Virus record (IMG/VR): IMGVR_UViG_3300025006_000001
Source: a virus
Length of the DNA: 64,000 nt
Reading direction: 5' to 3' (one strand)
Numbering within the stretch: the first letter of the stretch is position 1; each line of letters begins with the position of its first letter. The position numbers were made by a program, and so were the translations under genes. Shown here in pieces: positions 1 through 64,000 of the stretch. The notes under the pieces were generated by a model. That model searched no databases. It saw only the letters and a list, made by a program, of their open reading frames with translations, and was not told the DNA's origin.

Positions 1-117
1 ATTAGTCATTTCTAATTCGAAAATGAAAAAATCCCCTAGAGCAAAATGGAATTTTCAAATAGGACTAGGCAAATTTCCAATTTGCCGCAGTCAATCTCAC
101 ATTTCGAATTGCACCCT

Positions 118-127
118 GGGGGGGGGG
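118..127. repeat. G10 homopolymer tract in AT-rich intergenic DNA
   Basis: Read directly: cacccT-GGGGGGGGGG-taatt. Confidence 0.9.
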
Positions 128-176
128 TAATTAAAAGGAATTTTATTCAATTTTTGAGAAGCCTAAGCTATTTCAA

Positions 177-222
177 ATGATCATGATATATTATAGAGTT
201 TTGTTCAACAATTGTTAGACTA
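177..222 (-). promoter_or_regulatory. Conserved promoter/operator-like block, copy 1 (ATGATCATGATATATTA ... TGTTCAACAA)
   Basis: Near-identical block recurs at 1099-1136. On the minus strand it reads TTGAAC ... TATAAT-like boxes followed by the palindrome ATGATCAT. Confidence 0.35.
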
Positions 223-223
223 T

Positions 224-631
224 CTATATATAATCACTTAAATACTGATTCCTATCGAGAATTACGTGTTTAAAGCTATTAGTTTCTCTCTCTAATAAAG
301 CAGTTAACCATAATTCCCAATTAGAATCTACTAAATCAATAAACTCTTTAGTATTTCCTCTAATTTGGTATCTATTTAGATAGATATCCTTATCTTCTTT
401 ACTAGGGTAAACCAAGAGAGAATTTATTTTTCTCTTTTCCAATTCGTCTAACACTAAATTATGGGTAGAACAGAAAACTGTATGTCCTTCTTTATCTAAT
501 TGCTCTATTTTATCTACATAATTAATAGGAAATTCTTTTGTTTTACTGCAATTTGAAGAGTCTAAATCTACTACGTGGTCTCTATTAGAGAGATAACTTT
601 TTCCTATACCTGGAAATCCACAAATAATCAT
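224..631 (-). CDS. P-loop NTPase, nucleotide/nucleoside kinase-like
   Basis: N-terminal Walker A (MIICGFPGIGKS). Small size (135 aa) is typical of phage kinase-like ATP-binding proteins. Confidence 0.55.
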   Translation of the reverse strand: MIICGFPGIGKSYLSNRDHVVDLDSSNCSKTKEFPINYVDKIEQLDKEGHTVFCSTHNLVLDELEKRKINSLLVYPSKEDKDIYLNRYQIRGNTKEFIDLVDSNWELWLTALLERETNSFKHVILDRNQYLSDYI

Positions 632-670
632 TATTTTCTCCTAGTTTAGATTTTTGTTGAACTTGCTTTA

Positions 671-1075
671 TTAATAGTCGTATCCGGGAGCGAATACCAA
701 TGTCCAATTGCTATCACCAAATTCTTTTACCCAATTAGCTATTCTTTTAAATCCATAACAAGGCTTCACTTCTTCCCCTGTTACCTCGTTAAAAGCATAT
801 CCGAAATCATACCAGTGTCTATCACTACTGGTAAATAACTCAATATATTTATTTCTGTCTTCTTCCAAATACCAGGTCCATTTAGGGAACACAACATGCT
901 CCTCATTTACACTATTAGCATGGGCTATAATTAATTCTCCTGAATACTTGTGCTTATTCTCTTGTATCCATTCCTCTGCTAAAGGTTTATGTCCGAAGTT
1001 AGGACTTAATGCTCTACCGGTAACTCTACTCCAAACAACATAGTAGTAAATATTTCTTTCACCAAATTGGAACAT
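671..1075 (-). CDS. Hypothetical protein with internal two-fold repeat
   Basis: The two halves share a pattern: VWSRVTGRAL..GHKPLAEEWIQE..LIIAHA versus AFNEVTGEEV..GFKRIANWVKE..TLVFA. Confidence 0.5.
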   Translation of the reverse strand: MFQFGERNIYYYVVWSRVTGRALSPNFGHKPLAEEWIQENKHKYSGELIIAHANSVNEEHVVFPKWTWYLEEDRNKYIELFTSSDRHWYDFGYAFNEVTGEEVKPCYGFKRIANWVKEFGDSNWTLVFAPGYDY

Positions 1076-1098
1076 ATTCAGCTCCCACTTCCTTAATC

Positions 1099-1136
1099 AT
1101 GATCATGATATATTACACATAATGAGTGTTCAACAA
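1099..1136 (-). promoter_or_regulatory. Conserved promoter/operator-like block, copy 2, upstream of 671..1075
   Basis: The minus strand reads TTGAAC-N-TAATAT, then the palindrome TCATGATCATGA, then AGGAAG and ATG. Same block as 177-222. Confidence 0.4.
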
Positions 1137-1326
1137 GTGTATTACCTATATTTAAATCCGTTTCTTATAAACATAATTACAAATTTTACCACAAAACAAA
1201 TCTTTTCTAGAATTTCTCTCATAGCTTCATTAATTTCATCGTAAGTCATTTTGAAATTTTATTTCCTTTTTACAAATCTGTTAATTTTAACTTAAATATG
1301 CTTTTTATAAGGTATTGTTATAACAT

Positions 1327-1623
1327 TTATGTTAGTGTATAAGCTCTAATATATTCTAATGTCTCTAAATTTCTATATAACTTAAAATATAGAAATTTAA
1401 TTACTTTACAATTAGAAATTCCACATAAACAATCGTCATAACCCAACCAAACCTCTACTGTGTTTTGTTTCAATGTAAAAAATCTGTTTTTTGGTTTTTC
1501 TTTATAAGAAATTACAAATACGTTAGTTCTTTTTTCTACAGTATCGAGATATTCCCAATTAGGCTTAAATACTTCTATCTCTTTAGCAGCTTTTTTTAAA
1601 ATAAACCATAATTCAGAACTCAC
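1327..1623 (-). CDS. Hypothetical small protein
   Basis: ORF track. GTG start. Packed within the minus-strand array. Confidence 0.5.
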   Translation of the reverse strand: MSSELWFILKKAAKEIEVFKPNWEYLDTVEKRTNVFVISYKEKPKNRFFTLKQNTVEVWLGYDDCLCGISNCKVIKFLYFKLYRNLETLEYIRAYTLT

Positions 1624-1625
1624 GA

Positions 1626-1793
1626 CTAAATTCCATTTTCCATGACGTAATATTTAACTAAAAAATGTGCAGTATTTTTACCAAATGTCTTTTCAATTAT
1701 GTTGAAATACAATTCTTTTAATAAAGAATTTTTAGTATTTCTAAAAAGAACTAAAATTTTTAATGAGGAATAAATGTAACTATGTTCAGACAT
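1626..1793 (-). CDS. Hypothetical small protein (55 aa, below ORF-track cutoff)
   Basis: ATG at 1793 overlaps the upstream stop region. Translates as MSEHSYIYSSLKILVLFRNTKNSLLKELYF... and fills an otherwise empty gap. Confidence 0.4.
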   Translation of the reverse strand: MSEHSYIYSSLKILVLFRNTKNSLLKELYFNIIEKTFGKNTAHFLVKYYVMENGI

Positions 1794-1980
1794 TTATGTC
1801 TAAATCCGGATCTAATAAATTTTCTTTATTGGCAAAATCATAATTACTCATATACATTACGCATTCTCCGTCTACCCAGGAACGTAATAGAACTTTTTCA
1901 TACATATTAGTATCTATTGTAAATATATTTAGCAAGTTTGCCTTCATTAGGTCCATACCAACTTGTAGACCACCCTTCAC
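1786..1980 (-). CDS. Hypothetical small protein
   Basis: ORF track. GTG start, or the internal ATG at M9. Confidence 0.45.
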   Translation of the reverse strand: MKGGLQVGMDLMKANLLNIFTIDTNMYEKVLLRSWVDGECVMYMSNYDFANKENLLDPDLDINV

Positions 1981-2009
1981 TAGTTCCTGTATGCTCTAAT
2001 GTATAGAAT

Positions 2010-2252
2010 TTATTCATATACGAGATCTAATCTCCACACATGATAGGCTAAGGGACTATATCCCCAACTTGAGCGGCCAGTTAAACTAATAATATAAGGT
2101 CTTAAGGCCTGACTTCTAGTTTTGTTATAATTAAAATATACAATAGGAAGATTTTTATAAAACAAACCAGCTAGACAGCTATTAAGATCTAAAACTTTAT
2201 ATGTAAGATCTTGTAATTTAAGTTTTTTATTCTTCATCAAACGAATAAACAT
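2010..2252 (-). CDS. Small protein, tandem paralog family 1
   Basis: Core LFYKNLPIVYF and downstream LTGRSSWGY, both shared with neighbours. Confidence 0.6.
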   Translation of the reverse strand: MFIRLMKNKKLKLQDLTYKVLDLNSCLAGLFYKNLPIVYFNYNKTRSQALRPYIISLTGRSSWGYSPLAYHVWRLDLVYE

Positions 2253-2481
2253 AAATCAAAGGATTTGTTCTAGGATAAAAATCTTGTAGAGTATCACTAT
2301 CAATATTTTTCTTAAAAGATTTATTATAAACACTACAAATTCTAGAAGAAAGAATATTACTCTTATCAATCATAATTGTAAGGTTAGCATGTTTAATTAA
2401 TGTAAATAAATAAGTATATTTACGCCCCAAATCTTCGTCTTCGGGCTGTTCATCTCTAAAATGATCTTCGATAAATAACAT
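2227..2481 (-). CDS. Hypothetical small protein
   Basis: ORF track. No family-1 core recognised. Confidence 0.5.
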   Translation of the reverse strand: MLFIEDHFRDEQPEDEDLGRKYTYLFTLIKHANLTIMIDKSNILSSRICSVYNKSFKKNIDSDTLQDFYPRTNPLIYVYSFDEE

Positions 2482-2700
2482 TTATTTTTCTCTCTTACAA
2501 AATTTATAGCTATTATGAGTTAACGTCTTGTAATCCCAACTATTTTCGCCTGTAAGTTTAATAATGATACTTCCAAAAGTGTCATTTACCTTACGAGGAT
2601 TTATAAATATACAAAGAGGTATATTTTTATAGGATACCCTACCCCATTGTTGACGATCTATGTCATCATATTGATAAATTAAATTATTTATATCTAGCAT
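2482..2700 (-). CDS. Small protein, tandem paralog family 1
   Basis: Core VSYKNIPLCIF and LTGENSWDY. Confidence 0.6.
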   Translation of the reverse strand: MLDINNLIYQYDDIDRQQWGRVSYKNIPLCIFINPRKVNDTFGSIIIKLTGENSWDYKTLTHNSYKFCKREK

Positions 2701-2918
2701 AGTTCATAAAAAGACCATATATCAGAATCATTCGTAGAGTTATAGGACCATTTGGTTACATTTGTAAGAGATTTAATATATCTATAAAACAAATTTTCCG
2801 GAAAACTTTCCGATTTACTTATCTGATTATCCCAAACAAAAATAGGAATATTTTTATAATAAAGTATATAATGATTTGGAGAAGTTTTTGTATTAAAATA
2901 AAAATCAGTTATTTCCAT
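2694..2918 (-). CDS. Small protein, tandem paralog family 1
   Basis: Core ILYYKNIPIFVW and LTNVTKWSY. Confidence 0.6.
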   Translation of the reverse strand: MEITDFYFNTKTSPNHYILYYKNIPIFVWDNQISKSESFPENLFYRYIKSLTNVTKWSYNSTNDSDIWSFYELC

Positions 2919-3136
2919 AAGCTATACTGTTTCGGTCCAATAACTTTTACTTGCCACATACTAGTTTCAGTTATTTTTTTTATAAGGTCACTATAGTCAG
3001 TTCCATAATTATATTCTTCTTTATTTTCTTTATATATAAAGATAGGTAAATTATTATAATGAACATAGTATTTTACTATGCCATAAGACTCATCTAAACA
3101 AAAATTTATATTATTTATATTTAATATTTTAAACCC
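2909..3136 (-). CDS. Family-1 paralog ORF without ATG/GTG/TTG start; possible -1 frameshift extension of 3121..3342, or a pseudogene
   Basis: Open frame translates ...IVKYYVHYNNLPIFIYKENKEEYNYGTDYSDLIKKITETSMWQVK.... It is absent from the ORF track because it has no canonical start. The frame opens at the motif GGGTTTAAAA. Confidence 0.4.
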   Translation of the reverse strand, partial: GFKILNINNINFCLDESYGIVKYYVHYNNLPIFIYKENKEEYNYGTDYSDLIKKITETSMWQVKVIGPKQYSLWK

Positions 3137-3342
3137 TTAGGACGAACTAATAAATAATAGGTATTTATAATTCTTTCATGGATAGTAGATTTTTTATCTA
3201 GAAGATCTCTTTGTAATTTAATACTAGTAAATTCTTCCGTAGTTCTAACTGCAAAAGGTATATTATTTATATACCAGATTTGATTGACTACTCGATTAGT
3301 GAAATCAGGGGAATAGTAATTAACGTATCCAAATCTAGTCAT
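3121..3342 (-). CDS. Small protein, tandem paralog family 1
   Basis: Core IWYINNIPFAVR. The 3' end reads CCT AAG GGT TTA AAA TAT TAA. Confidence 0.6.
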   Translation of the reverse strand: MTRFGYVNYYSPDFTNRVVNQIWYINNIPFAVRTTEEFTSIKLQRDLLDKKSTIHERIINTYYLLVRPKGLKY

Positions 3343-3689
3343 AAATTATTGTCGGTCAAAAGTAGGACTGAAATATCATCGTATTTAATAATTTTTTTGT
3401 CATAGTGCCAATACAATAAAGGAGTAAAAGCTGTTTCGTGTCTACTATAGCGATCCGAGCCACGAGATCTTAAAGCTGTTCTTAACTTAAACATATACAT
3501 GTGGTGCTTAACAATTTGCTTAAGATACATTTTTCCATCATAAGAACAATATCTACCTACTAAAACTGGTTGCTTACAACAATCGTTGTAATTAAAACTG
3601 TAATAACAGTCTTTATCTTTTACATAGTAAGCCCCTTCGGGGAAAACTTTTTTATAAAATTCTGGAATAGTTGCTACAATTGGGAACAT
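3339..3689 (-). CDS. Hypothetical Cys/Tyr-rich protein
   Basis: ORF track (116 aa). ATGA overlap with its neighbour. Confidence 0.55.
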   Translation of the reverse strand: MFPIVATIPEFYKKVFPEGAYYVKDKDCYYSFNYNDCCKQPVLVGRYCSYDGKMYLKQIVKHHMYMFKLRTALRSRGSDRYSRHETAFTPLLYWHYDKKIIKYDDISVLLLTDNNL

Positions 3690-3907
3690 TCATTTTTATT
3701 TCTTATTCTAAGATTTATTGAGTCTGCTTCAGTTATATCTAATAGACTATAAATATATTTTTTATATAAATCCCAACAATTTGGCTCTTCTATAAAAAAT
3801 GTTCCTACAGGTAGATTTGCCATATATAAAATAATACGGCTACGCTCTGATCGTTGATTACGATATGTTTCATAACAGATATATTTATGAAACTTCATAA
3901 TAATCAC
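3674..3907 (-). CDS. Small protein, tandem paralog family 1
   Basis: Core ILYMANLPVGTF. Confidence 0.55.
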   Translation of the reverse strand: MIIMKFHKYICYETYRNQRSERSRIILYMANLPVGTFFIEEPNCWDLYKKYIYSLLDITEADSINLRIRNKNECSQL

Positions 3908-4085
3908 TTAGTATTGGTTTAAAATAAAATTCAAAATATTTATTTGGAAATATTTTTTTAATTACAGACTTGTAGTCTCCCTTATAAGCAGTATTTAATG
4001 AAAAAAGAGGAACATTATTCCAATAAAACACACCATTCCACTTAGTGGGGTGAGAATTTGTATAAAAAATTCTATAATATAACAC
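3885..4085 (-). CDS. Small protein, tandem paralog family 1
   Basis: Core VFYWNNVPLFSL. Confidence 0.6.
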   Translation of the reverse strand: MLYYRIFYTNSHPTKWNGVFYWNNVPLFSLNTAYKGDYKSVIKKIFPNKYFEFYFKPILSDYYEVS

Positions 4086-4321
4086 TAGAAATATTGGACT
4101 TCCTTTTTTAGAAAAAATTTACGAGGAGTAGTTAGGCTCTCAACATAATCCCATTCAGTTTCTTCAGCAGAATTAGAAATTTTATTTACTAAATAATGAT
4201 TATCGTATAAATTACACTCGGTTCTAGAGTCTAGAATCCAAACAGTAACATTACCTAGAAGGTAATATTCAAACCAGCTACCTTTATGATCTACTATGTG
4301 AGTAGTTAAAATATTTTCCAT
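4085..4321 (-). CDS. Small protein, probable divergent family-1 member
   Basis: FEYYLLGNVTVWIL and EETEWDY resemble the two family motifs. Confidence 0.5.
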   Translation of the reverse strand: MENILTTHIVDHKGSWFEYYLLGNVTVWILDSRTECNLYDNHYLVNKISNSAEETEWDYVESLTTPRKFFLKKEVQYF

Positions 4322-4329
4322 AAATCTCC

Positions 4330-4354
4330 AAAAGAAAATAGCCCCTTGCGGGGC
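4330..4354 (-). terminator. Rho-independent terminator (minus strand)
   Basis: The minus strand reads GCCCC-GCAA-GGGGC followed by TATTTTCTTT. It lies directly after the stop of 4360..4530. Confidence 0.6.
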
Positions 4355-4359
4355 TTCTC

Positions 4360-4530
4360 TTACTCTTTTAATTTCAAGAGCAGAGACTTTGCCTTTTGAA
4401 GGCCCCAGTAACGTCCTGTGTCGGTTTCACAAGCCTTACCTGCCTTCTCGGCTCTGTCAATCCTGGCCTCCGTTCGAGAAATTTCTTTATCGAGCTTTTC
4501 CAGGACTTCCAGTTTATTCAGTTTTTTCAT
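4360..4530 (-). CDS. Small coiled-coil-like protein (56 aa), GC-richer than its surroundings
   Basis: AGGAGG lies 6 nt upstream of the ATG at 4530. Translates as MKKLNKLEVLEKLDKEISRTEARIDRAEKAGKACETDTGRYWGLQKAKSLLLKLKE. A terminator follows. Confidence 0.55.
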   Translation of the reverse strand: MKKLNKLEVLEKLDKEISRTEARIDRAEKAGKACETDTGRYWGLQKAKSLLLKLKE

Positions 4531-4588
4531 TGCTTACCTCCTGGACTAATAATAACATAGTCAGTAAGCTGTGTCTATTGCCAAATTG

Positions 4589-4810
4589 TTAACGGAATAA
4601 AGTAAATCCATCAGGAAGATATCCAGAAGCTTCTCCTTTAAACTTTTTTCCTTTTATAAGTTTAATGTATTCTACCCAAGGAGTTTCTAGTTCCCAACTT
4701 TCATTTTTTCGAATTCTTATTAGAATATTGTTGTAATAAAAATACTCTACCCAAGTATACTCGCCTGTATATTCATCAAGACTAGTGTAAATTTTTTTGA
4801 ATTTAATCAT
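4589..4810 (-). CDS. Small protein, tandem paralog family 1
   Basis: Core YFYYNNILIRIR. Confidence 0.6.
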   Translation of the reverse strand: MIKFKKIYTSLDEYTGEYTWVEYFYYNNILIRIRKNESWELETPWVEYIKLIKGKKFKGEASGYLPDGFTLFR

Positions 4811-5046
4811 GAATCACTTTTTACCATATTGTAATGATACACAGTATCTGAAAGTTCTGAGTTTAGTTCAAATCTAAAAGAAATATTACAAGTTCCTAAA
4901 AATTTATTAGGAAATAAAGCAGTTTCATAACTCCCATTGTCCTGATCAGTCTTAGTTAAGACAGCGTAAGGTATATTGGCATAATAAAGTATTTCAAACC
5001 AATCTTCTTGGCATTTATAATGAAGTTTACTATTTAAAACATTCAT
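4807..5046 (-). CDS. Small protein, tandem paralog family 1
   Basis: Core ILYYANIPYAVL. Confidence 0.6.
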   Translation of the reverse strand: MNVLNSKLHYKCQEDWFEILYYANIPYAVLTKTDQDNGSYETALFPNKFLGTCNISFRFELNSELSDTVYHYNMVKSDS

Positions 5047-5293
5047 AAATAATATTGGAATTAGAATTCCTAATTTTATAGCTGACTTTTTTAGAAGTCA
5101 AGTCTACAACTTCTAGCCCTGAATCTTTTTTTGAGAAACCACAAATTAATCCAATACTTAAAACACCTAAATACTCTGCAAAATCAAAAACATGTCTAAA
5201 TTTAGTATAATTAACTTCTTCAATAGACATAAGAATATTGTTATAATAAATATGCCAATGATTGTAGGCATTTAAAACCCAAAGCTTTCTCAT
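5030..5293 (-). CDS. Small protein, tandem paralog family 1
   Basis: Core HIYYNNILMSIE. Confidence 0.6.
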   Translation of the reverse strand: MRKLWVLNAYNHWHIYYNNILMSIEEVNYTKFRHVFDFAEYLGVLSIGLICGFSKKDSGLEVVDLTSKKVSYKIRNSNSNIIYECFK

Positions 5294-5652
5294 GGCCTAG
5301 TAGAAGTGCCTGCTGCATATTTCTTTTCTTGACGTTCTCTCCAAAAGGTTTGGTCTCTACTTAAACAATAAAGAAAAGCTTCTTCCGATTCTTTTTGAAG
5401 TGGATACTTCAAATGTTCTGCTAACGCATATAAATTTAATTGAACGTCCGTTAACTCTTTAGCTACAGGACCTTTTTCTTTATTATAGACAACATCTACT
5501 AGATGGGTAATTTTTTCTTTTGGTAAATCTAAAGCCTGACAAAGTTCTACAGCTTCTTCAAGAAAACGTAAGACCCGCTCCTCTTGTTTATAGGCAATAG
5601 CTCCAAAATTAGTTTTGGCCCAAGTAAGAATCGCTTTTTGAAAGTTTAACAT
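5290..5652 (-). CDS. MazG-like nucleoside triphosphate pyrophosphohydrolase
   Basis: RFLEEAVEL (EExxE) and ELTDVQLNLYALAEH helices, typical of small all-alpha MazG-type NTP-PPases (120 aa). Confidence 0.6.
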   Translation of the reverse strand: MLNFQKAILTWAKTNFGAIAYKQEERVLRFLEEAVELCQALDLPKEKITHLVDVVYNKEKGPVAKELTDVQLNLYALAEHLKYPLQKESEEAFLYCLSRDQTFWRERQEKKYAAGTSTRP

Positions 5653-5662
5653 AATTTAATCC

Positions 5663-5929
5663 TTAAAATTTATATAAATAAGTATTTTTGCCTTGAGAGG
5701 ACAGAACATAGTCCTTCTTAGTTATAAACTTTTTCACAAAATAACTATAATAACTTTGCTCATGTGGTCCAAAAATGGCTATTGTTTCTCCATAATATTT
5801 AATTATATTATATTGAATAAACGTATTAGGAACAATATTTTTAATATTAAGAGTAAAAGCGTCCTTATTGCACATATCTAAAATACGTGTCATAAAAATC
5901 ATTAAAATGTTTGACTTGTTTAGTTCCAA
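5663..5929 (-). CDS. Hypothetical small protein
   Basis: ORF track. The start is probably internal, because the annotated start overlaps 5865..6080. Confidence 0.45.
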   Translation of the reverse strand: MELNKSNILMIFMTRILDMCNKDAFTLNIKNIVPNTFIQYNIIKYYGETIAIFGPHEQSYYSYFVKKFITKKDYVLSSQGKNTYLYKF

Positions 5930-6080
5930 ACAATTTGTCTTGTCCTAAGAATTTTCTTAACATATCACACTCATTAAACCAATGTTTAGATATATATAAA
6001 GGAACTCCACCATAATAAAATACATAAAACGTAGTAGGGCATTGGCGGTATCTTCGTAAAAAGAAATTTTCTAATTTCAT
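5865..6080 (-). CDS. Small protein, tandem paralog family 1
   Basis: Core VFYYGGVPLYIS. Confidence 0.6.
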   Translation of the reverse strand: MKLENFFLRRYRQCPTTFYVFYYGGVPLYISKHWFNECDMLRKFLGQDKLFGTKQVKHFNDFYDTYFRYVQ

Positions 6081-6331
6081 AGATAAATAAAATCTCTATG
6101 AGGATATTTTGTAGTAGGTTGGTAATCTCTATCTGGTGACCATCCAAATTGTCTACCAAAAAATCTCTTTATTAGATTAGTTGAACTAGTTCCTGCCTTA
6201 TAGTATTCTAAATGAAGAGTAATATTGGCATAAGTTAATTTACAATAAGTAGTCTTACCGTCATCGTTAAACCAATAAGCTCTACAGTTTCTAGAAGCTA
6301 ACATTTTTTGTGCATCATTATATTTTTTCAT
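6077..6331 (-). CDS. Small protein, tandem paralog family 1
   Basis: Core KLTYANITLHLE and FGRQFGWSPD. Confidence 0.55.
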   Translation of the reverse strand: MKKYNDAQKMLASRNCRAYWFNDDGKTTYCKLTYANITLHLEYYKAGTSSTNLIKRFFGRQFGWSPDRDYQPTTKYPHRDFIYL

Positions 6332-6540
6332 CTTAAAAATAATCTATAAACATAGTAACTCTTAATGTCATGTGTATGATAATCATTCCAAGAATCTTCT
6401 TCGAATCCAGTTAATTTTTTAATTAACTTGGAATATTCCGAATGACTTTTAAGAAAAGTAAAAAAACAATTATTATAATAAAGTTTATGTAATCCTGAAT
6501 TTGATTCATTAAGCCAAAAAGAAAAATTTTCAATATTCAT
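6328..6540 (-). CDS. Small protein, tandem paralog family 1
   Basis: Core KLYYNNCFFTFL and LTGFEEDSWNDY. Confidence 0.6.
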   Translation of the reverse strand: MNIENFSFWLNESNSGLHKLYYNNCFFTFLKSHSEYSKLIKKLTGFEEDSWNDYHTHDIKSYYVYRLFLR

Positions 6541-6824
6541 GTCTTACGTCGAAGAATACTTTTATAAATAATGTATTCAGAATATCCTTTGTCTATTGTA
6601 ATAATTTGTCCATTTTCTAAATAATGCAAACAAAGTTTACTGGAAGTATAAACGCTTCCTGAAGGCAAGTTAAAAAACCTACAAAACCAAGCATTTACTT
6701 TATTTTTAGTATTTTTACAGCTACCAAATAAGATATTATGATAATATATACCATATTTATTTTTATTAGAAGGTAAAGTCCTTATAAACCAAGGGCCTTC
6801 TTTTATAGTAGATTTATTTATCAT
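6537..6824 (-). CDS. Small protein, tandem paralog family 1
   Basis: Core GIYYHNILFGSC. Confidence 0.55.
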   Translation of the reverse strand: MINKSTIKEGPWFIRTLPSNKNKYGIYYHNILFGSCKNTKNKVNAWFCRFFNLPSGSVYTSSKLCLHYLENGQIITIDKGYSEYIIYKSILRRKT

Positions 6825-7102
6825 TAAAAAAGGGCACTGTGTCTATATAAAGGATATCCAGCATCGAGCCCTCTCCCTGTAGTAGACCAAGCTATTTTAC
6901 GTAAATAATAAACATTCTCACTTAAGTCATAAAAAAAACTATGATGCCTGGGCTGACCTTTTTTTAGTCTAAAATTCAGAGAATAGAATCTATTGTCTGA
7001 TTCTTTACCAAAAGCATCTAATTTAAAATAAGGCAAAGTTCTGATTAAGTATTGTAAATAAGGTAAAAGTTCTTCATGAGGAATTCTACAAGGAATTAAC
7101 AT
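6824..7102 (-). CDS. Hypothetical small protein (first gene of the array)
   Basis: ORF track (92 aa). Confidence 0.5.
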   Translation of the reverse strand: MLIPCRIPHEELLPYLQYLIRTLPYFKLDAFGKESDNRFYSLNFRLKKGQPRHHSFFYDLSENVYYLRKIAWSTTGRGLDAGYPLYRHSALF

Positions 7103-7116
7103 TCAATCTCCCGATA

Positions 7117-7153
7117 AAGAGAAAGGGGCAGCTGTTAACTACCCCTTTCTCTT
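7117..7153 (-). terminator. 12-bp hairpin between transcription units, with GTTAAC in the loop
   Basis: AAGAGAAAGGGG - cagctGTTAACta - CCCCTTTCTCTT. The U-tract is weak, so it may be a terminator, a stabiliser or an operator. Confidence 0.4.
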
Positions 7154-7158
7154 AGAAC

Positions 7159-8577
7159 TTAAGCTGCTTCTTTTGCTTTAGCCTCTTCAGCAGCCTTTAC
7201 TCGAGCTTGATAGGCTTCTTCTCGAGCATCTTTCTTTTCTTTCCAGACCTTATATCCCGGATCCAATTCCTTCGGTTCAGGAGCGGGATTGTAACAAGCC
7301 CAGACTTCTTCGTAAAGCTTACGAGAAATTTCCGAAGGAATATTAGGATCTCCATTGTGACGCCCACGATGCTGACGTTCACGGAAGGGATAACTATTTC
7401 CGTCCCGACGAATTTCAAGACAAGAATTAATTACAGTTCCATTTTCTTTCCAGAAAGAAATTAGCTTCTGATTCTGTTGGAAATCATAGGTTCCGATACA
7501 ATGGCCTTGAATTCGACCCCACATACGAAGATCAGGTTTACTCACCGGCAATTTGATAGTATATCCGTCAACTTCAGTTCCGTTAAGACGTTTTTCATCC
7601 TCAGTCCAAGTATAAGGCTTAGACTCAAGCTTAGTTTGCTCGTCTACTACCAAGTTAGAGATTGCGTGGTGATAAGCCACGAAATTTTCCACCTTAGGCA
7701 AGACAGCATCCTTATTCAGTTCAAGAAGCTGGGTTTGTAGCTTATCAATATCATTAACTGCTGCATAAAATTCACCAACCTTATTAGTGCTAAGTGCATT
7801 TTCACAGTCAAGACAGAATCGGCGGAAATTATCTTTGTTAACAAACTTCAACTTGGTGAAATCGCCATTAGCGCCTTTATGTTCGGTGATTTTAACCAAA
7901 GTATCGAAGTAGTTCAACATGAAGTTGATATCAACTTCAGCCTTAAGGAAGAACTCAAACAATTTACACAGCTTGATAAGCTTATCAATATCCTTCGCTT
8001 GTTCGCGAATAAGCGCCTTAAGACGAGGAGATTTAATATTGTAATTGTCAAAGAATTCGGTCATATTTTCAAAACGAAGTTCTTCATATAGAGAGAAATT
8101 TTCGTAAGGAACATTTTTCTTGAATTCAAAATCCTTCAATACGGGGTTAATGTTGTCATGAAGATCAGCCCAAGTAACCTTATTAAGCTTCATGAAAATT
8201 TCATTGAAGATGGAGGTATTAAGCATCCATTCCTTCATCTTTGCGTAAGTATTATCCTGGTAAGTATCAGTGCCCTGGTTTTCGTAGCACTTTACTTTTC
8301 CTTTTTCCCAAATAAACTTAACTTTGATTTCTTCGTTAGTCCCCATGTGCATAGTAATATTGGTTCGCTTAGTGCGAAGACGTTCAATAAACATGCGGAT
8401 AATGATTTCTTTACTATCGCCATGCATAATTTCGAAATAACGAGTAGCTGCGTTAGGATTTTTCTCGGGAAGATAATTCATTACCAATCCCATACGTTCC
8501 TTATCTGGGAGCGAGTTATACATGTTGCAAAGTTCTTTAGAGTTCATTAGTTTCTTCCTTTTTTCTTTTTTACCCAA
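7159..8577 (-). CDS. PcfJ-like domain protein with Lys/Ala/Glu-rich C-terminal tail
   Basis: The C-terminal region GRIQGHCIGTYDF...LISFWKENG...CLEIRRDG...RQHRGRHNGDP matches the recalled PcfJ-like pattern (HCxxxY ... T.E ... Q.RG..N). Confidence 0.45.
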   Translation of the reverse strand: MGKKEKRKKLMNSKELCNMYNSLPDKERMGLVMNYLPEKNPNAATRYFEIMHGDSKEIIIRMFIERLRTKRTNITMHMGTNEEIKVKFIWEKGKVKCYENQGTDTYQDNTYAKMKEWMLNTSIFNEIFMKLNKVTWADLHDNINPVLKDFEFKKNVPYENFSLYEELRFENMTEFFDNYNIKSPRLKALIREQAKDIDKLIKLCKLFEFFLKAEVDINFMLNYFDTLVKITEHKGANGDFTKLKFVNKDNFRRFCLDCENALSTNKVGEFYAAVNDIDKLQTQLLELNKDAVLPKVENFVAYHHAISNLVVDEQTKLESKPYTWTEDEKRLNGTEVDGYTIKLPVSKPDLRMWGRIQGHCIGTYDFQQNQKLISFWKENGTVINSCLEIRRDGNSYPFRERQHRGRHNGDPNIPSEISRKLYEEVWACYNPAPEPKELDPGYKVWKEKKDAREEAYQARVKAAEEAKAKEAA

Positions 8578-9020
8578 AAACTTTCTGGGTTTATACGCAT
8601 TAATCTAGGCTTTAATAAATTACAGCCATAATCGTGTATGACTATATTATTTTTATATAGAGATAATTGATTTGGATGTCCGTCCCCATAACCATAAGGC
8701 ACTTCTTTAGGTAAATTTTCTAACTTAAATTCTGCTAATGGAGTTGTTTTTTCCATTAGTAAAAATCTACCACAATGAGAAATATCTATAACAGGGACTA
8801 GTAATTTATTAATTACTGATACTTCACGTAACTTGCTCCAGTTCTCAAATTCATTTTTATTTTCATGAAGGCACTTTTCTCTAGGAATGATTTTTTTAAT
8901 CACTAAACGACTATCAGGGATATAGTCGTAAACTTCTCTATAAAAACCTTTACCTATTAAAGTTCCTAAAACTTCTTTTGCTTTAAAAGATTTAACTTGT
9001 TGTGTCCAGTAATAGGTCAC
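8547..9020 (-). CDS. Small protein-kinase-like fold protein (tentative)
   Basis: GKGFYREVY (Gly-loop-like), VIKK (Lys), and IVIHDYGCN (DFG-like). GTG start. Confidence 0.3.
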   Translation of the reverse strand: MTYYWTQQVKSFKAKEVLGTLIGKGFYREVYDYIPDSRLVIKKIIPREKCLHENKNEFENWSKLREVSVINKLLVPVIDISHCGRFLLMEKTTPLAEFKLENLPKEVPYGYGDGHPNQLSLYKNNIVIHDYGCNLLKPRLMRINPESFWVKKKKGRN

Positions 9021-9102
9021 TGGAGGTATACTACTTTCTTCGTGTTACAACCGTGTAGCGAAGTTGTTAAAACTTTTTACTTTTTCTTCAGTTAACAAAA
9101 AT

Positions 9103-9315
9103 TTAACATGTAAAAATTGGCTTCCAACCTGAACACGCTGGAGGTAACGAAATAGAGTTTTCTAGTTCTACTTCTTCTATAGCTACATGTAAAGAATTTA
9201 CTCTAAATTCTTCTATTTTTCCTAACTCATTCTCACAGGTAACAACTATATCTTCATTAGTTCGTATAACAGTTAGTTTAGTGTTTTCTTTTAGCAGTAA
9301 TTCTAGTTTAGTCAT
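9103..9315 (-). CDS. Hypothetical protein
   Basis: ORF track. Confidence 0.5.
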   Translation of the reverse strand: MTKLELLLKENTKLTVIRTNEDIVVTCENELGKIEEFRVNSLHVAIEEVELENSISLPPACSGWKPIFTC

Positions 9316-9351
9316 AGTAATAAAAAGGGCTACTAACTTAATAGTAGCCTT

Positions 9352-9579
9352 CTAGCCCAACCACTTCTCTTCTAAAATTTTTATTTCTTCTAGGTGGTTT
9401 ATGTTAAATTCAGGTCTCGAATCTGGAACACTGGATACGGAATTTTTTCGAAACCAATCAGTCTCTGAATTATCTTCTAAATGCTTTTTTAATTCATCTT
9501 TATGAGGAAGATAAAGATCGACTACGTGTATTTCCGTTTTACACGTTGTTACAGGAACTTCTAGCCTTATTAAGGTCAT
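9352..9579 (-). CDS. Hypothetical protein
   Basis: ORF track. Confidence 0.5.
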   Translation of the reverse strand: MTLIRLEVPVTTCKTEIHVVDLYLPHKDELKKHLEDNSETDWFRKNSVSSVPDSRPEFNINHLEEIKILEEKWLG

Positions 9580-9730
9580 TTAGTCTCTTTATTTCTTTAA
9601 TGTTCTCGTCATTAGAGATCAGTGATCGAACTTTAGATAAAAATTTCTCCGGACGAGAATCTATTTCCATAAGTTCGATCACTGATAATTTAATATTTAT
9701 ACTCTGACTATCAGAATACCAATATTTCAT
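9539..9730 (-). CDS. Hypothetical protein
   Basis: ORF track. Confidence 0.45.
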   Translation of the reverse strand: MKYWYSDSQSINIKLSVIELMEIDSRPEKFLSKVRSLISNDENIKEIKRLNDLNKARSSCNNV

Positions 9731-9737
9731 TATATAG

Positions 9738-9965
9738 TTATCGAGTTGCCATCATATTTTTCATGTGACTTTCGACTTCTGCCTGACTCATTTCTCGAGC
9801 ATTTACAACATAATACTTAACACCCTTAGTAGTGTTAAGGCCTACAGCAGGAACTGCTCCTTCAGGAACTTCGTAATTATTGAAAGCCTGGAGAAAATTA
9901 TGAATTACATCGTCATTATTTCCAAGAGCTTTTTGTGCGAGTTCAGTTTCTTTTGAGAAAAACAT
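9738..9965 (-). CDS. Hypothetical protein
   Basis: ORF track. Lies downstream of the promoter-like region 10050-10078. Confidence 0.5.
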   Translation of the reverse strand: MFFSKETELAQKALGNNDDVIHNFLQAFNNYEVPEGAVPAVGLNTTKGVKYYVVNAREMSQAEVESHMKNMMATR

Positions 9966-10049
9966 GTTTTACCTTTTCTTTACTTTATGTTGAGAGTTTT
10001 TTGGCTCAAAAAGAGCTTACAGTTAAACTGACTTTAAAACAAGATCTTT

Positions 10050-10078
10050 TTTGTAAACTGTTTGTTAACTTTTGTTAA
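10050..10078 (-). promoter_or_regulatory. Sigma70-like promoter of the TTGACA-AAAGTTAACAAAC family (minus strand)
   Basis: The minus strand reads TTAACA-aaagttaacaaacagtt(17)-TACAAA. Same architecture as 50989-51017 and 52042-52070. TTGTTAAC boxes at 10062-10069 and 10072-10079. Confidence 0.4.
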
Positions 10079-10116
10079 CATATTTTCTTGCTTCCCTATC
10101 ATGATCATGTGCGCGA

Positions 10117-10389
10117 TCAACACTCAGGAGCTATAGCAGAGAACTTGTTTTCCATTTCTTGAATAACACTATTGTTTAAAGCATCTTCAAAAAGTTTGAT
10201 AGATTCGGGAGTGAAGACTTTAGCCATATTTTCAATCATTCGATCCGGTGCTCCATCAAATATTTCATAATAGAAATCATCGAAATAAACAAGACTGTCA
10301 TAAACAGTCCTAGTACTTTCTGGCATTTCTAAATCATTTTCTAAGCAATGGTAAATTTCTTTACCAATTTCGTTATATTCCAGCATCAT
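10117..10389 (-). CDS. Highly acidic small protein
   Basis: By hand count, about 20 Asp/Glu against 6 Lys/Arg in 90 aa. Confidence 0.5.
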   Translation of the reverse strand: MMLEYNEIGKEIYHCLENDLEMPESTRTVYDSLVYFDDFYYEIFDGAPDRMIENMAKVFTPESIKLFEDALNNSVIQEMENKFSAIAPEC

Positions 10390-10591
10390 GTTCTTTCATT
10401 GGAATTCTTATTACTTTAAATATTGTATAATCGGCTTGTTTAAAGTATTTATCTGAAGATAATTTTTTAATATTATATTTCCAACTAACTGCTTTATCGT
10501 AAGAATCAAAAGCAGTTACTTCAAAATTTTCTTTTCCTATACTAGGATACGATGTTTGTCTTAATATTTCATAACCAAAAACACTACCCAT
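10373..10591 (-). CDS. Hypothetical protein
   Basis: ORF track. Confidence 0.5.
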   Translation of the reverse strand: MGSVFGYEILRQTSYPSIGKENFEVTAFDSYDKAVSWKYNIKKLSSDKYFKQADYTIFKVIRIPMKEHDAGI

Positions 10592-10829
10592 TATTTACAA
10601 AATCATAATTCCATTTTACAGTAGATTCTTCAAAATTTTCAATAGGAATTTTTTCTATATTACATTTGTAAATATAAGGAATATTATTAAATCTTATATA
10701 CGATTTTTTAGTTTCAGAACTTTTAGCTTGTTGATAAAGCGTTTCAATATAAGTAGCAATCTCGTGATCTTTTACATTAGTTGTTATTGTTTGCATGTTT
10801 AAACCTATCGTCTTTCTCAGGAAATTCAT
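10584..10829 (-). CDS. Hypothetical protein
   Basis: ORF track. Confidence 0.5.
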   Translation of the reverse strand: MNFLRKTIGLNMQTITTNVKDHEIATYIETLYQQAKSSETKKSYIRFNNIPYIYKCNIEKIPIENFEESTVKWNYDFVNNG

Positions 10830-11193
10830 CCATAAATGTAGCTAAAGTTAAGCAATGCCAGGCGCAGGCTATCATGTGTTTACTAGGAGAATTATTGCCT
10901 GGAGTTTCTAAATCTAAGTTTTCTCCATTCCAAAATTGGTTCAAATGTCTTTGGAGAGCGTCAAAAGATAACGACCAATCATAACCTTTTCTCCAGTTAT
11001 GTTTGGAATATTTTCCAACTCCCTTACCATAATGTTCAGCAAGTTCCCACAAAGCTTTTTGTGGGATTAAAGAAAATTGAGCTAATTTAGAACCTTTTTC
11101 TCCTCCAGTATCTGGATCTTTGATCCTTACTTCTGTTGGGATAACTGTTGATTTCTGTGAAGAATTTGAATCATTTGTTTCAACTGTATCCAA
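10777..11193 (-). CDS. dATP/dGTP diphosphohydrolase N-terminal-like (PF18909/DUF5664-like) protein
   Basis: DTGGEKGSKL..IPQKALWELAEHYGKGVGKYSKHNWRKGY..SFDALQRHL..HMIACAWHCLTLATF matches the recalled family pattern. Confidence 0.45.
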   Translation of the reverse strand: MDTVETNDSNSSQKSTVIPTEVRIKDPDTGGEKGSKLAQFSLIPQKALWELAEHYGKGVGKYSKHNWRKGYDWSLSFDALQRHLNQFWNGENLDLETPGNNSPSKHMIACAWHCLTLATFMDEFPEKDDRFKHANNNN

Positions 11194-11717
11194 GTGTAAG
11201 CTCTACTTCCTTTATTTTCTTTATTGTATAAATAGTTGAAAATAATATAATTCTTTCCAGCTTTTTCTAAACTAGATAATACTTCTGGAGAATCATCTAT
11301 ATAAAGATCTGCTGTAATTTCTTCTTTATTTTTCACAAAATGAATTTCATCATAATGAACATTACGATCTGAAAGCCATTTAATAGTTACTGCTTTAATT
11401 TGTTCTCTCATTTCAGTTGAGAACCAGTCAGAACTTACTCTTTGAGTGATAATTTTAATTATATGACCTTCTTTGGCTAAGTGGTCTAATTGATTTAGAG
11501 CTGAAGCAAACGGCTTCATTTGCGAAGTTAAATCTTCATTAATAAATTTAGTATGATAAGTTTTAAATTGATCTAAAGTCAATCCCCAACTTTCAAAATT
11601 CCAGTCTTCAGGTTCAGGAAGAGAACCTGAAGTCAAATTGCGATCTTTTTCAACTAAGTCTTTAATTACCCCAGTGTAATCCGCAATTACATTATCGAAA
11701 TCAATTCCTAGAATCAT
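11127..11717 (-). CDS. HAD-superfamily 5'(3')-deoxyribonucleotidase-like protein
   Basis: N-terminal GIDFDNVIADY (DxDxV motif I) and YIDDSPE (motif IV-like). Confidence 0.6.
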   Translation of the reverse strand: MILGIDFDNVIADYTGVIKDLVEKDRNLTSGSLPEPEDWNFESWGLTLDQFKTYHTKFINEDLTSQMKPFASALNQLDHLAKEGHIIKIITQRVSSDWFSTEMREQIKAVTIKWLSDRNVHYDEIHFVKNKEEITADLYIDDSPEVLSSLEKAGKNYIIFNYLYNKENKGSRAYTWIQLKQMIQILHRNQQLSQQK

Positions 11718-12028
11718 GTTTGTTCAGATTGCTCCTTAAGTGCGTTTCTACGTTTACGTCTGCTAATATTATCTCTTTCGTTACGACACAAACGGCAAGT
11801 TTTATATTTTTTCCCCCAACCATTTATTCTAATTATAAAATTAGCTACATTTTTCTCATGATTGCATCTTTTATTTCTAAGAGGTGTCGTTAAATTTTCT
11901 ACATATCTATCTACGTAGTCATAGTCTAATTGAATATCTCTCCAAACATGATAATGTTTGTTACATAAACCTCTAGCTTTATGAATTTCTTTACAATTAG
12001 GAACATTGCACAATCTTTTCTCAGCCAT
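11714..12028 (-). CDS. Cys-rich zinc-binding protein
   Basis: CNVPNCKEIHKARGLCNKHYHVW (GLCxxHY motif) plus C-terminal CNH..CRLC. Confidence 0.5.
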   Translation of the reverse strand: MAEKRLCNVPNCKEIHKARGLCNKHYHVWRDIQLDYDYVDRYVENLTTPLRNKRCNHEKNVANFIIRINGWGKKYKTCRLCRNERDNISRRKRRNALKEQSEQT

Positions 12029-12267
12029 TAGAAAATCCTCACAGCAGGAATATACCCGTCTTCTCTGGGATTTGTGCCTTCAGCTTCCTTACCTGAAAGA
12101 CAATCCTCATCTTCTGGGTGCCACCACAAACCTTCAATTTCAGTAGCTAATTCTGCATTTGGAAGCAAAACAACAGCTTCTTTTACATAAGGATCTTTTT
12201 CAATCCAAATATTAATTAAATCTCTTAATTCTTCTAAAGTAAATTCAGTTTCCATAATTAATAGCAA
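12028..12267 (-). CDS. Acidic hypothetical protein
   Basis: ORF track. Confidence 0.5.
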   Translation of the reverse strand: MLLIMETEFTLEELRDLINIWIEKDPYVKEAVVLLPNAELATEIEGLWWHPEDEDCLSGKEAEGTNPREDGYIPAVRIF

Positions 12268-13022
12268 ATTCCGTCCACAGTAAATTTATTATCTTTAACT
12301 TGAATAGGATGTAAAAACCAATGCTTGTCTCCGGCTTCATCTTCGCAACAAGTTCCCATACCGAAACCTTGTTGCCAATCTGGATCGCGATCACCCATAT
12401 ATTTTGCAGAAATTTCCGGATCTGGATCAGCTAAATTTCCAAGTTCCATCCAGGCCCCATCGGCGTCATGAATTAAACCTAATCTATGGGTATGTCCAGA
12501 AACACCTGAACGATATTTATTAGATTTTAATTCTCCTCTAGCAGAATTTCCGCTTAATCCTCTACAAATAGATCCGTGAGTAACTTTTAATCCGTCTACG
12601 ACTAATCGTTCTCTATAAGGCTTCCATTTGATATTATATTTCTTTAATTCAAATAGTTCAGGAAGTGTTAAACAATTCAGAGGAAGTAATTCAGGTGCTT
12701 TTCGAACAAGATATCTCTCAAATCGAAGTTCATGATTTCCTTCAACATAAGTAATTTCAGTTTTAGCACCTGCAGATTTTCTTAGACGAGAAAAGAAAGC
12801 TTTTGCTTCTACAAATGTCTCTATAGTATCTGAGGTTTGTCCAGCAATTTTATCATGCGAACTAAAATCATCGAAACAAACCAAGTCTCCAATGTGGAAA
12901 ATCTTTTTAAATTTTTTCTTTTCAATTAACTTAAAAAGGCTTCCCTTCTCTCCAGTAATTACTTTATTGTTTACTGGAATATGTGTATCACTTATAAAAA
13001 GTGCTTGATACAGGGTTTTCAT
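12258..13022 (-). CDS. Calcineurin-like metallophosphoesterase
   Basis: Motifs FISDTHIP, GDLVCFDD, GNHE and GHTH in canonical order. Confidence 0.7.
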   Translation of the reverse strand: MKTLYQALFISDTHIPVNNKVITGEKGSLFKLIEKKKFKKIFHIGDLVCFDDFSSHDKIAGQTSDTIETFVEAKAFFSRLRKSAGAKTEITYVEGNHELRFERYLVRKAPELLPLNCLTLPELFELKKYNIKWKPYRERLVVDGLKVTHGSICRGLSGNSARGELKSNKYRSGVSGHTHRLGLIHDADGAWMELGNLADPDPEISAKYMGDRDPDWQQGFGMGTCCEDEAGDKHWFLHPIQVKDNKFTVDGICY

Positions 13023-13137
13023 TAACTCTCCGATTAAATAAGGTAAATGTTATAAGGTGTATTGTTTTTGAATAACGAAAAACTTCATTAAAATGTAAAC
13101 ATAATGTTAAAAGCTTGTTAACATTTTAGCAAAGGTC

Positions 13138-13575
13138 TTGCAAGAAGTCAAGAGTTCTGATAAAATATTTTTAGGTCAGGTGGAAAAGTTAAAAATGAAT
13201 ATGCCTTCAGAGGTTATTCCAAGTTTAGAAAAACATTTAAAAATCTATTCTTTTTTAAAAAAGAAGTTTACAGATAAGTTAGATGTTATAAGCATGAACT
13301 CTAAGTCTAAGTATCCTTTAGATATCATGTTAGAGTATCAAAAAGTTCTAGACCAAAGAACCTTCACTGAAATCGCATATCTGTTAGGCATGTCGCCTAA
13401 GCGCCCCTACAATCATGTATACAACAAACATCTATCAGAATGGGCCCAAGCTAAAGACTATGTAAGACTCCTGTATGATTTTGATAACCAAATGCAAAAA
13501 GTAATTAATTATTGTATCACTAATAAAGTTAATATTAATATTTGGTATAAATACATTGAAAAACTTGGAGAATAA
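13138..13575 (+). CDS. Hypothetical protein with possible HTH (start uncertain: TTG at 13138, or ATG at M19/M21)
   Basis: RTFTEIAYLLGMSPKRPYNHVY is HTH-like. It is the first plus-strand gene after a divergent promoter region. Confidence 0.5.
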   Translation: MQEVKSSDKIFLGQVEKLKMNMPSEVIPSLEKHLKIYSFLKKKFTDKLDVISMNSKSKYPLDIMLEYQKVLDQRTFTEIAYLLGMSPKRPYNHVYNKHLSEWAQAKDYVRLLYDFDNQMQKVINYCITNKVNINIWYKYIEKLGE

Positions 13576-13928
13576 TGGCCATTAAGGTAGATATTCGAAG
13601 ACAAGTCCTTGAGCGGGATAACAATACTTGTCAAAAATGCGACAAAGTTCACCGGAAATTACAATTACATCATATTGTTCCACAACGACTAGACGGATCT
13701 GACCTTCCACATAATTTAATTAGTCTTTGTGCGAAATGCCATCATCGCTGGCATTGTTTAGAATCAAAATTAGATATTCGTATGCAAGAAGAGAGAACAG
13801 TCTCTTATTTTTATATCTGGGTGAAGGAAAGAGAAATAGATGTGGACGTTTCATTGGGGGACCGTTGGGTCTGGAAAGAGTTTAGACTTATTAAAAAATT
13901 ATTTCGACAAAAAAAGAAATCATCCTAA
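13575..13928 (+). CDS. HNH endonuclease
   Basis: CQKCDK...LQLHHIVPQ...NLISLCAKCHHRWH. Confidence 0.75.
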   Translation: MAIKVDIRRQVLERDNNTCQKCDKVHRKLQLHHIVPQRLDGSDLPHNLISLCAKCHHRWHCLESKLDIRMQEERTVSYFYIWVKEREIDVDVSLGDRWVWKEFRLIKKLFRQKKKSS

Positions 13929-14371
13929 TGACGTTTGTTTAGTAAAACCTGGATTTGATAAAAGAACTGAAGGAATTTTTACTAGATTTGGCTCCACTGA
14001 AGCCACTCTAATCTATTATCTTAACCGAAGATAATAGATTAGAGTGGCTTCTTTTGTTAAAAGAAAAGACTTATTTCTTCGTAGATGAAATGCAGTTTAT
14101 TGATGAACGCACCCTAGAACACATTATAAAAGCTAATAAAGATAATACTAAACACTTCTACACTTATGGACTTAGAAATGATTTTAAAGGCGAAATGTGG
14201 CCTATAATAAATAAAGTAATGAATCTATGTGATTCCATTATAGAAATTTGTAGCGAATGTAGTATTTGTAAAAAAAGAAAAGCTTCTTTCAACAAAAATT
14301 TAAAGCAAAATGCCAAAGAAAATGAATTAGGATTCCATTATGCAGCAGCGTGTTCCCAGTGCTTTAACTAA
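13840..14371 (+). pseudogene. tdk: Thymidine kinase, split by a +1 frame change near 14010-14030
   Basis: The first piece (13840-14034) has the P-loop FHWGTVGSGKS and KPGFDKR..TRFG. The second piece (frame open from 14012) has FFVDEMQF, YGLRNDFKGE, and CSECSIC..AAACSQC. Confidence 0.65.
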
Positions 14372-14505
14372 TTTAAGTAATTTTAGATTCTTGTTGGGCA
14401 ATGGAATGTTTATCTGGGAAACTAGAAGTCACAGCGTAAACTACCAAAAGTTAATAAGAGAACATAAATATTCTGAAGCTTTTATTTTTTTTATGGTGAA
14501 AAATT

Positions 14506-14682
14506 ATGCTTATTAATGATCTTTATTGGTATAAGATATATAAGAAAAATGGTTTTTACCCACAAACAACTAGAAACTTAAAAAGTAGACTTAGAGAAGA
14601 AAGAAAATTGTCTCTATTAACAATAGACGTTTTAGAAAAATATTATATAGTTAAAAAAACTAAGAAAGGAGAATTTAGATAA
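14506..14682 (+). CDS. Small hypothetical protein (58 aa, below cutoff)
   Basis: The ATG ORF MLINDLYWYKIYKKNGFYPQTTRNLKSRLREERKL.... TAATG overlap with the next ORF. Confidence 0.4.
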   Translation: MLINDLYWYKIYKKNGFYPQTTRNLKSRLREERKLSLLTIDVLEKYYIVKKTKKGEFR

Positions 14683-14855
14683 TGAATTTTAAGTTACTAC
14701 TTGCTCACATTAAGATGTATAAAATTTATAAGAAATATGCAGATCCTGATAGAAAATATAATTACTATGAAGAGTATTACGATGCAATTAGAAAAACAAA
14801 GGGCTCTGATAAGCCCTTTGTTAATTTCTTAAGTAATCATTATGCTTTAAATTAA
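14682..14855 (+). CDS. Small hypothetical protein (57 aa, below cutoff)
   Basis: MNFKLLLAHIKMYKIYKKYADPDRKYNYYEEYYDAIRK.... AAGGAG-like box upstream. Confidence 0.4.
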   Translation: MNFKLLLAHIKMYKIYKKYADPDRKYNYYEEYYDAIRKTKGSDKPFVNFLSNHYALN

Positions 14856-15307
14856 ATTGTAAATTCTGCAGCTTCTACGGTAGTTACCACATAATATCTA
14901 ACATCAAATACAATATCATGACAAATAACGTCTTTATCTCTGACGTTATCTTTCTTTTCTACTTCTTTTCTAGAATCATTACTATACCAAAATCTACAAT
15001 TAACAAGATTAGTTCCGTGTATAGTCTTTTGGTTAAACTCTTGAATAACCGCAGTTCTAGTTTGGAAAGCTTTTAAACTATTACTTGCATAGAACCAAAG
15101 AGAAATTGTGAATCTTCCAGTAAATCCTATTCCCGGAGGCTCAAGCGTTCTAATGTCATTGAGGTCATATATAATATAAGGATAATCGGTATTTGCGTTT
15201 TGTCTCCAATAGTGAACTCGTGGAGTTCCACCTACAGCAGTAATAAGAGCTGAATTAGTTTCCAACTTAGATTTAACAACGGAAAACATTTCTTCTTCTG
15301 GGGTCAT
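14852..15307 (-). CDS. Possible tail-completion/neck-type structural protein (DUF3168-like, tentative)
   Basis: VKSKLETNSALITAVGGTPRVHYWRQ...DYPYIIYDL resembles the recalled tail-completion pattern. An isolated minus-strand gene. Confidence 0.3.
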   Translation of the reverse strand: MTPEEEMFSVVKSKLETNSALITAVGGTPRVHYWRQNANTDYPYIIYDLNDIRTLEPPGIGFTGRFTISLWFYASNSLKAFQTRTAVIQEFNQKTIHGTNLVNCRFWYSNDSRKEVEKKDNVRDKDVICHDIVFDVRYYVVTTVEAAEFTI

Positions 15308-15389
15308 TTAAAGCAAATCCTTAGAAAGATATATTTATGAATTTATAGAAAAAATAATTATTACCTTGTAGATAGGATAATTATAAGAA

Positions 15390-15653
15390 ATGAAATTTGT
15401 AAATAACAGGTTAGAAAGATTAGCTAAGGATTTGTTCAATGAAGACTGTGACAGAGAGAATATGGAATATAAGTTAGACTCTAAAGTTGAAAAAATAATG
15501 GAATTAAAAGATCAAATTTTATTTCTTACAGGTTATCCTTCTGAGCCTACTATTTTTGACTTTCCTCCTTATGTGCTCGTTGTTTCTGCTAGGAACATTG
15601 ATATTTATACGGAAGATAGTTTTGAGAAAGAAGGTTTACATTTGTATGACTAA
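15390..15653 (+). CDS. Hypothetical protein
   Basis: ORF track. Confidence 0.5.
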   Translation: MKFVNNRLERLAKDLFNEDCDRENMEYKLDSKVEKIMELKDQILFLTGYPSEPTIFDFPPYVLVVSARNIDIYTEDSFEKEGLHLYD

Positions 15654-15804
15654 AGATGATAGAGTAAGTTTTCGTTGTGAAAAAGAATTAAAAGATTGGA
15701 TTGCTCTTAAAGGCGGATCTAAATTTCTTTGTAAATTAGTCCGTCTAGCTTATTTTAAACTAGAGGGTAAAGAATTTGAAACTGAAGAAAAAATCGATTT
15801 TTAG
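15646..15804 (+). CDS. Small ribbon-helix-helix-like protein (start moved to the internal ATG)
   Basis: ATGA overlap with the upstream stop. MTKDDRVSFRCEKELKDWIALKGG.. has a beta-strand plus helix pattern typical of RHH. Confidence 0.4.
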   Translation: MTKDDRVSFRCEKELKDWIALKGGSKFLCKLVRLAYFKLEGKEFETEEKIDF

Positions 15805-16018
15805 AATTGGTTATCATGGTGGAAGACTAAATTTAGGATTTGGAATTCTAAAAATAGAAGAAAGTAATACAATATTTGGAACTAGGTTCTTTGTAACTTT
15901 TGTTTGTGGATGTAATAAAGTATATTATAGTGCCTTTCAACCCACATTTCTAGAACAAAGTAAGTGTAAAAACCATTATTATGATTTAGGACCTTATAAC
16001 TTATTTCCGAAAATTTAA
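15776..16018 (+). CDS. Small Cys-rich protein, paralog family 2
   Basis: FVTFVCGCNKVYY...SKCKNHYY. TTG start. Confidence 0.45.
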   Translation: MKLKKKSIFRIGYHGGRLNLGFGILKIEESNTIFGTRFFVTFVCGCNKVYYSAFQPTFLEQSKCKNHYYDLGPYNLFPKI

Positions 16019-16203
16019 TTAAATGGGACCCTAGCAATAAAATTTTTCTTCATAAAGTAATAAAAAGATCTCCCAAAGAAATAAATCATCCTTGGGAGTC
16101 TTTTCTTTTTTGTGGGCATGTAGTAAAACATACTAAAAAAAGATCTTTAGGTTATTTAAAATGTTCTATTTGTAGAAAAGAAAGATATAAAATTTATTTA
16201 TAA
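16000..16203 (+). CDS. Family-2 paralog ORF lacking a canonical start codon
   Basis: Open frame ..IKWDPSNKIFLHKVIKRSPKEINHPWESFLFCGHVVKHTKKRSLGYLKCSICRKERYKIYL. No ATG/GTG/TTG. Lies in the -1 frame relative to 15776..16018. Confidence 0.35.
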   Translation, partial: LISENLIKWDPSNKIFLHKVIKRSPKEINHPWESFLFCGHVVKHTKKRSLGYLKCSICRKERYKIYL

Positions 16204-16445
16204 TGTTAATCAAACTCACTCCTAAAAATAATAAACTACACAGAGTCCTTAAATATGAAAAATGCATAGGAAGTTCTTACAGGTATACGTTTACTTTAAT
16301 ATGTGGACATAGTTATAATATTTGGATATGGTATGGAGATCGAACGTCTGGCCTTAATAAAAAATATAGATATTGTCCAAATTGTGCTAAAGTTTGGAAA
16401 CCCTCTAATCCTCCTAGATCTGGGGTTTATTGTGCTCCCTATTAA
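16203..16445 (+). CDS. Small Cys-rich protein, paralog family 2
   Basis: TLICGHSYNIW...YRYCPNCAKVW. Confidence 0.55.
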   Translation: MLIKLTPKNNKLHRVLKYEKCIGSSYRYTFTLICGHSYNIWIWYGDRTSGLNKKYRYCPNCAKVWKPSNPPRSGVYCAPY

Positions 16446-16632
16446 AATTTGTTGGACTGGAAATCTTAAATTTAGAGTTTTAAAACAACAAAAAATTTAT
16501 TATGAAAAAAAATATCATTACCAAACTAAAAGTTATTTAACTTGTGGTCATGTTAGATACTATTCAGGATCAGTTGATCTTAACAAAGATAGATATGCTA
16601 TATGTATAGAAGGATGTTCGAGTCTTTACTAA
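16432..16632 (+). CDS. Small Cys-rich protein, paralog family 2 (GTG start chosen; the ORF-track start at 16303 is rejected)
   Basis: YLTCGHVRYYSG...YAICIEGC. Confidence 0.45.
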   Translation: MLPIKICWTGNLKFRVLKQQKIYYEKKYHYQTKSYLTCGHVRYYSGSVDLNKDRYAICIEGCSSLY

Positions 16633-16835
16633 TGCTTTATATTATAAAAAGAAAAACCAAGTTCTCTAAAGAACATAAAAGATTTTTAATTTATAAAAAA
16701 ATATTTAAAGGCTGTAATTATTATGATATTTACTTAAGTTGTGGACACAAAAGAAATTGGATACATCAAAGTATTCTTAATTATTTAACAAATAAAAATT
16801 ATTACTATTGTGACCAAGGGTGTTCTAATATATAA
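16632..16835 (+). CDS. Small Cys-rich protein, paralog family 2 (internal ATG, TAATG overlap)
   Basis: YLSCGHKRNWIH...YYYCDQGC. Confidence 0.5.
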   Translation: MLYIIKRKTKFSKEHKRFLIYKKIFKGCNYYDIYLSCGHKRNWIHQSILNYLTNKNYYYCDQGCSNI

Positions 16836-16935
16836 AAAATAAGAAAATCCCAAAAGGATCAAATAGATCATTATATAACTCTTTATATTAAGATTAATCT
16901 CTAAAGTTATCTTATATATAAGGAGTTTTTTATTT

Positions 16936-17625
16936 ATGGCTCAAATTGGAAGTTCACTTTCCGGTTTACGTCCTGATACCGTAAAGAATCTTGTGCTCGA
17001 TGCCGGAGTGCTCTACGTTAACGCTAATATTGCAGATATGTTGTCTGCAACTACCGGCGCTGGTATTGCATTTAGTGAAGCTATTCGAGACACCAACACT
17101 TGGACCGATCCTAACGGTAACACCGTAGCCCCCAGAAAGCTCGGTGCGACTCGTGGAGGCACTACGTTCGCTATTAACAAAGAGGAACGCCAAGTAGAAG
17201 TAGACGGTCGCAGAACTAATATTAAGGGTCTTCAGCGCGTAGATATGATCTCGCCTTCCATTAGAACCTCTCTTTTGGAAATGGCTGATATTGATACTTT
17301 GCGTTTGGCTTTGGGAACTAGTATTCTTACTTCTTACCAAAACTTCGATTCGGTTCGTCCCGCCCTATATCCTAATGACGAAGACTATTTTGGTAATATT
17401 ACTCTTTTCGCTACGATTGCGCAGCGTGTTGCTCCTAACGGACAGCCCTTGCCTATCGCTATCGTAATGGAGAATTGCCGCGCTAATACGATTCAGGACG
17501 TTTCTATCTCTGATAAAAACGAAGCTGTAATGGAAATCGAATTGACCGCTCATAGTCTTGACTCTGACGCCTTCAATATCGGTTGCCAGCTAATCGTCCC
17601 TAAGAGATTAAGTGGCTATTATTGA
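16936..17625 (+). CDS. Major tail protein (tube), putative
   Basis: AAGGAG RBS. GC-richer, biased codon usage. GATRGGTTFAINKEERQVEVDGRRTNIKG pattern. Strong terminator downstream. Lies upstream of the chaperone and tape-measure genes. Confidence 0.5.
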   Translation: MAQIGSSLSGLRPDTVKNLVLDAGVLYVNANIADMLSATTGAGIAFSEAIRDTNTWTDPNGNTVAPRKLGATRGGTTFAINKEERQVEVDGRRTNIKGLQRVDMISPSIRTSLLEMADIDTLRLALGTSILTSYQNFDSVRPALYPNDEDYFGNITLFATIAQRVAPNGQPLPIAIVMENCRANTIQDVSISDKNEAVMEIELTAHSLDSDAFNIGCQLIVPKRLSGYY

Positions 17626-17658
17626 TACTACTAACTTCTAACCGAAGTTGCAGTAAAA

Positions 17659-17687
17659 AGAACCTTGGAAACAGGGTTCTTTTTTTA
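17659..17687 (+). terminator. Rho-independent terminator
   Basis: AGAACCTT-ggaaac-AGGGTTCT followed by TTTTTTT. Confidence 0.75.
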
Positions 17688-17697
17688 TGAAAAACTA

Positions 17698-17726
17698 TTG
17701 ACACTATCTAGTAATACCTTTATAGT
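17698..17726 (+). promoter_or_regulatory. Sigma70-like promoter
   Basis: TTGACA-17 nt-TATAGT. The ATG of the next gene begins 7 nt after the -10 box. Confidence 0.55.
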
Positions 17727-17732
17727 GGAACT

Positions 17733-18695
17733 ATGAATAGAGAACACTTTTCTCCTTTTATAGGAGATTTCAATTTTTTTAATACTAGAGTTAATCCCTT
17801 TTTAATAAAAAATACAAAATATTATAACAATACTGAATGTTGGATCTGGGAAGATAATGTTTGTCCTAATGGTTATGGTAAGTTAACTTATAAAAATAAA
17901 ATATATGCATTACATAGATTAGTCTATGTAATTTTTAAAGGTATTCCTCCTGAAGAATTAGTTTTAGACCATTTATGCAGAAATAGATCTTGTTGTAACC
18001 CAGACCACTTAGAACCCGTAACTCAATCAGAAAATGTTCGTAGAGGGGCTATTGGCCAATATTCTATCCACATAAATCATTGTAAAAAAGGTCATGAGTA
18101 TACCGAACAAAATTTAACTCTTCTTCAATACAAAAATAAAGACGGAAAAATAGGATATAAACGCCGATGTAAAGAATGCCTTAGGGTAAATGCTCATAAA
18201 TGTAGAAATAGAAAAGACCAAGCTAATTACCCAGAACTAGAGATTGACATAAATTATGTTCCACCTAGACAAAGAACTAGAGATAATAGTAAATTTCCAT
18301 GTGGGCACGAAAAATCTGAAAGTAATATTTTTGAATTTCAACATCCTTACTACAAACAAGGATTCAGAAATGTGTGTAAGGAATGTCACGAAGAGTCAAT
18401 TGCTAAAGGTGATTTAAGACGAAATTATTTTAAATGTGGCCATTCTAAAACAGAAGATAATCTTTTTAGAATTCAAGATAAGAATGACAATAGAGGTTAT
18501 TTTAATAAGTGTCTTATTTGTCATGACGCTAATTTAAAAGGTAGAGAAAAGAAAGTATGTATTAATGGACATGAATATACGGAAGAAAATACGGTTTTCT
18601 ACAATTTGAAAGATGGAACTAAGAAGAAAGACTGTAAACAGTGTATTTCTGATAGAAGAAATAAAGCTAAACAAAAACAAATTATAGAATCTTAA
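17733..18695 (+). CDS. HNH endonuclease with four C-terminal Cys-GHE repeats
   Basis: LDHLCRNRSCCNPDHLEPVTQSENVRR, then repeats of the type C(K/x)xGHE(Y/K)(T/S)E.N ... CKEC/CLIC/CKQC. Confidence 0.7.
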   Translation: MNREHFSPFIGDFNFFNTRVNPFLIKNTKYYNNTECWIWEDNVCPNGYGKLTYKNKIYALHRLVYVIFKGIPPEELVLDHLCRNRSCCNPDHLEPVTQSENVRRGAIGQYSIHINHCKKGHEYTEQNLTLLQYKNKDGKIGYKRRCKECLRVNAHKCRNRKDQANYPELEIDINYVPPRQRTRDNSKFPCGHEKSESNIFEFQHPYYKQGFRNVCKECHEESIAKGDLRRNYFKCGHSKTEDNLFRIQDKNDNRGYFNKCLICHDANLKGREKKVCINGHEYTEENTVFYNLKDGTKKKDCKQCISDRRNKAKQKQIIES

Positions 18696-18710
18696 CGATA
18701 GTTAAGACAC

Positions 18711-18740
18711 AAAGAATCTTGTTTCCAAGATTCTTTTTTT
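18711..18740 (+). terminator. Rho-independent terminator
   Basis: AAAGAATCTTG-tttc-CAAGATTCTTT followed by TTTT. Confidence 0.7.
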
Positions 18741-18757
18741 ATTACTAAATTAAGACA

Positions 18758-18783
18758 TAAAAAAACCTACCGGTTAAAGTAGG
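18758..18783 (-). terminator. Rho-independent terminator (minus strand)
   Basis: The minus strand reads CCTAC-tttaaccg-GTAGG followed by TTTTTTT. Confidence 0.5.
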
Positions 18784-18792
18784 CTAATCTTT

Positions 18793-19068
18793 TTAGATAT
18801 TTCTTAATAAAATCATTAATTTTGCATCATACCTTTGTATATCTTCTCCTATATAAGTATATAAATCTTTACTTATTTGATAATAAATATACATTTTATC
18901 CTTATCATCGCTTGTGTCTTTTGTGTAGCAAAGAATTCCCTTACCTTTTCTATTAAGGTGGTGTCCTCCATGACAAAGAACATGTTCATACCCCCTTTTA
19001 GCAAGTCTGGTTATAGAATAGTCTTCGTGTTTTTTTAACTTACCTAGATATAAAAATATTGGAATCAT
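18793..19068 (-). CDS. Small protein, paralog family 3
   Basis: ILCYTK...MYIYYQISKDLYTYIGE. Confidence 0.55.
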   Translation of the reverse strand: MIPIFLYLGKLKKHEDYSITRLAKRGYEHVLCHGGHHLNRKGKGILCYTKDTSDDKDKMYIYYQISKDLYTYIGEDIQRYDAKLMILLRNI

Positions 19069-19070
19069 AG

Positions 19071-19316
19071 TTAAATAACTCTCTTTAAATTTTTAAGTAA
19101 AGGAGCTTCCCATTGATTTGAACAAGTGCCTAAATAAAACCATATTTCTTCAGAGATTTGGAAATATACTAAAACTTGTTTGATATTGGCTCTTGGTGAA
19201 ATTACAGCTATTTGTCCTTTTGAAGTTCTATAAGAACTTATACCCTGATGCCATTCCGATTTAAAACCTTCAGCATCTTTTAAATTATAAACACAATCGG
19301 CTCTTAAAAAAATCAT
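19071..19316 (-). CDS. Small protein, paralog family 3
   Basis: IAVISP...VLVYFQISEEIWFYLGT. Confidence 0.55.
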   Translation of the reverse strand: MIFLRADCVYNLKDAEGFKSEWHQGISSYRTSKGQIAVISPRANIKQVLVYFQISEEIWFYLGTCSNQWEAPLLKNLKRVI

Positions 19317-19323
19317 TCTACTT

Positions 19324-19608
19324 TTACCATCTATCTCTTACTAATCTAAGTCTACGTATCCAATGAGATTGTCCAGTAGTAAATCCTATAAACATATAAA
19401 AAGTTTTAACTTTTTTATAGACAGCACAGGCTTGATCCTCGCCTGCTAAGGAATTCATTGCTGCATGAAGATAAACATCTGGTAATACTGTATGATTCCA
19501 TTTAACACAATCAAACATCCCAGTCCTGTTCCAATCTAAACAAAAGCTAGAATTTTTTCTAATTTCAGTTAGATTGGTTTCACTAAGAAATAAAGGAACT
19601 TTTTTCAT
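19324..19608 (-). CDS. Small protein, paralog family 3
   Basis: ACAVYKKVKTFYMFIGFT. Confidence 0.5.
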   Translation of the reverse strand: MKKVPLFLSETNLTEIRKNSSFCLDWNRTGMFDCVKWNHTVLPDVYLHAAMNSLAGEDQACAVYKKVKTFYMFIGFTTGQSHWIRRLRLVRDRW

Positions 19609-19895
19609 GCACTTACACCATACATTTTTAAATATCTACATCCATGATATAAATTTACACTTTCTCCTAAATACAGGAACGTTCTTTGTGCTATCTTTAT
19701 ATAACAAATAGTCCCATTTTCTTTTCCTGGAGCTTTATTAACACAACAAATAAGTGTGGCTATTCTTCCTACCCAAACTGAATAATCATAGCCTAAAGTG
19801 TCAGGAGGGTTACTAATGTCTTCTTTTGTAATTCCACAAGACTCGGAATCTACAAAATTAGAAGTTTTTTTAATATGAAGTAAAGCTGGATACAA
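19605..19895 (-). CDS. Small protein, paralog family 3
   Basis: TICYIKIAQRTFLYLGES. Confidence 0.55.
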   Translation of the reverse strand: MYPALLHIKKTSNFVDSESCGITKEDISNPPDTLGYDYSVWVGRIATLICCVNKAPGKENGTICYIKIAQRTFLYLGESVNLYHGCRYLKMYGVSA

Positions 19896-20030
19896 AACTA
19901 ATGTTCCCTATCGAGAGTTTTTTATGTCCTAGTCTAGCATACTTTAATCAAGTTGTCAAGTGGAAGGTTTTCTAAAAATAAATTACTAAATAAACTTTCA
20001 GTAATAATTATTTAAGGATTTTTTCTTTTA

Positions 20031-20531
20031 ATGTCTCAAAATTCTCATTTTCCAAATCTCCCTCTTTTTGAAATTGAAGGTGAGAAATATACTTTTAAGC
20101 GTCTAGGACATAAGCACGTATTTATGTTGCTAGGTATGGGTAAAGATCTTTGGTCTCTCGGTATGGGCGATTTCAAGATGCGTATGGAACGTTTTCAAGA
20201 ATTTTCTGAAAATACTCAAAGTCTCTCTCAAGACCTTTTACTTCAAATGTCCCTGCTCTTTGGTCTTGAATATATGAAAGCCAATTTGGACGAATTTCTA
20301 TTGAGTATTCTGCGTAGAGTTGATCCTGATAAAGGTCAAGTAGAAGTAACCCAAGCTCATTTGGATGATGAAAATAAATTCCCAGCTTCTTCTTTACCTT
20401 CTATGTTGTTTGAAATTGTAAAACATCCTGATATCGGTATGTTTGTATCCGCCTTTTCTAAGGGCGCTGATATCCCTTTTTTTCAAAAACTAAAGCAACA
20501 GACGACACCGGAATCGTCTCCGAATATTTAG
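20031..20531 (+). CDS. Tail assembly chaperone (gpG-like, zero-frame product)
   Basis: Lies immediately upstream of the tape-measure gene and carries a slippery T7 run near its 3' end. Confidence 0.6.
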   Translation: MSQNSHFPNLPLFEIEGEKYTFKRLGHKHVFMLLGMGKDLWSLGMGDFKMRMERFQEFSENTQSLSQDLLLQMSLLFGLEYMKANLDEFLLSILRRVDPDKGQVEVTQAHLDDENKFPASSLPSMLFEIVKHPDIGMFVSAFSKGADIPFFQKLKQQTTPESSPNI

Positions 20532-20914
20532 ATTTAGACTTCGATCATTACGATTACTGTATTCACTTAATACAAAAATCTTATGGGTGGACTGACGATG
20601 TTATCGACGGTCTACCCTTTTTACGTTTATTTACCTGTTACCAAATGTGTAAATACCAAGACGAAGTTGAATTTAATCAACATCGTTGGGCTGGTGCTTT
20701 TATTACTTACACTTTAAATGGAATGTTTGGTGGAAAATTAGATAATTTCGAAAATTGGTGTAATAACCTAGGAATGTTTTCACATAAAAAGAAAACAATT
20801 ATTAAGATTGATAAAGAAGAAGAAATTGCTAAGGCAAATAACACCTTTGAAAGCATGTTCTTATCAACTAGCTGGGATACCGATCTCCCTACAGAAAATA
20901 TACCAAGCGAGTAA
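20031..20914 (+). CDS. Tail assembly chaperone frameshift fusion (gpGT-like, about 294 aa); joins 20031-20483 to 20483-20914
   Basis: The ORF-track entry 20645..20914 is only the part after an internal Met. Its frame is the -1 frame of 20031..20531 and is open from 20471. Confidence 0.55.
20477..20483 (+). promoter_or_regulatory. -1 programmed ribosomal frameshift site T_TTT_TTT
   Basis: The zero frame reads ccT TTT TTT caa. The -1 frame is closed by TGA at 20468-20470 and is then open through 20914. Confidence 0.6.
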
Positions 20915-20920
20915 AGAGTA

Positions 20921-23900
20921 ATGGCTGATTTTAATTTTGATGTAGATTTTATCCTGGGTCTTCAACGATTAGCTCAAGACCTAGCTAAAGCTGAAAAAAT
21001 GACTACTCAATCTGGTAGTCAGATAGCCAAGACCTATTCTGATGCTCTTAACAAAATCAATGTTAAGAAAATCTTTGATACAAAAGACGTAGTTCTGTTC
21101 GGAGATAGAATTCGTTCGGTAGTTAATTCTTTTGAAGAACTAGCTCAAGAAGGTCAAGTTCCGTTAAAAATTCTTAACGCTGGTTTTAATGAAGTAGCTA
21201 AAAATGTAACTGCTGCTATGCGCAGCATGAAGATTCCTAAAGAGCTTCGTTCTGAGTTCATGGCTACTTTCAAAGATATGAGAGCAGAAACTCAGAAACT
21301 TTTCAGTCCTAGAAATAAAGAAAATAAAGTTCAAATTTCTTCCAATATTGAAGAAGTTTTAAATAAAATTGATTCTTTAACAGCTAGACTAGCTAATTTA
21401 GGTAAACAAAAAGTAAATATTGATATCGGTGGATTCGATGCTGCTGGTAAAAAATTAAACGATAACGTTAATGCTTCTCAAGGATATGCTAAATCTGATA
21501 GTAGTTTTTCTGGACCTGTTTCTACTGAAAAGACTAGAGGAGAACTTCGCTCTGATCGTGCTCGTGCTAAAAGAAATGCTAAAGATCGCATTAAGTATGA
21601 GGAAAGTTATCTTGCCGACGAATGGGGTGGAGTATTAAATAATACTTCACAATATACCGAATATTCTCATGCCGATTATAAAGAATTAGATGCTCGTAAA
21701 GCTGCCCAGGATAAAGCAGCCAAAAAGGCAGCGGATAAAGCAGCTAATGATAAACGCATTGCTGATAGTAGAGCTGAAAATAAAGCTAAAAGAGACGCTG
21801 AAGCGGAAGCCGTTAGACAAAGAAAAGCTGATACTAGAGCAAGACAAGCTCAGGCTGAAGCCGACCGTCAGGCCCGTAGAGAGGCTACCGAAGCCCGCAG
21901 GGCTGCTAACCAAGGCGGTAGTGGTGGAAGAGGTCGTGGAGGCTCTGGAGGAAGCGAAGGAGGCAGTCTTACAGACGCCCTTAACTTCCTTGCCTTCTCT
22001 CAATTCTCTTCCGCTTTAACGCGCTTAACTAAAGATATTATTTCCGCTTCCGGACAAATGGAACAATTCCAAAGACGTTGGAGTATTGTTGCTAGAACAC
22101 CGGATAGCAGTAAGAATTTTGATTTCTTAAAACAATACGCTGCTCAAAGTCCGTTTGATATGAGAGAAGTAATGCAAACCGGTATTGCCTTCTCTGCCCA
22201 AGCGAAGACTATTAAAAAGCTTGGAAGAGATTTCCAAGATACGATTAAAATGGCTGGTGAATTAGGATCTATTAATCCTGATGCTGGTATCGTAGACGCT
22301 CAAAAAATGATCAGCCGCATTATGGCTGGTGACAGTAACGGTCTTGAAATTGCCCGTTCTCAGTTTGGTATCTCTAATGATATCCTTGCTGATAATGGCG
22401 TATTAATCGGCTCTAATGGTGTAAGTCTTCAGTCTATTACTCAACGTCGTCAGGTAATGGACGCTATTGATAAATTTATTCAAGATACCACCAAAGGTCA
22501 AGGTGCAATGGTGCAATCCAGCACCCTTATGGGACGTATCTCAAATTTGGAAGATCAAATTTTCCAAACTTCGGCTGCACTATTTGAACCTCTATTACCT
22601 ATAATGAAAGAAGCTGTTAGTGCTACTGCAGACTTCTTAAAAGTATTAGCCGATTTGCCGGATGTTTTAAAAATCGCAATTGACGCTGTTCTTGTGGGAA
22701 TTACAGCTTTAGCTGGTGCTGCGGCTATTGGATCTGGTGTTCAATGGGGAGCCAAAGCTTTCGGTTTAACTGGAATGCTTGCTGGGGGAGCTGCTGAAGC
22801 CGCTGCCGGCGGCGTAGCTGCTCGCGGTGCTGCTAGTATGGGCGGACGAATGATTGCAGGCAGGGCCCTTGCCGGAGGCTTAGCTCAAACTGGGTTAGCT
22901 GCAGGTATTGGTGCTGCCAGTGGATCTATGAATGCCGGCGCAGGTGCTCAAGTAGCTACTAAAACTAACGCTATTGCTTCAGCATTAACTAGATTTGGGG
23001 CTGCAGTTACTAGTTTTCCCGTATTATTAATAGGTAGTATTTTCACTGGAATTGCTTTAGGTATTCAAAGATTAATTGATCTTGGTGAAGGTGGAAAAAT
23101 TAATGAGCTTCAAAAGAAAGCTCAGTCATCTAAAGATTGGTATACTTATAGAAATAATTTCTTAGACGAAAGAGATAGAAGAGGAACTACTCGTCAAGAG
23201 AACTCTAAGCATCTCCTTGCTTCTGATGAATATAAAAAATTAGGTATTCCAATGGAAGTGATTGAAGCTCTAGGAACTACTAGAAGATTTGATCAAAGAG
23301 CAAATGATCGTGCTTATTTAGATACTCATGATTCAACTTCTACATTTGCTCGTGGAAATAAAAAAGAAATTGAAGCAGAGCGTGAACGTCTGTTGGGTAT
23401 TCGCTACAGAGCCCGTATGGATATGATTAAGGGCTCTGACAATCCTGAAGACGAGAATTACAAAAAAGCTCAATCTGATGCTAATGCTGCTCAGCAAAAT
23501 TTAGCTAGATTAATGGGTAAAGAATTATCTGTTCCACTAGAAAATAACTTTGCTGATACTCTAGATAAGCTTTCTTTTAAAGACCAAATGGGCGATCAGT
23601 CTGCTTTAGGCGGTTCTCTAGTAGAATTAACTAAACAAGCTGGCCAATGGAAAGATCTTTCTAATGACGTTACTAAAAATGCTCAAGAAAGAATGGATTT
23701 TGCTCAAAAAGCTAGAGATGCTGAATTAAAAATTCTTCAGACTCAAAAACAAATTGCTGATAGAAATATTGCTTTTAATCAGTCTATTATTTCTGAACTA
23801 GCTGCTGTAGGTAAACTCTCTTATGAACGAGAAGCCGATAGTTTATTTGCTCAGTCTTCTATGATTGTAGGAAATACTCCTGAAGATGACAATAAGCGAA

Positions 23901-25426
23901 AAGCTCTTAGAAGTCAAGCTTTAGGTGTTCAAGATAAAGCTGAACAGGAAGCCCTACAAACCACTATTGGATTAATGAAATATCGTTACGGAGAAGAAAA
24001 AGCGGAAGTTAAATCTCTTACTGTAGAACGCGATAAAGAATTAATGAAATTTGCAGGGCAGGATGAGAAAGCTCATCAAGCTCGTAAAGCAATTTGGGAA
24101 AAATATGATTATTTACAAATAGCCGCTAGACAAAGAACTCTTGATACTCTGGTTCAAATGGAACTAGATCAAGTGGATATGGTCAGAAATATTAAAGCTG
24201 CTCAGTTGAGCGATCAAATGGGTGCAGCTACTACTAAAAAAGATATTCTCAATATTCGTATGGATAATAAGCCTTACGCCGAGAGAGCACAAATTTTAAA
24301 AGAAATTGAAAAAACTAACAAATCTATTGAGAAGTCTATGCAAGATCAGCTTAAAAACGATGTTGATCTTATTAAAAACAATGCTCAAAGAAGAATTACT
24401 TATATACAAAATAAACTAAATGATAAAAGTAATACTCAAATGCGTGATCCTAAAATTCGCCAACAAGCTAGAGAACAAATTGAAGGAATTAAAGCTGAAA
24501 GAGATCAGCAAGTTTCTTCTAGAGAAAAGCAATATTCTAAAGATGTTGACGTATTTAGAGAGAATAATAAAAAGACTTCTCAAACTGAGACTATTAAGAA
24601 TAAAAAAGATGAATTAGATGCTCAATATAAAACTATGGAAGCAGCTAAAGCTCAGCTTGAATTTACTTCTCAATATAATGATTTAGCAAGTAAAAATAAA
24701 TCTCAATATGTAGCCAATCTCAAAGAACAATATGAACTTGAGAAAGCAATGTTAGCTATTAAACTTCAGCAAGAGACGGATAAGGACCTAAATCCTAGCA
24801 AATCTCCTCTTGAAATTATGGCTGCTCAAAAACAAAATCGTATTGATTTAGCTAATCTTCAAACTACTTATCTAAATAAACTTAAAGATACCACTAATGA
24901 ATTAGATAAGCAAAATAGAATTTTGGAACTTCAAAAAACTTTAAGTAAGCAAGATGAAAAAGGCACTTACGGAGTTGAAGATCTAAATCAAAGAATGCAA
25001 GATGAGTCTGAACTATTTAGATTAAAGGCTGGATTTGGAACCAAAGAATTTCCCACAGGGACTCAATTTGGTGCCGATCACGGAAACAACCCTTACTACA
25101 CTGGACAAGATCACGGAGGTAAGGCAGATCCTATGCAAAAGTATAAAACCCAATTTGGAATGAAAGATTATCGTTTTGATCCTGAATTTGGTCAATATTC
25201 TACTCCCAAATTTAAAAATGTCTGGGAGGGAATGGGCCATGATAATATTCAAGGCAGAATGATGAAAGACGGTTCGTTCGGAGGATCTACCCTTCCAAGC
25301 GTTATTGGAAATATTAAAGGTCAAGTTGACGTAAATGTTAATTTGAAAAATGATGGAAAAGATATTGGTAAGAAATCCAATAAAACTGATGTTTGGTGGA
25401 CTCCTTACAATAATGATATTCAATAG
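20921..25426 (+). CDS. Tape measure protein
   Basis: 1501 aa. It has coiled-coil K/A/E/R-rich tracts, a Gly/Ala-rich hydrophobic segment (LAGAAAIGSGVQWG...AGGAAEAAAGG), and lies after the chaperone pair. Confidence 0.85.
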   Translation: MADFNFDVDFILGLQRLAQDLAKAEKMTTQSGSQIAKTYSDALNKINVKKIFDTKDVVLFGDRIRSVVNSFEELAQEGQVPLKILNAGFNEVAKNVTAAMRSMKIPKELRSEFMATFKDMRAETQKLFSPRNKENKVQISSNIEEVLNKIDSLTARLANLGKQKVNIDIGGFDAAGKKLNDNVNASQGYAKSDSSFSGPVSTEKTRGELRSDRARAKRNAKDRIKYEESYLADEWGGVLNNTSQYTEYSHADYKELDARKAAQDKAAKKAADKAANDKRIADSRAENKAKRDAEAEAVRQRKADTRARQAQAEADRQARREATEARRAANQGGSGGRGRGGSGGSEGGSLTDALNFLAFSQFSSALTRLTKDIISASGQMEQFQRRWSIVARTPDSSKNFDFLKQYAAQSPFDMREVMQTGIAFSAQAKTIKKLGRDFQDTIKMAGELGSINPDAGIVDAQKMISRIMAGDSNGLEIARSQFGISNDILADNGVLIGSNGVSLQSITQRRQVMDAIDKFIQDTTKGQGAMVQSSTLMGRISNLEDQIFQTSAALFEPLLPIMKEAVSATADFLKVLADLPDVLKIAIDAVLVGITALAGAAAIGSGVQWGAKAFGLTGMLAGGAAEAAAGGVAARGAASMGGRMIAGRALAGGLAQTGLAAGIGAASGSMNAGAGAQVATKTNAIASALTRFGAAVTSFPVLLIGSIFTGIALGIQRLIDLGEGGKINELQKKAQSSKDWYTYRNNFLDERDRRGTTRQENSKHLLASDEYKKLGIPMEVIEALGTTRRFDQRANDRAYLDTHDSTSTFARGNKKEIEAERERLLGIRYRARMDMIKGSDNPEDENYKKAQSDANAAQQNLARLMGKELSVPLENNFADTLDKLSFKDQMGDQSALGGSLVELTKQAGQWKDLSNDVTKNAQERMDFAQKARDAELKILQTQKQIADRNIAFNQSIISELAAVGKLSYEREADSLFAQSSMIVGNTPEDDNKRKALRSQALGVQDKAEQEALQTTIGLMKYRYGEEKAEVKSLTVERDKELMKFAGQDEKAHQARKAIWEKYDYLQIAARQRTLDTLVQMELDQVDMVRNIKAAQLSDQMGAATTKKDILNIRMDNKPYAERAQILKEIEKTNKSIEKSMQDQLKNDVDLIKNNAQRRITYIQNKLNDKSNTQMRDPKIRQQAREQIEGIKAERDQQVSSREKQYSKDVDVFRENNKKTSQTETIKNKKDELDAQYKTMEAAKAQLEFTSQYNDLASKNKSQYVANLKEQYELEKAMLAIKLQQETDKDLNPSKSPLEIMAAQKQNRIDLANLQTTYLNKLKDTTNELDKQNRILELQKTLSKQDEKGTYGVEDLNQRMQDESELFRLKAGFGTKEFPTGTQFGADHGNNPYYTGQDHGGKADPMQKYKTQFGMKDYRFDPEFGQYSTPKFKNVWEGMGHDNIQGRMMKDGSFGGSTLPSVIGNIKGQVDVNVNLKNDGKDIGKKSNKTDVWWTPYNNDIQ

Positions 25427-25434
25427 GAAATATA

Positions 25435-25890
25435 ATGGCACGTAGATATATTAAAATGGCTAGTCCTGATGGAACGAATACAGTAAATCTGTATGACTAT
25501 GCCTTAAAACTTCCAGATCCTTATCCGGAAATTCATTATACAACTACAGATAAAACTTACCAGATGAGGAATACCGCTTCGGGTCCGGGTAACCGTGTGC
25601 ATAAATCTGTAGGAACAAATATTAATCACGCTGAAATTGATTACACAATACATTCTATTTCTGACGAAGAAATGACTAAATTAAAAACAATGTATACAGC
25701 TAGACCTAATGTTATTTTAGTTAGTTTTGATTCTGGAGCTACTCGTTACTTTGCTAAATTCAAAGAAAGCGGATTCACTGCTTCTGGATACGACAATAAC
25801 GAAAACAAAGACACAGGTAAAGCTTACTTTTTAAAGGCTGAAGTTCAGCTCTATATATTAAAAACCACTACACAAGGATTCGCAGGTTAA
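25435..25890 (+). CDS. Tail structural protein (in the position of a distal tail protein)
   Basis: First gene after the tape measure. Confidence 0.4.
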   Translation: MARRYIKMASPDGTNTVNLYDYALKLPDPYPEIHYTTTDKTYQMRNTASGPGNRVHKSVGTNINHAEIDYTIHSISDEEMTKLKTMYTARPNVILVSFDSGATRYFAKFKESGFTASGYDNNENKDTGKAYFLKAEVQLYILKTTTQGFAG

Positions 25891-25895
25891 TATTT

Positions 25896-26717
25896 ATGGC
25901 AAGCCCCACAAGAGATGACTCTAAAACTTATCTAGGTTCTGATGGTATTCCTCTTAATGATACTGATACTTTAGGAGGAGCTATTGATTTAGGTTCTCCT
26001 GTAAATCCCGCTACTTTAGGTGGTTTATTTGGAGATATTCGTCTTGATTCTACTGATCAAGATTATTATACAATTTTCTATCGTAGAATGGAACAAACTA
26101 GTCCTGGTGTATTAAGTAATGCTAGGTTTAGCAATAGAGCTGGAGCAAGAACTAATAGCACTTCAGGTAATGCTAGTATTGTTTCCACAAACACTAATGA
26201 TACCGGAAGAATTAAAATAACAGGTAAAGTTTCAGGAAGTTGGACTAATGAAACCTTAACTTTAACCGGAACCACTCCCATAATTGGTTCTATAGTTTGG
26301 GATGCTAATAGTGTTATTCGCTGGGAAAGCTTAGACGGAGTTCAGCTTGGTTTAATTACAGGTTCAGTTAACAGCTCTACTTGTGGCATTATTTGGGGAA
26401 CGGATAATGATCCTCAAGACGGATTTGGAAGTATTGCTACTTATTTTGCAAGTGCAGAGATACAATTTGCTCTTTCTACAAGTAAAAATTCTGCTCTTTC
26501 TAGTTCTAACAGAAAGACTGCACCTTCAGGAATTGGTTCTTTCTCTACGGCCACTCGTTGGGCCGGAGAAGATTTCTCTCTCTCAGTCCCTTCGGGAGAA
26601 TTAGAAAATAACGATTATATTGCTGTATGTGGTAAATTTACTGCTTATGCAAATGTTCCAGCACCCAATAATGGTAGATTCCAGTTTAAACATAGCTTAA
26701 TTGGAGATTCGGAGTAA
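25896..26717 (+). CDS. Putative tail/baseplate structural protein
   Basis: ORF track. Ser/Thr/Gly/Asn-rich. Called on synteny. Confidence 0.4.
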   Translation: MASPTRDDSKTYLGSDGIPLNDTDTLGGAIDLGSPVNPATLGGLFGDIRLDSTDQDYYTIFYRRMEQTSPGVLSNARFSNRAGARTNSTSGNASIVSTNTNDTGRIKITGKVSGSWTNETLTLTGTTPIIGSIVWDANSVIRWESLDGVQLGLITGSVNSSTCGIIWGTDNDPQDGFGSIATYFASAEIQFALSTSKNSALSSSNRKTAPSGIGSFSTATRWAGEDFSLSVPSGELENNDYIAVCGKFTAYANVPAPNNGRFQFKHSLIGDSE

Positions 26718-26723
26718 AGCCTA

Positions 26724-28505
26724 ATGGCTCTCATTCAGTGCGCTCAAAATAGTGAATTTAGCTGTTTTGGGCAAATTAATTGTGCTCAAGGTTCAACATT
26801 CACTTTCTCTGACGAAATAATTTGTGGAGATAATGCGGAATTTAAAACTAGAGCTGTCTTGAATTGTTCTGATAATGCAGAATTTTTTATGTTTGATGCA
26901 GCTGTTTATGACAGTTTAACTTTTCACAATAATGTCAGTGATACGGAATTTACTGAATTAATAACTCCTTATTCCTTTCCCACATTAACTCTTTACCACA
27001 ACGGAGGTCCAACTGACTATACTAGATTTATTACTAAATTAAATGTAAATAAAACTTTAGGTGGTAAGACTTATGCTGAAATAACTATGGTAGAACCTAC
27101 GGAAGGTTCTGAGTTTATGGAAAGTATTTTGGCGTTACAAGCCCAATTTATTAATCCTCTTTATAATGGCTTATGTGCTTCTCCTTTTAGCTCTCCATTC
27201 CAAACTATATTTCCTAATCCACTTGTTCCTAATAATTTTAACAATTCTGTTAAAGCTTATTTTCAACTTAAATTAGCTATTGGATATGAAACTTATCAAG
27301 AATATACTTATACTAACATGGTCCCAAGTTCTTGGAGTTTTGACGGAACTGAATTTAATATCCGTATAGAAGATTATACGGTTCTTCTAGAACAAGAAGG
27401 TCAATCTATGACTCCCGATATTAATTCTGATGCTGGGGTAGTTAGATATGCTCAATCTACTATTAAGGAAATTTGTAATCGTTATGGCATTCCTAACGTA
27501 GTTGTTAATTTCCCTGATTTTCTTATTAGGCTTTTAAGAAGAACAGAAGATAAACCTCTTAATTGGATTGATATGATTTGTCGTATTAGACAAGCTAAAC
27601 GTAAATGGGTTGGAAATACTTTAACTTTTGCTCCAACTTTAACTGCTGATGAACAAGTTCCTAAATGGAATATTGTGGAAGGTAGTCATATTATTGACGG
27701 TAGTTTTGATATAGATTTAGATTTATCCGACTATAGAAATAGATTTCAGATTGCTAGAACTTCTCCTAACGGGGGCATTATTGGTGAACAAGAATGCATA
27801 GGATTCTCTTGTCCTGGCAGGACTGGTAACATTACTTTTGATACTCCTGTTAATTTCGCTACTGCTGTTTACGAAGTTACTAACGGTGATTTAATTGATT
27901 TTGTATATTTTGACGCTAATAATAATCCACTAGTAGACAGTATTGCTCGAGGTCCTGATGGGATTTATCTGCAATCTGCTATTCCTACAGCTAATGTTAA
28001 GTTTACATATAAACCTAATATTGGAAATACTTCTCAGGGAAATGCCCAACAGGGCAACGCTAATAGTGGAGTTGGTGGTATGAATTATGGCCAATCTCTA
28101 CAAGTATTTAGTTATACTCCTAGATATAAAGTTACTTATTTTGGTAAGAAAAACGGTGTATCTGGAATTGATACTGAATATAAATTTACAGCTATAGATA
28201 ATGATGGAGTTGCTTGTTTAGGACTAAGACCTGAATATTCTAATATTGAAGATTCAATTATTCCTAATCAAGGTGTAGCCGTTCAATATGCTCAAGCTAT
28301 GTTAAAGGAAGCCACTAGAAAAGTTCTAAAAGGTAAACTAGAAACTCCTTTTGTTAATCCGTTTATTGAACCAGGTGACTGTATTTCTATAACTGATTAT
28401 GAATTAAAATTCATAAACGTTAAATGGCTTGTAGAAGAAGTTATTATTGATTTAGATGGTGACGAAATTACTATGACTTTAAACATTAGCCGAGGAAGAA
28501 TGTAA
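26724..28505 (+). CDS. Putative baseplate/tail-tip protein
   Basis: 593 aa. Called on synteny. ATGA-type coupling to the next gene. Confidence 0.4.
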   Translation: MALIQCAQNSEFSCFGQINCAQGSTFTFSDEIICGDNAEFKTRAVLNCSDNAEFFMFDAAVYDSLTFHNNVSDTEFTELITPYSFPTLTLYHNGGPTDYTRFITKLNVNKTLGGKTYAEITMVEPTEGSEFMESILALQAQFINPLYNGLCASPFSSPFQTIFPNPLVPNNFNNSVKAYFQLKLAIGYETYQEYTYTNMVPSSWSFDGTEFNIRIEDYTVLLEQEGQSMTPDINSDAGVVRYAQSTIKEICNRYGIPNVVVNFPDFLIRLLRRTEDKPLNWIDMICRIRQAKRKWVGNTLTFAPTLTADEQVPKWNIVEGSHIIDGSFDIDLDLSDYRNRFQIARTSPNGGIIGEQECIGFSCPGRTGNITFDTPVNFATAVYEVTNGDLIDFVYFDANNNPLVDSIARGPDGIYLQSAIPTANVKFTYKPNIGNTSQGNAQQGNANSGVGGMNYGQSLQVFSYTPRYKVTYFGKKNGVSGIDTEYKFTAIDNDGVACLGLRPEYSNIEDSIIPNQGVAVQYAQAMLKEATRKVLKGKLETPFVNPFIEPGDCISITDYELKFINVKWLVEEVIIDLDGDEITMTLNISRGRM

Positions 28506-28762
28506 TGAAAGATTTTCTTAAAAAACTTTCCAAAAATATTGATAATAAAACTGTAGTAGAGAATTTCAGTAAGATTGCTGTAGTTACTGATGTCTTAACT
28601 GGAGGTTATTTTAACGTAGAAACTTCTGCAGGAATTCCTATTACTACTATAGTCTCTCTAGGAGGATCTTTTAAATTTAAAGAAGGTCAATGGGTTACTA
28701 TTGAAAAATTCGGCGGTGACTGGGCCATCGTAGGGATAGCAGCTCAAAAAGGCGGAGATTAA
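28505..28762 (+). CDS. Small baseplate-associated protein (tentative)
   Basis: 85 aa, ending GQWVTIEKFGGDWAIVGIA. Translationally coupled within the tail module. Confidence 0.35.
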   Translation: MKDFLKKLSKNIDNKTVVENFSKIAVVTDVLTGGYFNVETSAGIPITTIVSLGGSFKFKEGQWVTIEKFGGDWAIVGIAAQKGGD

Positions 28763-28767
28763 ATCTC

Positions 28768-31641
28768 ATGGGTGATTTTACCTTCTACCTTCCTAGCTTA
28801 GCTAAAGATACTTCTATCTCTGGACAATATTTAAAAGTAAATAATAAATTAAATTTTCTTAAAAAAACGGCTAACCAGGTTAATAGAACCGAATTCAGAT
28901 ATCCTATGGGAGAAAATTACACGGTCATGGAGTCCTATGAGGATAATACTTATGACCTAATTAAATTTGGTGGAGATTCCTGGGACTATTCTAATGGTAT
29001 TCTTACTTTAAACACGGATAAAGCTACTAATGAATTAGGTTATTTATCTAGAGTAGCCAGTATAATTCCTGCAAGAGGATATAAAATCAATAAAGGAGAT
29101 ACGGTTCAAGTCTGTTTTTATGACAGAACTAGACAGAAGCCTTATATTCGTCAATTAGTGAAACGTGGTAACTTAAATATTCACGGTGAAACTCCTGTAA
29201 ATCCCGTTGTTGAAGGGATAAATGAATGGTTTCAAGCTCATAGGTATTTTACTCAAAATCCTACAGGTCCGGCCCTTGTTTCTGGTGTTTATAGAATAGG
29301 CCCAAATTCTTCTACTCAAGAATTTTACACACTTCCCACCTATATTGATTGGACTGAAAGTAATCAAATCATTAGAGAAAATTTATATCCATTTGGAATA
29401 GCTCGTTGTCAACCTGAAGATGGGCAAGATTTATATATGACAGCTTATCCGATTGAAGGAGATGATTCTAATACGGGTTATGGCATGGCTGCTTATGACT
29501 TTAATGGCAGATATGTTAGAGCTTATAGCGAATTTTTCTTTTCAGGAGGCAGTGTTTCTTCTCAAAACTCAGATCGTTCTAGTCAATTTTTTTATGATAA
29601 AGGATCTAAATGGGCTACTATTATTTTAAAGACGGACACCCCCACTCAAAATAGATTGCTTTCTTTTAAATATAATAATAGTAATGATTTTGAAAAGGCT
29701 ACAGCGACTGTTAATAAACAGACTTATAATGGAACAGTTTATGGATTCGAAAAAACAGATCCTGAAAATGCTAATTTAAAAATAAATAAATACTACGCTT
29801 TACTTCCTTACTGTGCAAAAGGCTTAGGAGGTTCTAATGAAAAACTGCAATTTTGGGAGTTTAATTCACAAGATAAAGCTTGGAGCACTGTTAATGAAAT
29901 AAATCATGCAGATATTCCTACAGGAGGTCCTTCCATTGTTCCTGATGTTTTAGACATAGGAACTGAACAAACAGGACCTTTGGCTGCAATTGATGAGCAA
30001 TTTTTTGTTCCCATTGTAGGAGGAACTCAAGATCTATTAAATCCTGATAATTGGAACAATTTATATTGGGCATTTAAAGGCTATAAAGGAGATGGTAGTG
30101 TAGGAACTAGAGGAATTTCTAGAACTTTAGTATCTAGCAATGCTCCAAGAATTGTAGGCTTTGAGTCTGAGATTCTAGCAGCGCCATTTCCTTTAGTTTA
30201 TCAATTTTCAGGTGATTCTATTTTAGATAATCCTTCTATCTATAAAGTTTATGGAGATATTTCTTTATTAGCTTCTTCTTCTTTTTACAATAAATTTTAT
30301 AAGTGTTGGCCAATATTTATGCCCTGTGCTGGAGCTAACTATCAAAGATTCCCTACTCAAAATGGCTTTATTAATAGATTGGCTTATGCTGCCGAAAAAC
30401 AATGGCCTAGTGATACAAATACTAGACCTGGTGGAGCAGTTGTTGATCAAGATAAAGTAATTTGGTTTGTAGTTATGGAACCAGAGGCGATTCGCTATGC
30501 AGCAAGCCAAACTGGAGCCTTACGTCCAAATGGCGGGAGTAATGATTATACTCAAGAAGATTCTGGAGCTTCAGCTACTGTTTATTTTTGGACTGTATTT
30601 AGAGATGGAACAGAGTGTTTTCAAGGGGTAAGTAGAGGTTTTGGTTGGAATGTAAATAGCACCTTTCATCCTGTTTATAATGGTAATGTAGGCACAGATC
30701 CTGATAGTTGGCCTCAAGTAAATGAGCCTTGTCCTGGGCCAGGCTTAGGACCCGACCCTCAATCTAGAACTAGTTATAGTATGGAAGATAAAGGTTCTAG
30801 ACCTGTCTGGAAACATGTTTTTAATTATTCTTTAGGTTATTTATGGCACACTAAACTTTACGGATTAAAAGCAGACAATTCAGTTATAGAAATTGATATT
30901 TCTAACAAAAGAGATTGTGAAGAAACCTTATCTTTTGGTGGTTCTAGAACAGGTATAACTAGTGCTAGTGGAATTCAATCTTATACAAAAACTTTTACAA
31001 ACATTCCAGAACCTGATGCTGTTTGGCAATGGATTCCTTTTAAATATCAAGACCTTCATTATATTGCAATTTTAAGAGACGAACATTCGGATAATAATGG
31101 GGACTGTTACCCATACCCTGTTTTACAAATATGGAATACAGATTCTTCTAGCAAACTTTCTACTGTTCGCTTAGGCAGTTATGAAGAAATGAGAGATTAT
31201 GATTATAACTCTGAAGAAAGTGATTTCTCTTTCAAAGATGGAGATTATATTTGGAATCCTTATGCTTATGGCGCTCCTAAAATGAAAGCTTGCCAGTCTG
31301 ACGATGACGATTCAGTCAAACCTTTTATTTTTACAATTGTTTTAGAAGAAAAGAAAATAGTAGATGAAGCTATCGACGTTCAAGTTAGACGAATTTATTA
31401 TTACAGTATTAAAGTAGCTAATCCAGCAGATCCTGAAATAGATTCTAGAGACATATATACCTCATCCGATATTCCCGGGGAAGTGCCTGTTGGGCGGCCT
31501 CCTGGAGAGCCTTTATATGATCAAGGAGATACAGGTTACAAGGTTCGTCAACCAAATATTAAAGATTTTGACACTTTAATGTTTACTGATAAAAGAGCTA
31601 CATGGATTCACAAATCTAGAATATATGAAAGTAAATCTTAA
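28768..31641 (+). CDS. Large tail fibre/baseplate protein
   Basis: 957 aa. Aromatic- and Asn/Gly/Ser-rich. Called on synteny. Confidence 0.45.
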   Translation: MGDFTFYLPSLAKDTSISGQYLKVNNKLNFLKKTANQVNRTEFRYPMGENYTVMESYEDNTYDLIKFGGDSWDYSNGILTLNTDKATNELGYLSRVASIIPARGYKINKGDTVQVCFYDRTRQKPYIRQLVKRGNLNIHGETPVNPVVEGINEWFQAHRYFTQNPTGPALVSGVYRIGPNSSTQEFYTLPTYIDWTESNQIIRENLYPFGIARCQPEDGQDLYMTAYPIEGDDSNTGYGMAAYDFNGRYVRAYSEFFFSGGSVSSQNSDRSSQFFYDKGSKWATIILKTDTPTQNRLLSFKYNNSNDFEKATATVNKQTYNGTVYGFEKTDPENANLKINKYYALLPYCAKGLGGSNEKLQFWEFNSQDKAWSTVNEINHADIPTGGPSIVPDVLDIGTEQTGPLAAIDEQFFVPIVGGTQDLLNPDNWNNLYWAFKGYKGDGSVGTRGISRTLVSSNAPRIVGFESEILAAPFPLVYQFSGDSILDNPSIYKVYGDISLLASSSFYNKFYKCWPIFMPCAGANYQRFPTQNGFINRLAYAAEKQWPSDTNTRPGGAVVDQDKVIWFVVMEPEAIRYAASQTGALRPNGGSNDYTQEDSGASATVYFWTVFRDGTECFQGVSRGFGWNVNSTFHPVYNGNVGTDPDSWPQVNEPCPGPGLGPDPQSRTSYSMEDKGSRPVWKHVFNYSLGYLWHTKLYGLKADNSVIEIDISNKRDCEETLSFGGSRTGITSASGIQSYTKTFTNIPEPDAVWQWIPFKYQDLHYIAILRDEHSDNNGDCYPYPVLQIWNTDSSSKLSTVRLGSYEEMRDYDYNSEESDFSFKDGDYIWNPYAYGAPKMKACQSDDDDSVKPFIFTIVLEEKKIVDEAIDVQVRRIYYYSIKVANPADPEIDSRDIYTSSDIPGEVPVGRPPGEPLYDQGDTGYKVRQPNIKDFDTLMFTDKRATWIHKSRIYESKS

Positions 31642-31948
31642 TATGGGCTGTAAATTTAGTATAAAATTAGAAATAGAAGAAGAATATTTTATTTTAGAAT
31701 GTCCTACTTGTTCTAATTGTGATCCTTTAGGTGCTTGTGTTTACTATTTTATTAATAAATATCCTAATATTTCTATAGCTAATTTTGAATTACAAGTAAA
31801 AAATGTTTGTAATAGAATAATAATTTATAACGAAGTTGAAAACAAAAATAATATTTATGAAGTATATATCTTAGAAGAGAGACTACCTATTTCTGAAGAA
31901 TATAACTATAAATGTTATAGACTTACTTCTAGAGAAATAGAGAATTAA
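31625..31948 (+). CDS. Small Cys-containing protein in the tail module
   Basis: ORF track. CPTCSNCDPLGAC. Confidence 0.4.
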   Translation: MKVNLNMGCKFSIKLEIEEEYFILECPTCSNCDPLGACVYYFINKYPNISIANFELQVKNVCNRIIIYNEVENKNNIYEVYILEERLPISEEYNYKCYRLTSREIEN

Positions 31949-31953
31949 TTTAT

Positions 31954-32646
31954 ATGGCTTTTTATCAAAATGATTTAATTTATATTCTAAATGCTGGAGA
32001 TAAGTATCTTACAGTCGATAGAAGTAATTTACTGTTAAGAGAATTACCTGTTATCCAAGGTGCAGAAAATAATCCTAGTGTCTGTTTTCAAGGAGATGAA
32101 AGAACGGGATTTTATCTTTCGGAAGAAGGAAAAATTGCATTTACCTCTCTAGGATGGGAATGTTTATCAGTTAGTAATAATGAATTAACTATATATGACC
32201 GTTCTAAAAATTCTATTGTTCTTAAAATGTCTTCGACTGGTTCTAAAACTTTTTATTTTCCTCTCCAAGAAGGCACCCTTGCTCTTAGAGAAGACAGTCA
32301 AATTGTAAGATTAAATAATGAAAGCACAGATACTATTTATGCGGGTATGGTGGTCAAGGTTGACAATTCCGCCGGAGTTAAAAAGGCTCAATCTGACAGT
32401 ATGTCTAATCTTGGTTTTGCTCTTGCTTTAACTCAAGCTGATCCAACTGAAGACTTAAAAATTATTTTTTCAGGAATTATTACTTTGCTTGACTGGACGA
32501 ATGTGATTGGAGCCACAGATTTAACTCCAGGGGATAGTTATTATCTTTCTGATACCAATGCTGGGGAATTGGTAGATACTCCTCCGACAATTGAGCAATA
32601 TATTGGAATTGCTATATCTAATACGGAATTATTATTAAAGGTATAA
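31954..32646 (+). CDS. Tail fibre-like / receptor-binding candidate
   Basis: C-terminal GMVVKVDNSAGVKKAQ...LTPGDSYYLSDTNAGELVDTPP...QYIGIAIS resembles recalled phage fibre C-terminal domains. Confidence 0.4.
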   Translation: MAFYQNDLIYILNAGDKYLTVDRSNLLLRELPVIQGAENNPSVCFQGDERTGFYLSEEGKIAFTSLGWECLSVSNNELTIYDRSKNSIVLKMSSTGSKTFYFPLQEGTLALREDSQIVRLNNESTDTIYAGMVVKVDNSAGVKKAQSDSMSNLGFALALTQADPTEDLKIIFSGIITLLDWTNVIGATDLTPGDSYYLSDTNAGELVDTPPTIEQYIGIAISNTELLLKV

Positions 32647-32672
32647 ATAGAATAATTATTAATTAATAAGGT

Positions 32673-33206
32673 GTGATAATGAATAAAATAGCTTATAATA
32701 TGACCGATACAATAGGAACTAATGTTGACGTTACTAAATATATTAGTGCCGCATTCGGATTTATCACAAGTTTTTATTATCTAACTCTTCACCATTTAAT
32801 TGTTAATCCGTCTTTCATTATCGTTCTATCTTTAGTTACTTTAGATACTATGTTAGGCCTAGTTTTATCTTTAAAGAGAGATAATTTTAGTATAACAGCT
32901 TTATTTGGTAAAAGTATAAAAAAGATTCTTAAATATGGATTCTTATGTGCTACTGCTATTCTTGTTGGATTAGCTCCATTAAAGCTTGTAGCTATACCTT
33001 TTATGCTTACCATGTTATCTTACGTAATAATAAAAGAATCCTCAAGTGTCTTCAAAAATACTTCTGATGTGTTTGATGACAAAGACATCGGTCGAATTTC
33101 AGATTACACTGAGGATATTGTTGAACAATTATTTAAACGTATACAAGAGAGTAAAAACGAAGAAACCCCTCAATCGCCTCCACCGTCTGACGAACCTTCG
33201 AATTAG
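32673..33206 (+). CDS. Holin (Phage_holin_4_1-like) with Pro/acidic C-tail
   Basis: Multiple TM segments and TLDTMLGLVLSLKRDNFSITALFGKSIKKILKY, which matches the recalled D..TG...A.....S...G..KK holin signature. Confidence 0.5.
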   Translation: MIMNKIAYNMTDTIGTNVDVTKYISAAFGFITSFYYLTLHHLIVNPSFIIVLSLVTLDTMLGLVLSLKRDNFSITALFGKSIKKILKYGFLCATAILVGLAPLKLVAIPFMLTMLSYVIIKESSSVFKNTSDVFDDKDIGRISDYTEDIVEQLFKRIQESKNEETPQSPPPSDEPSN

Positions 33207-33486
33207 CTAGTTTCTTCTCAAACTCTAGATTCCCATTAAAAAAACCCAGTGTATGGGTTTTTTCGCTTATAAAGACCTTTAATTCAGCATTATTGGTGAT
33301 ATAAAAAGTTAACTCTATTAAACCTCCCGCAGTTGCTTCAATGTCATGAGAGATACCTTTTAATGTGTCTAAGAGGCAAGCAGCTAGATCTATACTCTCT
33401 TGAGTAATAGCCTCTTCTCCGCCTCCATTCCAATCGTCTTCTTTACAATAAGTTTCAAGATCTTCTAAAGAACTAAATAAAGGCAT
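33133..33486 (-). CDS. Hypothetical acidic protein
   Basis: ORF track. Convergent overlap with the holin 3' end. Confidence 0.45.
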   Translation of the reverse strand: MPLFSSLEDLETYCKEDDWNGGGEEAITQESIDLAACLLDTLKGISHDIEATAGGLIELTFYITNNAELKVFISEKTHTLGFFNGNLEFEKKLANSKVRQTVEAIEGFLRFYSLVYV

Positions 33487-33683
33487 TACAGTATATACCT
33501 CATAAAGAAATCAGGTAGTATTTGTTTAGAAAAACTATTCATAAGTTTAGGGAATAAATCTTCAACTTTATTTTTTTCTCCTTGATATCCATAAGAATAA
33601 TTATTAAAAGTTTTATAATATAAAATATCTTTTTCTTCAAAACTCTTAATTGTAAAACATTTTTCTCTAATTAGTTCTAACAT
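33486..33683 (-). CDS. Hypothetical protein
   Basis: ORF track. Confidence 0.45.
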   Translation of the reverse strand: MLELIREKCFTIKSFEEKDILYYKTFNNYSYGYQGEKNKVEDLFPKLMNSFSKQILPDFFMRYIL

Positions 33684-33991
33684 TATAATACCCTATACTT
33701 ACAAAAATCATAAACAACTTTAGGATCATTAAGTAAATAATATCCTCCATAACGTAACACTTGTTCTTTAGTTCCGCCTGTAACAGGAAGTCTACATTCA
33801 CTTAAGGCTATAGTATAATTATTTACTTTAAAGCTACAATAAGCAACTGAAGCATAATCAATATATATTTGCCTAGATGGAAAAGTATATCTACAGAAAT
33901 TTAGGAAATAATCTACAAATTTTGGACTATATGCTCTACGTTTTTTATTAGGAAATAATTTATTATATAATTTTTTAAGATAAATATTCAT
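33683..33991 (-). CDS. Hypothetical protein
   Basis: ORF track. Confidence 0.5.
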   Translation of the reverse strand: MNIYLKKLYNKLFPNKKRRAYSPKFVDYFLNFCRYTFPSRQIYIDYASVAYCSFKVNNYTIALSECRLPVTGGTKEQVLRYGGYYLLNDPKVVYDFCKYRVL

Positions 33992-34030
33992 AATATATAT
34001 TTGTAAATAAAACTTTTCTTAACAGAAATA

Positions 34031-34309
34031 TCAAAGGACTTCAGTTCTGTATACATACTCTTTAGCTCCACCTTGATTCCATATTTTAACATAAAGATTA
34101 TTCAAATAAGTAGGAAAAACTAAAGAATCTTTAAGGAGTTGGTTTGGAACAACTTGCACAAACGTATACTTATTATAATTTAACTTTAAAGCCGTCAAAT
34201 TATGTGAAAACATGTCAAGGTGATTGTCACTGTATTCTATTTTGCTTTCTCTTACGAACTTCTCGAACATAACACATTTCGTAAAACGCTTTATCTTTTG
34301 TATATCCAT
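34031..34309 (-). CDS. Hypothetical protein
   Basis: ORF track. Confidence 0.5.
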   Translation of the reverse strand: MDIQKIKRFTKCVMFEKFVRESKIEYSDNHLDMFSHNLTALKLNYNKYTFVQVVPNQLLKDSLVFPTYLNNLYVKIWNQGGAKEYVYRTEVL

Positions 34310-34448
34310 ATCCTATTGCTTTCGTTTTCAAACACTCACAAGCCCAAATTTCTTTATGAGGTTCTCCAGAAAAATAAATAGGGTAGTAGACAATTAAATC
34401 TTCATACCCTATTAATCTATATATTAATTTTTTAAGTTTTTTAAACAA
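34227..34448 (-). CDS. Hypothetical protein (TTG start)
   Basis: ORF track. Confidence 0.4.
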   Translation of the reverse strand: MFKKLKKLIYRLIGYEDLIVYYPIYFSGEPHKEIWACECLKTKAIGYGYTKDKAFYEMCYVREVRKRKQNRIQ

Positions 34449-34620
34449 GCTTATCTTTTATTCTAGTTAGCCAAGATTCAGCTTTATCACTATAAAAGAA
34501 TTTTAAAGGACTATAAGTAAACGCTTTATATTCTTCGTCAGTCATTTTAAGATAATCAGCTAATGGAACGTTATTAGGTTTAAGTTTCATTAAACTAAAA
34601 ATTTTATCTACAGTATCCAT
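34441..34620 (-). CDS. Small hypothetical protein (59 aa, below cutoff)
   Basis: ATG at 34620. Translates as MDTVDKIFSLMKLKPNNVPLADYLKMTDEEYKAF.... Confidence 0.45.
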   Translation of the reverse strand: MDTVDKIFSLMKLKPNNVPLADYLKMTDEEYKAFTYSPLKFFYSDKAESWLTRIKDKLV

Positions 34621-34751
34621 TCTTGCATAAACCTTCTAAGAAAAATTAATCTAGATTCTTCACAATCAAACCCTGAACAATATTTATAATTTTTAGATTC
34701 ATATAAATACTGTCCCCATCTAGTAGAATATTTTGATTTGAATAATGTCAT
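34608..34751 (-). CDS. Small hypothetical protein (47 aa, below cutoff)
   Basis: ATGA overlap with the stop of 34748..35029. Translates as MTLFKSKYSTRWGQYLYESKNYKYCSGFDCEE.... Confidence 0.4.
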   Translation of the reverse strand: MTLFKSKYSTRWGQYLYESKNYKYCSGFDCEESRLIFLRRFMQEWIL

Positions 34752-35029
34752 TTAGTTGGAATATTTAATTTATAAGATTCGTAAATATGATCGGCTAAAC
34801 TAATAGCATCTTCAGTAGTTAATTGTAGTTTTGCTATGCCACATATATTTCCACTTACCATTTCAATCTCTATTGGATAAGGAATTCCTGCATTAAGAGG
34901 ATCTTTATAATTAGATCTTAGTCCTGAATGAAGGATAGCTTTCCCTCCTTCAAATTCTTGCGTATTTCTACCTATTCCGAACAACAAAGCAGTCAAAGGT
35001 GATTGATTACTACAAAAAGACATTACCAA
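34748..35029 (-). CDS. Hypothetical protein
   Basis: ORF track. Confidence 0.5.
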   Translation of the reverse strand: MVMSFCSNQSPLTALLFGIGRNTQEFEGGKAILHSGLRSNYKDPLNAGIPYPIEIEMVSGNICGIAKLQLTTEDAISLADHIYESYKLNIPTK

Positions 35030-35496
35030 TTAACCTCTACGTAAATCTTGCCTTTATTTTTCTTTACAAATAAACACATAGGCACAAATTTATCAATCAA
35101 ATCTTTGTTCTGAATTCTCAGGCACCCAAGCGTAGGATACCAACCTTGGAAATCAGCTAGAGGGTTTGGAGAAGCACTTCCTCCTCCATGAACTCCACAG
35201 CCTGCACGGCCTCTAGATATTTCTTGATTTTCTAATTCAATCAAATCACAAAAGAATTTACCATAAGCATTCCAAGTCTTTTGACTTTCGTGAGGTTGAG
35301 TTTCTATAATAACTCCAATCTCATATAATCCTGGAGGAGTATCTCCACCTTGAACATTGAATCCAGGGCCGTTTACTCCATCCCCTCTGCAAGGAATATT
35401 CCACCTTTCTTTCTTATTAAAATCATAACAAGTTAATTTATGATTTTTACAATCCGCCACACAATACATATCTTGTGGCCTTACAGTAGCTTTCAC
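35023..35496 (-). CDS. L,D-transpeptidase (YkuD) catalytic-domain-like protein
   Basis: GDTPPGLYEIG, GCGVHGGG and TLGCLRIQNKDLIDKF (the H...G...GC[IL]R motif with catalytic Cys), then KIYVEV. Confidence 0.55.
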   Translation of the reverse strand: MKATVRPQDMYCVADCKNHKLTCYDFNKKERWNIPCRGDGVNGPGFNVQGGDTPPGLYEIGVIIETQPHESQKTWNAYGKFFCDLIELENQEISRGRAGCGVHGGGSASPNPLADFQGWYPTLGCLRIQNKDLIDKFVPMCLFVKKNKGKIYVEVNW

Positions 35497-35777
35497 AATA
35501 CATCACCGATTCCAAAAAATTTATGTCTTCCATTATAATTACTGTATGTATAATTATGACTAGTATAAAAAGTCCTATTAGGACTTAAATCATTCTGTCT
35601 ACTCTTTAAAGGAATAACATCTAAAGTTTTAAATTTATTTTTAGGAGACACTCTAAAAATAATGGGTAGATTCATTTGTTTAATAGGGGAACTTAGAAAA
35701 TAATGATTAGCATAGTGCCCATAGTTTCTGTCTAATCCTCTAACCCATCCTACTTGTTTATAATTAACATAACTCAT
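35493..35777 (-). CDS. Hypothetical protein
   Basis: ORF track. Confidence 0.5.
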   Translation of the reverse strand: MSYVNYKQVGWVRGLDRNYGHYANHYFLSSPIKQMNLPIIFRVSPKNKFKTLDVIPLKSRQNDLSPNRTFYTSHNYTYSNYNGRHKFFGIGDVL

Positions 35778-35974
35778 AAAATCACCACTAACTGTCCAGT
35801 TTGATAAAATTGTAGTTCTTTAACTTGTTTCATCCAATCCTTAGTTACATCTATAACTGTGGGAAAAGAATTCTCTAAAAGATCTCCTTGAGGAGTTTTA
35901 TGTAAAATAAAACAAGGTAGATCTCCGTCTGATTCATAAATAATTTTTAGTTGTTCTATTAGTTCTGATAACAT
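35774..35974 (-). CDS. Hypothetical protein
   Basis: ORF track. Confidence 0.5.
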   Translation of the reverse strand: MLSELIEQLKIIYESDGDLPCFILHKTPQGDLLENSFPTVIDVTKDWMKQVKELQFYQTGQLVVIL

Positions 35975-36420
35975 TTAAACAATCTCTTAAACATATCTTT
36001 TATAGATATTATCTTCTCTGGAGTAGGAACTTCATAAGAGAAAATAGTTTTACTTATTACATTTTTATTAATACACTCAACAGTAACTGTATGTTCAGCA
36101 TTTAAATCAATTGTAAGAATTAAATTCTCATCTCCCACATACACAGCAGTTATTCCTCCATTACAATCAGGAGAAAATGACCATTCTTTAGGGTCTCCTA
36201 CTTGGGCTATTATTGAATAAATATCAAAATAACAAGATAACTTAGTAAATTTATAGGGCTCACTTATCGTATCTAAGTCTATAAGAGATAGATTATTAAA
36301 AGTTATATAAAAATTTACCGCTTCCAAAGCTAAATCTTTTTGGAGAGTGAACATCCAGTATTTAGTGGGGTTCAGCTCTGAATAAAATTTATCGTATACT
36401 TCTTGAGTGTTTAACAACAT
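35959..36420 (-). CDS. Hypothetical protein
   Basis: ORF track. Confidence 0.5.
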   Translation of the reverse strand: MLLNTQEVYDKFYSELNPTKYWMFTLQKDLALEAVNFYITFNNLSLIDLDTISEPYKFTKLSCYFDIYSIIAQVGDPKEWSFSPDCNGGITAVYVGDENLILTIDLNAEHTVTVECINKNVISKTIFSYEVPTPEKIISIKDMFKRLFKCYQN

Positions 36421-36848
36421 TACTGATAATCTCTAATATCTATTCCATCGGAATCTGTATCTTCAAAAACAAAATTGGTATCTTGCTTAGGCTTAAATCC
36501 AAAACTAGTTTCAGCATATTTCTCTGAAATCAAAGAATTAGGATAAAAATTAACTATATGACTGGGATTGTCTCTAATATTCTCAATAGTTACTACTGGA
36601 TTACTACTATCAGATTTTTGTGCTTTAGGATCTAAATAATTTGTATTAACTAAATATTTTTCAAAAATTAAAGCAATTAATTTATTCACATTAACACCTA
36701 AATCACTAGCTTGCTTACACAATAACTTATAATGTAAATGGTCAAAAGTTAAATGATTTAAAGTAGCAATATTCACTGCTTCGGGATTATAATAAAATTT
36801 TGATTTTCTCGGAACTAAACTTTTTTCTTCACTATCTTCTTGTGCCAT
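36420..36848 (-). CDS. Hypothetical protein, possible RHH-type DNA binder
   Basis: LTFDHLHYKLLCKQASDLGVNVNKLIALIFEKYL is RHH-like. Acidic tail. Confidence 0.4.
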   Translation of the reverse strand: MAQEDSEEKSLVPRKSKFYYNPEAVNIATLNHLTFDHLHYKLLCKQASDLGVNVNKLIALIFEKYLVNTNYLDPKAQKSDSSNPVVTIENIRDNPSHIVNFYPNSLISEKYAETSFGFKPKQDTNFVFEDTDSDGIDIRDYQ

Positions 36849-37372
36849 AAAATGTCCAAATCATATTTTTCCAACAAAGGGTCATAGTTTAAAACAATAC
36901 ATTCTTTAACTAAAACTTCTATTGGAATACTAAATATTTTTGCTTTAATCCATTTTACAACTTGATCTATTTTAATTGCAAAAGCTGTATCTATAGCAAA
37001 ATACTTTGTCTCTAATCTTTTTCGTTCTCCAGAAGTTAAACCTTTTTTGAACCGAACTAGAACCCAACCTTGTCCACCTTTTTTATTACAATCTACTAAA
37101 GCTTTAATTTGATGTTTTTCTAGCTTTTTAAGATTAAAGGTTAAGCCTTCTTTAACATTCTTTAATTCTATTCCACAATATAACCCATTTTTTAATCCAG
37201 AGGTATCGAAAGGTTTTTCTTTGATTAACTTTGATAGAATATCAGCGTGTTGAGGTAAAACCTTTATTGCCTGCTTTAACTCGTCTGGAATAGGAACGTG
37301 TAATACTAAATTATTAGTATCTAAACTTTTTTCTACTCTTCTTCTAAATTCTTGTTCATTATTTACTGACAT
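36815..37372 (-). CDS. RecU-like Holliday-junction resolvase (PD-(D/E)xK nuclease)
   Basis: PFDTSG...LYCGIELKNV...TFNLKKLEKHQIKAL...GGQGWVLVRF follows the recalled RecU pattern D..G..(F/I)E.K...F.L..L..HQ...L...GG. Confidence 0.5.
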   Translation of the reverse strand: MSVNNEQEFRRRVEKSLDTNNLVLHVPIPDELKQAIKVLPQHADILSKLIKEKPFDTSGLKNGLYCGIELKNVKEGLTFNLKKLEKHQIKALVDCNKKGGQGWVLVRFKKGLTSGERKRLETKYFAIDTAFAIKIDQVVKWIKAKIFSIPIEVLVKECIVLNYDPLLEKYDLDILWHKKIVKKKV

Positions 37373-37568
37373 TGTTTAATAGTGTTTGCATTGGATTAAT
37401 ATATTTTACTTCAAAAGCATAAATATCTTCACGTTTAGTAAAATTATTTACTACAGTTTGTAGTTCTGTTTCGGTAAAAGGTCCCATTTGAAATAAATTT
37501 GGCACATTAAAGTTATGATGTAACTTACCATAGTATTCTACAATATATTTTCTAGCTAAATCTTCCAT
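37359..37568 (-). CDS. Hypothetical protein
   Basis: ORF track. Confidence 0.5.
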   Translation of the reverse strand: MEDLARKYIVEYYGKLHHNFNVPNLFQMGPFTETELQTVVNNFTKREDIYAFEVKYINPMQTLLNNVSK

Positions 37569-40232
37569 TTACAATTCAATCCTGTGTTCTGCGAAATTAG
37601 CAACTACGTCTTGATGAGTTGCTATAATAATTTGATTAAAATCTTTCTTCAAAACTTTAAGTAGTTCTAAACTAGCTTCTACTCTATAGTCGTCTACGAA
37701 AGCTAGACCTTCATCAATAATTAGAGTTTTATACGTTCCAAAATAACGATTTAAATAAACCATAATAGTTAATTTAAATAATAATTTAACTAAGGCAATT
37801 TCTCCGCCTGACGCTAGTTTAATATCGTATTGATCTTTTCCGAATAAGATTTTAAAGCTATCTAATTCTTCTTTACCTTCTGTGGATAGATTAACAATTA
37901 AATCTAATTCAGCTTTTTCAATTAGTTCATTTATAATTTCTTGTAATTCATTTTTAATTAAATTGATAATGTAAAGACTTAATCCATATTTACCACATAT
38001 TTCAACTAAAAATTGTAAATCTTTAATTTTTTCATCTAATTTGTCAGTATTTAAACTGAGTAAGTAGTTAGTTTTTTCCGTTAATCTATTTTTAATAGAA
38101 TTTTTTATTAATTTTATTTGGTCATTATGTTGTTTTTTAATTTTTAAACTATTATAATTATTTATCTCAGCCTGAAGTTCATCTATATCTTTTTGAGTAT
38201 AAACTTTTTCAACTTTTACATCTTTACCAAGATTATTTAAAAGATAAGAATAATTTTTATACTCTTCCATGTTAACATGTTTGTAAAGATCTGTCAATTC
38301 TTTTTCCAAAGAAATGTAGTCTTCGGTGACATTATTTTTAAGAAAAATGCAAGGCAAGGGACTAGCCTTGCATCCGATCTCGTTCCAGTTTTTAGATAAA
38401 CGAAGTTTACTTTCTAAAACATTAATACGAATAACTTTTTCTTTTATTTCTTTAACATTGTTATTGTTTTCATATTCTTTAATCTTTTCTATTTTTTGCA
38501 TAAAGATTAAATTATTTTCATATTGACGTTTGCTATCTTTCATTCTAGAAAGCTTAGAAGTTAAAGCTGAAAGAACAGTAGAATCAAAATCAATATTTTC
38601 TTCTACAACAATTGCATCATATTCTTTTTGAAGGGAATCAATTTCACTTTGAATCTTTTTAGATTCCTCAAAATGTTTCTTAGTGTCTCTAAGTAATTCA
38701 TTGTATTCAGTATATTTTTTATCAAAAGCGTTTAAATCAAATATTTCTCTAAGTAATTTTAATCTAGCCGCTTCTTCTGCTCCGACCAAATCATATTGAC
38801 TACTTTGATCCATAAATACTAAACGATTAAACGTAGCAGAATCTCCGAACACATTATGAACCTCTGCTCGGAACTCTTTTGCAAGCGTATAGGAGGCGTC
38901 ATTAAGGCTGGACTGCACACTAGAGCCCTTACACTCCTTAACTACCTTGTAAGGGCGGCCACAGGCTTCTACATTAAGTTCTAGACGTGATCCCTTAGTC
39001 ATGTAGTTCTTTATGTTTCCTCTGATAGGAAAATTATCGTATAAGGCCCCAGGAAGAGAGTCTACTAGACTAGATTTACCACTCCCATTTCTGCCAATAA
39101 TTGCAGTAAATCCATCTTTAAATTCAAAAGTTTTGTCTTTATGAATACCTACATTTTTGAATTTAACTGATTTAAGTCTATCAAAACCGGTTGGTTTTTT
39201 AACCAAACCTACTGAAAGAGTGCTCTTTTCTTCTTTATAAAAATCTGAAGTTGGTTCTATTAATTCTTTTAATTGACAATATCTTGCAATAAGATTGTCA
39301 ATAGTTAAATCATTAGAACGACTTTGCTCATAAACAGTTTTTATCTCTGGAGAATTTTCTAGTTTATTTTGCTTATAAAGAGCTTTAACATGAGGAAATA
39401 AGTGTTTATATCTCTCTGGATTTTCTGTATAGAATCTTATATAATCTTTAGAAATATTATACTTTTCTAAGTCTTCTTCACAAATAGTATAATAGTTAGC
39501 TGCAATATCTGAAAGATTAATAAATTCTAATTTATTAGTGACTGTATCATATAAATGAAACCCTGCTTTTTTACCTTCGTCTTCATCAAAACGTAAATGA
39601 CTTAAAGCACCTAAATACCATGAGTTTTCAGTGAGGTAATTCTTACAATGGACATGCCCGAAGAATTGAGCACTAGGTTTAAATCCGGAGTTAAGTAAAT
39701 CTGGAAGCCCAAAAGAAAAATAATGCTCAGGAGTGCAGTAACCATGCTTGCCCAAAGAACAATTAATGATGTTAACATGACCAATAAGAATCCTAACTTT
39801 AGCTTTACCTTCGTAAGAATTAAGAGAGTTCATTACATTTTCTCTATAATTCTTATCACTTCTAATCCAGGGAATACACGCTAAATCAAAATCTGGGAAG
39901 TTTAAAATCTTTACTTCATCTTTAATTTTAGTGGTATTGTTAAGATGAATAAAATCTAAAGCACTTATATCTGAACCGGATTGGTCATGATTGCCTTCAA
40001 GTTGAATTATTGGAATATCAATATTGAATATATCAGTATAACCTTTTACAAGTTTTTCTGAAGATCTAAATTTATCCCCAACTTCACCTTTATCAAAAGT
40101 ATCTCCTAGATTAAGGATGTAATCAACTTTTCTTTCTTTACAAATTTCTACCATTCGTTTAAGAAGAATCTGTTTATTATTCCAGTCTCTACCTCTAATA
40201 TGTGAATCTGTAAATAGACAAAGATTACTCAT
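37569..40232 (-). CDS. Fused SbcD/Mre11-type nuclease and SbcC/Rad50-type ATPase
   Basis: The N-terminal part has phosphoesterase motifs FTDSHIRG, GDTFDKG, GNHD and GHVH. The C-terminal part has Walker A IIGRNGSGKSS, coiled coil, signature LASGGEIALV, Walker B LIIDEGLAFVD and H-loop IIATH. Confidence 0.75.
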   Translation of the reverse strand: MSNLCLFTDSHIRGRDWNNKQILLKRMVEICKERKVDYILNLGDTFDKGEVGDKFRSSEKLVKGYTDIFNIDIPIIQLEGNHDQSGSDISALDFIHLNNTTKIKDEVKILNFPDFDLACIPWIRSDKNYRENVMNSLNSYEGKAKVRILIGHVNIINCSLGKHGYCTPEHYFSFGLPDLLNSGFKPSAQFFGHVHCKNYLTENSWYLGALSHLRFDEDEGKKAGFHLYDTVTNKLEFINLSDIAANYYTICEEDLEKYNISKDYIRFYTENPERYKHLFPHVKALYKQNKLENSPEIKTVYEQSRSNDLTIDNLIARYCQLKELIEPTSDFYKEEKSTLSVGLVKKPTGFDRLKSVKFKNVGIHKDKTFEFKDGFTAIIGRNGSGKSSLVDSLPGALYDNFPIRGNIKNYMTKGSRLELNVEACGRPYKVVKECKGSSVQSSLNDASYTLAKEFRAEVHNVFGDSATFNRLVFMDQSSQYDLVGAEEAARLKLLREIFDLNAFDKKYTEYNELLRDTKKHFEESKKIQSEIDSLQKEYDAIVVEENIDFDSTVLSALTSKLSRMKDSKRQYENNLIFMQKIEKIKEYENNNNVKEIKEKVIRINVLESKLRLSKNWNEIGCKASPLPCIFLKNNVTEDYISLEKELTDLYKHVNMEEYKNYSYLLNNLGKDVKVEKVYTQKDIDELQAEINNYNSLKIKKQHNDQIKLIKNSIKNRLTEKTNYLLSLNTDKLDEKIKDLQFLVEICGKYGLSLYIINLIKNELQEIINELIEKAELDLIVNLSTEGKEELDSFKILFGKDQYDIKLASGGEIALVKLLFKLTIMVYLNRYFGTYKTLIIDEGLAFVDDYRVEASLELLKVLKKDFNQIIIATHQDVVANFAEHRIEL

Positions 40233-41204
40233 TTATAAATTTTTCTTTTCTTTAGGATTATAGTTTTTTTTGAAATAAGCATGTTTTCTTAGCTTAACAC
40301 AAGCTTTACATTGAATTTTAGGTAATAATTCTTTATTTTTTATACAAATATCACAAAAAATTCTATTTTCTAATCGTTCTTCAACTAATTTAATAGCAGC
40401 TAAAGCCCTATCTTTTTTTCTAGATAAAGCAAATTCTGAATTATCATAACATAACTTTAATATTTTATAAGCGGTCATGCTATTAACGTCTAAAGACAAA
40501 GCTTGTCCTGTAGGTCTAAAATTTTGGATATGTTTTTCGAATCTTTTTACCAGAATTTCTCTTAAGGTGGTTATAAAAGAAACACTTCCTGTAAAATTTA
40601 CACCTATTTTATATTTTGGGTCATATACACAACCGTCTCCATCAATATATCCTCTTAAAAAATGCCAAAAGTATTCTTCAGTTAAATAATCAGGAAATTT
40701 TAAAACTAAAGATTTTTTAGTTTCAATTCCTAAATTTTTTAAATCTTTAACTAATTCTTTTCCAGGAATATATAGGGTGTGAATATTATAACCTGATTTT
40801 TTGGAATGATAGTCTTCTCTATATCGTATTTCTGAATTAGTTTTTAACTCTTTCTTACAAAATTCTAAAAGTTCTAAGTCTACCGATGTAAAGAAAATTC
40901 CACAACCTCTGGCCATAACAAATCCGTCGGAAGCCATATATCCCAATACCCACGCCATGGAAGGTGACCATTTTTTAAAATAATTTTCGTCACTATATAA
41001 GTATTCCTCAGCTCCTGAACCGGAGGCTCTTATTTTTATATTATAATCTTTTAAGCAACGTAAAACCACCCATTTACTACAAAATAAAAGTTTAGCAATT
41101 TTTCTAGAAGAAAACTTTTTAATTACGTATAAATCATAAAGATTTTCCCTATCTAAAATTATTCTAGGAGGGCCTGCTTTAGAGGGTTCGGCAATTAAGC
41201 TCAT
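40233..41204 (-). CDS. Free-standing LAGLIDADG homing endonuclease
   Basis: Two LAGLIDADG motifs: VLGYMASDGFV and FLRGYIDGDGCV. N-terminal HTH-like region. Inserted between the primase and nuclease genes. Confidence 0.7.
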   Translation of the reverse strand: MSLIAEPSKAGPPRIILDRENLYDLYVIKKFSSRKIAKLLFCSKWVVLRCLKDYNIKIRASGSGAEEYLYSDENYFKKWSPSMAWVLGYMASDGFVMARGCGIFFTSVDLELLEFCKKELKTNSEIRYREDYHSKKSGYNIHTLYIPGKELVKDLKNLGIETKKSLVLKFPDYLTEEYFWHFLRGYIDGDGCVYDPKYKIGVNFTGSVSFITTLREILVKRFEKHIQNFRPTGQALSLDVNSMTAYKILKLCYDNSEFALSRKKDRALAAIKLVEERLENRIFCDICIKNKELLPKIQCKACVKLRKHAYFKKNYNPKEKKNL

Positions 41205-41207
41205 AGT

Positions 41208-42080
41208 TTAAATCCTGTCTTTAATAATTATTCCAGCTTCGTTTGAACCTAAATGTTTTTCAATTGTTTCTAGAAAAATTCTATCTTTACTAATTCTACG
41301 ATCATAACATTTAGGATCTTTACTACTTAATACAACTGAATATGGAATAGAAAAATATTCTAATTTTTCGGCAATCATTTTAGTGGCTTTGTGTCCAGCA
41401 TCATCATTATCAAACCATAAAACAACTTTTTTAGCATTCTTTTTTAACCAATAATACCAAACCAAATTAAGGTTACTGCCTAGAACAGCTATTCCTTTAT
41501 TATACAATCTCGTAGAGAATAAGTCAAATACACCCTCGCAAAGAAGTATATTTGTTGGATTTTTAATCTTTTCCAAACCCCAACAATAAAAAATAGACTT
41601 AGTTCCTTTCTTATGAAACCATTTGCCGTTTGGGATTTGTCTCCATAAATAAGAAGTATCTAATCCTTTAGAGATCGCTTTTGTTTCCAAATAAAGAGTT
41701 TTCTTGGGAGGGTAGTAGCAAATACTAGCTTCTCTAGCTACTAATTCATTAACGTTTCTAGAAATAAGAAACTCTTTTGATTTTGGATGGTCCCAGGCAT
41801 TTACTAGATAATTTCTATTAAAATTATCTATATATTGGTTTTTAAGAAGGGAATCTAAGTCTATTAAATGTTTAGATAGATTATCTTTTTGAAGATAAAG
41901 AAATTTATTCTTCCCGTTTATCCAGCGACTACAAGACCAACAATTCCCAACATTCTTAGTAACATTCCAAGTGAATTTTTCTTCTTTTCCACAAAAAGGA
42001 CAGTTACAAACCCATTCTTCAGAGGACCAGGTAGCCCACTTACCTTCTGGTAATTCTACCTCTAGTTGGGAAGTATTCAT
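41208..42080 (-). CDS. DNA primase (zinc finger plus TOPRIM)
   Basis: CNCPFCGKEEKF...GNCWSCSRW zinc ribbon. TOPRIM ILLCEGVFDLFS and VVLWFDNDDAGHKA. Confidence 0.7.
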   Translation of the reverse strand: MNTSQLEVELPEGKWATWSSEEWVCNCPFCGKEEKFTWNVTKNVGNCWSCSRWINGKNKFLYLQKDNLSKHLIDLDSLLKNQYIDNFNRNYLVNAWDHPKSKEFLISRNVNELVAREASICYYPPKKTLYLETKAISKGLDTSYLWRQIPNGKWFHKKGTKSIFYCWGLEKIKNPTNILLCEGVFDLFSTRLYNKGIAVLGSNLNLVWYYWLKKNAKKVVLWFDNDDAGHKATKMIAEKLEYFSIPYSVVLSSKDPKCYDRRISKDRIFLETIEKHLGSNEAGIIIKDRI

Positions 42081-42100
42081 TGTAGTTTAACTCCATAAGT

Positions 42101-42421
42101 TTAATCTTCTTCTAGTGCTGATTTATCTGTCAATCTTAAAAAATAATACAGATATTCACGCATTTGTTCTGTCCATCGCCAAAAATTGGGATGTTCATTT
42201 CGATGATAAGCTACGTGACAACAGGCACAGAGTAGAGCTAGGTTTTCTAAATCATTTGTTCCACCATTACATCTTTTTTTAATATGATGGATTTGTAATT
42301 GCTCTGACTCTATCTTACAACAAACACAGAAAGGTCCGTCCCTTTCCATAAGTTTTTTACGACGACGTTGTTTCCCGCCCATCTTTTTCTTTTTTTTCTT
42401 GCTGTGAGATTTGTTTGCCAC
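42101..42421 (-). CDS. HNH endonuclease
   Basis: CVCCKIESEQLQIHHIKKRCNGGTNDLENLALLCACCHVAYH. Confidence 0.75.
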   Translation of the reverse strand: MANKSHSKKKKKKMGGKQRRRKKLMERDGPFCVCCKIESEQLQIHHIKKRCNGGTNDLENLALLCACCHVAYHRNEHPNFWRWTEQMREYLYYFLRLTDKSALEED

Positions 42422-42433
42422 TAATTAATATAA

Positions 42434-44980
42434 TTAGCTAGTTAAGGATTCTATACCCTCTAATGTTTTACTTAACTCACCAATTACTTTGTCTACAGGG
42501 TCTTTAATTTGAAAGCTAGATTGGCGATTAAAATTGTTTCTCATAGCTACTTCAGTTCCGTCTTCATTTGTGGGCGGTCCTGAATTTGTTGTAGTAGAAA
42601 CTCCTAAAACATCTGAATATACAGGATCTTCCTTAATAACTTGTTTCTCCTTATAGAAAACAAATGCAATTTCATAATTCGTTTTAGCTCGTCTAGCTTT
42701 AAGACAACTAAGACGAAATTTACTAGCAGGTCTAGCTTTCTTTTCGTCTTCATTTTGAGAAACACCAAACACCAAATCAGGAGCGTTAAATCGACTCTTA
42801 GCGCCCTGTGCCATGTGAAGTTTTAAAGTGTCCGATTTCATAGCCTCGGTTCCACCTTGAGTAGCAGTTAATCCTAGAATATCTCTAGTCTTAAGAACTG
42901 CTTTTACTTCTTGGGCAAGATGTTCCGCAGCAATCCAGAATTCACCGGCTCCTGATTCTGGAAGCATGCATTCTAAATAATCTAAAACTAAAACATCAAT
43001 TTTACCACATTTATCTTCAGGTTTACCAGCCTTTTTATCTAAATCATAAAGATAAATTTCTAATCTATCTAAATATCTTTCAAGTTTGGACTTAGTAAGT
43101 TCTCTTGGAGCAAAATGCTTAATAATAAAATTATTAGTGTAATGTTTGGTATACTTATCAGAAACGTCATCAAAGGCTGCATTAGGATCAAGTTTTTGTG
43201 TGATATCTCTGTCCATAAGACAGCCGACAGTTCTAGCAATTAATTCGCCTTCTACATTGTCCATAGCCACATAAACTACACGATAATCTTGATTTACCAT
43301 ATTTGCAGCCATATTTAACAGAAACGCCGTATTATGAGTTAAAATAAAATCGTCGGTTAGATAACTGCTGGTAGGAGAATCTACCCTGATACATTGCGCT
43401 TGATCTTTTCTAACAAATTCTACTTTGTCTATAATTCTTTTGTAACCATAGTGAGTTCTAGGATTCCAATTTTCAGCTTTTCTAGACAACTTAAAGGGAC
43501 AAATTGGAATATTAAAAAATAATCTGTAATAAGTTTTACCTTCTACAATTTTAGTTTTAATTTCTCCAACATTTCCACCTAAAGATAGGGCTAACTGTTT
43601 TACAGAAGTAACCAGATTTAAAGAAGCAGAGATATAGTCAATTCCACTTTTACTTGCACTTAAATGTCCATCTGTATCCATAAGACCTTGAAGTAAAGCT
43701 TGTCTTTGTTCTAAAGATCCCCAAAGATACTCTTCTGGGATAAATTTAGTGTGAAAATTACAGCCCATTAAATTTAAACGTCTAAGTTCTTCTAAATAAA
43801 CATTTTTAACATGAGGATGTCTACGATCATTTCTTTTAGAAAATTGGTAATCTATATCTGCTTTTGTATTGTGTTTTACCAACTCTATTTGTTCTGGAAT
43901 AAGGGCTCTTAAATTTTCTACCAATTCAGGATCGGCACAAGTAAATCCTACATTATTTCCAGTTATTGAACCGTCACCCAAAATAGCTCCAAGAACATAC
44001 GGATGTATAATGTAAGTTTTTTCAGGTAGGTTGATGGGTTTTACGTTAGGAATTTGCCAATCTTTTCTGCCTTGACCTGAAGTCAATTTATTTTTAAACG
44101 ATTTTAAAGGTAAAACCGTCCATTCATCTTTTTTGGTATTAGAATAATGTCTTACCCACCAAAGATGTTCATCGCAACATTCAGTAGAAGTTCCGTCTGA
44201 AAACGTAACTTTATAAATATCTTTTTCTCCCTGGGGGAATACGCCTTTTACTTTAACAACATTACCGTCCCAATCTATAACCTCAGATCCGACTTTCATA
44301 TCTCCCATAGTTTTCATTCCTTCGGGAGTTACAATTTTAGCATTTAAGGGCTGGGCCTTACCAACACCTGTGCTGGCCATTACTACGAACAATTCACCTT
44401 TACGCAGTCCACCTTGAAGTTGTCTATCCCAAATTTCATAACCAGTTGGAATACAAGCTTCAATATTATACTCTGCTAAAAGATTTTTAGCTTTAGCAAT
44501 TCCTTGATCAGAGAACATATTGAGGCCTAGATCTTCATCGTCTGAAAGAAAATGACGAAGTTTAGACAATCTTCTTTCATAACTTCCAATTTGGTCTAAA
44601 AGATCTTGAGCTTGAAGATTAATTAACTCTTCACTAATCTTAGCAGTTTCTTCTTTAATAAGATAATTACTAATAGAAACACCAGTAAGACTTGTGACAT
44701 ATCTATCATAAATAGAAGTGATAATTTCTTGAACAGCTTCTTTTTCAAAATCATTAAATCGTTCATTCTTAGACATAGAATCATTTAAAATCTTTTGAAA
44801 TTCAGTTTTAGTAGGGATAGTTTTATAGCTATCCAAAACTTTAAACAATTCTTTATAAACAAGATTAAGATATTTGTCTGAGAATTTTAAAGATTCTAAT
44901 CTTTCTTTATGTTGTTTTAGATAATAAGGTTTATTTAGACAATAAGATATAAGGTCTAATTCAAACTCTCTATTATACAT
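42434..44980 (-). CDS. dnaB: DnaB-type replicative helicase precursor containing an intein
   Basis: Walker A STGVGK is interrupted and resumes as TAFLLNMAANM. Walker B VLVLDYLE. The N-terminal domain is DnaB-like. Confidence 0.75.
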   Translation of the reverse strand: MYNREFELDLISYCLNKPYYLKQHKERLESLKFSDKYLNLVYKELFKVLDSYKTIPTKTEFQKILNDSMSKNERFNDFEKEAVQEIITSIYDRYVTSLTGVSISNYLIKEETAKISEELINLQAQDLLDQIGSYERRLSKLRHFLSDDEDLGLNMFSDQGIAKAKNLLAEYNIEACIPTGYEIWDRQLQGGLRKGELFVVMASTGVGKAQPLNAKIVTPEGMKTMGDMKVGSEVIDWDGNVVKVKGVFPQGEKDIYKVTFSDGTSTECCDEHLWWVRHYSNTKKDEWTVLPLKSFKNKLTSGQGRKDWQIPNVKPINLPEKTYIIHPYVLGAILGDGSITGNNVGFTCADPELVENLRALIPEQIELVKHNTKADIDYQFSKRNDRRHPHVKNVYLEELRRLNLMGCNFHTKFIPEEYLWGSLEQRQALLQGLMDTDGHLSASKSGIDYISASLNLVTSVKQLALSLGGNVGEIKTKIVEGKTYYRLFFNIPICPFKLSRKAENWNPRTHYGYKRIIDKVEFVRKDQAQCIRVDSPTSSYLTDDFILTHNTAFLLNMAANMVNQDYRVVYVAMDNVEGELIARTVGCLMDRDITQKLDPNAAFDDVSDKYTKHYTNNFIIKHFAPRELTKSKLERYLDRLEIYLYDLDKKAGKPEDKCGKIDVLVLDYLECMLPESGAGEFWIAAEHLAQEVKAVLKTRDILGLTATQGGTEAMKSDTLKLHMAQGAKSRFNAPDLVFGVSQNEDEKKARPASKFRLSCLKARRAKTNYEIAFVFYKEKQVIKEDPVYSDVLGVSTTTNSGPPTNEDGTEVAMRNNFNRQSSFQIKDPVDKVIGELSKTLEGIESLTS
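43331..44356 (-). mobile_element. Intein (aa 209-550 of the helicase) with LAGLIDADG homing endonuclease; class-3-type features
   Basis: Inserted in the P-loop (GVGK|A...THN|T). Starts with Ala. Block B has DEHLW (Trp two residues after His). Block F has AQCIRVD. Block G has ILTHN, with Thr at +1. LGAILGDGSI and LLQGLMDTDGHL are the LAGLIDADG motifs. Confidence 0.7.
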
Positions 44981-44988
44981 TTATGCTC

Positions 44989-46122
44989 CTAAAGTTTATT
45001 GTATTTTTCTTCCAAAACGTTCATAGTTCGATTTACAATCATATTGTAATAATCGTCATTAGTGTAACAATTCTTTTCCCAATCTTCCCAAGACATAGCT
45101 TCTTCTTTGGAGTCAGAAACTCTAAGTTTATAACCTGCAGCGGAAGCAAATTTCAGTTCTCCAGCGTCTTTAAGAACTTGTAACATAGAATGAACATTAT
45201 CAGGACCTGTTGGCAAATATTTAGCATTAGTGTTAAGATAATACTCGACTGCAGACTGACCTGAACCACAATGATTAAATTTGTTTTTAGTAATTTTAAT
45301 AGCCAGACGTTGGCGGTAAGCAACGTCTTCACCATCTACTTTGGTATACCAATGCATATCTTTGGTAGCGTCTTTTTTATTAACTCGTTTATAATGAATC
45401 ATAATTAACTGACAACGCATAGGCAAAGTCATTCCTCCAGGTATGGAGTAATCTTCGAATCTAGATAAAATATTTGCATAAACAGCGTTCAACAAAACTA
45501 AAATAGCATTAGTATTTCCAATTCTGGAAGTAACCATATTGATAAATTTGTTGAAAGTCTGATTATTACCACCTACACGAACTCCTCCCCCTATTTCTCC
45601 TTCAGGGAATAGGAAAGGAACACTATCTACACCAATAAGAACAGGATCTTGTCTACCTTGTAGACCATCTAAAGCATTAATTATAATCTTCTGATATCGT
45701 TCTGCGCCACCGCCCGGTCTAATATATTCTAATCCTGGAGTAGCTTTCTTAGACATTCCATACAGTTTAAGATAATTATCAGTAAGTCCGTTTTCTCCGT
45801 CTATATAAATAGCTCTATGCCCCTTACCAACATGATCTCTAATCATGTTGAGTAAAAACCCAGTCTTCCCTGAATGATTCTCTCCTGCAGACTGAATTAT
45901 ATTTCCACCTAAAATGCCTGGATTTTCTGGATTAATCATATAATCCAACTCTAACAACCCTGTAGAGTAATTATGTCTTGGAAATTTAAAAATTTTAGTT
46001 TCTTTTGCCCAAGATTTATATTCTTCATCCATCATTTTGTTGAAGAAAGAACCAAAATCTTCAGACTCTTCTTTATTCTTTGCCATAAAATCCTCATGAA
46101 AAGGGGAGAGCAGCTTATTCAA
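44989..46122 (-). CDS. RecA/UvsX-like recombinase
   Basis: STGLLELDYMI..GILGGNIIQSAGENHSGKTGFLLN (Walker A) and VLIGVDSV (Walker B). 377 aa. Confidence 0.65.
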   Translation of the reverse strand: MNKLLSPFHEDFMAKNKEESEDFGSFFNKMMDEEYKSWAKETKIFKFPRHNYSTGLLELDYMINPENPGILGGNIIQSAGENHSGKTGFLLNMIRDHVGKGHRAIYIDGENGLTDNYLKLYGMSKKATPGLEYIRPGGGAERYQKIIINALDGLQGRQDPVLIGVDSVPFLFPEGEIGGGVRVGGNNQTFNKFINMVTSRIGNTNAILVLLNAVYANILSRFEDYSIPGGMTLPMRCQLIMIHYKRVNKKDATKDMHWYTKVDGEDVAYRQRLAIKITKNKFNHCGSGQSAVEYYLNTNAKYLPTGPDNVHSMLQVLKDAGELKFASAAGYKLRVSDSKEEAMSWEDWEKNCYTNDDYYNMIVNRTMNVLEEKYNKL

Positions 46123-46153
46123 CTACTCTCCCCTGTAATTTAATAGGGAGATA

Positions 46154-47104
46154 TTACTTGATGAAACCGAGAGGAATAAGATACTTATCAGTCATAGGAC
46201 AATTTTTAAGCATATTAAGCATTTCGTCAGGCTTCTTAAAGGAATTCTTTAATTCTCTAGTAATCAAATCTGGATAGTTTCCTTCCATATTCAATTTTTC
46301 AAGGAAACTATCAGGAAGCTCAGTTCTAACTTCTGAAGGAATAAAACTATAACTTTTAGGAGTCGTAGTTGTATGTTTAAACTTAACACCACAACCCTCT
46401 ACAGCGTCAGTCCAAAATCCTTCATAACCAACAACCTCTTGAGTTTCCTCATCAATTACTGGAATTCGATCTACAAGCATTTTAGTTACTTCATCTCGAA
46501 CAACTTGAACATCGTTCATTTGAAGAATACGAAGCTGCATAGTAGTCATTTTACGATCAGGAACATAATTTGAATAACGAGGATACTTACCATCCGGAGA
46601 TTTTCCTTCGTCACATCGAGCGTAAACAATTACAGGAAATAAATACTGAGTCCAAGTTTTGGTCATAGCTGTGAGAAATTCTTTAAATTCCTCGTCATTT
46701 TGGATAATATCTCTAAGCTCTTGACCTTCTTCGGTTTCACTCTTCGCTCGATCATAAATATCACGAAGAATGTCCTTAATAGGATCTTCAGCTTTTGGAT
46801 CTAAACAGCCGGGGGCCATTACATAGTGGCTGCTGTGTTTAGCCCAGCCTCCCTTTTTCTCGGTATCAATTTCATAGGCGAATTGATACATTTGCTTTTT
46901 AACATAACCGAGAGGACAGCGTTCCGGATGGGGAGGGAGGAATCGAATCATATAATCGGTGCCGGCCTTCAATTCACTATATTTCAAGTAAGGCCAACTC
47001 ATGCGATCAGGATTGTTGAGAGCGGGGTCTCTAGGGGCGCGAGGCTCAATCTTATCTTTAGAAAGTTCTTTTCCTAGTGCTGCTAGAATATTAAAGTCTG
47101 CCAT
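46154..47104 (-). CDS. Putative ssDNA-binding protein (gp32-like)
   Basis: DYMIRFLPPHPE resembles the T4 gp32 motif AVIRFLPS. It lies next to the recombinase. Confidence 0.4.
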   Translation of the reverse strand: MADFNILAALGKELSKDKIEPRAPRDPALNNPDRMSWPYLKYSELKAGTDYMIRFLPPHPERCPLGYVKKQMYQFAYEIDTEKKGGWAKHSSHYVMAPGCLDPKAEDPIKDILRDIYDRAKSETEEGQELRDIIQNDEEFKEFLTAMTKTWTQYLFPVIVYARCDEGKSPDGKYPRYSNYVPDRKMTTMQLRILQMNDVQVVRDEVTKMLVDRIPVIDEETQEVVGYEGFWTDAVEGCGVKFKHTTTTPKSYSFIPSEVRTELPDSFLEKLNMEGNYPDLITRELKNSFKKPDEMLNMLKNCPMTDKYLIPLGFIK

Positions 47105-47119
47105 TTTTGTTTCCTTAAT

Positions 47120-47596
47120 TTAGTATTGATTATCAAGTTTCAATAGTGTAGGTAAGCACAATCCTTTAGTTATATTAGCCGATTTAGCTGTTTCTAAATT
47201 AGCTTCTAGTTCCGAAAGATCGTTTATTAACGCTACTATAGATTGATATTCTTTATTATTTACAACTTTACCTTTACGATATTCATTATCGTATTTGCTA
47301 CTATTCTTTCCTGAAATACATTCGTCAGTTACTTCAACATAAAGTTTTCCATGTAGACGTTCTCTTTGTTGCTCAATAGTAGCTTTAACTTTTTTAACTC
47401 TTGCTAAATGTGCCCCTACGGAAATCGTCCTATTAAAGAACATATTTACGTAATAAACTTTAGCTGCTTGTTCATTTTTTGTAAAAATCTCTTGGTCTTC
47501 TGGAGATAAAGCTAAAGAATTTCCATATTCTTGAAGTCTAGTCCACAAGTCTTGATTGGGACAATCAATTTTTTCAAAGATTTTTTCTAAATTCAT
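47120..47596 (-). CDS. Hypothetical protein
   Basis: ORF track. Confidence 0.5.
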   Translation of the reverse strand: MNLEKIFEKIDCPNQDLWTRLQEYGNSLALSPEDQEIFTKNEQAAKVYYVNMFFNRTISVGAHLARVKKVKATIEQQRERLHGKLYVEVTDECISGKNSSKYDNEYRKGKVVNNKEYQSIVALINDLSELEANLETAKSANITKGLCLPTLLKLDNQY

Positions 47597-47814
47597 GTTA
47601 GTAATTCCATCATTAAATTTTTACAATCTTTGATTTTTAATTTAAACCTTTCTTGACCATAACCATAAAATCTAACATAGTTATCATCTATCTCATAACT
47701 ATCTGCATTTACTTCATAGTTACTTCTAATAAAATTATAAGTATGATTATTGGTGTAATTAATTTCTACAGGTCCGGGTAATGTTCCTGAATAATTATTC
47801 ACTAACTTTCTCAC
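47593..47814 (-). CDS. Hypothetical protein (GTG start)
   Basis: ORF track. Confidence 0.5.
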   Translation of the reverse strand: MRKLVNNYSGTLPGPVEINYTNNHTYNFIRSNYEVNADSYEIDDNYVRFYGYGQERFKLKIKDCKNLMMELLT

Positions 47815-47978
47815 AAAATTGCCTCTTTATAAACATCTGCTACTAACATCATAAGCTTATCTACAGGAATTTCTACTTCAATTCCGTCAAAATTGATATT
47901 AAGTTTTTTATCTTTTACTTTATGAGAAGTATATTTCTGAGGATAAATAGTTTCTATAGGTGTAAGAAATTTAGCCAT
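47811..47978 (-). CDS. Small hypothetical protein (55 aa, below cutoff)
   Basis: ATG at 47978 overlaps the polymerase stop (AATGGCTAA). Translates as MAKFLTPIETIYPQKYTSHKVKDKKLNINFDG.... GTGA overlap with the next gene. Confidence 0.45.
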   Translation of the reverse strand: MAKFLTPIETIYPQKYTSHKVKDKKLNINFDGIEVEIPVDKLMMLVADVYKEAIL

Positions 47979-50940
47979 TGTAGGGTAAATGTAACTCCTT
48001 ATTTTTCTTTAAATAACTAGCTAAAGTAGGACCATATTCTGCTTCAGTTCTGAGAGGAACATCCATTCCAAAAGGAAGTGCTGAAGTGTCTTCCATAATG
48101 TTTTGAATTTCTTTTATTGCCCAATCTACTTGGGTTTCTTTAACTAAGAACCATACCGCATCATGAACAAGATTAACTAACTGAATTACATCTTCAAGAT
48201 ATTCTTTTTGAATCCAATCTTGAAGTCTAGCCGCTTGCCAAAGACAAATATCAGATCCCAAACTTTGAATTGGAAAATTCACACCAACTCGAATAGCTTT
48301 TGCTAATTCTTTATTATAACGTTTACGATCTTCCTTATCCCACTTACGAGGAGGCATAAGTGGAAAATCACGTTTACGTCCAAACATCGTATGAACCATA
48401 CGGCCCGTTTCGATATCAGAAATAATGCCTTCTTTCCAATCGTAAATTTCAGAATACATTTCTCGTGCTTTGCGATAAAAATCCTTAGCTTCTTCTTCAG
48501 TGATTTTCATATCTCGCATAAACGAGGGAATACCACGACCATAACACCAAGCCAAGAAACCTACTTTAAGTTTATCACGAAAAACTTCATCTACGTTTTC
48601 TTTAAGTTGTTCTTTAACTTTTTTATCACTTTTAGAAAAATCTACGCCAAAATCATAAATATCATTAGCAGTTACTCGATAAATATCTAGTTTACGTCTA
48701 AAAACTTCTTTTAATCTTTCACAACCAGATACAAAAGAGAGCAATACCGGTTCAAGTGAAGCATAATCTACCTCAACAAAAACATAACCCGGTGGTGCTT
48801 TAAAATGTTTTCTTAAATAGCCTACTTTTCTAATTTGTTGGGTGTTAATTTGAGTATTACTCAAACGGCCAGATTGGGCACCACCATCCGCTTCTTTGTT
48901 CGCATAAACAAGGCTTTGGTTTTTGGTTAACAGGAAGTTACTGTGGAATCGTCCGGTTTCTGGAACCCAATACTGTTCCCAGTTACCAATAAATTTACTT
49001 CTTACTTGACGATTATTTCCTACATAAGAGAAAGCATTAAAAATCTTATACAATTCTTGATTATCAGCATCATCTTTAAAATGATCTCTGATATTGTTAA
49101 TACATTTCTTACTTGTATAAGAATAATTATTTGATTTAGTTAATAAAGCGAAATCTTGAAGGCCAAGCTTTTCACACAAAGCTGTAATAAACTTGGCTTT
49201 AGTAGGGCTTACTTCTTTAAGTAAGTCTTCCTCAGTTAAGGTGCCTTTTTCTTCTTTAGTTGAAATATTTTCAAGCTCTAGAAGAACGTCTTTAATTACT
49301 TTAACTTCTAATAACTCTTTACGAACCTTAAGTTCAGTCTCTTCCAAATCTCGCTTCATTTCCTGGAGCGATTCCATATCCATAGGCAATCCGTTACGCT
49401 CTACATAACAAATCATCTTAATAGATTTACGAAATAAATCGTAAGCAGTTTCATCCCAAAGAGGATCGCCTTCTTTTTCACGACCTTTTTCATATTTGGA
49501 AAGATAAGGGAGAATTTCTCTTTTAAGCTTTAAAGTACAATAAGTGTCTTCAGCATTATACTGAGCAAGAACACTAATCGGGAGATCTCCATAATCACAA
49601 GAACCTTCGGGAGGAAGCTCGTCTACAGCTTTTTTACAAAGCGCAAGCAATTTTTCTATCTCTTCATGAGAAGAATATTTAGATAGAATTGCTTCATAAC
49701 TTTTAGCTTTAATGGAAGTAATCTTGTTACCAACTTCTTTCCAAGTTAAAGCTTCGCAATATTTCTTATAGTCTTGCTGCTTATCTTTATAGTTATCAAT
49801 AGCTTGTTTACGAAATTCTTTAAGACGAATATTCGCTTCAATTTCATAACGCTTTACTTCATCGGCATAATCATAGATACCAAGATATTGAGCAGAGAGA
49901 TCTTTGAGGCCATTGTTAACACGATTTTGATTAGTAAGATAAAATAAAGCAAGAGTGTCATTATACTCTCTAATAAACTTCCAAATATCTACACCTAATT
50001 GTCTATAGATAGTTTGAATATCGTGCTTACCATTATGAGCTGAAACTATTCTATCTGTAAATAGTTTTTCTAAACAAAGCTTGTCTTTTAACGCTTCTCC
50101 AACTACTACATAATTTTTATAGTCTTTGGATTTTTCACAATAGTAAGTAAAAGCTAGAGAAAGAATATTAGCGTTACATTTCCAAATAATATTGCGAGTT
50201 AAATCTTTTTTGGAATGTCTGTTCTCGATGTCAAATGCCATTTCTTTAAAAGGCATTCCAGCTACTTGATAGAATCGAGCGGGAGTAGTAATTAGTTCAA
50301 AATCGACAGGCTTTCTAACGTCTGTTTCTAGACAGTATTTTTCAGCTTTATTGAAAACTAATTTGTAAAGAGATTGAAGACGAACTTTATCTACTTTTTC
50401 ATTGAAAAATCTAACTGGATGTTCTACAGCTAGAACAAGAGAGTTTAGTTCTTTGATTTCGTCTTGTTGCCATTCTACATTAATTCCGGTCTTCTCAATC
50501 TCTTTCATTGTTTTGGGAGATTGATTTTGTAGAACTGCGTCCATTGCTTGTTTGCCTAAACATACGATAGCTCTAGGCTTATGTTTTAGAATTAGAGGCT
50601 TTAATTTTTCTTGAAAACAAGCGTTATAATGTTTCTTATTTAGAGTAGTTCCTCTAGACACACCACAAGCTAAAGCTGTAGTGAAAACGTATTTACATTT
50701 TAAACTAGAGAGAATTGTATTTACTACTGTCGTATAAGCCCTCTCGTCTGAATTAAAATAAGTTCCTTTTTCATCATCTTTTAAATCAGTGTAATCGGCT
50801 ACAACCAGGAGAGTATTTGTGTCTTTTGTCTCATAGCGATAATCAAGAATAGGTCTGAGATTTCCGGGTTCTTGGTTCTTGCAGTTTTTAAATAGTGCGC
50901 AAGATTCACAATTTTCTGAATTGTTTTTAGTTTGTTCCAT
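47971..50940 (-). CDS. polA: Family A DNA polymerase with 3'-5' exonuclease and an N-terminal UDG-family-4-like domain
   Basis: Pol motifs DYASLEP (A), RDKLKVGFLAWCYGRG (B) and LVHDAVWF (C). Exo motifs AFDIEN, HNGKHD and YNAEDTY. The N-terminus has CESCALFKNC...LLVVADYTD...VEHPVRF. Confidence 0.8.
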   Translation of the reverse strand: MEQTKNNSENCESCALFKNCKNQEPGNLRPILDYRYETKDTNTLLVVADYTDLKDDEKGTYFNSDERAYTTVVNTILSSLKCKYVFTTALACGVSRGTTLNKKHYNACFQEKLKPLILKHKPRAIVCLGKQAMDAVLQNQSPKTMKEIEKTGINVEWQQDEIKELNSLVLAVEHPVRFFNEKVDKVRLQSLYKLVFNKAEKYCLETDVRKPVDFELITTPARFYQVAGMPFKEMAFDIENRHSKKDLTRNIIWKCNANILSLAFTYYCEKSKDYKNYVVVGEALKDKLCLEKLFTDRIVSAHNGKHDIQTIYRQLGVDIWKFIREYNDTLALFYLTNQNRVNNGLKDLSAQYLGIYDYADEVKRYEIEANIRLKEFRKQAIDNYKDKQQDYKKYCEALTWKEVGNKITSIKAKSYEAILSKYSSHEEIEKLLALCKKAVDELPPEGSCDYGDLPISVLAQYNAEDTYCTLKLKREILPYLSKYEKGREKEGDPLWDETAYDLFRKSIKMICYVERNGLPMDMESLQEMKRDLEETELKVRKELLEVKVIKDVLLELENISTKEEKGTLTEEDLLKEVSPTKAKFITALCEKLGLQDFALLTKSNNYSYTSKKCINNIRDHFKDDADNQELYKIFNAFSYVGNNRQVRSKFIGNWEQYWVPETGRFHSNFLLTKNQSLVYANKEADGGAQSGRLSNTQINTQQIRKVGYLRKHFKAPPGYVFVEVDYASLEPVLLSFVSGCERLKEVFRRKLDIYRVTANDIYDFGVDFSKSDKKVKEQLKENVDEVFRDKLKVGFLAWCYGRGIPSFMRDMKITEEEAKDFYRKAREMYSEIYDWKEGIISDIETGRMVHTMFGRKRDFPLMPPRKWDKEDRKRYNKELAKAIRVGVNFPIQSLGSDICLWQAARLQDWIQKEYLEDVIQLVNLVHDAVWFLVKETQVDWAIKEIQNIMEDTSALPFGMDVPLRTEAEYGPTLASYLKKNKELHLPYNG

Positions 50941-50988
50941 AAAATTTTCTTAGAGAGATTAAGCAGCGTTTGTTAACTGCTTGTTAAC

Positions 50989-51017
50989 ATCCTAGCAAGT
51001 TTGTTAACTTTTGTCAA
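50989..51017 (-). promoter_or_regulatory. Sigma70-like promoter upstream of the polymerase gene
   Basis: The minus strand reads TTGACA-aaagttaacaaacttgc(17)-TAGGAT. It lies inside a 32-nt exact repeat (50992-51023 = 52045-52076). Confidence 0.55.
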
Positions 51018-51159
51018 CACTTTCGAAGAAAATTTTTAACATCTCAGAGAACGTAAAGCATCTAAAACTTTAAATCTTTTGTTTTATACGTTAACCAAAA
51101 ATCTTTTATATTATATGCTTTTATAAACTTTCTAACATAAATCAGAGAGAAGAATGGTT

Positions 51160-51300
51160 TTACTCAAGGTGTTTGTATATAGGATTTAATTTAGTCCCAC
51201 ACGTATTTAAATAAGTATTTTTTAAGGTTTCCGATAGAAAACAAGCGTAATTATTCTTATAATAAGAAGCCCATTTAGAATGTATTAGATAATATGTCAT
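51160..51300 (-). CDS. Small hypothetical protein (46 aa, below cutoff)
   Basis: ATGA overlap with the stop of 51297..51515. Translates as MTYYLIHSKWASYYKNNYACFLSETLKNTYLNTCG.... Confidence 0.4.
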   Translation of the reverse strand: MTYYLIHSKWASYYKNNYACFLSETLKNTYLNTCGTKLNPIYKHLE

Positions 51301-51515
51301 AAAACTACATTTCTAATTACTTTAATTATTAAAGGATACCAAAGAGAGAAGGTTTCAGACTGACTGCTTATGTTTAAGCTACGAGATATACGGAGTAATT
51401 CAGTGTCTTCTTTTAAAGCTTTTTCAGCCAAAGCTTCTGACGTATAAGCTCCTACCCACTTGTTATTTTCCTCTCTTATTTTATAACCAGCTTTATAACT
51501 TTCTGTTAAACGCAT
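51297..51515 (-). CDS. Hypothetical protein
   Basis: ORF track. Confidence 0.5.
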   Translation of the reverse strand: MRLTESYKAGYKIREENNKWVGAYTSEALAEKALKEDTELLRISRSLNISSQSETFSLWYPLIIKVIRNVVL

Positions 51516-51925
51516 TCTAAAATTTCTTTATTTAGTCTAGACATACAAACCATATTTTCTTTTACAATATTAAGTTTGTAAAGTAATATTTCAAAATCAG
51601 CTAGATTAAATCTATATCCTTTATCGTTTATAATGTTTTTAATAACAGAGAGGTAAGTGGATAAATGAGTTTCATTCTCTGGAAGCTTACTAAGGAAAAT
51701 TTTCCTTAGGTTTAATTGTTTTTTAGGATCATATTCTTTAAATTCAAAACGAAGTTTTGAAACTAATCCACCATATTCAGCATTCAATAAACGTCTATGT
51801 TCATCTAAAATATTTTTATAAATAGATTTGTCATAAATTATATTTATTTTTTCTTCTAAAGTTTTAAGTTTAGTTTCTAACTTATCCAGTTTAGTGTTAA
51901 AATGATTAAATAATTCGTAATCCAC
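51506..51925 (-). CDS. Hypothetical protein
   Basis: ORF track. Confidence 0.5.
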   Translation of the reverse strand: MDYELFNHFNTKLDKLETKLKTLEEKINIIYDKSIYKNILDEHRRLLNAEYGGLVSKLRFEFKEYDPKKQLNLRKIFLSKLPENETHLSTYLSVIKNIINDKGYRFNLADFEILLYKLNIVKENMVCMSRLNKEILECV

Positions 51926-52041
51926 TTAGTTAATATCCTTATATGTATCTACGTTTATATAATGTTTATTAATTGACCCAGAGGGTCAAGTCGTTTATAT
52001 TATTACGAATAGATACATTTATAGCGTCATATACTTATATT

Positions 52042-52070
52042 ATTCTAGCAAGTTTGTTAACTTTTGTCAA
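52042..52070 (-). promoter_or_regulatory. Sigma70-like promoter
   Basis: The minus strand reads TTGACA-aaagttaacaaacttgc(17)-TAGAAT. Second copy of the 32-nt repeat. The full palindrome TTGTTAACAA lies at 52086-52095. Confidence 0.55.
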
Positions 52071-52118
52071 CACTTTTTTAACATTTTGTTAACAAAAATT
52101 TACCTACGACTACTACCG

Positions 52119-53780
52119 CTAGATAACGTCGTCTACTAGACGTTCCTTACGAATTAACATATCGTGCATTTCTTTTTCAAATATATGATTAGACATAAAA
52201 TATAAATAAGTTAAACTTTTATTTATTTTAGAAACTCTATCTATTCTATTTTTAGCTTGAATGTTAAGACCAGGAGTAAGATTTAAATCTAGAAACAGCA
52301 TCGTATCAGTGTTTGTTAGGGATAATGCGGTTCCACCCGCACGGATAGTTATTGCTAAGCCTTTTAACTTGCCGGAATTAAAGTCTTTTTCTAGCTTAGT
52401 TCTTTCTTTAGCCGAAGTATCTCCACAGATACAGGCCCATCCCTGGCGTTTAGCAAGTTCTTTTACCGGAGATACGAAGTCGGAGAATACAATGATTGGT
52501 TTTTCAACTTCCTCAAAATATTCTACCTTTTCTGTCAAAATTTTTAGTTTTAAGCTTGACAGAACTTCTCGCAAAAGTGTATAATGAGAAATATCCGTCT
52601 TTGTCATAGCACTTAATTTATCTTTATGTTTTTTAAACTTTTCATTTAAACTGTCTAAATCTTTTATAATAGACTTTTTAGTTATCTCAACTGGAATAAC
52701 TGTATTGACTTTATCCGGTATTTGTTCTAAAACTTCTTCTTTTTTGCGAATAAATAAAACTTGTTTCACTCGCTCCTTTATTTCTTCTGGATTACGTTTA
52801 GATTCATCCCAGACAATGCGTCTAAGATAAGGATTAAATTCTCCACCAAATAGCTTATAAAAATTACTAGCATTACCAAAAGTCTTTTTAAATAAATCTA
52901 AATTATCAAGTAATACTTTAAATTCTACACATTTGTTTAATACAGGAGTTCCTGTGAGAGCAATACATTTTCCATCTTTGTCTCTAACGTATTTAAATAA
53001 TTCTCTAAATCTTAAAGTTCTAATAGCCTTAGCATTTTTAACCAAATGGAACTCATCAGAAATTAAAACTGTTTCTTTACAAATATCAGATTTAAAATCT
53101 TTTAAAGGCTTTTTATTTCCTAAAGCTTCCTCTATTTTTGGAGGGATAGAGTCATAAGTGCAAATACAAGCACACTTACCAGGTTTAAATTCGGTATAAA
53201 TTGGAAGAGAATAATTAAATTTCTCTAAATGCCATTTCCAAACTCCTACAGCGTTCTTAGGACAAAGAATAATTAACGGACAATTTGGCTTTGTGACAAA
53301 AATAGCGGAAAGAGCCATAGTCGTTTTTCCCAGTCCAGGCGAAGAGGCATTGAATACTGCGTGAGGAGCTTCTAAGGGATCGTTATAGAAACGAACAAAT
53401 TCTTCTTGATAAGGAAATAATTTAAATGGACCTAATTTTTTATCAAGGTAATTTTGAATGATCGAATTATTTTTTTCTTCCAAAGATTTTAAGGAATTGA
53501 AAAATTCAATAGTTTCTTTATTTTCAAATACTTTGCCTAAAAGATGTTTTGTAGAGAGATAAATATCATGACTACAACAAAGTTCTTTTGACCTTGGCAC
53601 ACTTCTGTAGCCCAAATTTTTCAAGGAAATGCTTAGTTCTTCGGGTATATTACCTAGAAGATGAATTTTTTTAGTAGAAGTTTTGAAGGAAACACAAATC
53701 ATAATGTCATATTTACTTAACTCCCAATTTAACAGAATCCTTGATATTGGCTTAAGAGGTCTAGATTTAGAAGTAACCAA
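52119..53780 (-). CDS. SNF2/DEAD-like superfamily 2 helicase
   Basis: Walker A SSPGLGKTTMA. DExH-like LISDEFHLVKN. C-terminal helicase motifs LSLTNTDTMLFLD and QAKNRIDR. Confidence 0.65.
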   Translation of the reverse strand: MVTSKSRPLKPISRILLNWELSKYDIMICVSFKTSTKKIHLLGNIPEELSISLKNLGYRSVPRSKELCCSHDIYLSTKHLLGKVFENKETIEFFNSLKSLEEKNNSIIQNYLDKKLGPFKLFPYQEEFVRFYNDPLEAPHAVFNASSPGLGKTTMALSAIFVTKPNCPLIILCPKNAVGVWKWHLEKFNYSLPIYTEFKPGKCACICTYDSIPPKIEEALGNKKPLKDFKSDICKETVLISDEFHLVKNAKAIRTLRFRELFKYVRDKDGKCIALTGTPVLNKCVEFKVLLDNLDLFKKTFGNASNFYKLFGGEFNPYLRRIVWDESKRNPEEIKERVKQVLFIRKKEEVLEQIPDKVNTVIPVEITKKSIIKDLDSLNEKFKKHKDKLSAMTKTDISHYTLLREVLSSLKLKILTEKVEYFEEVEKPIIVFSDFVSPVKELAKRQGWACICGDTSAKERTKLEKDFNSGKLKGLAITIRAGGTALSLTNTDTMLFLDLNLTPGLNIQAKNRIDRVSKINKSLTYLYFMSNHIFEKEMHDMLIRKERLVDDVI

Positions 53781-53820
53781 AATTCCACAGTCCGGTCCTT
53801 CTAGATTTATTGCGGATTAT

Positions 53821-54336
53821 ATGCACTTACCCGAGTTTAAAGAAGTTATAGACAGAACTAAGAGTCTTCAACAAGTAATGAATGTTAGTGCTACAAACCT
53901 AATAGGATTTACTAAAAAGAATCAGGAGACAATTCTGCAAACTTTGATGCATGGAGGGGGCTTAAAAAATGCTCTAGCTTTAGCGGGAGTTAAAGCAGCA
54001 AATTACGCTATGTGGGCTAGATTTGCCGAAAGAGAAATTGAGCCTTTCGCTACTTTTATTCAGGAATGTGCAAAAGCCGAAGCTCTTTTAGAAGTATCTT
54101 TATTTCAGTCCATGCGAGCTGGCGGATGGAAGGGTGCAGTTGAATTTTATAAAATCACCCACCCCGAGCTTTTCTTCTCTGCAGGAGCAGGTAACCAAAC
54201 TGCAGTTCAAGTTAATGCTAATATTTCTATTATGGATAGAAAACCTGAAGAAAGAAAAGCTCTTTTTGAAAAATATAAGCAAATACATATTGACGAAAAA
54301 GACATTATCGAGTATAATGTTAAAGATCCTGAATAA
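53821..54336 (+). CDS. HTH protein, possible terminase small subunit (start moved to an internal ATG to clear the helicase gene)
   Basis: GGLKNALALAGVKAANYAMWARF (HTH) and GGWKGAVEFYKITHPELF resemble the recalled TerS pattern W.A..W.LE...PE.F. Confidence 0.35.
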   Translation: MHLPEFKEVIDRTKSLQQVMNVSATNLIGFTKKNQETILQTLMHGGGLKNALALAGVKAANYAMWARFAEREIEPFATFIQECAKAEALLEVSLFQSMRAGGWKGAVEFYKITHPELFFSAGAGNQTAVQVNANISIMDRKPEERKALFEKYKQIHIDEKDIIEYNVKDPE

Positions 54337-54344
54337 AGTGGGTA

Positions 54345-54890
54345 GTGTTAGTGTTAGTTAGTTTAGTTGGAGCAAGAGAATTAGATAATTCTTTTCGACA
54401 AGAAGTAGCAAATTATTTTAAATGTCCCGTTTTTCAATTTAAAGATCTTACTGATCAAATTTTTGAATCCATGTCAGGAATTTTTGGACTTAATCAATTT
54501 ACTTCCTTAAAAATTCAAGATAGAATGAAATTAGCGATAAGACAAAATCTTACTGAAATTACTCCAAGTCTTTACATTGACTGGATGTCTAATCAACTGG
54601 TAGAGCATATTTTTAGAAAAGCAGACAATTCGTCAAAAAAACTTCAGGGAATTATTCTTGACGTAGATACAAGTAGAGAATACAGAACGTTAAGAACTTT
54701 TCTTTTAAATCCTAAATTTAATAAACATAATAAATTTGTTTTAATTGAAAATGAAGATGTTATGCATCAAGACCATAATAAAGATTATAATGTTTATAAC
54801 GAATTTGAAATTGACGCAGTTCTTTCGTCAGAAGACGAAATGATTGATAGAACAGTTAGTGGGTTATTAAAGAAATGGCATCTAGATTAA
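54345..54890 (+). CDS. Hypothetical protein (GTG start)
   Basis: ORF track. Confidence 0.5.
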   Translation: MLVLVSLVGARELDNSFRQEVANYFKCPVFQFKDLTDQIFESMSGIFGLNQFTSLKIQDRMKLAIRQNLTEITPSLYIDWMSNQLVEHIFRKADNSSKKLQGIILDVDTSREYRTLRTFLLNPKFNKHNKFVLIENEDVMHQDHNKDYNVYNEFEIDAVLSSEDEMIDRTVSGLLKKWHLD

Positions 54891-55081
54891 ACTATTACAA
54901 AGCCCTTTATAATGCTTGTAATGATTATCCAAAGATGGATGGTAATAGAAATGCTTGGCTTAATCAGTATTTAAAACCAGCTATTAAACAAAATTGCATT
55001 TATAAAGGTGATACCGAAGAACTAGATCCCTTATGGGCAGATTTTATTTTAAACTATATTATTAAAGAGTTTGTTTTGTGA
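54875..55081 (+). CDS. Hypothetical protein
   Basis: ORF track. Confidence 0.5.
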   Translation: MASRLNYYKALYNACNDYPKMDGNRNAWLNQYLKPAIKQNCIYKGDTEELDPLWADFILNYIIKEFVL

Positions 55082-55368
55082 ATGTAAAAAATTTAATTAC
55101 AGAATTTATAGTGGATCAAGTTACCACAATTATTGAAAAAGCTGTTCGTGTAAAAATGAGCAACTTTTCTTCTTTATCAGGCATAAAAAATATTAAAGGC
55201 AGAATTTTAGATGAATTGAAACCTAAGCCTCTTAATTTTGCAGATTTAAAAAATAAAATTTGTACCGAAGAAAACAAAGTAACTGAAAAAGAACTTAACG
55301 CAGCATTATGGAGTCTTATGGCAAAAAACCAAGTATGGTTAGATAACCAATGGAGATATTGTATATGA
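55078..55368 (+). CDS. Hypothetical protein
   Basis: ORF track. Confidence 0.5.
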   Translation: MNVKNLITEFIVDQVTTIIEKAVRVKMSNFSSLSGIKNIKGRILDELKPKPLNFADLKNKICTEENKVTEKELNAALWSLMAKNQVWLDNQWRYCI

Positions 55369-55583
55369 TGTTGGATGACTTATATAAATTGTTTGCTATT
55401 TTTTCTAAAATGGAAGACGAAGCAAACGAAGTTTTAGAAAAAGAAGTAACTGACTACAATTGGGGATATAGAGACTCTTTATCAGATGTTTTAGAAGAAT
55501 TAAATAGTTTTATTAAAATAACTAATGCAAAACAAATGGGAATCACAGGAATATTTCCCGAGGGAACAGCTAGATATGTTTAA
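55350..55583 (+). CDS. Hypothetical protein
   Basis: ORF track. Confidence 0.5.
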   Translation: MEILYMMLDDLYKLFAIFSKMEDEANEVLEKEVTDYNWGYRDSLSDVLEELNSFIKITNAKQMGITGIFPEGTARYV

Positions 55584-55887
55584 CAGTTTTTGGCTTTGGT
55601 GGAATAAAGTAGAATTGCACAGTAAAAAATTAGTTTCACAAAAATTAGATTATTGGGTAACAGCAGATTGCACATTAAAGCCTGGTCCAATTAAAATAAA
55701 TAATTGTGATCTTGTGATTGAATCAGTTTATGTTTTTCCAAGTGTAGGAGTATTTGATCCTAACACAAGTATTGGGTATCTTGCTAAAAAAAATAGATGC
55801 AAAGATTGTGGAATTCCGGTTCAATTAAATCCTTATAATAAAGATAAAAAAGATAAATGTTGGGATTGTGTGATGAGAGATGATTAG
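55576..55887 (+). CDS. Small protein with C-terminal zinc ribbon (internal ATG chosen)
   Basis: CKDCGIP...CWDCVMRD. Confidence 0.45.
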   Translation: MFNSFWLWWNKVELHSKKLVSQKLDYWVTADCTLKPGPIKINNCDLVIESVYVFPSVGVFDPNTSIGYLAKKNRCKDCGIPVQLNPYNKDKKDKCWDCVMRDD

Positions 55888-56170
55888 AAGTTGTTTTTTA
55901 GAGAAAATTAATTCCACTTGTGTTTATTGTAAACAAGACACAACCTTTAATTTAGTTATAGACACACAAGGACATCCTGTGGCTTATGCTTGTAATAAGT
56001 GTAGAGGCCCTCACGGAATTCCTAAATTTCCAGATCTTAGTTGTGTAAAAATTAAAACTAAGAATAAGCAAGAGAAAACTTGTTGTAAGTGTGATAAGCC
56101 TCTTTTTTTAGATCCTTGTTCTTATGATAATGATTATTGTAGGGTATGTGCAATGACGGAGAAGATTTAA
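55880..56170 (+). CDS. Cys-rich zinc-ribbon protein
   Basis: CVYCKQ..CNKCRG..CCKCDK..CRVCAM. Confidence 0.5.
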   Translation: MIRSCFLEKINSTCVYCKQDTTFNLVIDTQGHPVAYACNKCRGPHGIPKFPDLSCVKIKTKNKQEKTCCKCDKPLFLDPCSYDNDYCRVCAMTEKI

Positions 56171-56376
56171 TGACAACAGACTATGCTAGTAAAATTGTAA
56201 GTTTTCTATCTCCAAACGGAGAAGAATGTCTGTTAGACTGTAATCATATTGTTGAAACTCCTGTTATAGAAGGAGATTTTTTGGAAATAAATGATTCAGT
56301 TTTTTGTTGTAAATGTTATAGTCCTATAATAGGCCTTAAATCTTCAAAACCTGTTATAAATAAAAAAGCCCGTTAG
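56170..56376 (+). CDS. Small Cys-containing protein (internal ATG, TAATG overlap)
   Basis: ORF track, trimmed. Confidence 0.45.
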   Translation: MTTDYASKIVSFLSPNGEECLLDCNHIVETPVIEGDFLEINDSVFCCKCYSPIIGLKSSKPVINKKAR

Positions 56377-56382
56377 GGCTTT
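56365..56382. terminator. Convergent-gene hairpin; a strong terminator for the minus strand
   Basis: AAAGCCC-gtta-GGGCTTT. The minus strand reads AAAGCCC-TAAC-GGGCTTTTTTA. Confidence 0.6.
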
Positions 56383-56531
56383 AACTTATTGATTAGATTA
56401 TTTACCAATTGGTCAGGCGTCGGAGACGAGTCTTTTCCTACAATTATAGTTGGAAGAACAACTGGTTTATTTTCTAGATAGGTGCCTTTTAACCACGTAA
56501 CTTCTTTTCCTCTAGGTTGAAGTTTTTCCAT
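56373..56531 (-). CDS. Small ORF (52 aa from the ATG), or the -1 frameshift extension of 56609..56869
   Basis: MEKLQPRGKEVTWLKGTYLENKPVVLPTIIVGKDSSPTPDQLVNNLINKLKP. There is no obvious SD, and the frame stays open upstream to 56621. Confidence 0.35.
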   Translation of the reverse strand: MEKLQPRGKEVTWLKGTYLENKPVVLPTIIVGKDSSPTPDQLVNNLINKLKP

Positions 56532-56608
56532 AGCTTCGGCAACAAGTTTAAAAGAATCTTTTTCGAATTTAACCTTTAACTTTTCAGTTTCTAAAGTCTT
56601 ATATAGAC

Positions 56609-56869
56609 TTAGGATTTTTTGAAAAAATCAAGTTTATTCAACTGAGTAACAATCAAATCAACTAAAAGACTAATGACCCAAGTAACAACACCTTCGGGCA
56701 ACCAAGTGGGCATGTTAATAGGAACATTAGGATCTTTAAGATGTTTCATGATTTCGGCAACTACTTTGGCTTTCTTTTCTGCACCAGTTCCACCGTCGGC
56801 TTCGGCCGCAAGCATGATGGGAAGCAGACCAGCGATTAAACTGGCAAACCAAGAAATAACATTATTCAT
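56609..56869 (-). CDS. Small membrane protein, holin-like (LL-H-type, tentative)
   Basis: N-terminal TM WFASLIAGLLPIMLAA, then GAEKKAKVVAEIMKHL, then a second hydrophobic helix. Confidence 0.4.
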   Translation of the reverse strand: MNNVISWFASLIAGLLPIMLAAEADGGTGAEKKAKVVAEIMKHLKDPNVPINMPTWLPEGVVTWVISLLVDLIVTQLNKLDFFKKS

Positions 56870-56937
56870 AATAATCTCAATCCTCCTGAATATAAAGGAT
56901 TGTAGAAATAAAATAAAAACACCTTTAGGAAAAATTT

Positions 56938-57105
56938 ATGTATTTACAATTCGAAGATATAGAAGAACTAAAAAAAGATTTACAGGAGAATGAACAACGT
57001 TACTTTGATAACATGCATGTGTTAGTAGGGTTTGAGTTCTATGTTCTTGAGAAGACCGAAGATAACTGGATGTTGACTAGCTTCCAGTCTATCCGAGGAG
57101 GTTAG
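56938..57105 (+). CDS. Small hypothetical protein (55 aa, below cutoff)
   Basis: AGGA box 9 nt upstream of the ATG. Translates as MYLQFEDIEELKKDLQENEQRYFDNMHVLVGFEF.... Confidence 0.4.
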   Translation: MYLQFEDIEELKKDLQENEQRYFDNMHVLVGFEFYVLEKTEDNWMLTSFQSIRGG

Positions 57106-57171
57106 TCTTTCTCCTATAGTATGGGACAAGTAGGGGACAAGAAAGAAGTTCAAAGTTTTTTCTAAAAACGC

Positions 57172-57200
57172 TTGACAAGTCGGAACCGATCCTGTATATT
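57172..57200 (+). promoter_or_regulatory. Strong sigma70-like promoter of the RNA gene cluster
   Basis: TTGACA-17 nt-TATATT. Confidence 0.6.
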
Positions 57201-57206
57201 AACGAA

Positions 57207-57588
57207 GTCGACAGCGAACGGCGACTGAAGAGAAAAAGGAAGCTACAAATCGCTGAAGACACCGAATGAAAGTGGAAACACTGAATTTCAAAACTAGTCA
57301 GTCGTCGCTGACTAACACCTGAATTTGAGGAAATTTGTTGACCTTTGAATCAAATTCAGGATTTACGGAAGAGTAATTTAACAAAAATACAAATTAGGTA
57401 ATTAATTCGTTTCAGTATTCGTTGCGAAGTAATTTTAAGAATTCTTGCCGACCGGATTTAGAATTCACTAATTTGGATGGTGAGTGTAAATCTCTCCTCT
57501 TCCGCCAAACTTCTTAGTGTTTAGAGTCAATTTACACTCATTTGAACTGCTTATAATTGATTCATTTTTAACTAGGAAGTCCTGACTT
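57207..57588 (+). ncRNA. Structured non-coding leader (about 380 nt) upstream of the first tRNA
   Basis: No ORF above about 18 codons. Hairpins at 57295-57314 (7 bp), 57318-57360 (11 bp), 57439-57466 (7 bp) and 57481-57540 (11 bp). GC-richer than its surroundings. Confidence 0.45.
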
Positions 57589-57664
57589 GGGAAGGTAGCT
57601 CAGAGACTAGAGCGGCTCCGTGAAAAAGAGCAGGTCGGTGGTTCAATCCCATCCTTTCCCACCA
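57589..57664 (+). tRNA. tRNA-Phe(GAA), encoded CCA, canonical T-loop
   Basis: GGGAAGG-TA-GCTC-AGAGACTA-GAGC-G-GCTCC-GTGAAAA-AGAGC-AGGTC-GGTGG-TTCAATC-CCATC-CTTTCCC-A-CCA. C31:A39 mismatch. No GG in the D-loop. Confidence 0.8.
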
Positions 57665-57687
57665 GAACGTGGTTATTCACTTCAATT

Positions 57688-57715
57688 CTACATAGTGAAT
57701 TTAAAAACTATGTAG
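57688..57715 (+). ncRNA. Spacer hairpin S1 with conserved loop
   Basis: CTACATAG-TGAATTTAAAAA-CTATGTAG. Confidence 0.5.
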
Positions 57716-57721
57716 TTAAGT

Positions 57722-57753
57722 CCTAAGTTAATGAATTTAAAAGTTAACTTAGG
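57722..57753 (+). ncRNA. Spacer hairpin S2 with conserved loop
   Basis: CCTAAGTTAA-TGAATTTAAAAG-TTAACTTAGG. Same loop as S1 but an unrelated stem. Confidence 0.5.
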
Positions 57754-57761
57754 CAATTTAT

Positions 57762-57837
57762 GCCCAAATAGCTCAGTAGTAGAGCACTACATTGAAACCG
57801 TAGGGGTGGCCGTGGGTAGAACCGGCTTTGGGCACCA
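57762..57837 (+). tRNA. tRNA-Phe(GAA)-like, non-canonical T arm
   Basis: GCCCAAA-TA-GCTC-AGTAGTA-GAGC-A-CTACA-TTGAAAC-CGTAG-GGGTG-GCCG-TGGGTAGAAC-CGGC-TTTGGGC-A-CCA. The acceptor and D arm resemble E. coli tRNA-Phe. Confidence 0.6.
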
Positions 57838-57875
57838 ATAAGAATTTAATAGTGTCTACTTCCAAAATACATTCT

Positions 57876-57916
57876 TTCTTTTACGAGAAACGGGGGTTCG
57901 AATCCCTCCGGGCTAA
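57876..57916 (+). other. Orphan tRNA 3' half (anticodon loop to discriminator) with canonical T arm
   Basis: The 10-mer AATACATTCT (57866-57875) is followed by TTCTTTT-ACGAG-AAAC-GGGGG-TTCGAAT-CCCTC-CGGGCTA-A. No matching 5' acceptor strand TAGCCCG lies nearby. Confidence 0.5.
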
Positions 57917-58003
57917 TCAGTTTAGAAATAAACGAAGAGTCTGTGGACGAGAGGCTGAAGTCAAATAATTTGGATAATCTTTAAGTATTAAATTCTTTTA
58001 TAT

Positions 58004-58082
58004 GGAGCGATAGCTCAGTGGTCCAAGAGCGTCGGATTGAAAACCCGAAGGACACTACTTACCGAGGTAGTTTGCTCCACCA
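58004..58082 (+). tRNA. tRNA-Phe(GAA)-like, non-canonical T-loop
   Basis: GGAGCGA-TA-GCTC-AGTGGTCCAA-GAGC-G-TCGGA-TTGAAAA-CCCGA-AGGAC-ACTAC-TTACCGAG-GTAGT-TTGCTCC-A-CCA. Confidence 0.6.
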
Positions 58083-58108
58083 ACAAACCCGTGTTATTAA
58101 ATAATCTA

Positions 58109-58187
58109 CATTCCCACAGAAAGTTACAGGTTCAATTCCTGTCTATATGAAGAAATTCTATAGTAGCTCAATGGATAGAGCATCTGT
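58109..58187 (+). ncRNA. Permuted tRNA-like unit 2: 3' half, short linker, then 5' half
   Basis: 3' half: ACAGA-AAGTT-ACAGG-TTCAATT-CCTGT-CTATATG-A (58116-58150). 5' half: TCTATAG-TA-GCTC-AATGGATA-GAGC-A-TCTGT (58157-58187). TCTGT pairs with ACAGA. The anticodon is ambiguous. Confidence 0.45.
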
Positions 58188-58242
58188 CCCACGATTATTT
58201 AGAAGATTTTAACGGGCTTATTATTTTGAAAAGAGAAAAATT

Positions 58243-58461
58243 ATGACTCTTACCGGAACTTTAGAAAAGAATGACCTTGAAGGTGGACATCTTGTCCTAA
58301 AAACCGAAGAAGGCCAAATGTTTACTTTGGAAGGATTGAATGAAAATCTTCAAGTAGAAGGTTATGAATTAGTTCTAGAAGGTGAACTAGAAGACTCTAT
58401 GTGTTCTGTAGGCATGACAGGACCTGTATTTAATGTCACTACTGCGAGTTATAAGGAGTAA
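58243..58461 (+). CDS. Small conserved-looking protein inside the RNA cluster
   Basis: ORF track. MTLTGTLEKNDLEGGHLVLKTEEGQMFTLEG...VLEGELEDSMCSVGMTGPVFNV. GC-richer than its surroundings. Confidence 0.55.
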   Translation: MTLTGTLEKNDLEGGHLVLKTEEGQMFTLEGLNENLQVEGYELVLEGELEDSMCSVGMTGPVFNVTTASYKE

Positions 58462-58462
58462 A

Positions 58463-58564
58463 ATGAAAACTGTTGTTTGGCTTGGATTGAAAGCAGCTCT
58501 TACTGGAGCTAAAGTTTTTGTGGAAGTATTGCGTTGGGTTGAACGCGTTGTAGTTAACCAATAA
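58463..58564 (+). CDS. Small hydrophobic peptide (33 aa)
   Basis: AAGGAG RBS at 58453-58458. Translates as MKTVVWLGLKAALTGAKVFVEVLRWVERVVVNQ. Confidence 0.4.
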   Translation: MKTVVWLGLKAALTGAKVFVEVLRWVERVVVNQ

Positions 58565-58755
58565 TGCTTCATTGGGCAGTAATATTCTTCATAGTAGCTA
58601 TTGTGCTGGTCAACTTCTTTTGAAATTATTCTTAGCTGTTTTAGTTATTAGTTTAATTTTGAAAATTGTTCAGCAAGTTTAAAAGTTATACAAGGTTTTG
58701 ATCAGACTTTCGGGCAGAGAATAATTTCCTCCTTAAGCGACGATTGAAGCCTCCT

Positions 58756-58832
58756 GGGAGAATAGCTCAGTAGTCAGAGCGCCGAATTGAACCCTCGGAG
58801 GTCAGTGCGTGTAATTCCACTTTCTCCCACCA
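58756..58832 (+). tRNA. tRNA-Phe(GAA)-like, non-canonical T arm
   Basis: GGGAGAA-TA-GCTC-AGTAGTCA-GAGC-G-CCGAA-TTGAACC-CTCGG-AGGTC-AGTG-CGTGTAATTC-CACT-TTCTCCC-A-CCA. Confidence 0.55.
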
Positions 58833-58837
58833 GTTAT

Positions 58838-58913
58838 GGAATCTTAGCTTAGTAATAAAGCATGGGCGTGAAAAACTCAGATCGGCAAATGTGATTGTTG
58901 TCAGATTCCACCA
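58838..58913 (+). tRNA. tRNA-Phe(GAA)-like, non-canonical T-loop
   Basis: GGAATCT-TA-GCTT-AGTAATA-AAGC-A-TGGGC-GTGAAAA-ACTCA-GATC-GGCAA-ATGTGATTG-TTGTC-AGATTCC-A-CCA. Lies 5 nt after the previous tRNA. Confidence 0.55.
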
Positions 58914-59007
58914 TTAAAGAAATTATCTGTGTCCCGAATAATTTTTTAGGTAGGATTTTTTAACAGAAAAGGTTTCTTTTTTATATAGTCATAATACTAG
59001 GGTTATT

Positions 59008-64000: not shown

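What the first reader, a model, noticed from the sequence alone, without database searches (positions are those of the whole stretch)
58085..58219. Second 3'-half / 5'-half tRNA unit with an independent complementary leader and trailer
A tRNA 3' half lies at 58116-58150: ACAGA-AAGTT-ACAGG-TTCAATT-CCTGT-CTATATG-A, with a canonical T arm. After 6 nt (AGAAAT) comes a 5' half at 58157-58187: TCTATAG-TA-GCTC-AATGGATA-GAGC-A-TCTGT.

The anticodon-stem strands TCTGT and ACAGA are perfectly complementary. The acceptor pairs 5 of 7 positions plus one G:T.

As in the tRNA-Leu unit, the flanks pair with each other but use different sequences. Leader TAAATAATC (58098-58106) pairs with trailer GATTATTTA (58193-58201). 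Leader CCCGT (58088-58092) pairs with trailer ACGGG (58212-58216). In both units exactly 9 nt separate the closing helix from position 39. Two units with the same architecture and different helix sequences amount to covariation evidence for function.

The anticodon cannot be assigned cleanly. CATTCCC precedes the stem, and both halves carry TCCCAC, so a Gly(CCC/UCC)-like or other identity is possible.
Basis: partly seen in the sequence, partly recalled or inferred. Interest (0 to 1): 0.75.

Follow-up and report, generated by a model that had tools for sequence, protein, structure and literature searches.

The report
Phage Y RNA that mimics tRNA
The "back-to-front tRNA" is real, but it is most likely one of three tRNA-shaped small RNAs (Y RNAs) that partner a Ro60 protein encoded about 9.5 kb downstream in the same ~145-kb phage, not a split tRNA gene awaiting splicing.

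Summary
At 58116-58187 a T arm, a closed acceptor-like hairpin and a D arm lie in permuted tRNA order. They are closed by a 5-bp anticodon-like stem, a 9-10-bp basal helix and a 5-bp outer helix.

The "permuted tRNA gene" reading is not supported. There is no anticodon loop and no bulge-helix-bulge splice motif.

This layout is that of bacterial and phage YrlA-type Y RNAs, described in the literature as resembling circularly permuted tRNAs with closed acceptor stems.
- Rfam's YrlA model hits this unit and its sister at 59851-59954, both below threshold.
- The window is part of a ~145-kb phage contig with a Ro60 homolog on the same strand, just past the window end.
- A covariance model built only from units beside Ro60 in other phages picks these two units as the top window hits (E about 1e-6).
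- A UAC(A)UUC motif directly after the basal helix, and the 15:48 tertiary pair, are shared across the family.
- A motif-based DNA scan blind to Ro60 returned 120 viral loci, 35 of them carrying Ro60.

It fails strict YrlA criteria: score 29 against 69, no GNCGAA motif, and it lies more than 4 kb from Ro60. I call it a new variant of a known kind, of moderate interest.

The parts
58088..58216 (+). Whole unit U1: predicted Y RNA-like small RNA, from outer helix to outer helix
   Evidence: Fold z = -2.9. Rfam YrlA 29 bits, E 0.004, at 58103-58211. Model R1 29.9 bits, E 9e-7, at 58116-58187.
58088..58092 (+). Outer helix, 5' strand CCCGT; pairs with ACGGG at 58212-58216
   Evidence: Sequence; present in the minimum-free-energy and centroid folds.
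58097..58106 (+). Basal helix, 5' strand TTAAATAATC; pairs with GATTATTTAG at 58193-58202 (9 Watson-Crick pairs + 1 U:G)
   Evidence: The equivalent helix has a different sequence in each related unit.
58107..58113 (+). Conserved single-stranded motif UACAUUC directly after the basal helix (CUAC at 58106-58109 fits YrlA's conserved YUAY); candidate protein-contact site
   Evidence: The same 7-mer lies 19-33 nt upstream of the T-arm stem in all three non-tRNA T arms of the window. UAC(A/U)U follows the basal helix in 10 or more units beside Ro60 in other phages. It clusters next to Ro60. The consensus is GGUUACUUC.
58116..58120 (+). Anticodon-stem-like helix, 5'-proximal strand ACAGA; pairs with TCTGT at 58183-58187 and closes the four-way junction
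   Evidence: Unit L116a has the same geometry with a compensatory change (ACCGA/TCGGT).
58121..58125 (+). Variable-loop equivalent AAGTT; U at 58125 is position 48
   Evidence: The A15:U48 Levitt pair covaries with G15:C48 across the family.
58126..58142 (+). T arm ACAGG-TTCAATT-CCTGT
58143..58163 (+). Closed acceptor-like hairpin: CTATATG / loop AAGAAAT / TCTATAG, or 8 bp with a bulge and a GAAA tetraloop
58164..58182 (+). U8-A9, D arm GCTC-AATGGATA-GAGC (with GG), then N26
59835..59949 (+). Sister unit U2: basal GATAAC/GTTATC, TACATTC at 59843, stem ATTAG(T)/(G)CTAGT, long V region, T arm, 7-bp closed acceptor, Leu-type D arm
   Evidence: Rfam YrlA 26.6 bits. R1 31.8 bits, E 2e-7..
57840..57997 (+). 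Third, more divergent unit U0: 12-bp basal helix, TACATTC at 57868, T arm at 57892-57908, long GAAA-capped acceptor-like hairpin, D-like hairpin
   Evidence: R1 only 13.2 bits, E 0.29.
57172..57200 (+). Sigma-70-like promoter (TTGACA-17-TATATT, 11 of 12) upstream of the whole tRNA-like/Y-like array; consensus match only
   Evidence: No convincing + strand terminator-like site between it and U1.

Best explanation
U1 (58088-58216, + strand) encodes a Y RNA-like small RNA of the YrlA type. It is one of three paralogs in this phage, with U2 at 59835-59949 and U0 at 57840-57997.

**How it probably works.**
- The RNA is transcribed with the surrounding tRNA-like array. This is inferred from the single strong promoter-like site at 57172.
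- It folds into an L-shaped tRNA mimic. The acceptor end is a closed hairpin, and the anticodon stem continues through a pyrimidine-rich internal loop into a basal helix formed by the RNA's two ends. This is shown at the level of sequence, covariation and model score.
- The stem and internal-loop module, including the conserved UACAUUC, would bind the phage's own Ro60 ring protein. The tRNA-like elbow would recruit a second factor, as YrlA and Yrn1 tether Ro60 to host PNPase in bacteria and in Thermus phage phiLo. This would redirect RNA decay or quality control during infection. It is inferred from the family; nothing here shows binding.
- A sub-population might be opened by RNase P and receive CCA, as M. 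smegmatis YrlA is. U1's acceptor-like stem has seven positions, though only six of them pair. This is speculative.

No joining of halves is needed, and no decoding tRNA is produced.
For: 1. **Architecture.** V loop, T arm, closed acceptor, D arm and closing stem match YrlA. Rfam RF02553 aligns end to end to U1 (29 bits, E 0.004) and U2 (26.6 bits, E 0.02). The published description is in PMC4201824 and 10.1101/312249.
2. **Ro60 in the same phage.** The window is identical to ~145-kb phage contigs. These encode a 526-aa Ro60 homolog on the same strand at window-equivalent 67748-69328. It matches Pfam vWA_Ro60 at 57.5 bits. Its best PDB hits are Thermus phage phiLo Ro60 (E 7e-10), then Xenopus and human Ro60.
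3. **No better candidate nearby.** None exists between window-equivalent 52.5 and 72.8 kb.
4. **Syntenic relative.** In L107 (PolA-UDG, SNF2, Ro60 42% identical) the equivalent unit lies 575 nt upstream of Ro60 and scores 45.7 bits, E 4e-7, on YrlA.
5. **Enrichment beside Ro60.** T/acceptor/D units occur on the Ro60 strand in most of the 14 Ro60 loci scanned. Shuffled sequence gave 9 hits in 1.57 Mb searched on both strands.
6. **Leave-out test.** Model R1 was built only from 10 such units in other phages. It ranks U2 (E 2e-7) and U1 (E 9e-7) first in the window and scores no ordinary tRNA comparably.
7. **Shared details that my search did not impose.** The basal helix ends exactly at UAC(A/U)U. 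The Levitt pair covaries: A15:U48 in 9 units and G15:C48 in 3. L116a has a compensatory change in the inner stem.
8. **Reverse tests blind to Ro60.** The TACATTC + T-arm pattern found L089/L090, which carry Ro60 0.8 kb away. The TTACWT...T-loop...TRG pattern gave 120 loci, 35 with Ro60 in the short flanks held. Of 31 full units, 23 lie in Ro60 loci. By comparison, 2 of the 98 loci fetched with the two earlier DNA patterns carry Ro60; those two are L089/L090, whose pattern included TACATTC.
Against: - The Rfam YrlA score is far below gathering (29 against 69).
- The GNCGAAN0-1G Rsr-binding motif is absent from all three units.
- The units lie 7.8-9.9 kb from Ro60, not within the 4 kb used to define YrlA.
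- The closest Ro60 relative (L120, 53% identical) shows no unit in the 6.7 kb held upstream, so linkage is loose in this sub-lineage.
- Model R1 also hits junctions of tandem tRNA genes in other loci, so its specificity rests on the absence of flanking tRNA parts here.
- The pseudo-alignment behind R1 and the pair counts was assembled by choosing complementary segments, which inflates the paired fraction.
- No expression, end-mapping or binding data exist.
Confidence: 0.78

Rival explanations
1. U1 is a genuine circularly permuted tRNA gene. The precursor would be circularised or ligated at the leader/trailer junction and opened at the acceptor, giving a decoding tRNA.
For: The 3'-half/5'-half order, canonical T and D arms and a seven-position acceptor stem (six positions paired) are present. 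The rotated sequence is called a tRNA by ARAGORN. The unit sits inside a tRNA-like gene array.
Against: - No 7-nt anticodon loop is definable. Overlapping the two TCCCAC copies gives only a 3-nt loop.
- The junction is a 9 x 5-nt G-free internal loop followed by a 9-10-bp helix, not a bulge-helix-bulge motif (sequence).
- From established knowledge, bacteria and their phages lack the splicing endonuclease that processes such genes.
- U2's acceptor is closed by only 4 nt.
- The family co-occurs with Ro60, and many members lack any inner stem.
Confidence: 0.03
2. U1 is a tRNA-shaped RNA that works independently of Ro60. It could be a decoy or sponge for host tRNA-binding enzymes or tRNA-targeting defence nucleases, or a stabilising or processing element of the tRNA-like array.
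For: - It is embedded among tRNA-like genes, 9.5 kb from Ro60.
- Closed-acceptor tRNA-like units also occur in phage tRNA arrays where no Ro60 is seen in the flanks held: L001, L008, L018, L028 and L035, and L094.
- 8 of the 31 motif-bearing units lie in loci with no Ro60 hit.
Against: - The flanks held are short (1-15 kb), so absence of Ro60 there is weak evidence.
- U1 has no anticodon loop to bait anticodon nucleases.
- The shared UAC(A)UUC motif and basal helix are specifically enriched beside Ro60.
- The phage does encode Ro60.
Confidence: 0.13
3. U1 is a non-functional remnant: decayed tandem tRNA genes, or a recombination scar in a tRNA array.
For: The array contains several degenerate-looking tRNA-like genes. 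U1's acceptor helix is AT-rich with a mismatch.
Against: - Three nested helices pair the flanks exactly.
- T- and D-loop tertiary positions are intact, including A15:U48.
- The same architecture with different helix sequences recurs in three paralogs and in distant phages.
- The sequence is identical in every contig of this phage that was retrieved; the phage's proteins are on record in 37-39 blocks of the collection.
Confidence: 0.05

Closest known systems
YrlA (Y RNA-like A; Rfam RF02553), the tRNA-mimicking Y RNAs bound by bacterial and phage Ro60/Rsr (Chen et al. 2014, PMC4201824; Wang et al. 2018, bioRxiv 10.1101/312249)
   Same: - Order of elements: 5' stem strand, YUAY-type motif, inner stem, V loop, T arm, closed acceptor-like hairpin, D arm, 3' stem strand.
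- Conserved T- and D-loop tertiary positions and the covarying 15:48 pair.
- No anticodon loop and no free CCA.
- Encoded on the same strand as a Ro60 gene in a phage.
- Several paralogs per locus.
   Different: - It scores 29 bits against a gathering score of 69.
- It lacks the GNCGAAN0-1G motif and instead carries UACAUUC (family consensus GGUUAC(A)UUC) directly after the basal helix.
- It lies 9.5 kb from Ro60, not within 4 kb, and inside an array of tRNA-Phe-like genes.
- None of the 10 related phage Ro60 loci tested reaches the Rfam threshold either.
Yrl1/Yrl2 of Thermus phage phiLo with phage Ro60 (PMC12135203)
   Same: A phage-encoded Ro60, which is the best solved-structure match to this phage's protein, together with more than one phage-encoded Y-like RNA made of a 5'-3' stem and an internal loop.
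   Different: The phiLo RNAs lie directly upstream of Ro60, were picked by a CGAA motif in the bulge, and are not described as tRNA-like.
Circularly permuted tRNA genes of Cyanidioschyzon merolae, some green algae and Thermofilum (Soma et al. 2007; cited from memory)
   Same: The 3' half is encoded upstream of the 5' half, with a short linker across the acceptor end and complementary leader and trailer.
   Different: Those genes have a bulge-helix-bulge motif at the junction, are processed by a splicing endonuclease and ligase through a circular intermediate, and yield a complete tRNA with an anticodon loop. None of this is present or available here.
M. smegmatis YrlA processing (PMC4201824, section 8)
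   Same: A seven-position acceptor-like stem in a YrlA-type RNA. In M. smegmatis, RNase P cuts the stem and CCA is added, giving a nicked two-piece tRNA-like RNA still bound to Ro60.
   Different: Whether U1's weak AT-rich stem (5 Watson-Crick pairs, a G:U and a mismatch, or a GAAA-capped alternative) is a substrate is unknown.

Membership tests
YrlA / bacterial-phage Y RNA (RF02553; Chen et al. 2014) | tRNA-like domain with T arm, closed acceptor-like stem-loop and D arm in that order, closed by a stem | tested here: met
YrlA / bacterial-phage Y RNA (RF02553; Chen et al. 2014) | tRNA tertiary positions conserved, with compensatory 15:48 Levitt pair | tested here: met
   U8, A14, G18/G19 and U54-U55-C56-R57-A58 are present. 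A15:U48 occurs in U1, U2 and 7 other units; G15:C48 occurs in 3.
YrlA / bacterial-phage Y RNA (RF02553; Chen et al. 2014) | Conserved YUAY between the basal stem and the tRNA-like domain | tested here: met
   CUAC at 58106-58109; UUAC in most related units. The equivalence with Salmonella nt 22-25 is by position only.
YrlA / bacterial-phage Y RNA (RF02553; Chen et al. 2014) | GNCGAAN0-1G motif near the 5' end (proposed Rsr contact) | tested here: not met
   No GNCGAA in 57840-57997, 58085-58219 or 59825-59965. U2 has the near-match AUCGAAAG.
YrlA / bacterial-phage Y RNA (RF02553; Chen et al. 2014) | Reaches the Rfam gathering score (69 bits) | tested here: not met
   29.0 bits for U1 and 26.6 bits for U2.
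YrlA / bacterial-phage Y RNA (RF02553; Chen et al. 2014) | Encoded within 4 kb of a Ro60/TROVE gene on the same strand | tested here: not met
   Same strand and same phage, but 9.5 kb upstream for U1 and 7.8 kb for U2. Relatives have units 0.1-1.5 kb from Ro60.
YrlA / bacterial-phage Y RNA (RF02553; Chen et al. 2014) | Bound by Ro60/Rsr | not testable with these tools
   Needs RIP, CLIP or EMSA.
Circularly permuted tRNA gene | 3' half upstream of the 5' half, forming a cloverleaf when rotated | tested here: met
   ARAGORN calls all 28 rotated constructs.
Circularly permuted tRNA gene | Bulge-helix-bulge motif at the leader/trailer junction | tested here: not met
   The junction is a 9 x 5-nt loop (UACAUUCCC / CCCAC). 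It has no G, so no 4-bp central helix is possible.
Circularly permuted tRNA gene | A definable 7-nt anticodon loop with U33 and a purine at 37 after joining | tested here: not met
   No junction choice gives a canonical loop. ARAGORN's assigned anticodon changes with the arbitrary filler.
Circularly permuted tRNA gene | Circular intermediate and mature ligated tRNA | not testable with these tools
   Needs junction RT-PCR or tRNA-seq.

The most novel reading that the evidence does not exclude
The three Y-like units may be more than passive Ro60 tethers. After RNase P opening and CCA addition they could become two-piece, chargeable tRNA-like RNAs. Alternatively, the phage Ro60-Y RNA particle could act specifically on the neighbouring family of seven tRNA-Phe(GAA)-like RNAs, six of which have defective T arms. 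Either way this would be a phage-encoded tRNA-centred module for counter-defence or translation control, using a previously undescribed UAC(A)UUC recognition motif.
Probability: 0.1. Interest if true: 0.75.

Novelty: new variant of a known kind. Interest (0 to 1): 0.4.

Why it matters
- **It removes a false lead.** A permuted tRNA gene in a bacteriophage would have been unprecedented. This reading replaces it with a concrete, testable assignment.
- **It widens the known range of phage Ro60/Y RNA systems.** The current Rfam model misses a whole set of Ro60-linked phage Y RNAs. They can be recognised by a basal helix followed directly by (GG)UUAC(A)UUC and then a tRNA-like T/closed-acceptor/D module.
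- **It gives a candidate Ro60-contact motif to mutate.**
- **It links Ro60 RNPs to phage tRNA and tRNA-like arrays.** This may bear on what the still unknown effector bound by the tRNA-like elbow is.

Tried and rejected
- **Searches for relatives that found nothing.** DNA searches of INPHARED phages with the 7.5-kb region and with U1 gave no match. The phage's PolA is 25% identical or less to any deposited phage. The search for related loci with the 72-aa neighbour and with the SNF2 helicase found no relatives in IMG/VR. An exact look-up of the 84-aa ORF at 63493 found nothing.
- **Ro60 inside the window.** None was found among the 30 larger ORFs scanned, which included every ORF of 250 aa or more. 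The gene lies just beyond the window end.
- **A Y RNA directly next to Ro60 in this phage.** The region after the gene holds only a promoter-like site and a terminator.
- **MAFFT alignment of full-length units (A2).** It misaligned the acceptor hairpins. I replaced it with fixed-length segment pseudo-sequences (A3). This has a stated bias, because the helices were chosen by complementarity.
- **UACAUU as a promoter -10 element.** Rejected. The covarying basal-helix 5' strand lies upstream of the motif, so the motif is inside the RNA.
- **TACATTC as a genome-wide enriched word.** It is not enriched (12 matches against 10.6 expected). Only its position upstream of the three T arms is significant.
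- **The TCCCAC direct repeat as an anticodon-loop footprint.** Overlapping the copies gives a 3-nt loop, so this was rejected.
- **Paper searches.** Searches for permuted tRNAs in phages found nothing relevant. The 2020 review PMC10870794 is not held.

Full report
**1. Observation**

The sequence is exactly as described.
- From 58116 to 58187 the + strand reads: ACAGA, AAGTT, T arm ACAGG-TTCAATT-CCTGT, CTATATG, A, AGAAAT, TCTATAG, TA, D arm GCTC-AATGGATA-GAGC, A, TCTGT.
- The two ends pair with each other (ACAGA/TCTGT).
- Outside them, TAAATAATC (58098-58106) pairs with GATTATTTA (58193-58201), and one U:G extends this to 10 bp.
- CCCGT (58088-58092) pairs with ACGGG (58212-58216).
- The 140-nt stretch folds better than 199 of 200 shuffles (z = -2.9).
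- When the halves are rotated and any 6-9-nt filler is inserted, ARAGORN calls a tRNA in all 28 variants.
- No tRNA call overlaps the unit, and the flanks lack the complementary tRNA parts. It is therefore not the junction of two tandem tRNA genes.

**2. Context**

The window is phage DNA of about 31% G+C. It encodes family A DNA polymerase with UDG, an intein-bearing DnaB-like helicase, an SNF2 helicase, an SbcCD-like protein, a RecA-like protein, HNH endonucleases and a tail protein. It has no close relative among deposited phages.

Region 57.5-60.1 kb is an array of tRNA-like genes behind one strong sigma-70-like promoter at 57172-57200.

Two further stretches share U1's plan.
- U0 (57840-57997) is more divergent, with a 12-bp basal helix.
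- In all three, the 7-mer TACATTC lies 19-33 nt upstream of the T-arm stem.

**3. The lead**

With relaxed thresholds, Rfam's YrlA model (Y RNA-like A) aligns end to end to U1 (29 bits, E 0.004) and to U2 (26.6 bits, E 0.02). Both are below the 69-bit gathering score.

YrlA RNAs are the partners of bacterial and phage Ro60 (Rsr).
- Their effector domain is a tRNA mimic with T arm, closed acceptor-like hairpin and D arm in this order. It has no anticodon loop and no free CCA.

**4. The partner protein**

Exact-protein look-ups place the window in a ~145-kb contig. The proteins looked up are on record in 37-39 blocks of the collection, and the retrieved copies are identical to the window over the overlap.

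Just past the window end, at window-equivalent 67748-69328 on the same strand, lies a 526-aa protein.
- It matches Pfam vWA_Ro60 at 57.5 bits against a cut-off of 27.7.
- Its best solved-structure matches are Thermus phage phiLo Ro60 (9KOP/9L5Y, E 7e-10, residues 23-406), followed by Xenopus and human Ro60.
- U1 is 9.5 kb upstream of it and U2 is 7.8 kb upstream.
- Neither Rfam nor my own model finds a better Y-RNA candidate between window-equivalent 52.5 and 72.8 kb.

**5. Comparative evidence**

*Relatives.* Ro60 homologs at 32-53% identity led to related contigs.
- In the syntenic relative L107, a gene-free 1.1 kb directly upstream of Ro60 holds two tRNAs and then two units. The first scores 45.7 bits (E 4e-7) on YrlA.
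- L105 has the same layout.

*Descriptor scan.* I searched for T arm + 7-bp closed hairpin + D arm. Such units occur on the Ro60 strand in most of the 14 Ro60 loci scanned. Shuffled sequence gave 9 hits in 1.57 Mb searched on both strands.

*Shared plan.* In these units the basal helix has a different sequence each time (7-12 bp). It ends within 0-2 nt of a conserved UAC(A/U)U, which lies 19-26 nt before the T arm in most of them. U1 fits this exactly.

*Pair counts.* On a fixed-segment alignment of ten non-window units, 94% of cells pair and 22 of 25 pairs show double changes. The caveat is that I picked the segments by complementarity.

*Features my selection did not impose.*
- The tertiary 15:48 pair covaries: A:U in nine units, including U1 and U2, and G:C in three.
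- U1's inner stem ACAGA/TCTGT has a geometric twin with a compensatory change in L116a, ACCGA/TCGGT.

*Leave-out test.* Covariance model R1 was built from those ten units with no window sequence.
- In the 64-kb window it ranks U2 (31.8 bits, E 2e-7) and U1 (29.9 bits, E 9e-7) first. U0 is weak (E 0.29).
- No ordinary tRNA scores comparably.
- R1 does hit tandem-tRNA junctions elsewhere. This is the false-positive class that the YrlA authors also warned about. The absence of flanking tRNA parts at U1 therefore matters.

*Reverse tests, blind to Ro60.*
- The DNA pattern TACATTC + T arm retrieved L089/L090, which carry a Ro60 homolog 0.8 kb away.
Of these, 35 carry a Ro60 homolog within the short flanks held. 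Of 31 complete motif-bearing units, 23 lie in Ro60 loci.
- By comparison, 2 of the 98 loci fetched with the two earlier DNA patterns carry Ro60; those two are L089/L090, whose pattern included TACATTC.
- The motif also clusters 3-6 times next to Ro60 in L107, L112, L116, L118 and L089. The family consensus is GGUUAC(A)UUC.

**6. Interpretation**

U1 is best read as a Y RNA-like tRNA mimic that partners the phage Ro60.
- Shown here: the fold elements, their covariation, family membership by model score, and genetic linkage of the family and of this phage to Ro60.
- Inferred from the literature: Ro60 binds the stem and internal-loop module, and the tRNA-like elbow recruits an effector such as host PNPase (PMC4201824; PMC12135203).
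- Speculative: RNase P opening and CCA addition, as in M. smegmatis YrlA.

The permuted-tRNA-gene reading fails for two reasons. There is no definable anticodon loop. The junction is a G-free 9 x 5-nt loop that cannot form a bulge-helix-bulge motif.

**7. Membership and novelty**

*YrlA hallmarks met:*
- the domain order;
- the tertiary positions, including the 15:48 covariation;
- the YUAY motif.

*Formal YrlA criteria not met:*
- the Rfam gathering score (29 against 69);
- the GNCGAAN0-1G motif, which is absent;
- the 4-kb distance to Ro60.

Ten other phage Ro60 loci with such units also yield no YrlA call at gathering.

I therefore do not file U1 as an RF02553 member. I call it a new variant of a known kind: a phage Ro60-linked Y RNA subfamily with a different conserved 5' motif, here dispersed in a tRNA-like array. 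Interest is moderate. The surprising interpretation is excluded, but the result extends phage Ro60/Y RNA biology and gives a testable recognition motif.

Noticed in passing
window 57589-60063 (+); also L105 6700-6773 and about 7060-7300: Seven tRNA-like genes all carry a U33-GAA (Phe) anticodon loop. Most show a mismatch at the loop-closing 31-39 pair, and all have an encoded CCA. Only the first (57589-57664) has a canonical T arm and is called by ARAGORN. The other six (57762, 58004, 58756, 58838, 59606, 59987) have non-canonical T loops. A GAA tRNA-like gene with the same anticodon loop lies upstream of Ro60 in the relative L105; the stretch after it (about 7060-7300) looks, by eye only, as if it holds more tRNA-like genes with aberrant T arms. 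Why a Ro60 phage keeps a family of T-arm-defective tRNA-Phe look-alikes is unexplained.
   Followed up: partly
window 57840-57997 (+): Third Y-like unit, U0. It has a 12-bp basal helix (AAGAATTTAATA/TATTAAATTCTT), TACATTC at 57868, a T arm at 57892-57908, a long interrupted GAAA-capped acceptor-like hairpin and a D-like hairpin (GAC-GAGAGGCTGAA-GTC). It scores only weakly on model R1, E 0.29.
   Followed up: partly
L001 350-470, L008 6015-6135, L018 4850-4970, L028 4250-4370, L035 10455-10575 (IMG/VR phage tRNA arrays): These closed-acceptor tRNA-like units keep a full anticodon hairpin with a canonical-looking 7-nt loop (CUGAUAA, CUUAAAA, CUGAAAA). They also have a variable-arm hairpin, an 8-bp basal helix and a CAGCAAAC motif. 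In effect each is a complete cloverleaf permuted at about position 44/45. Rfam does not call them, and no Ro60 is present in the short flanks held. They could be a separate and more novel class.
   Followed up: partly
L028 4478-5073 and L042 1206-1801: A ROOL RNA (350 bits) lies next to one of these closed-acceptor units inside a phage tRNA array that also holds a tmRNA.
   Followed up: no
L099 11421-16807 (window-equivalent 63942-69328): In this phage Ro60 is preceded on the same strand by a HicA-like ORF, a 390-aa AAA ATPase, a 665-aa ClpB-like double-AAA protein and a 131-aa ORF. It is followed by ribonucleotide reductase. A ClpB-like AAA protein also precedes Ro60 in the relatives L120 and L108. 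This may be a functional Ro60 (vWA) and AAA+ pairing.
   Followed up: no
window 42434-44980 (-) and 40233-41204 (-): The DnaB-like helicase carries a LAGLIDADG insert (intein-like). A separate free-standing LAGLIDADG ORF lies next to the primase-like Toprim gene. HNH endonuclease genes lie at 17733-18695 and, inside the tRNA-like array, at 59008-59628.
   Followed up: no
window 57212-57588 (+): About 370 nt of non-coding sequence lie between the strong promoter-like site and the first tRNA. They contain a long hairpin (CCTGAATTTGA...TCAAATTCAGG, around 57319-57363) followed by ATTTACGG, which loosely resembles the family motif. This could be a further small RNA.
   Followed up: no
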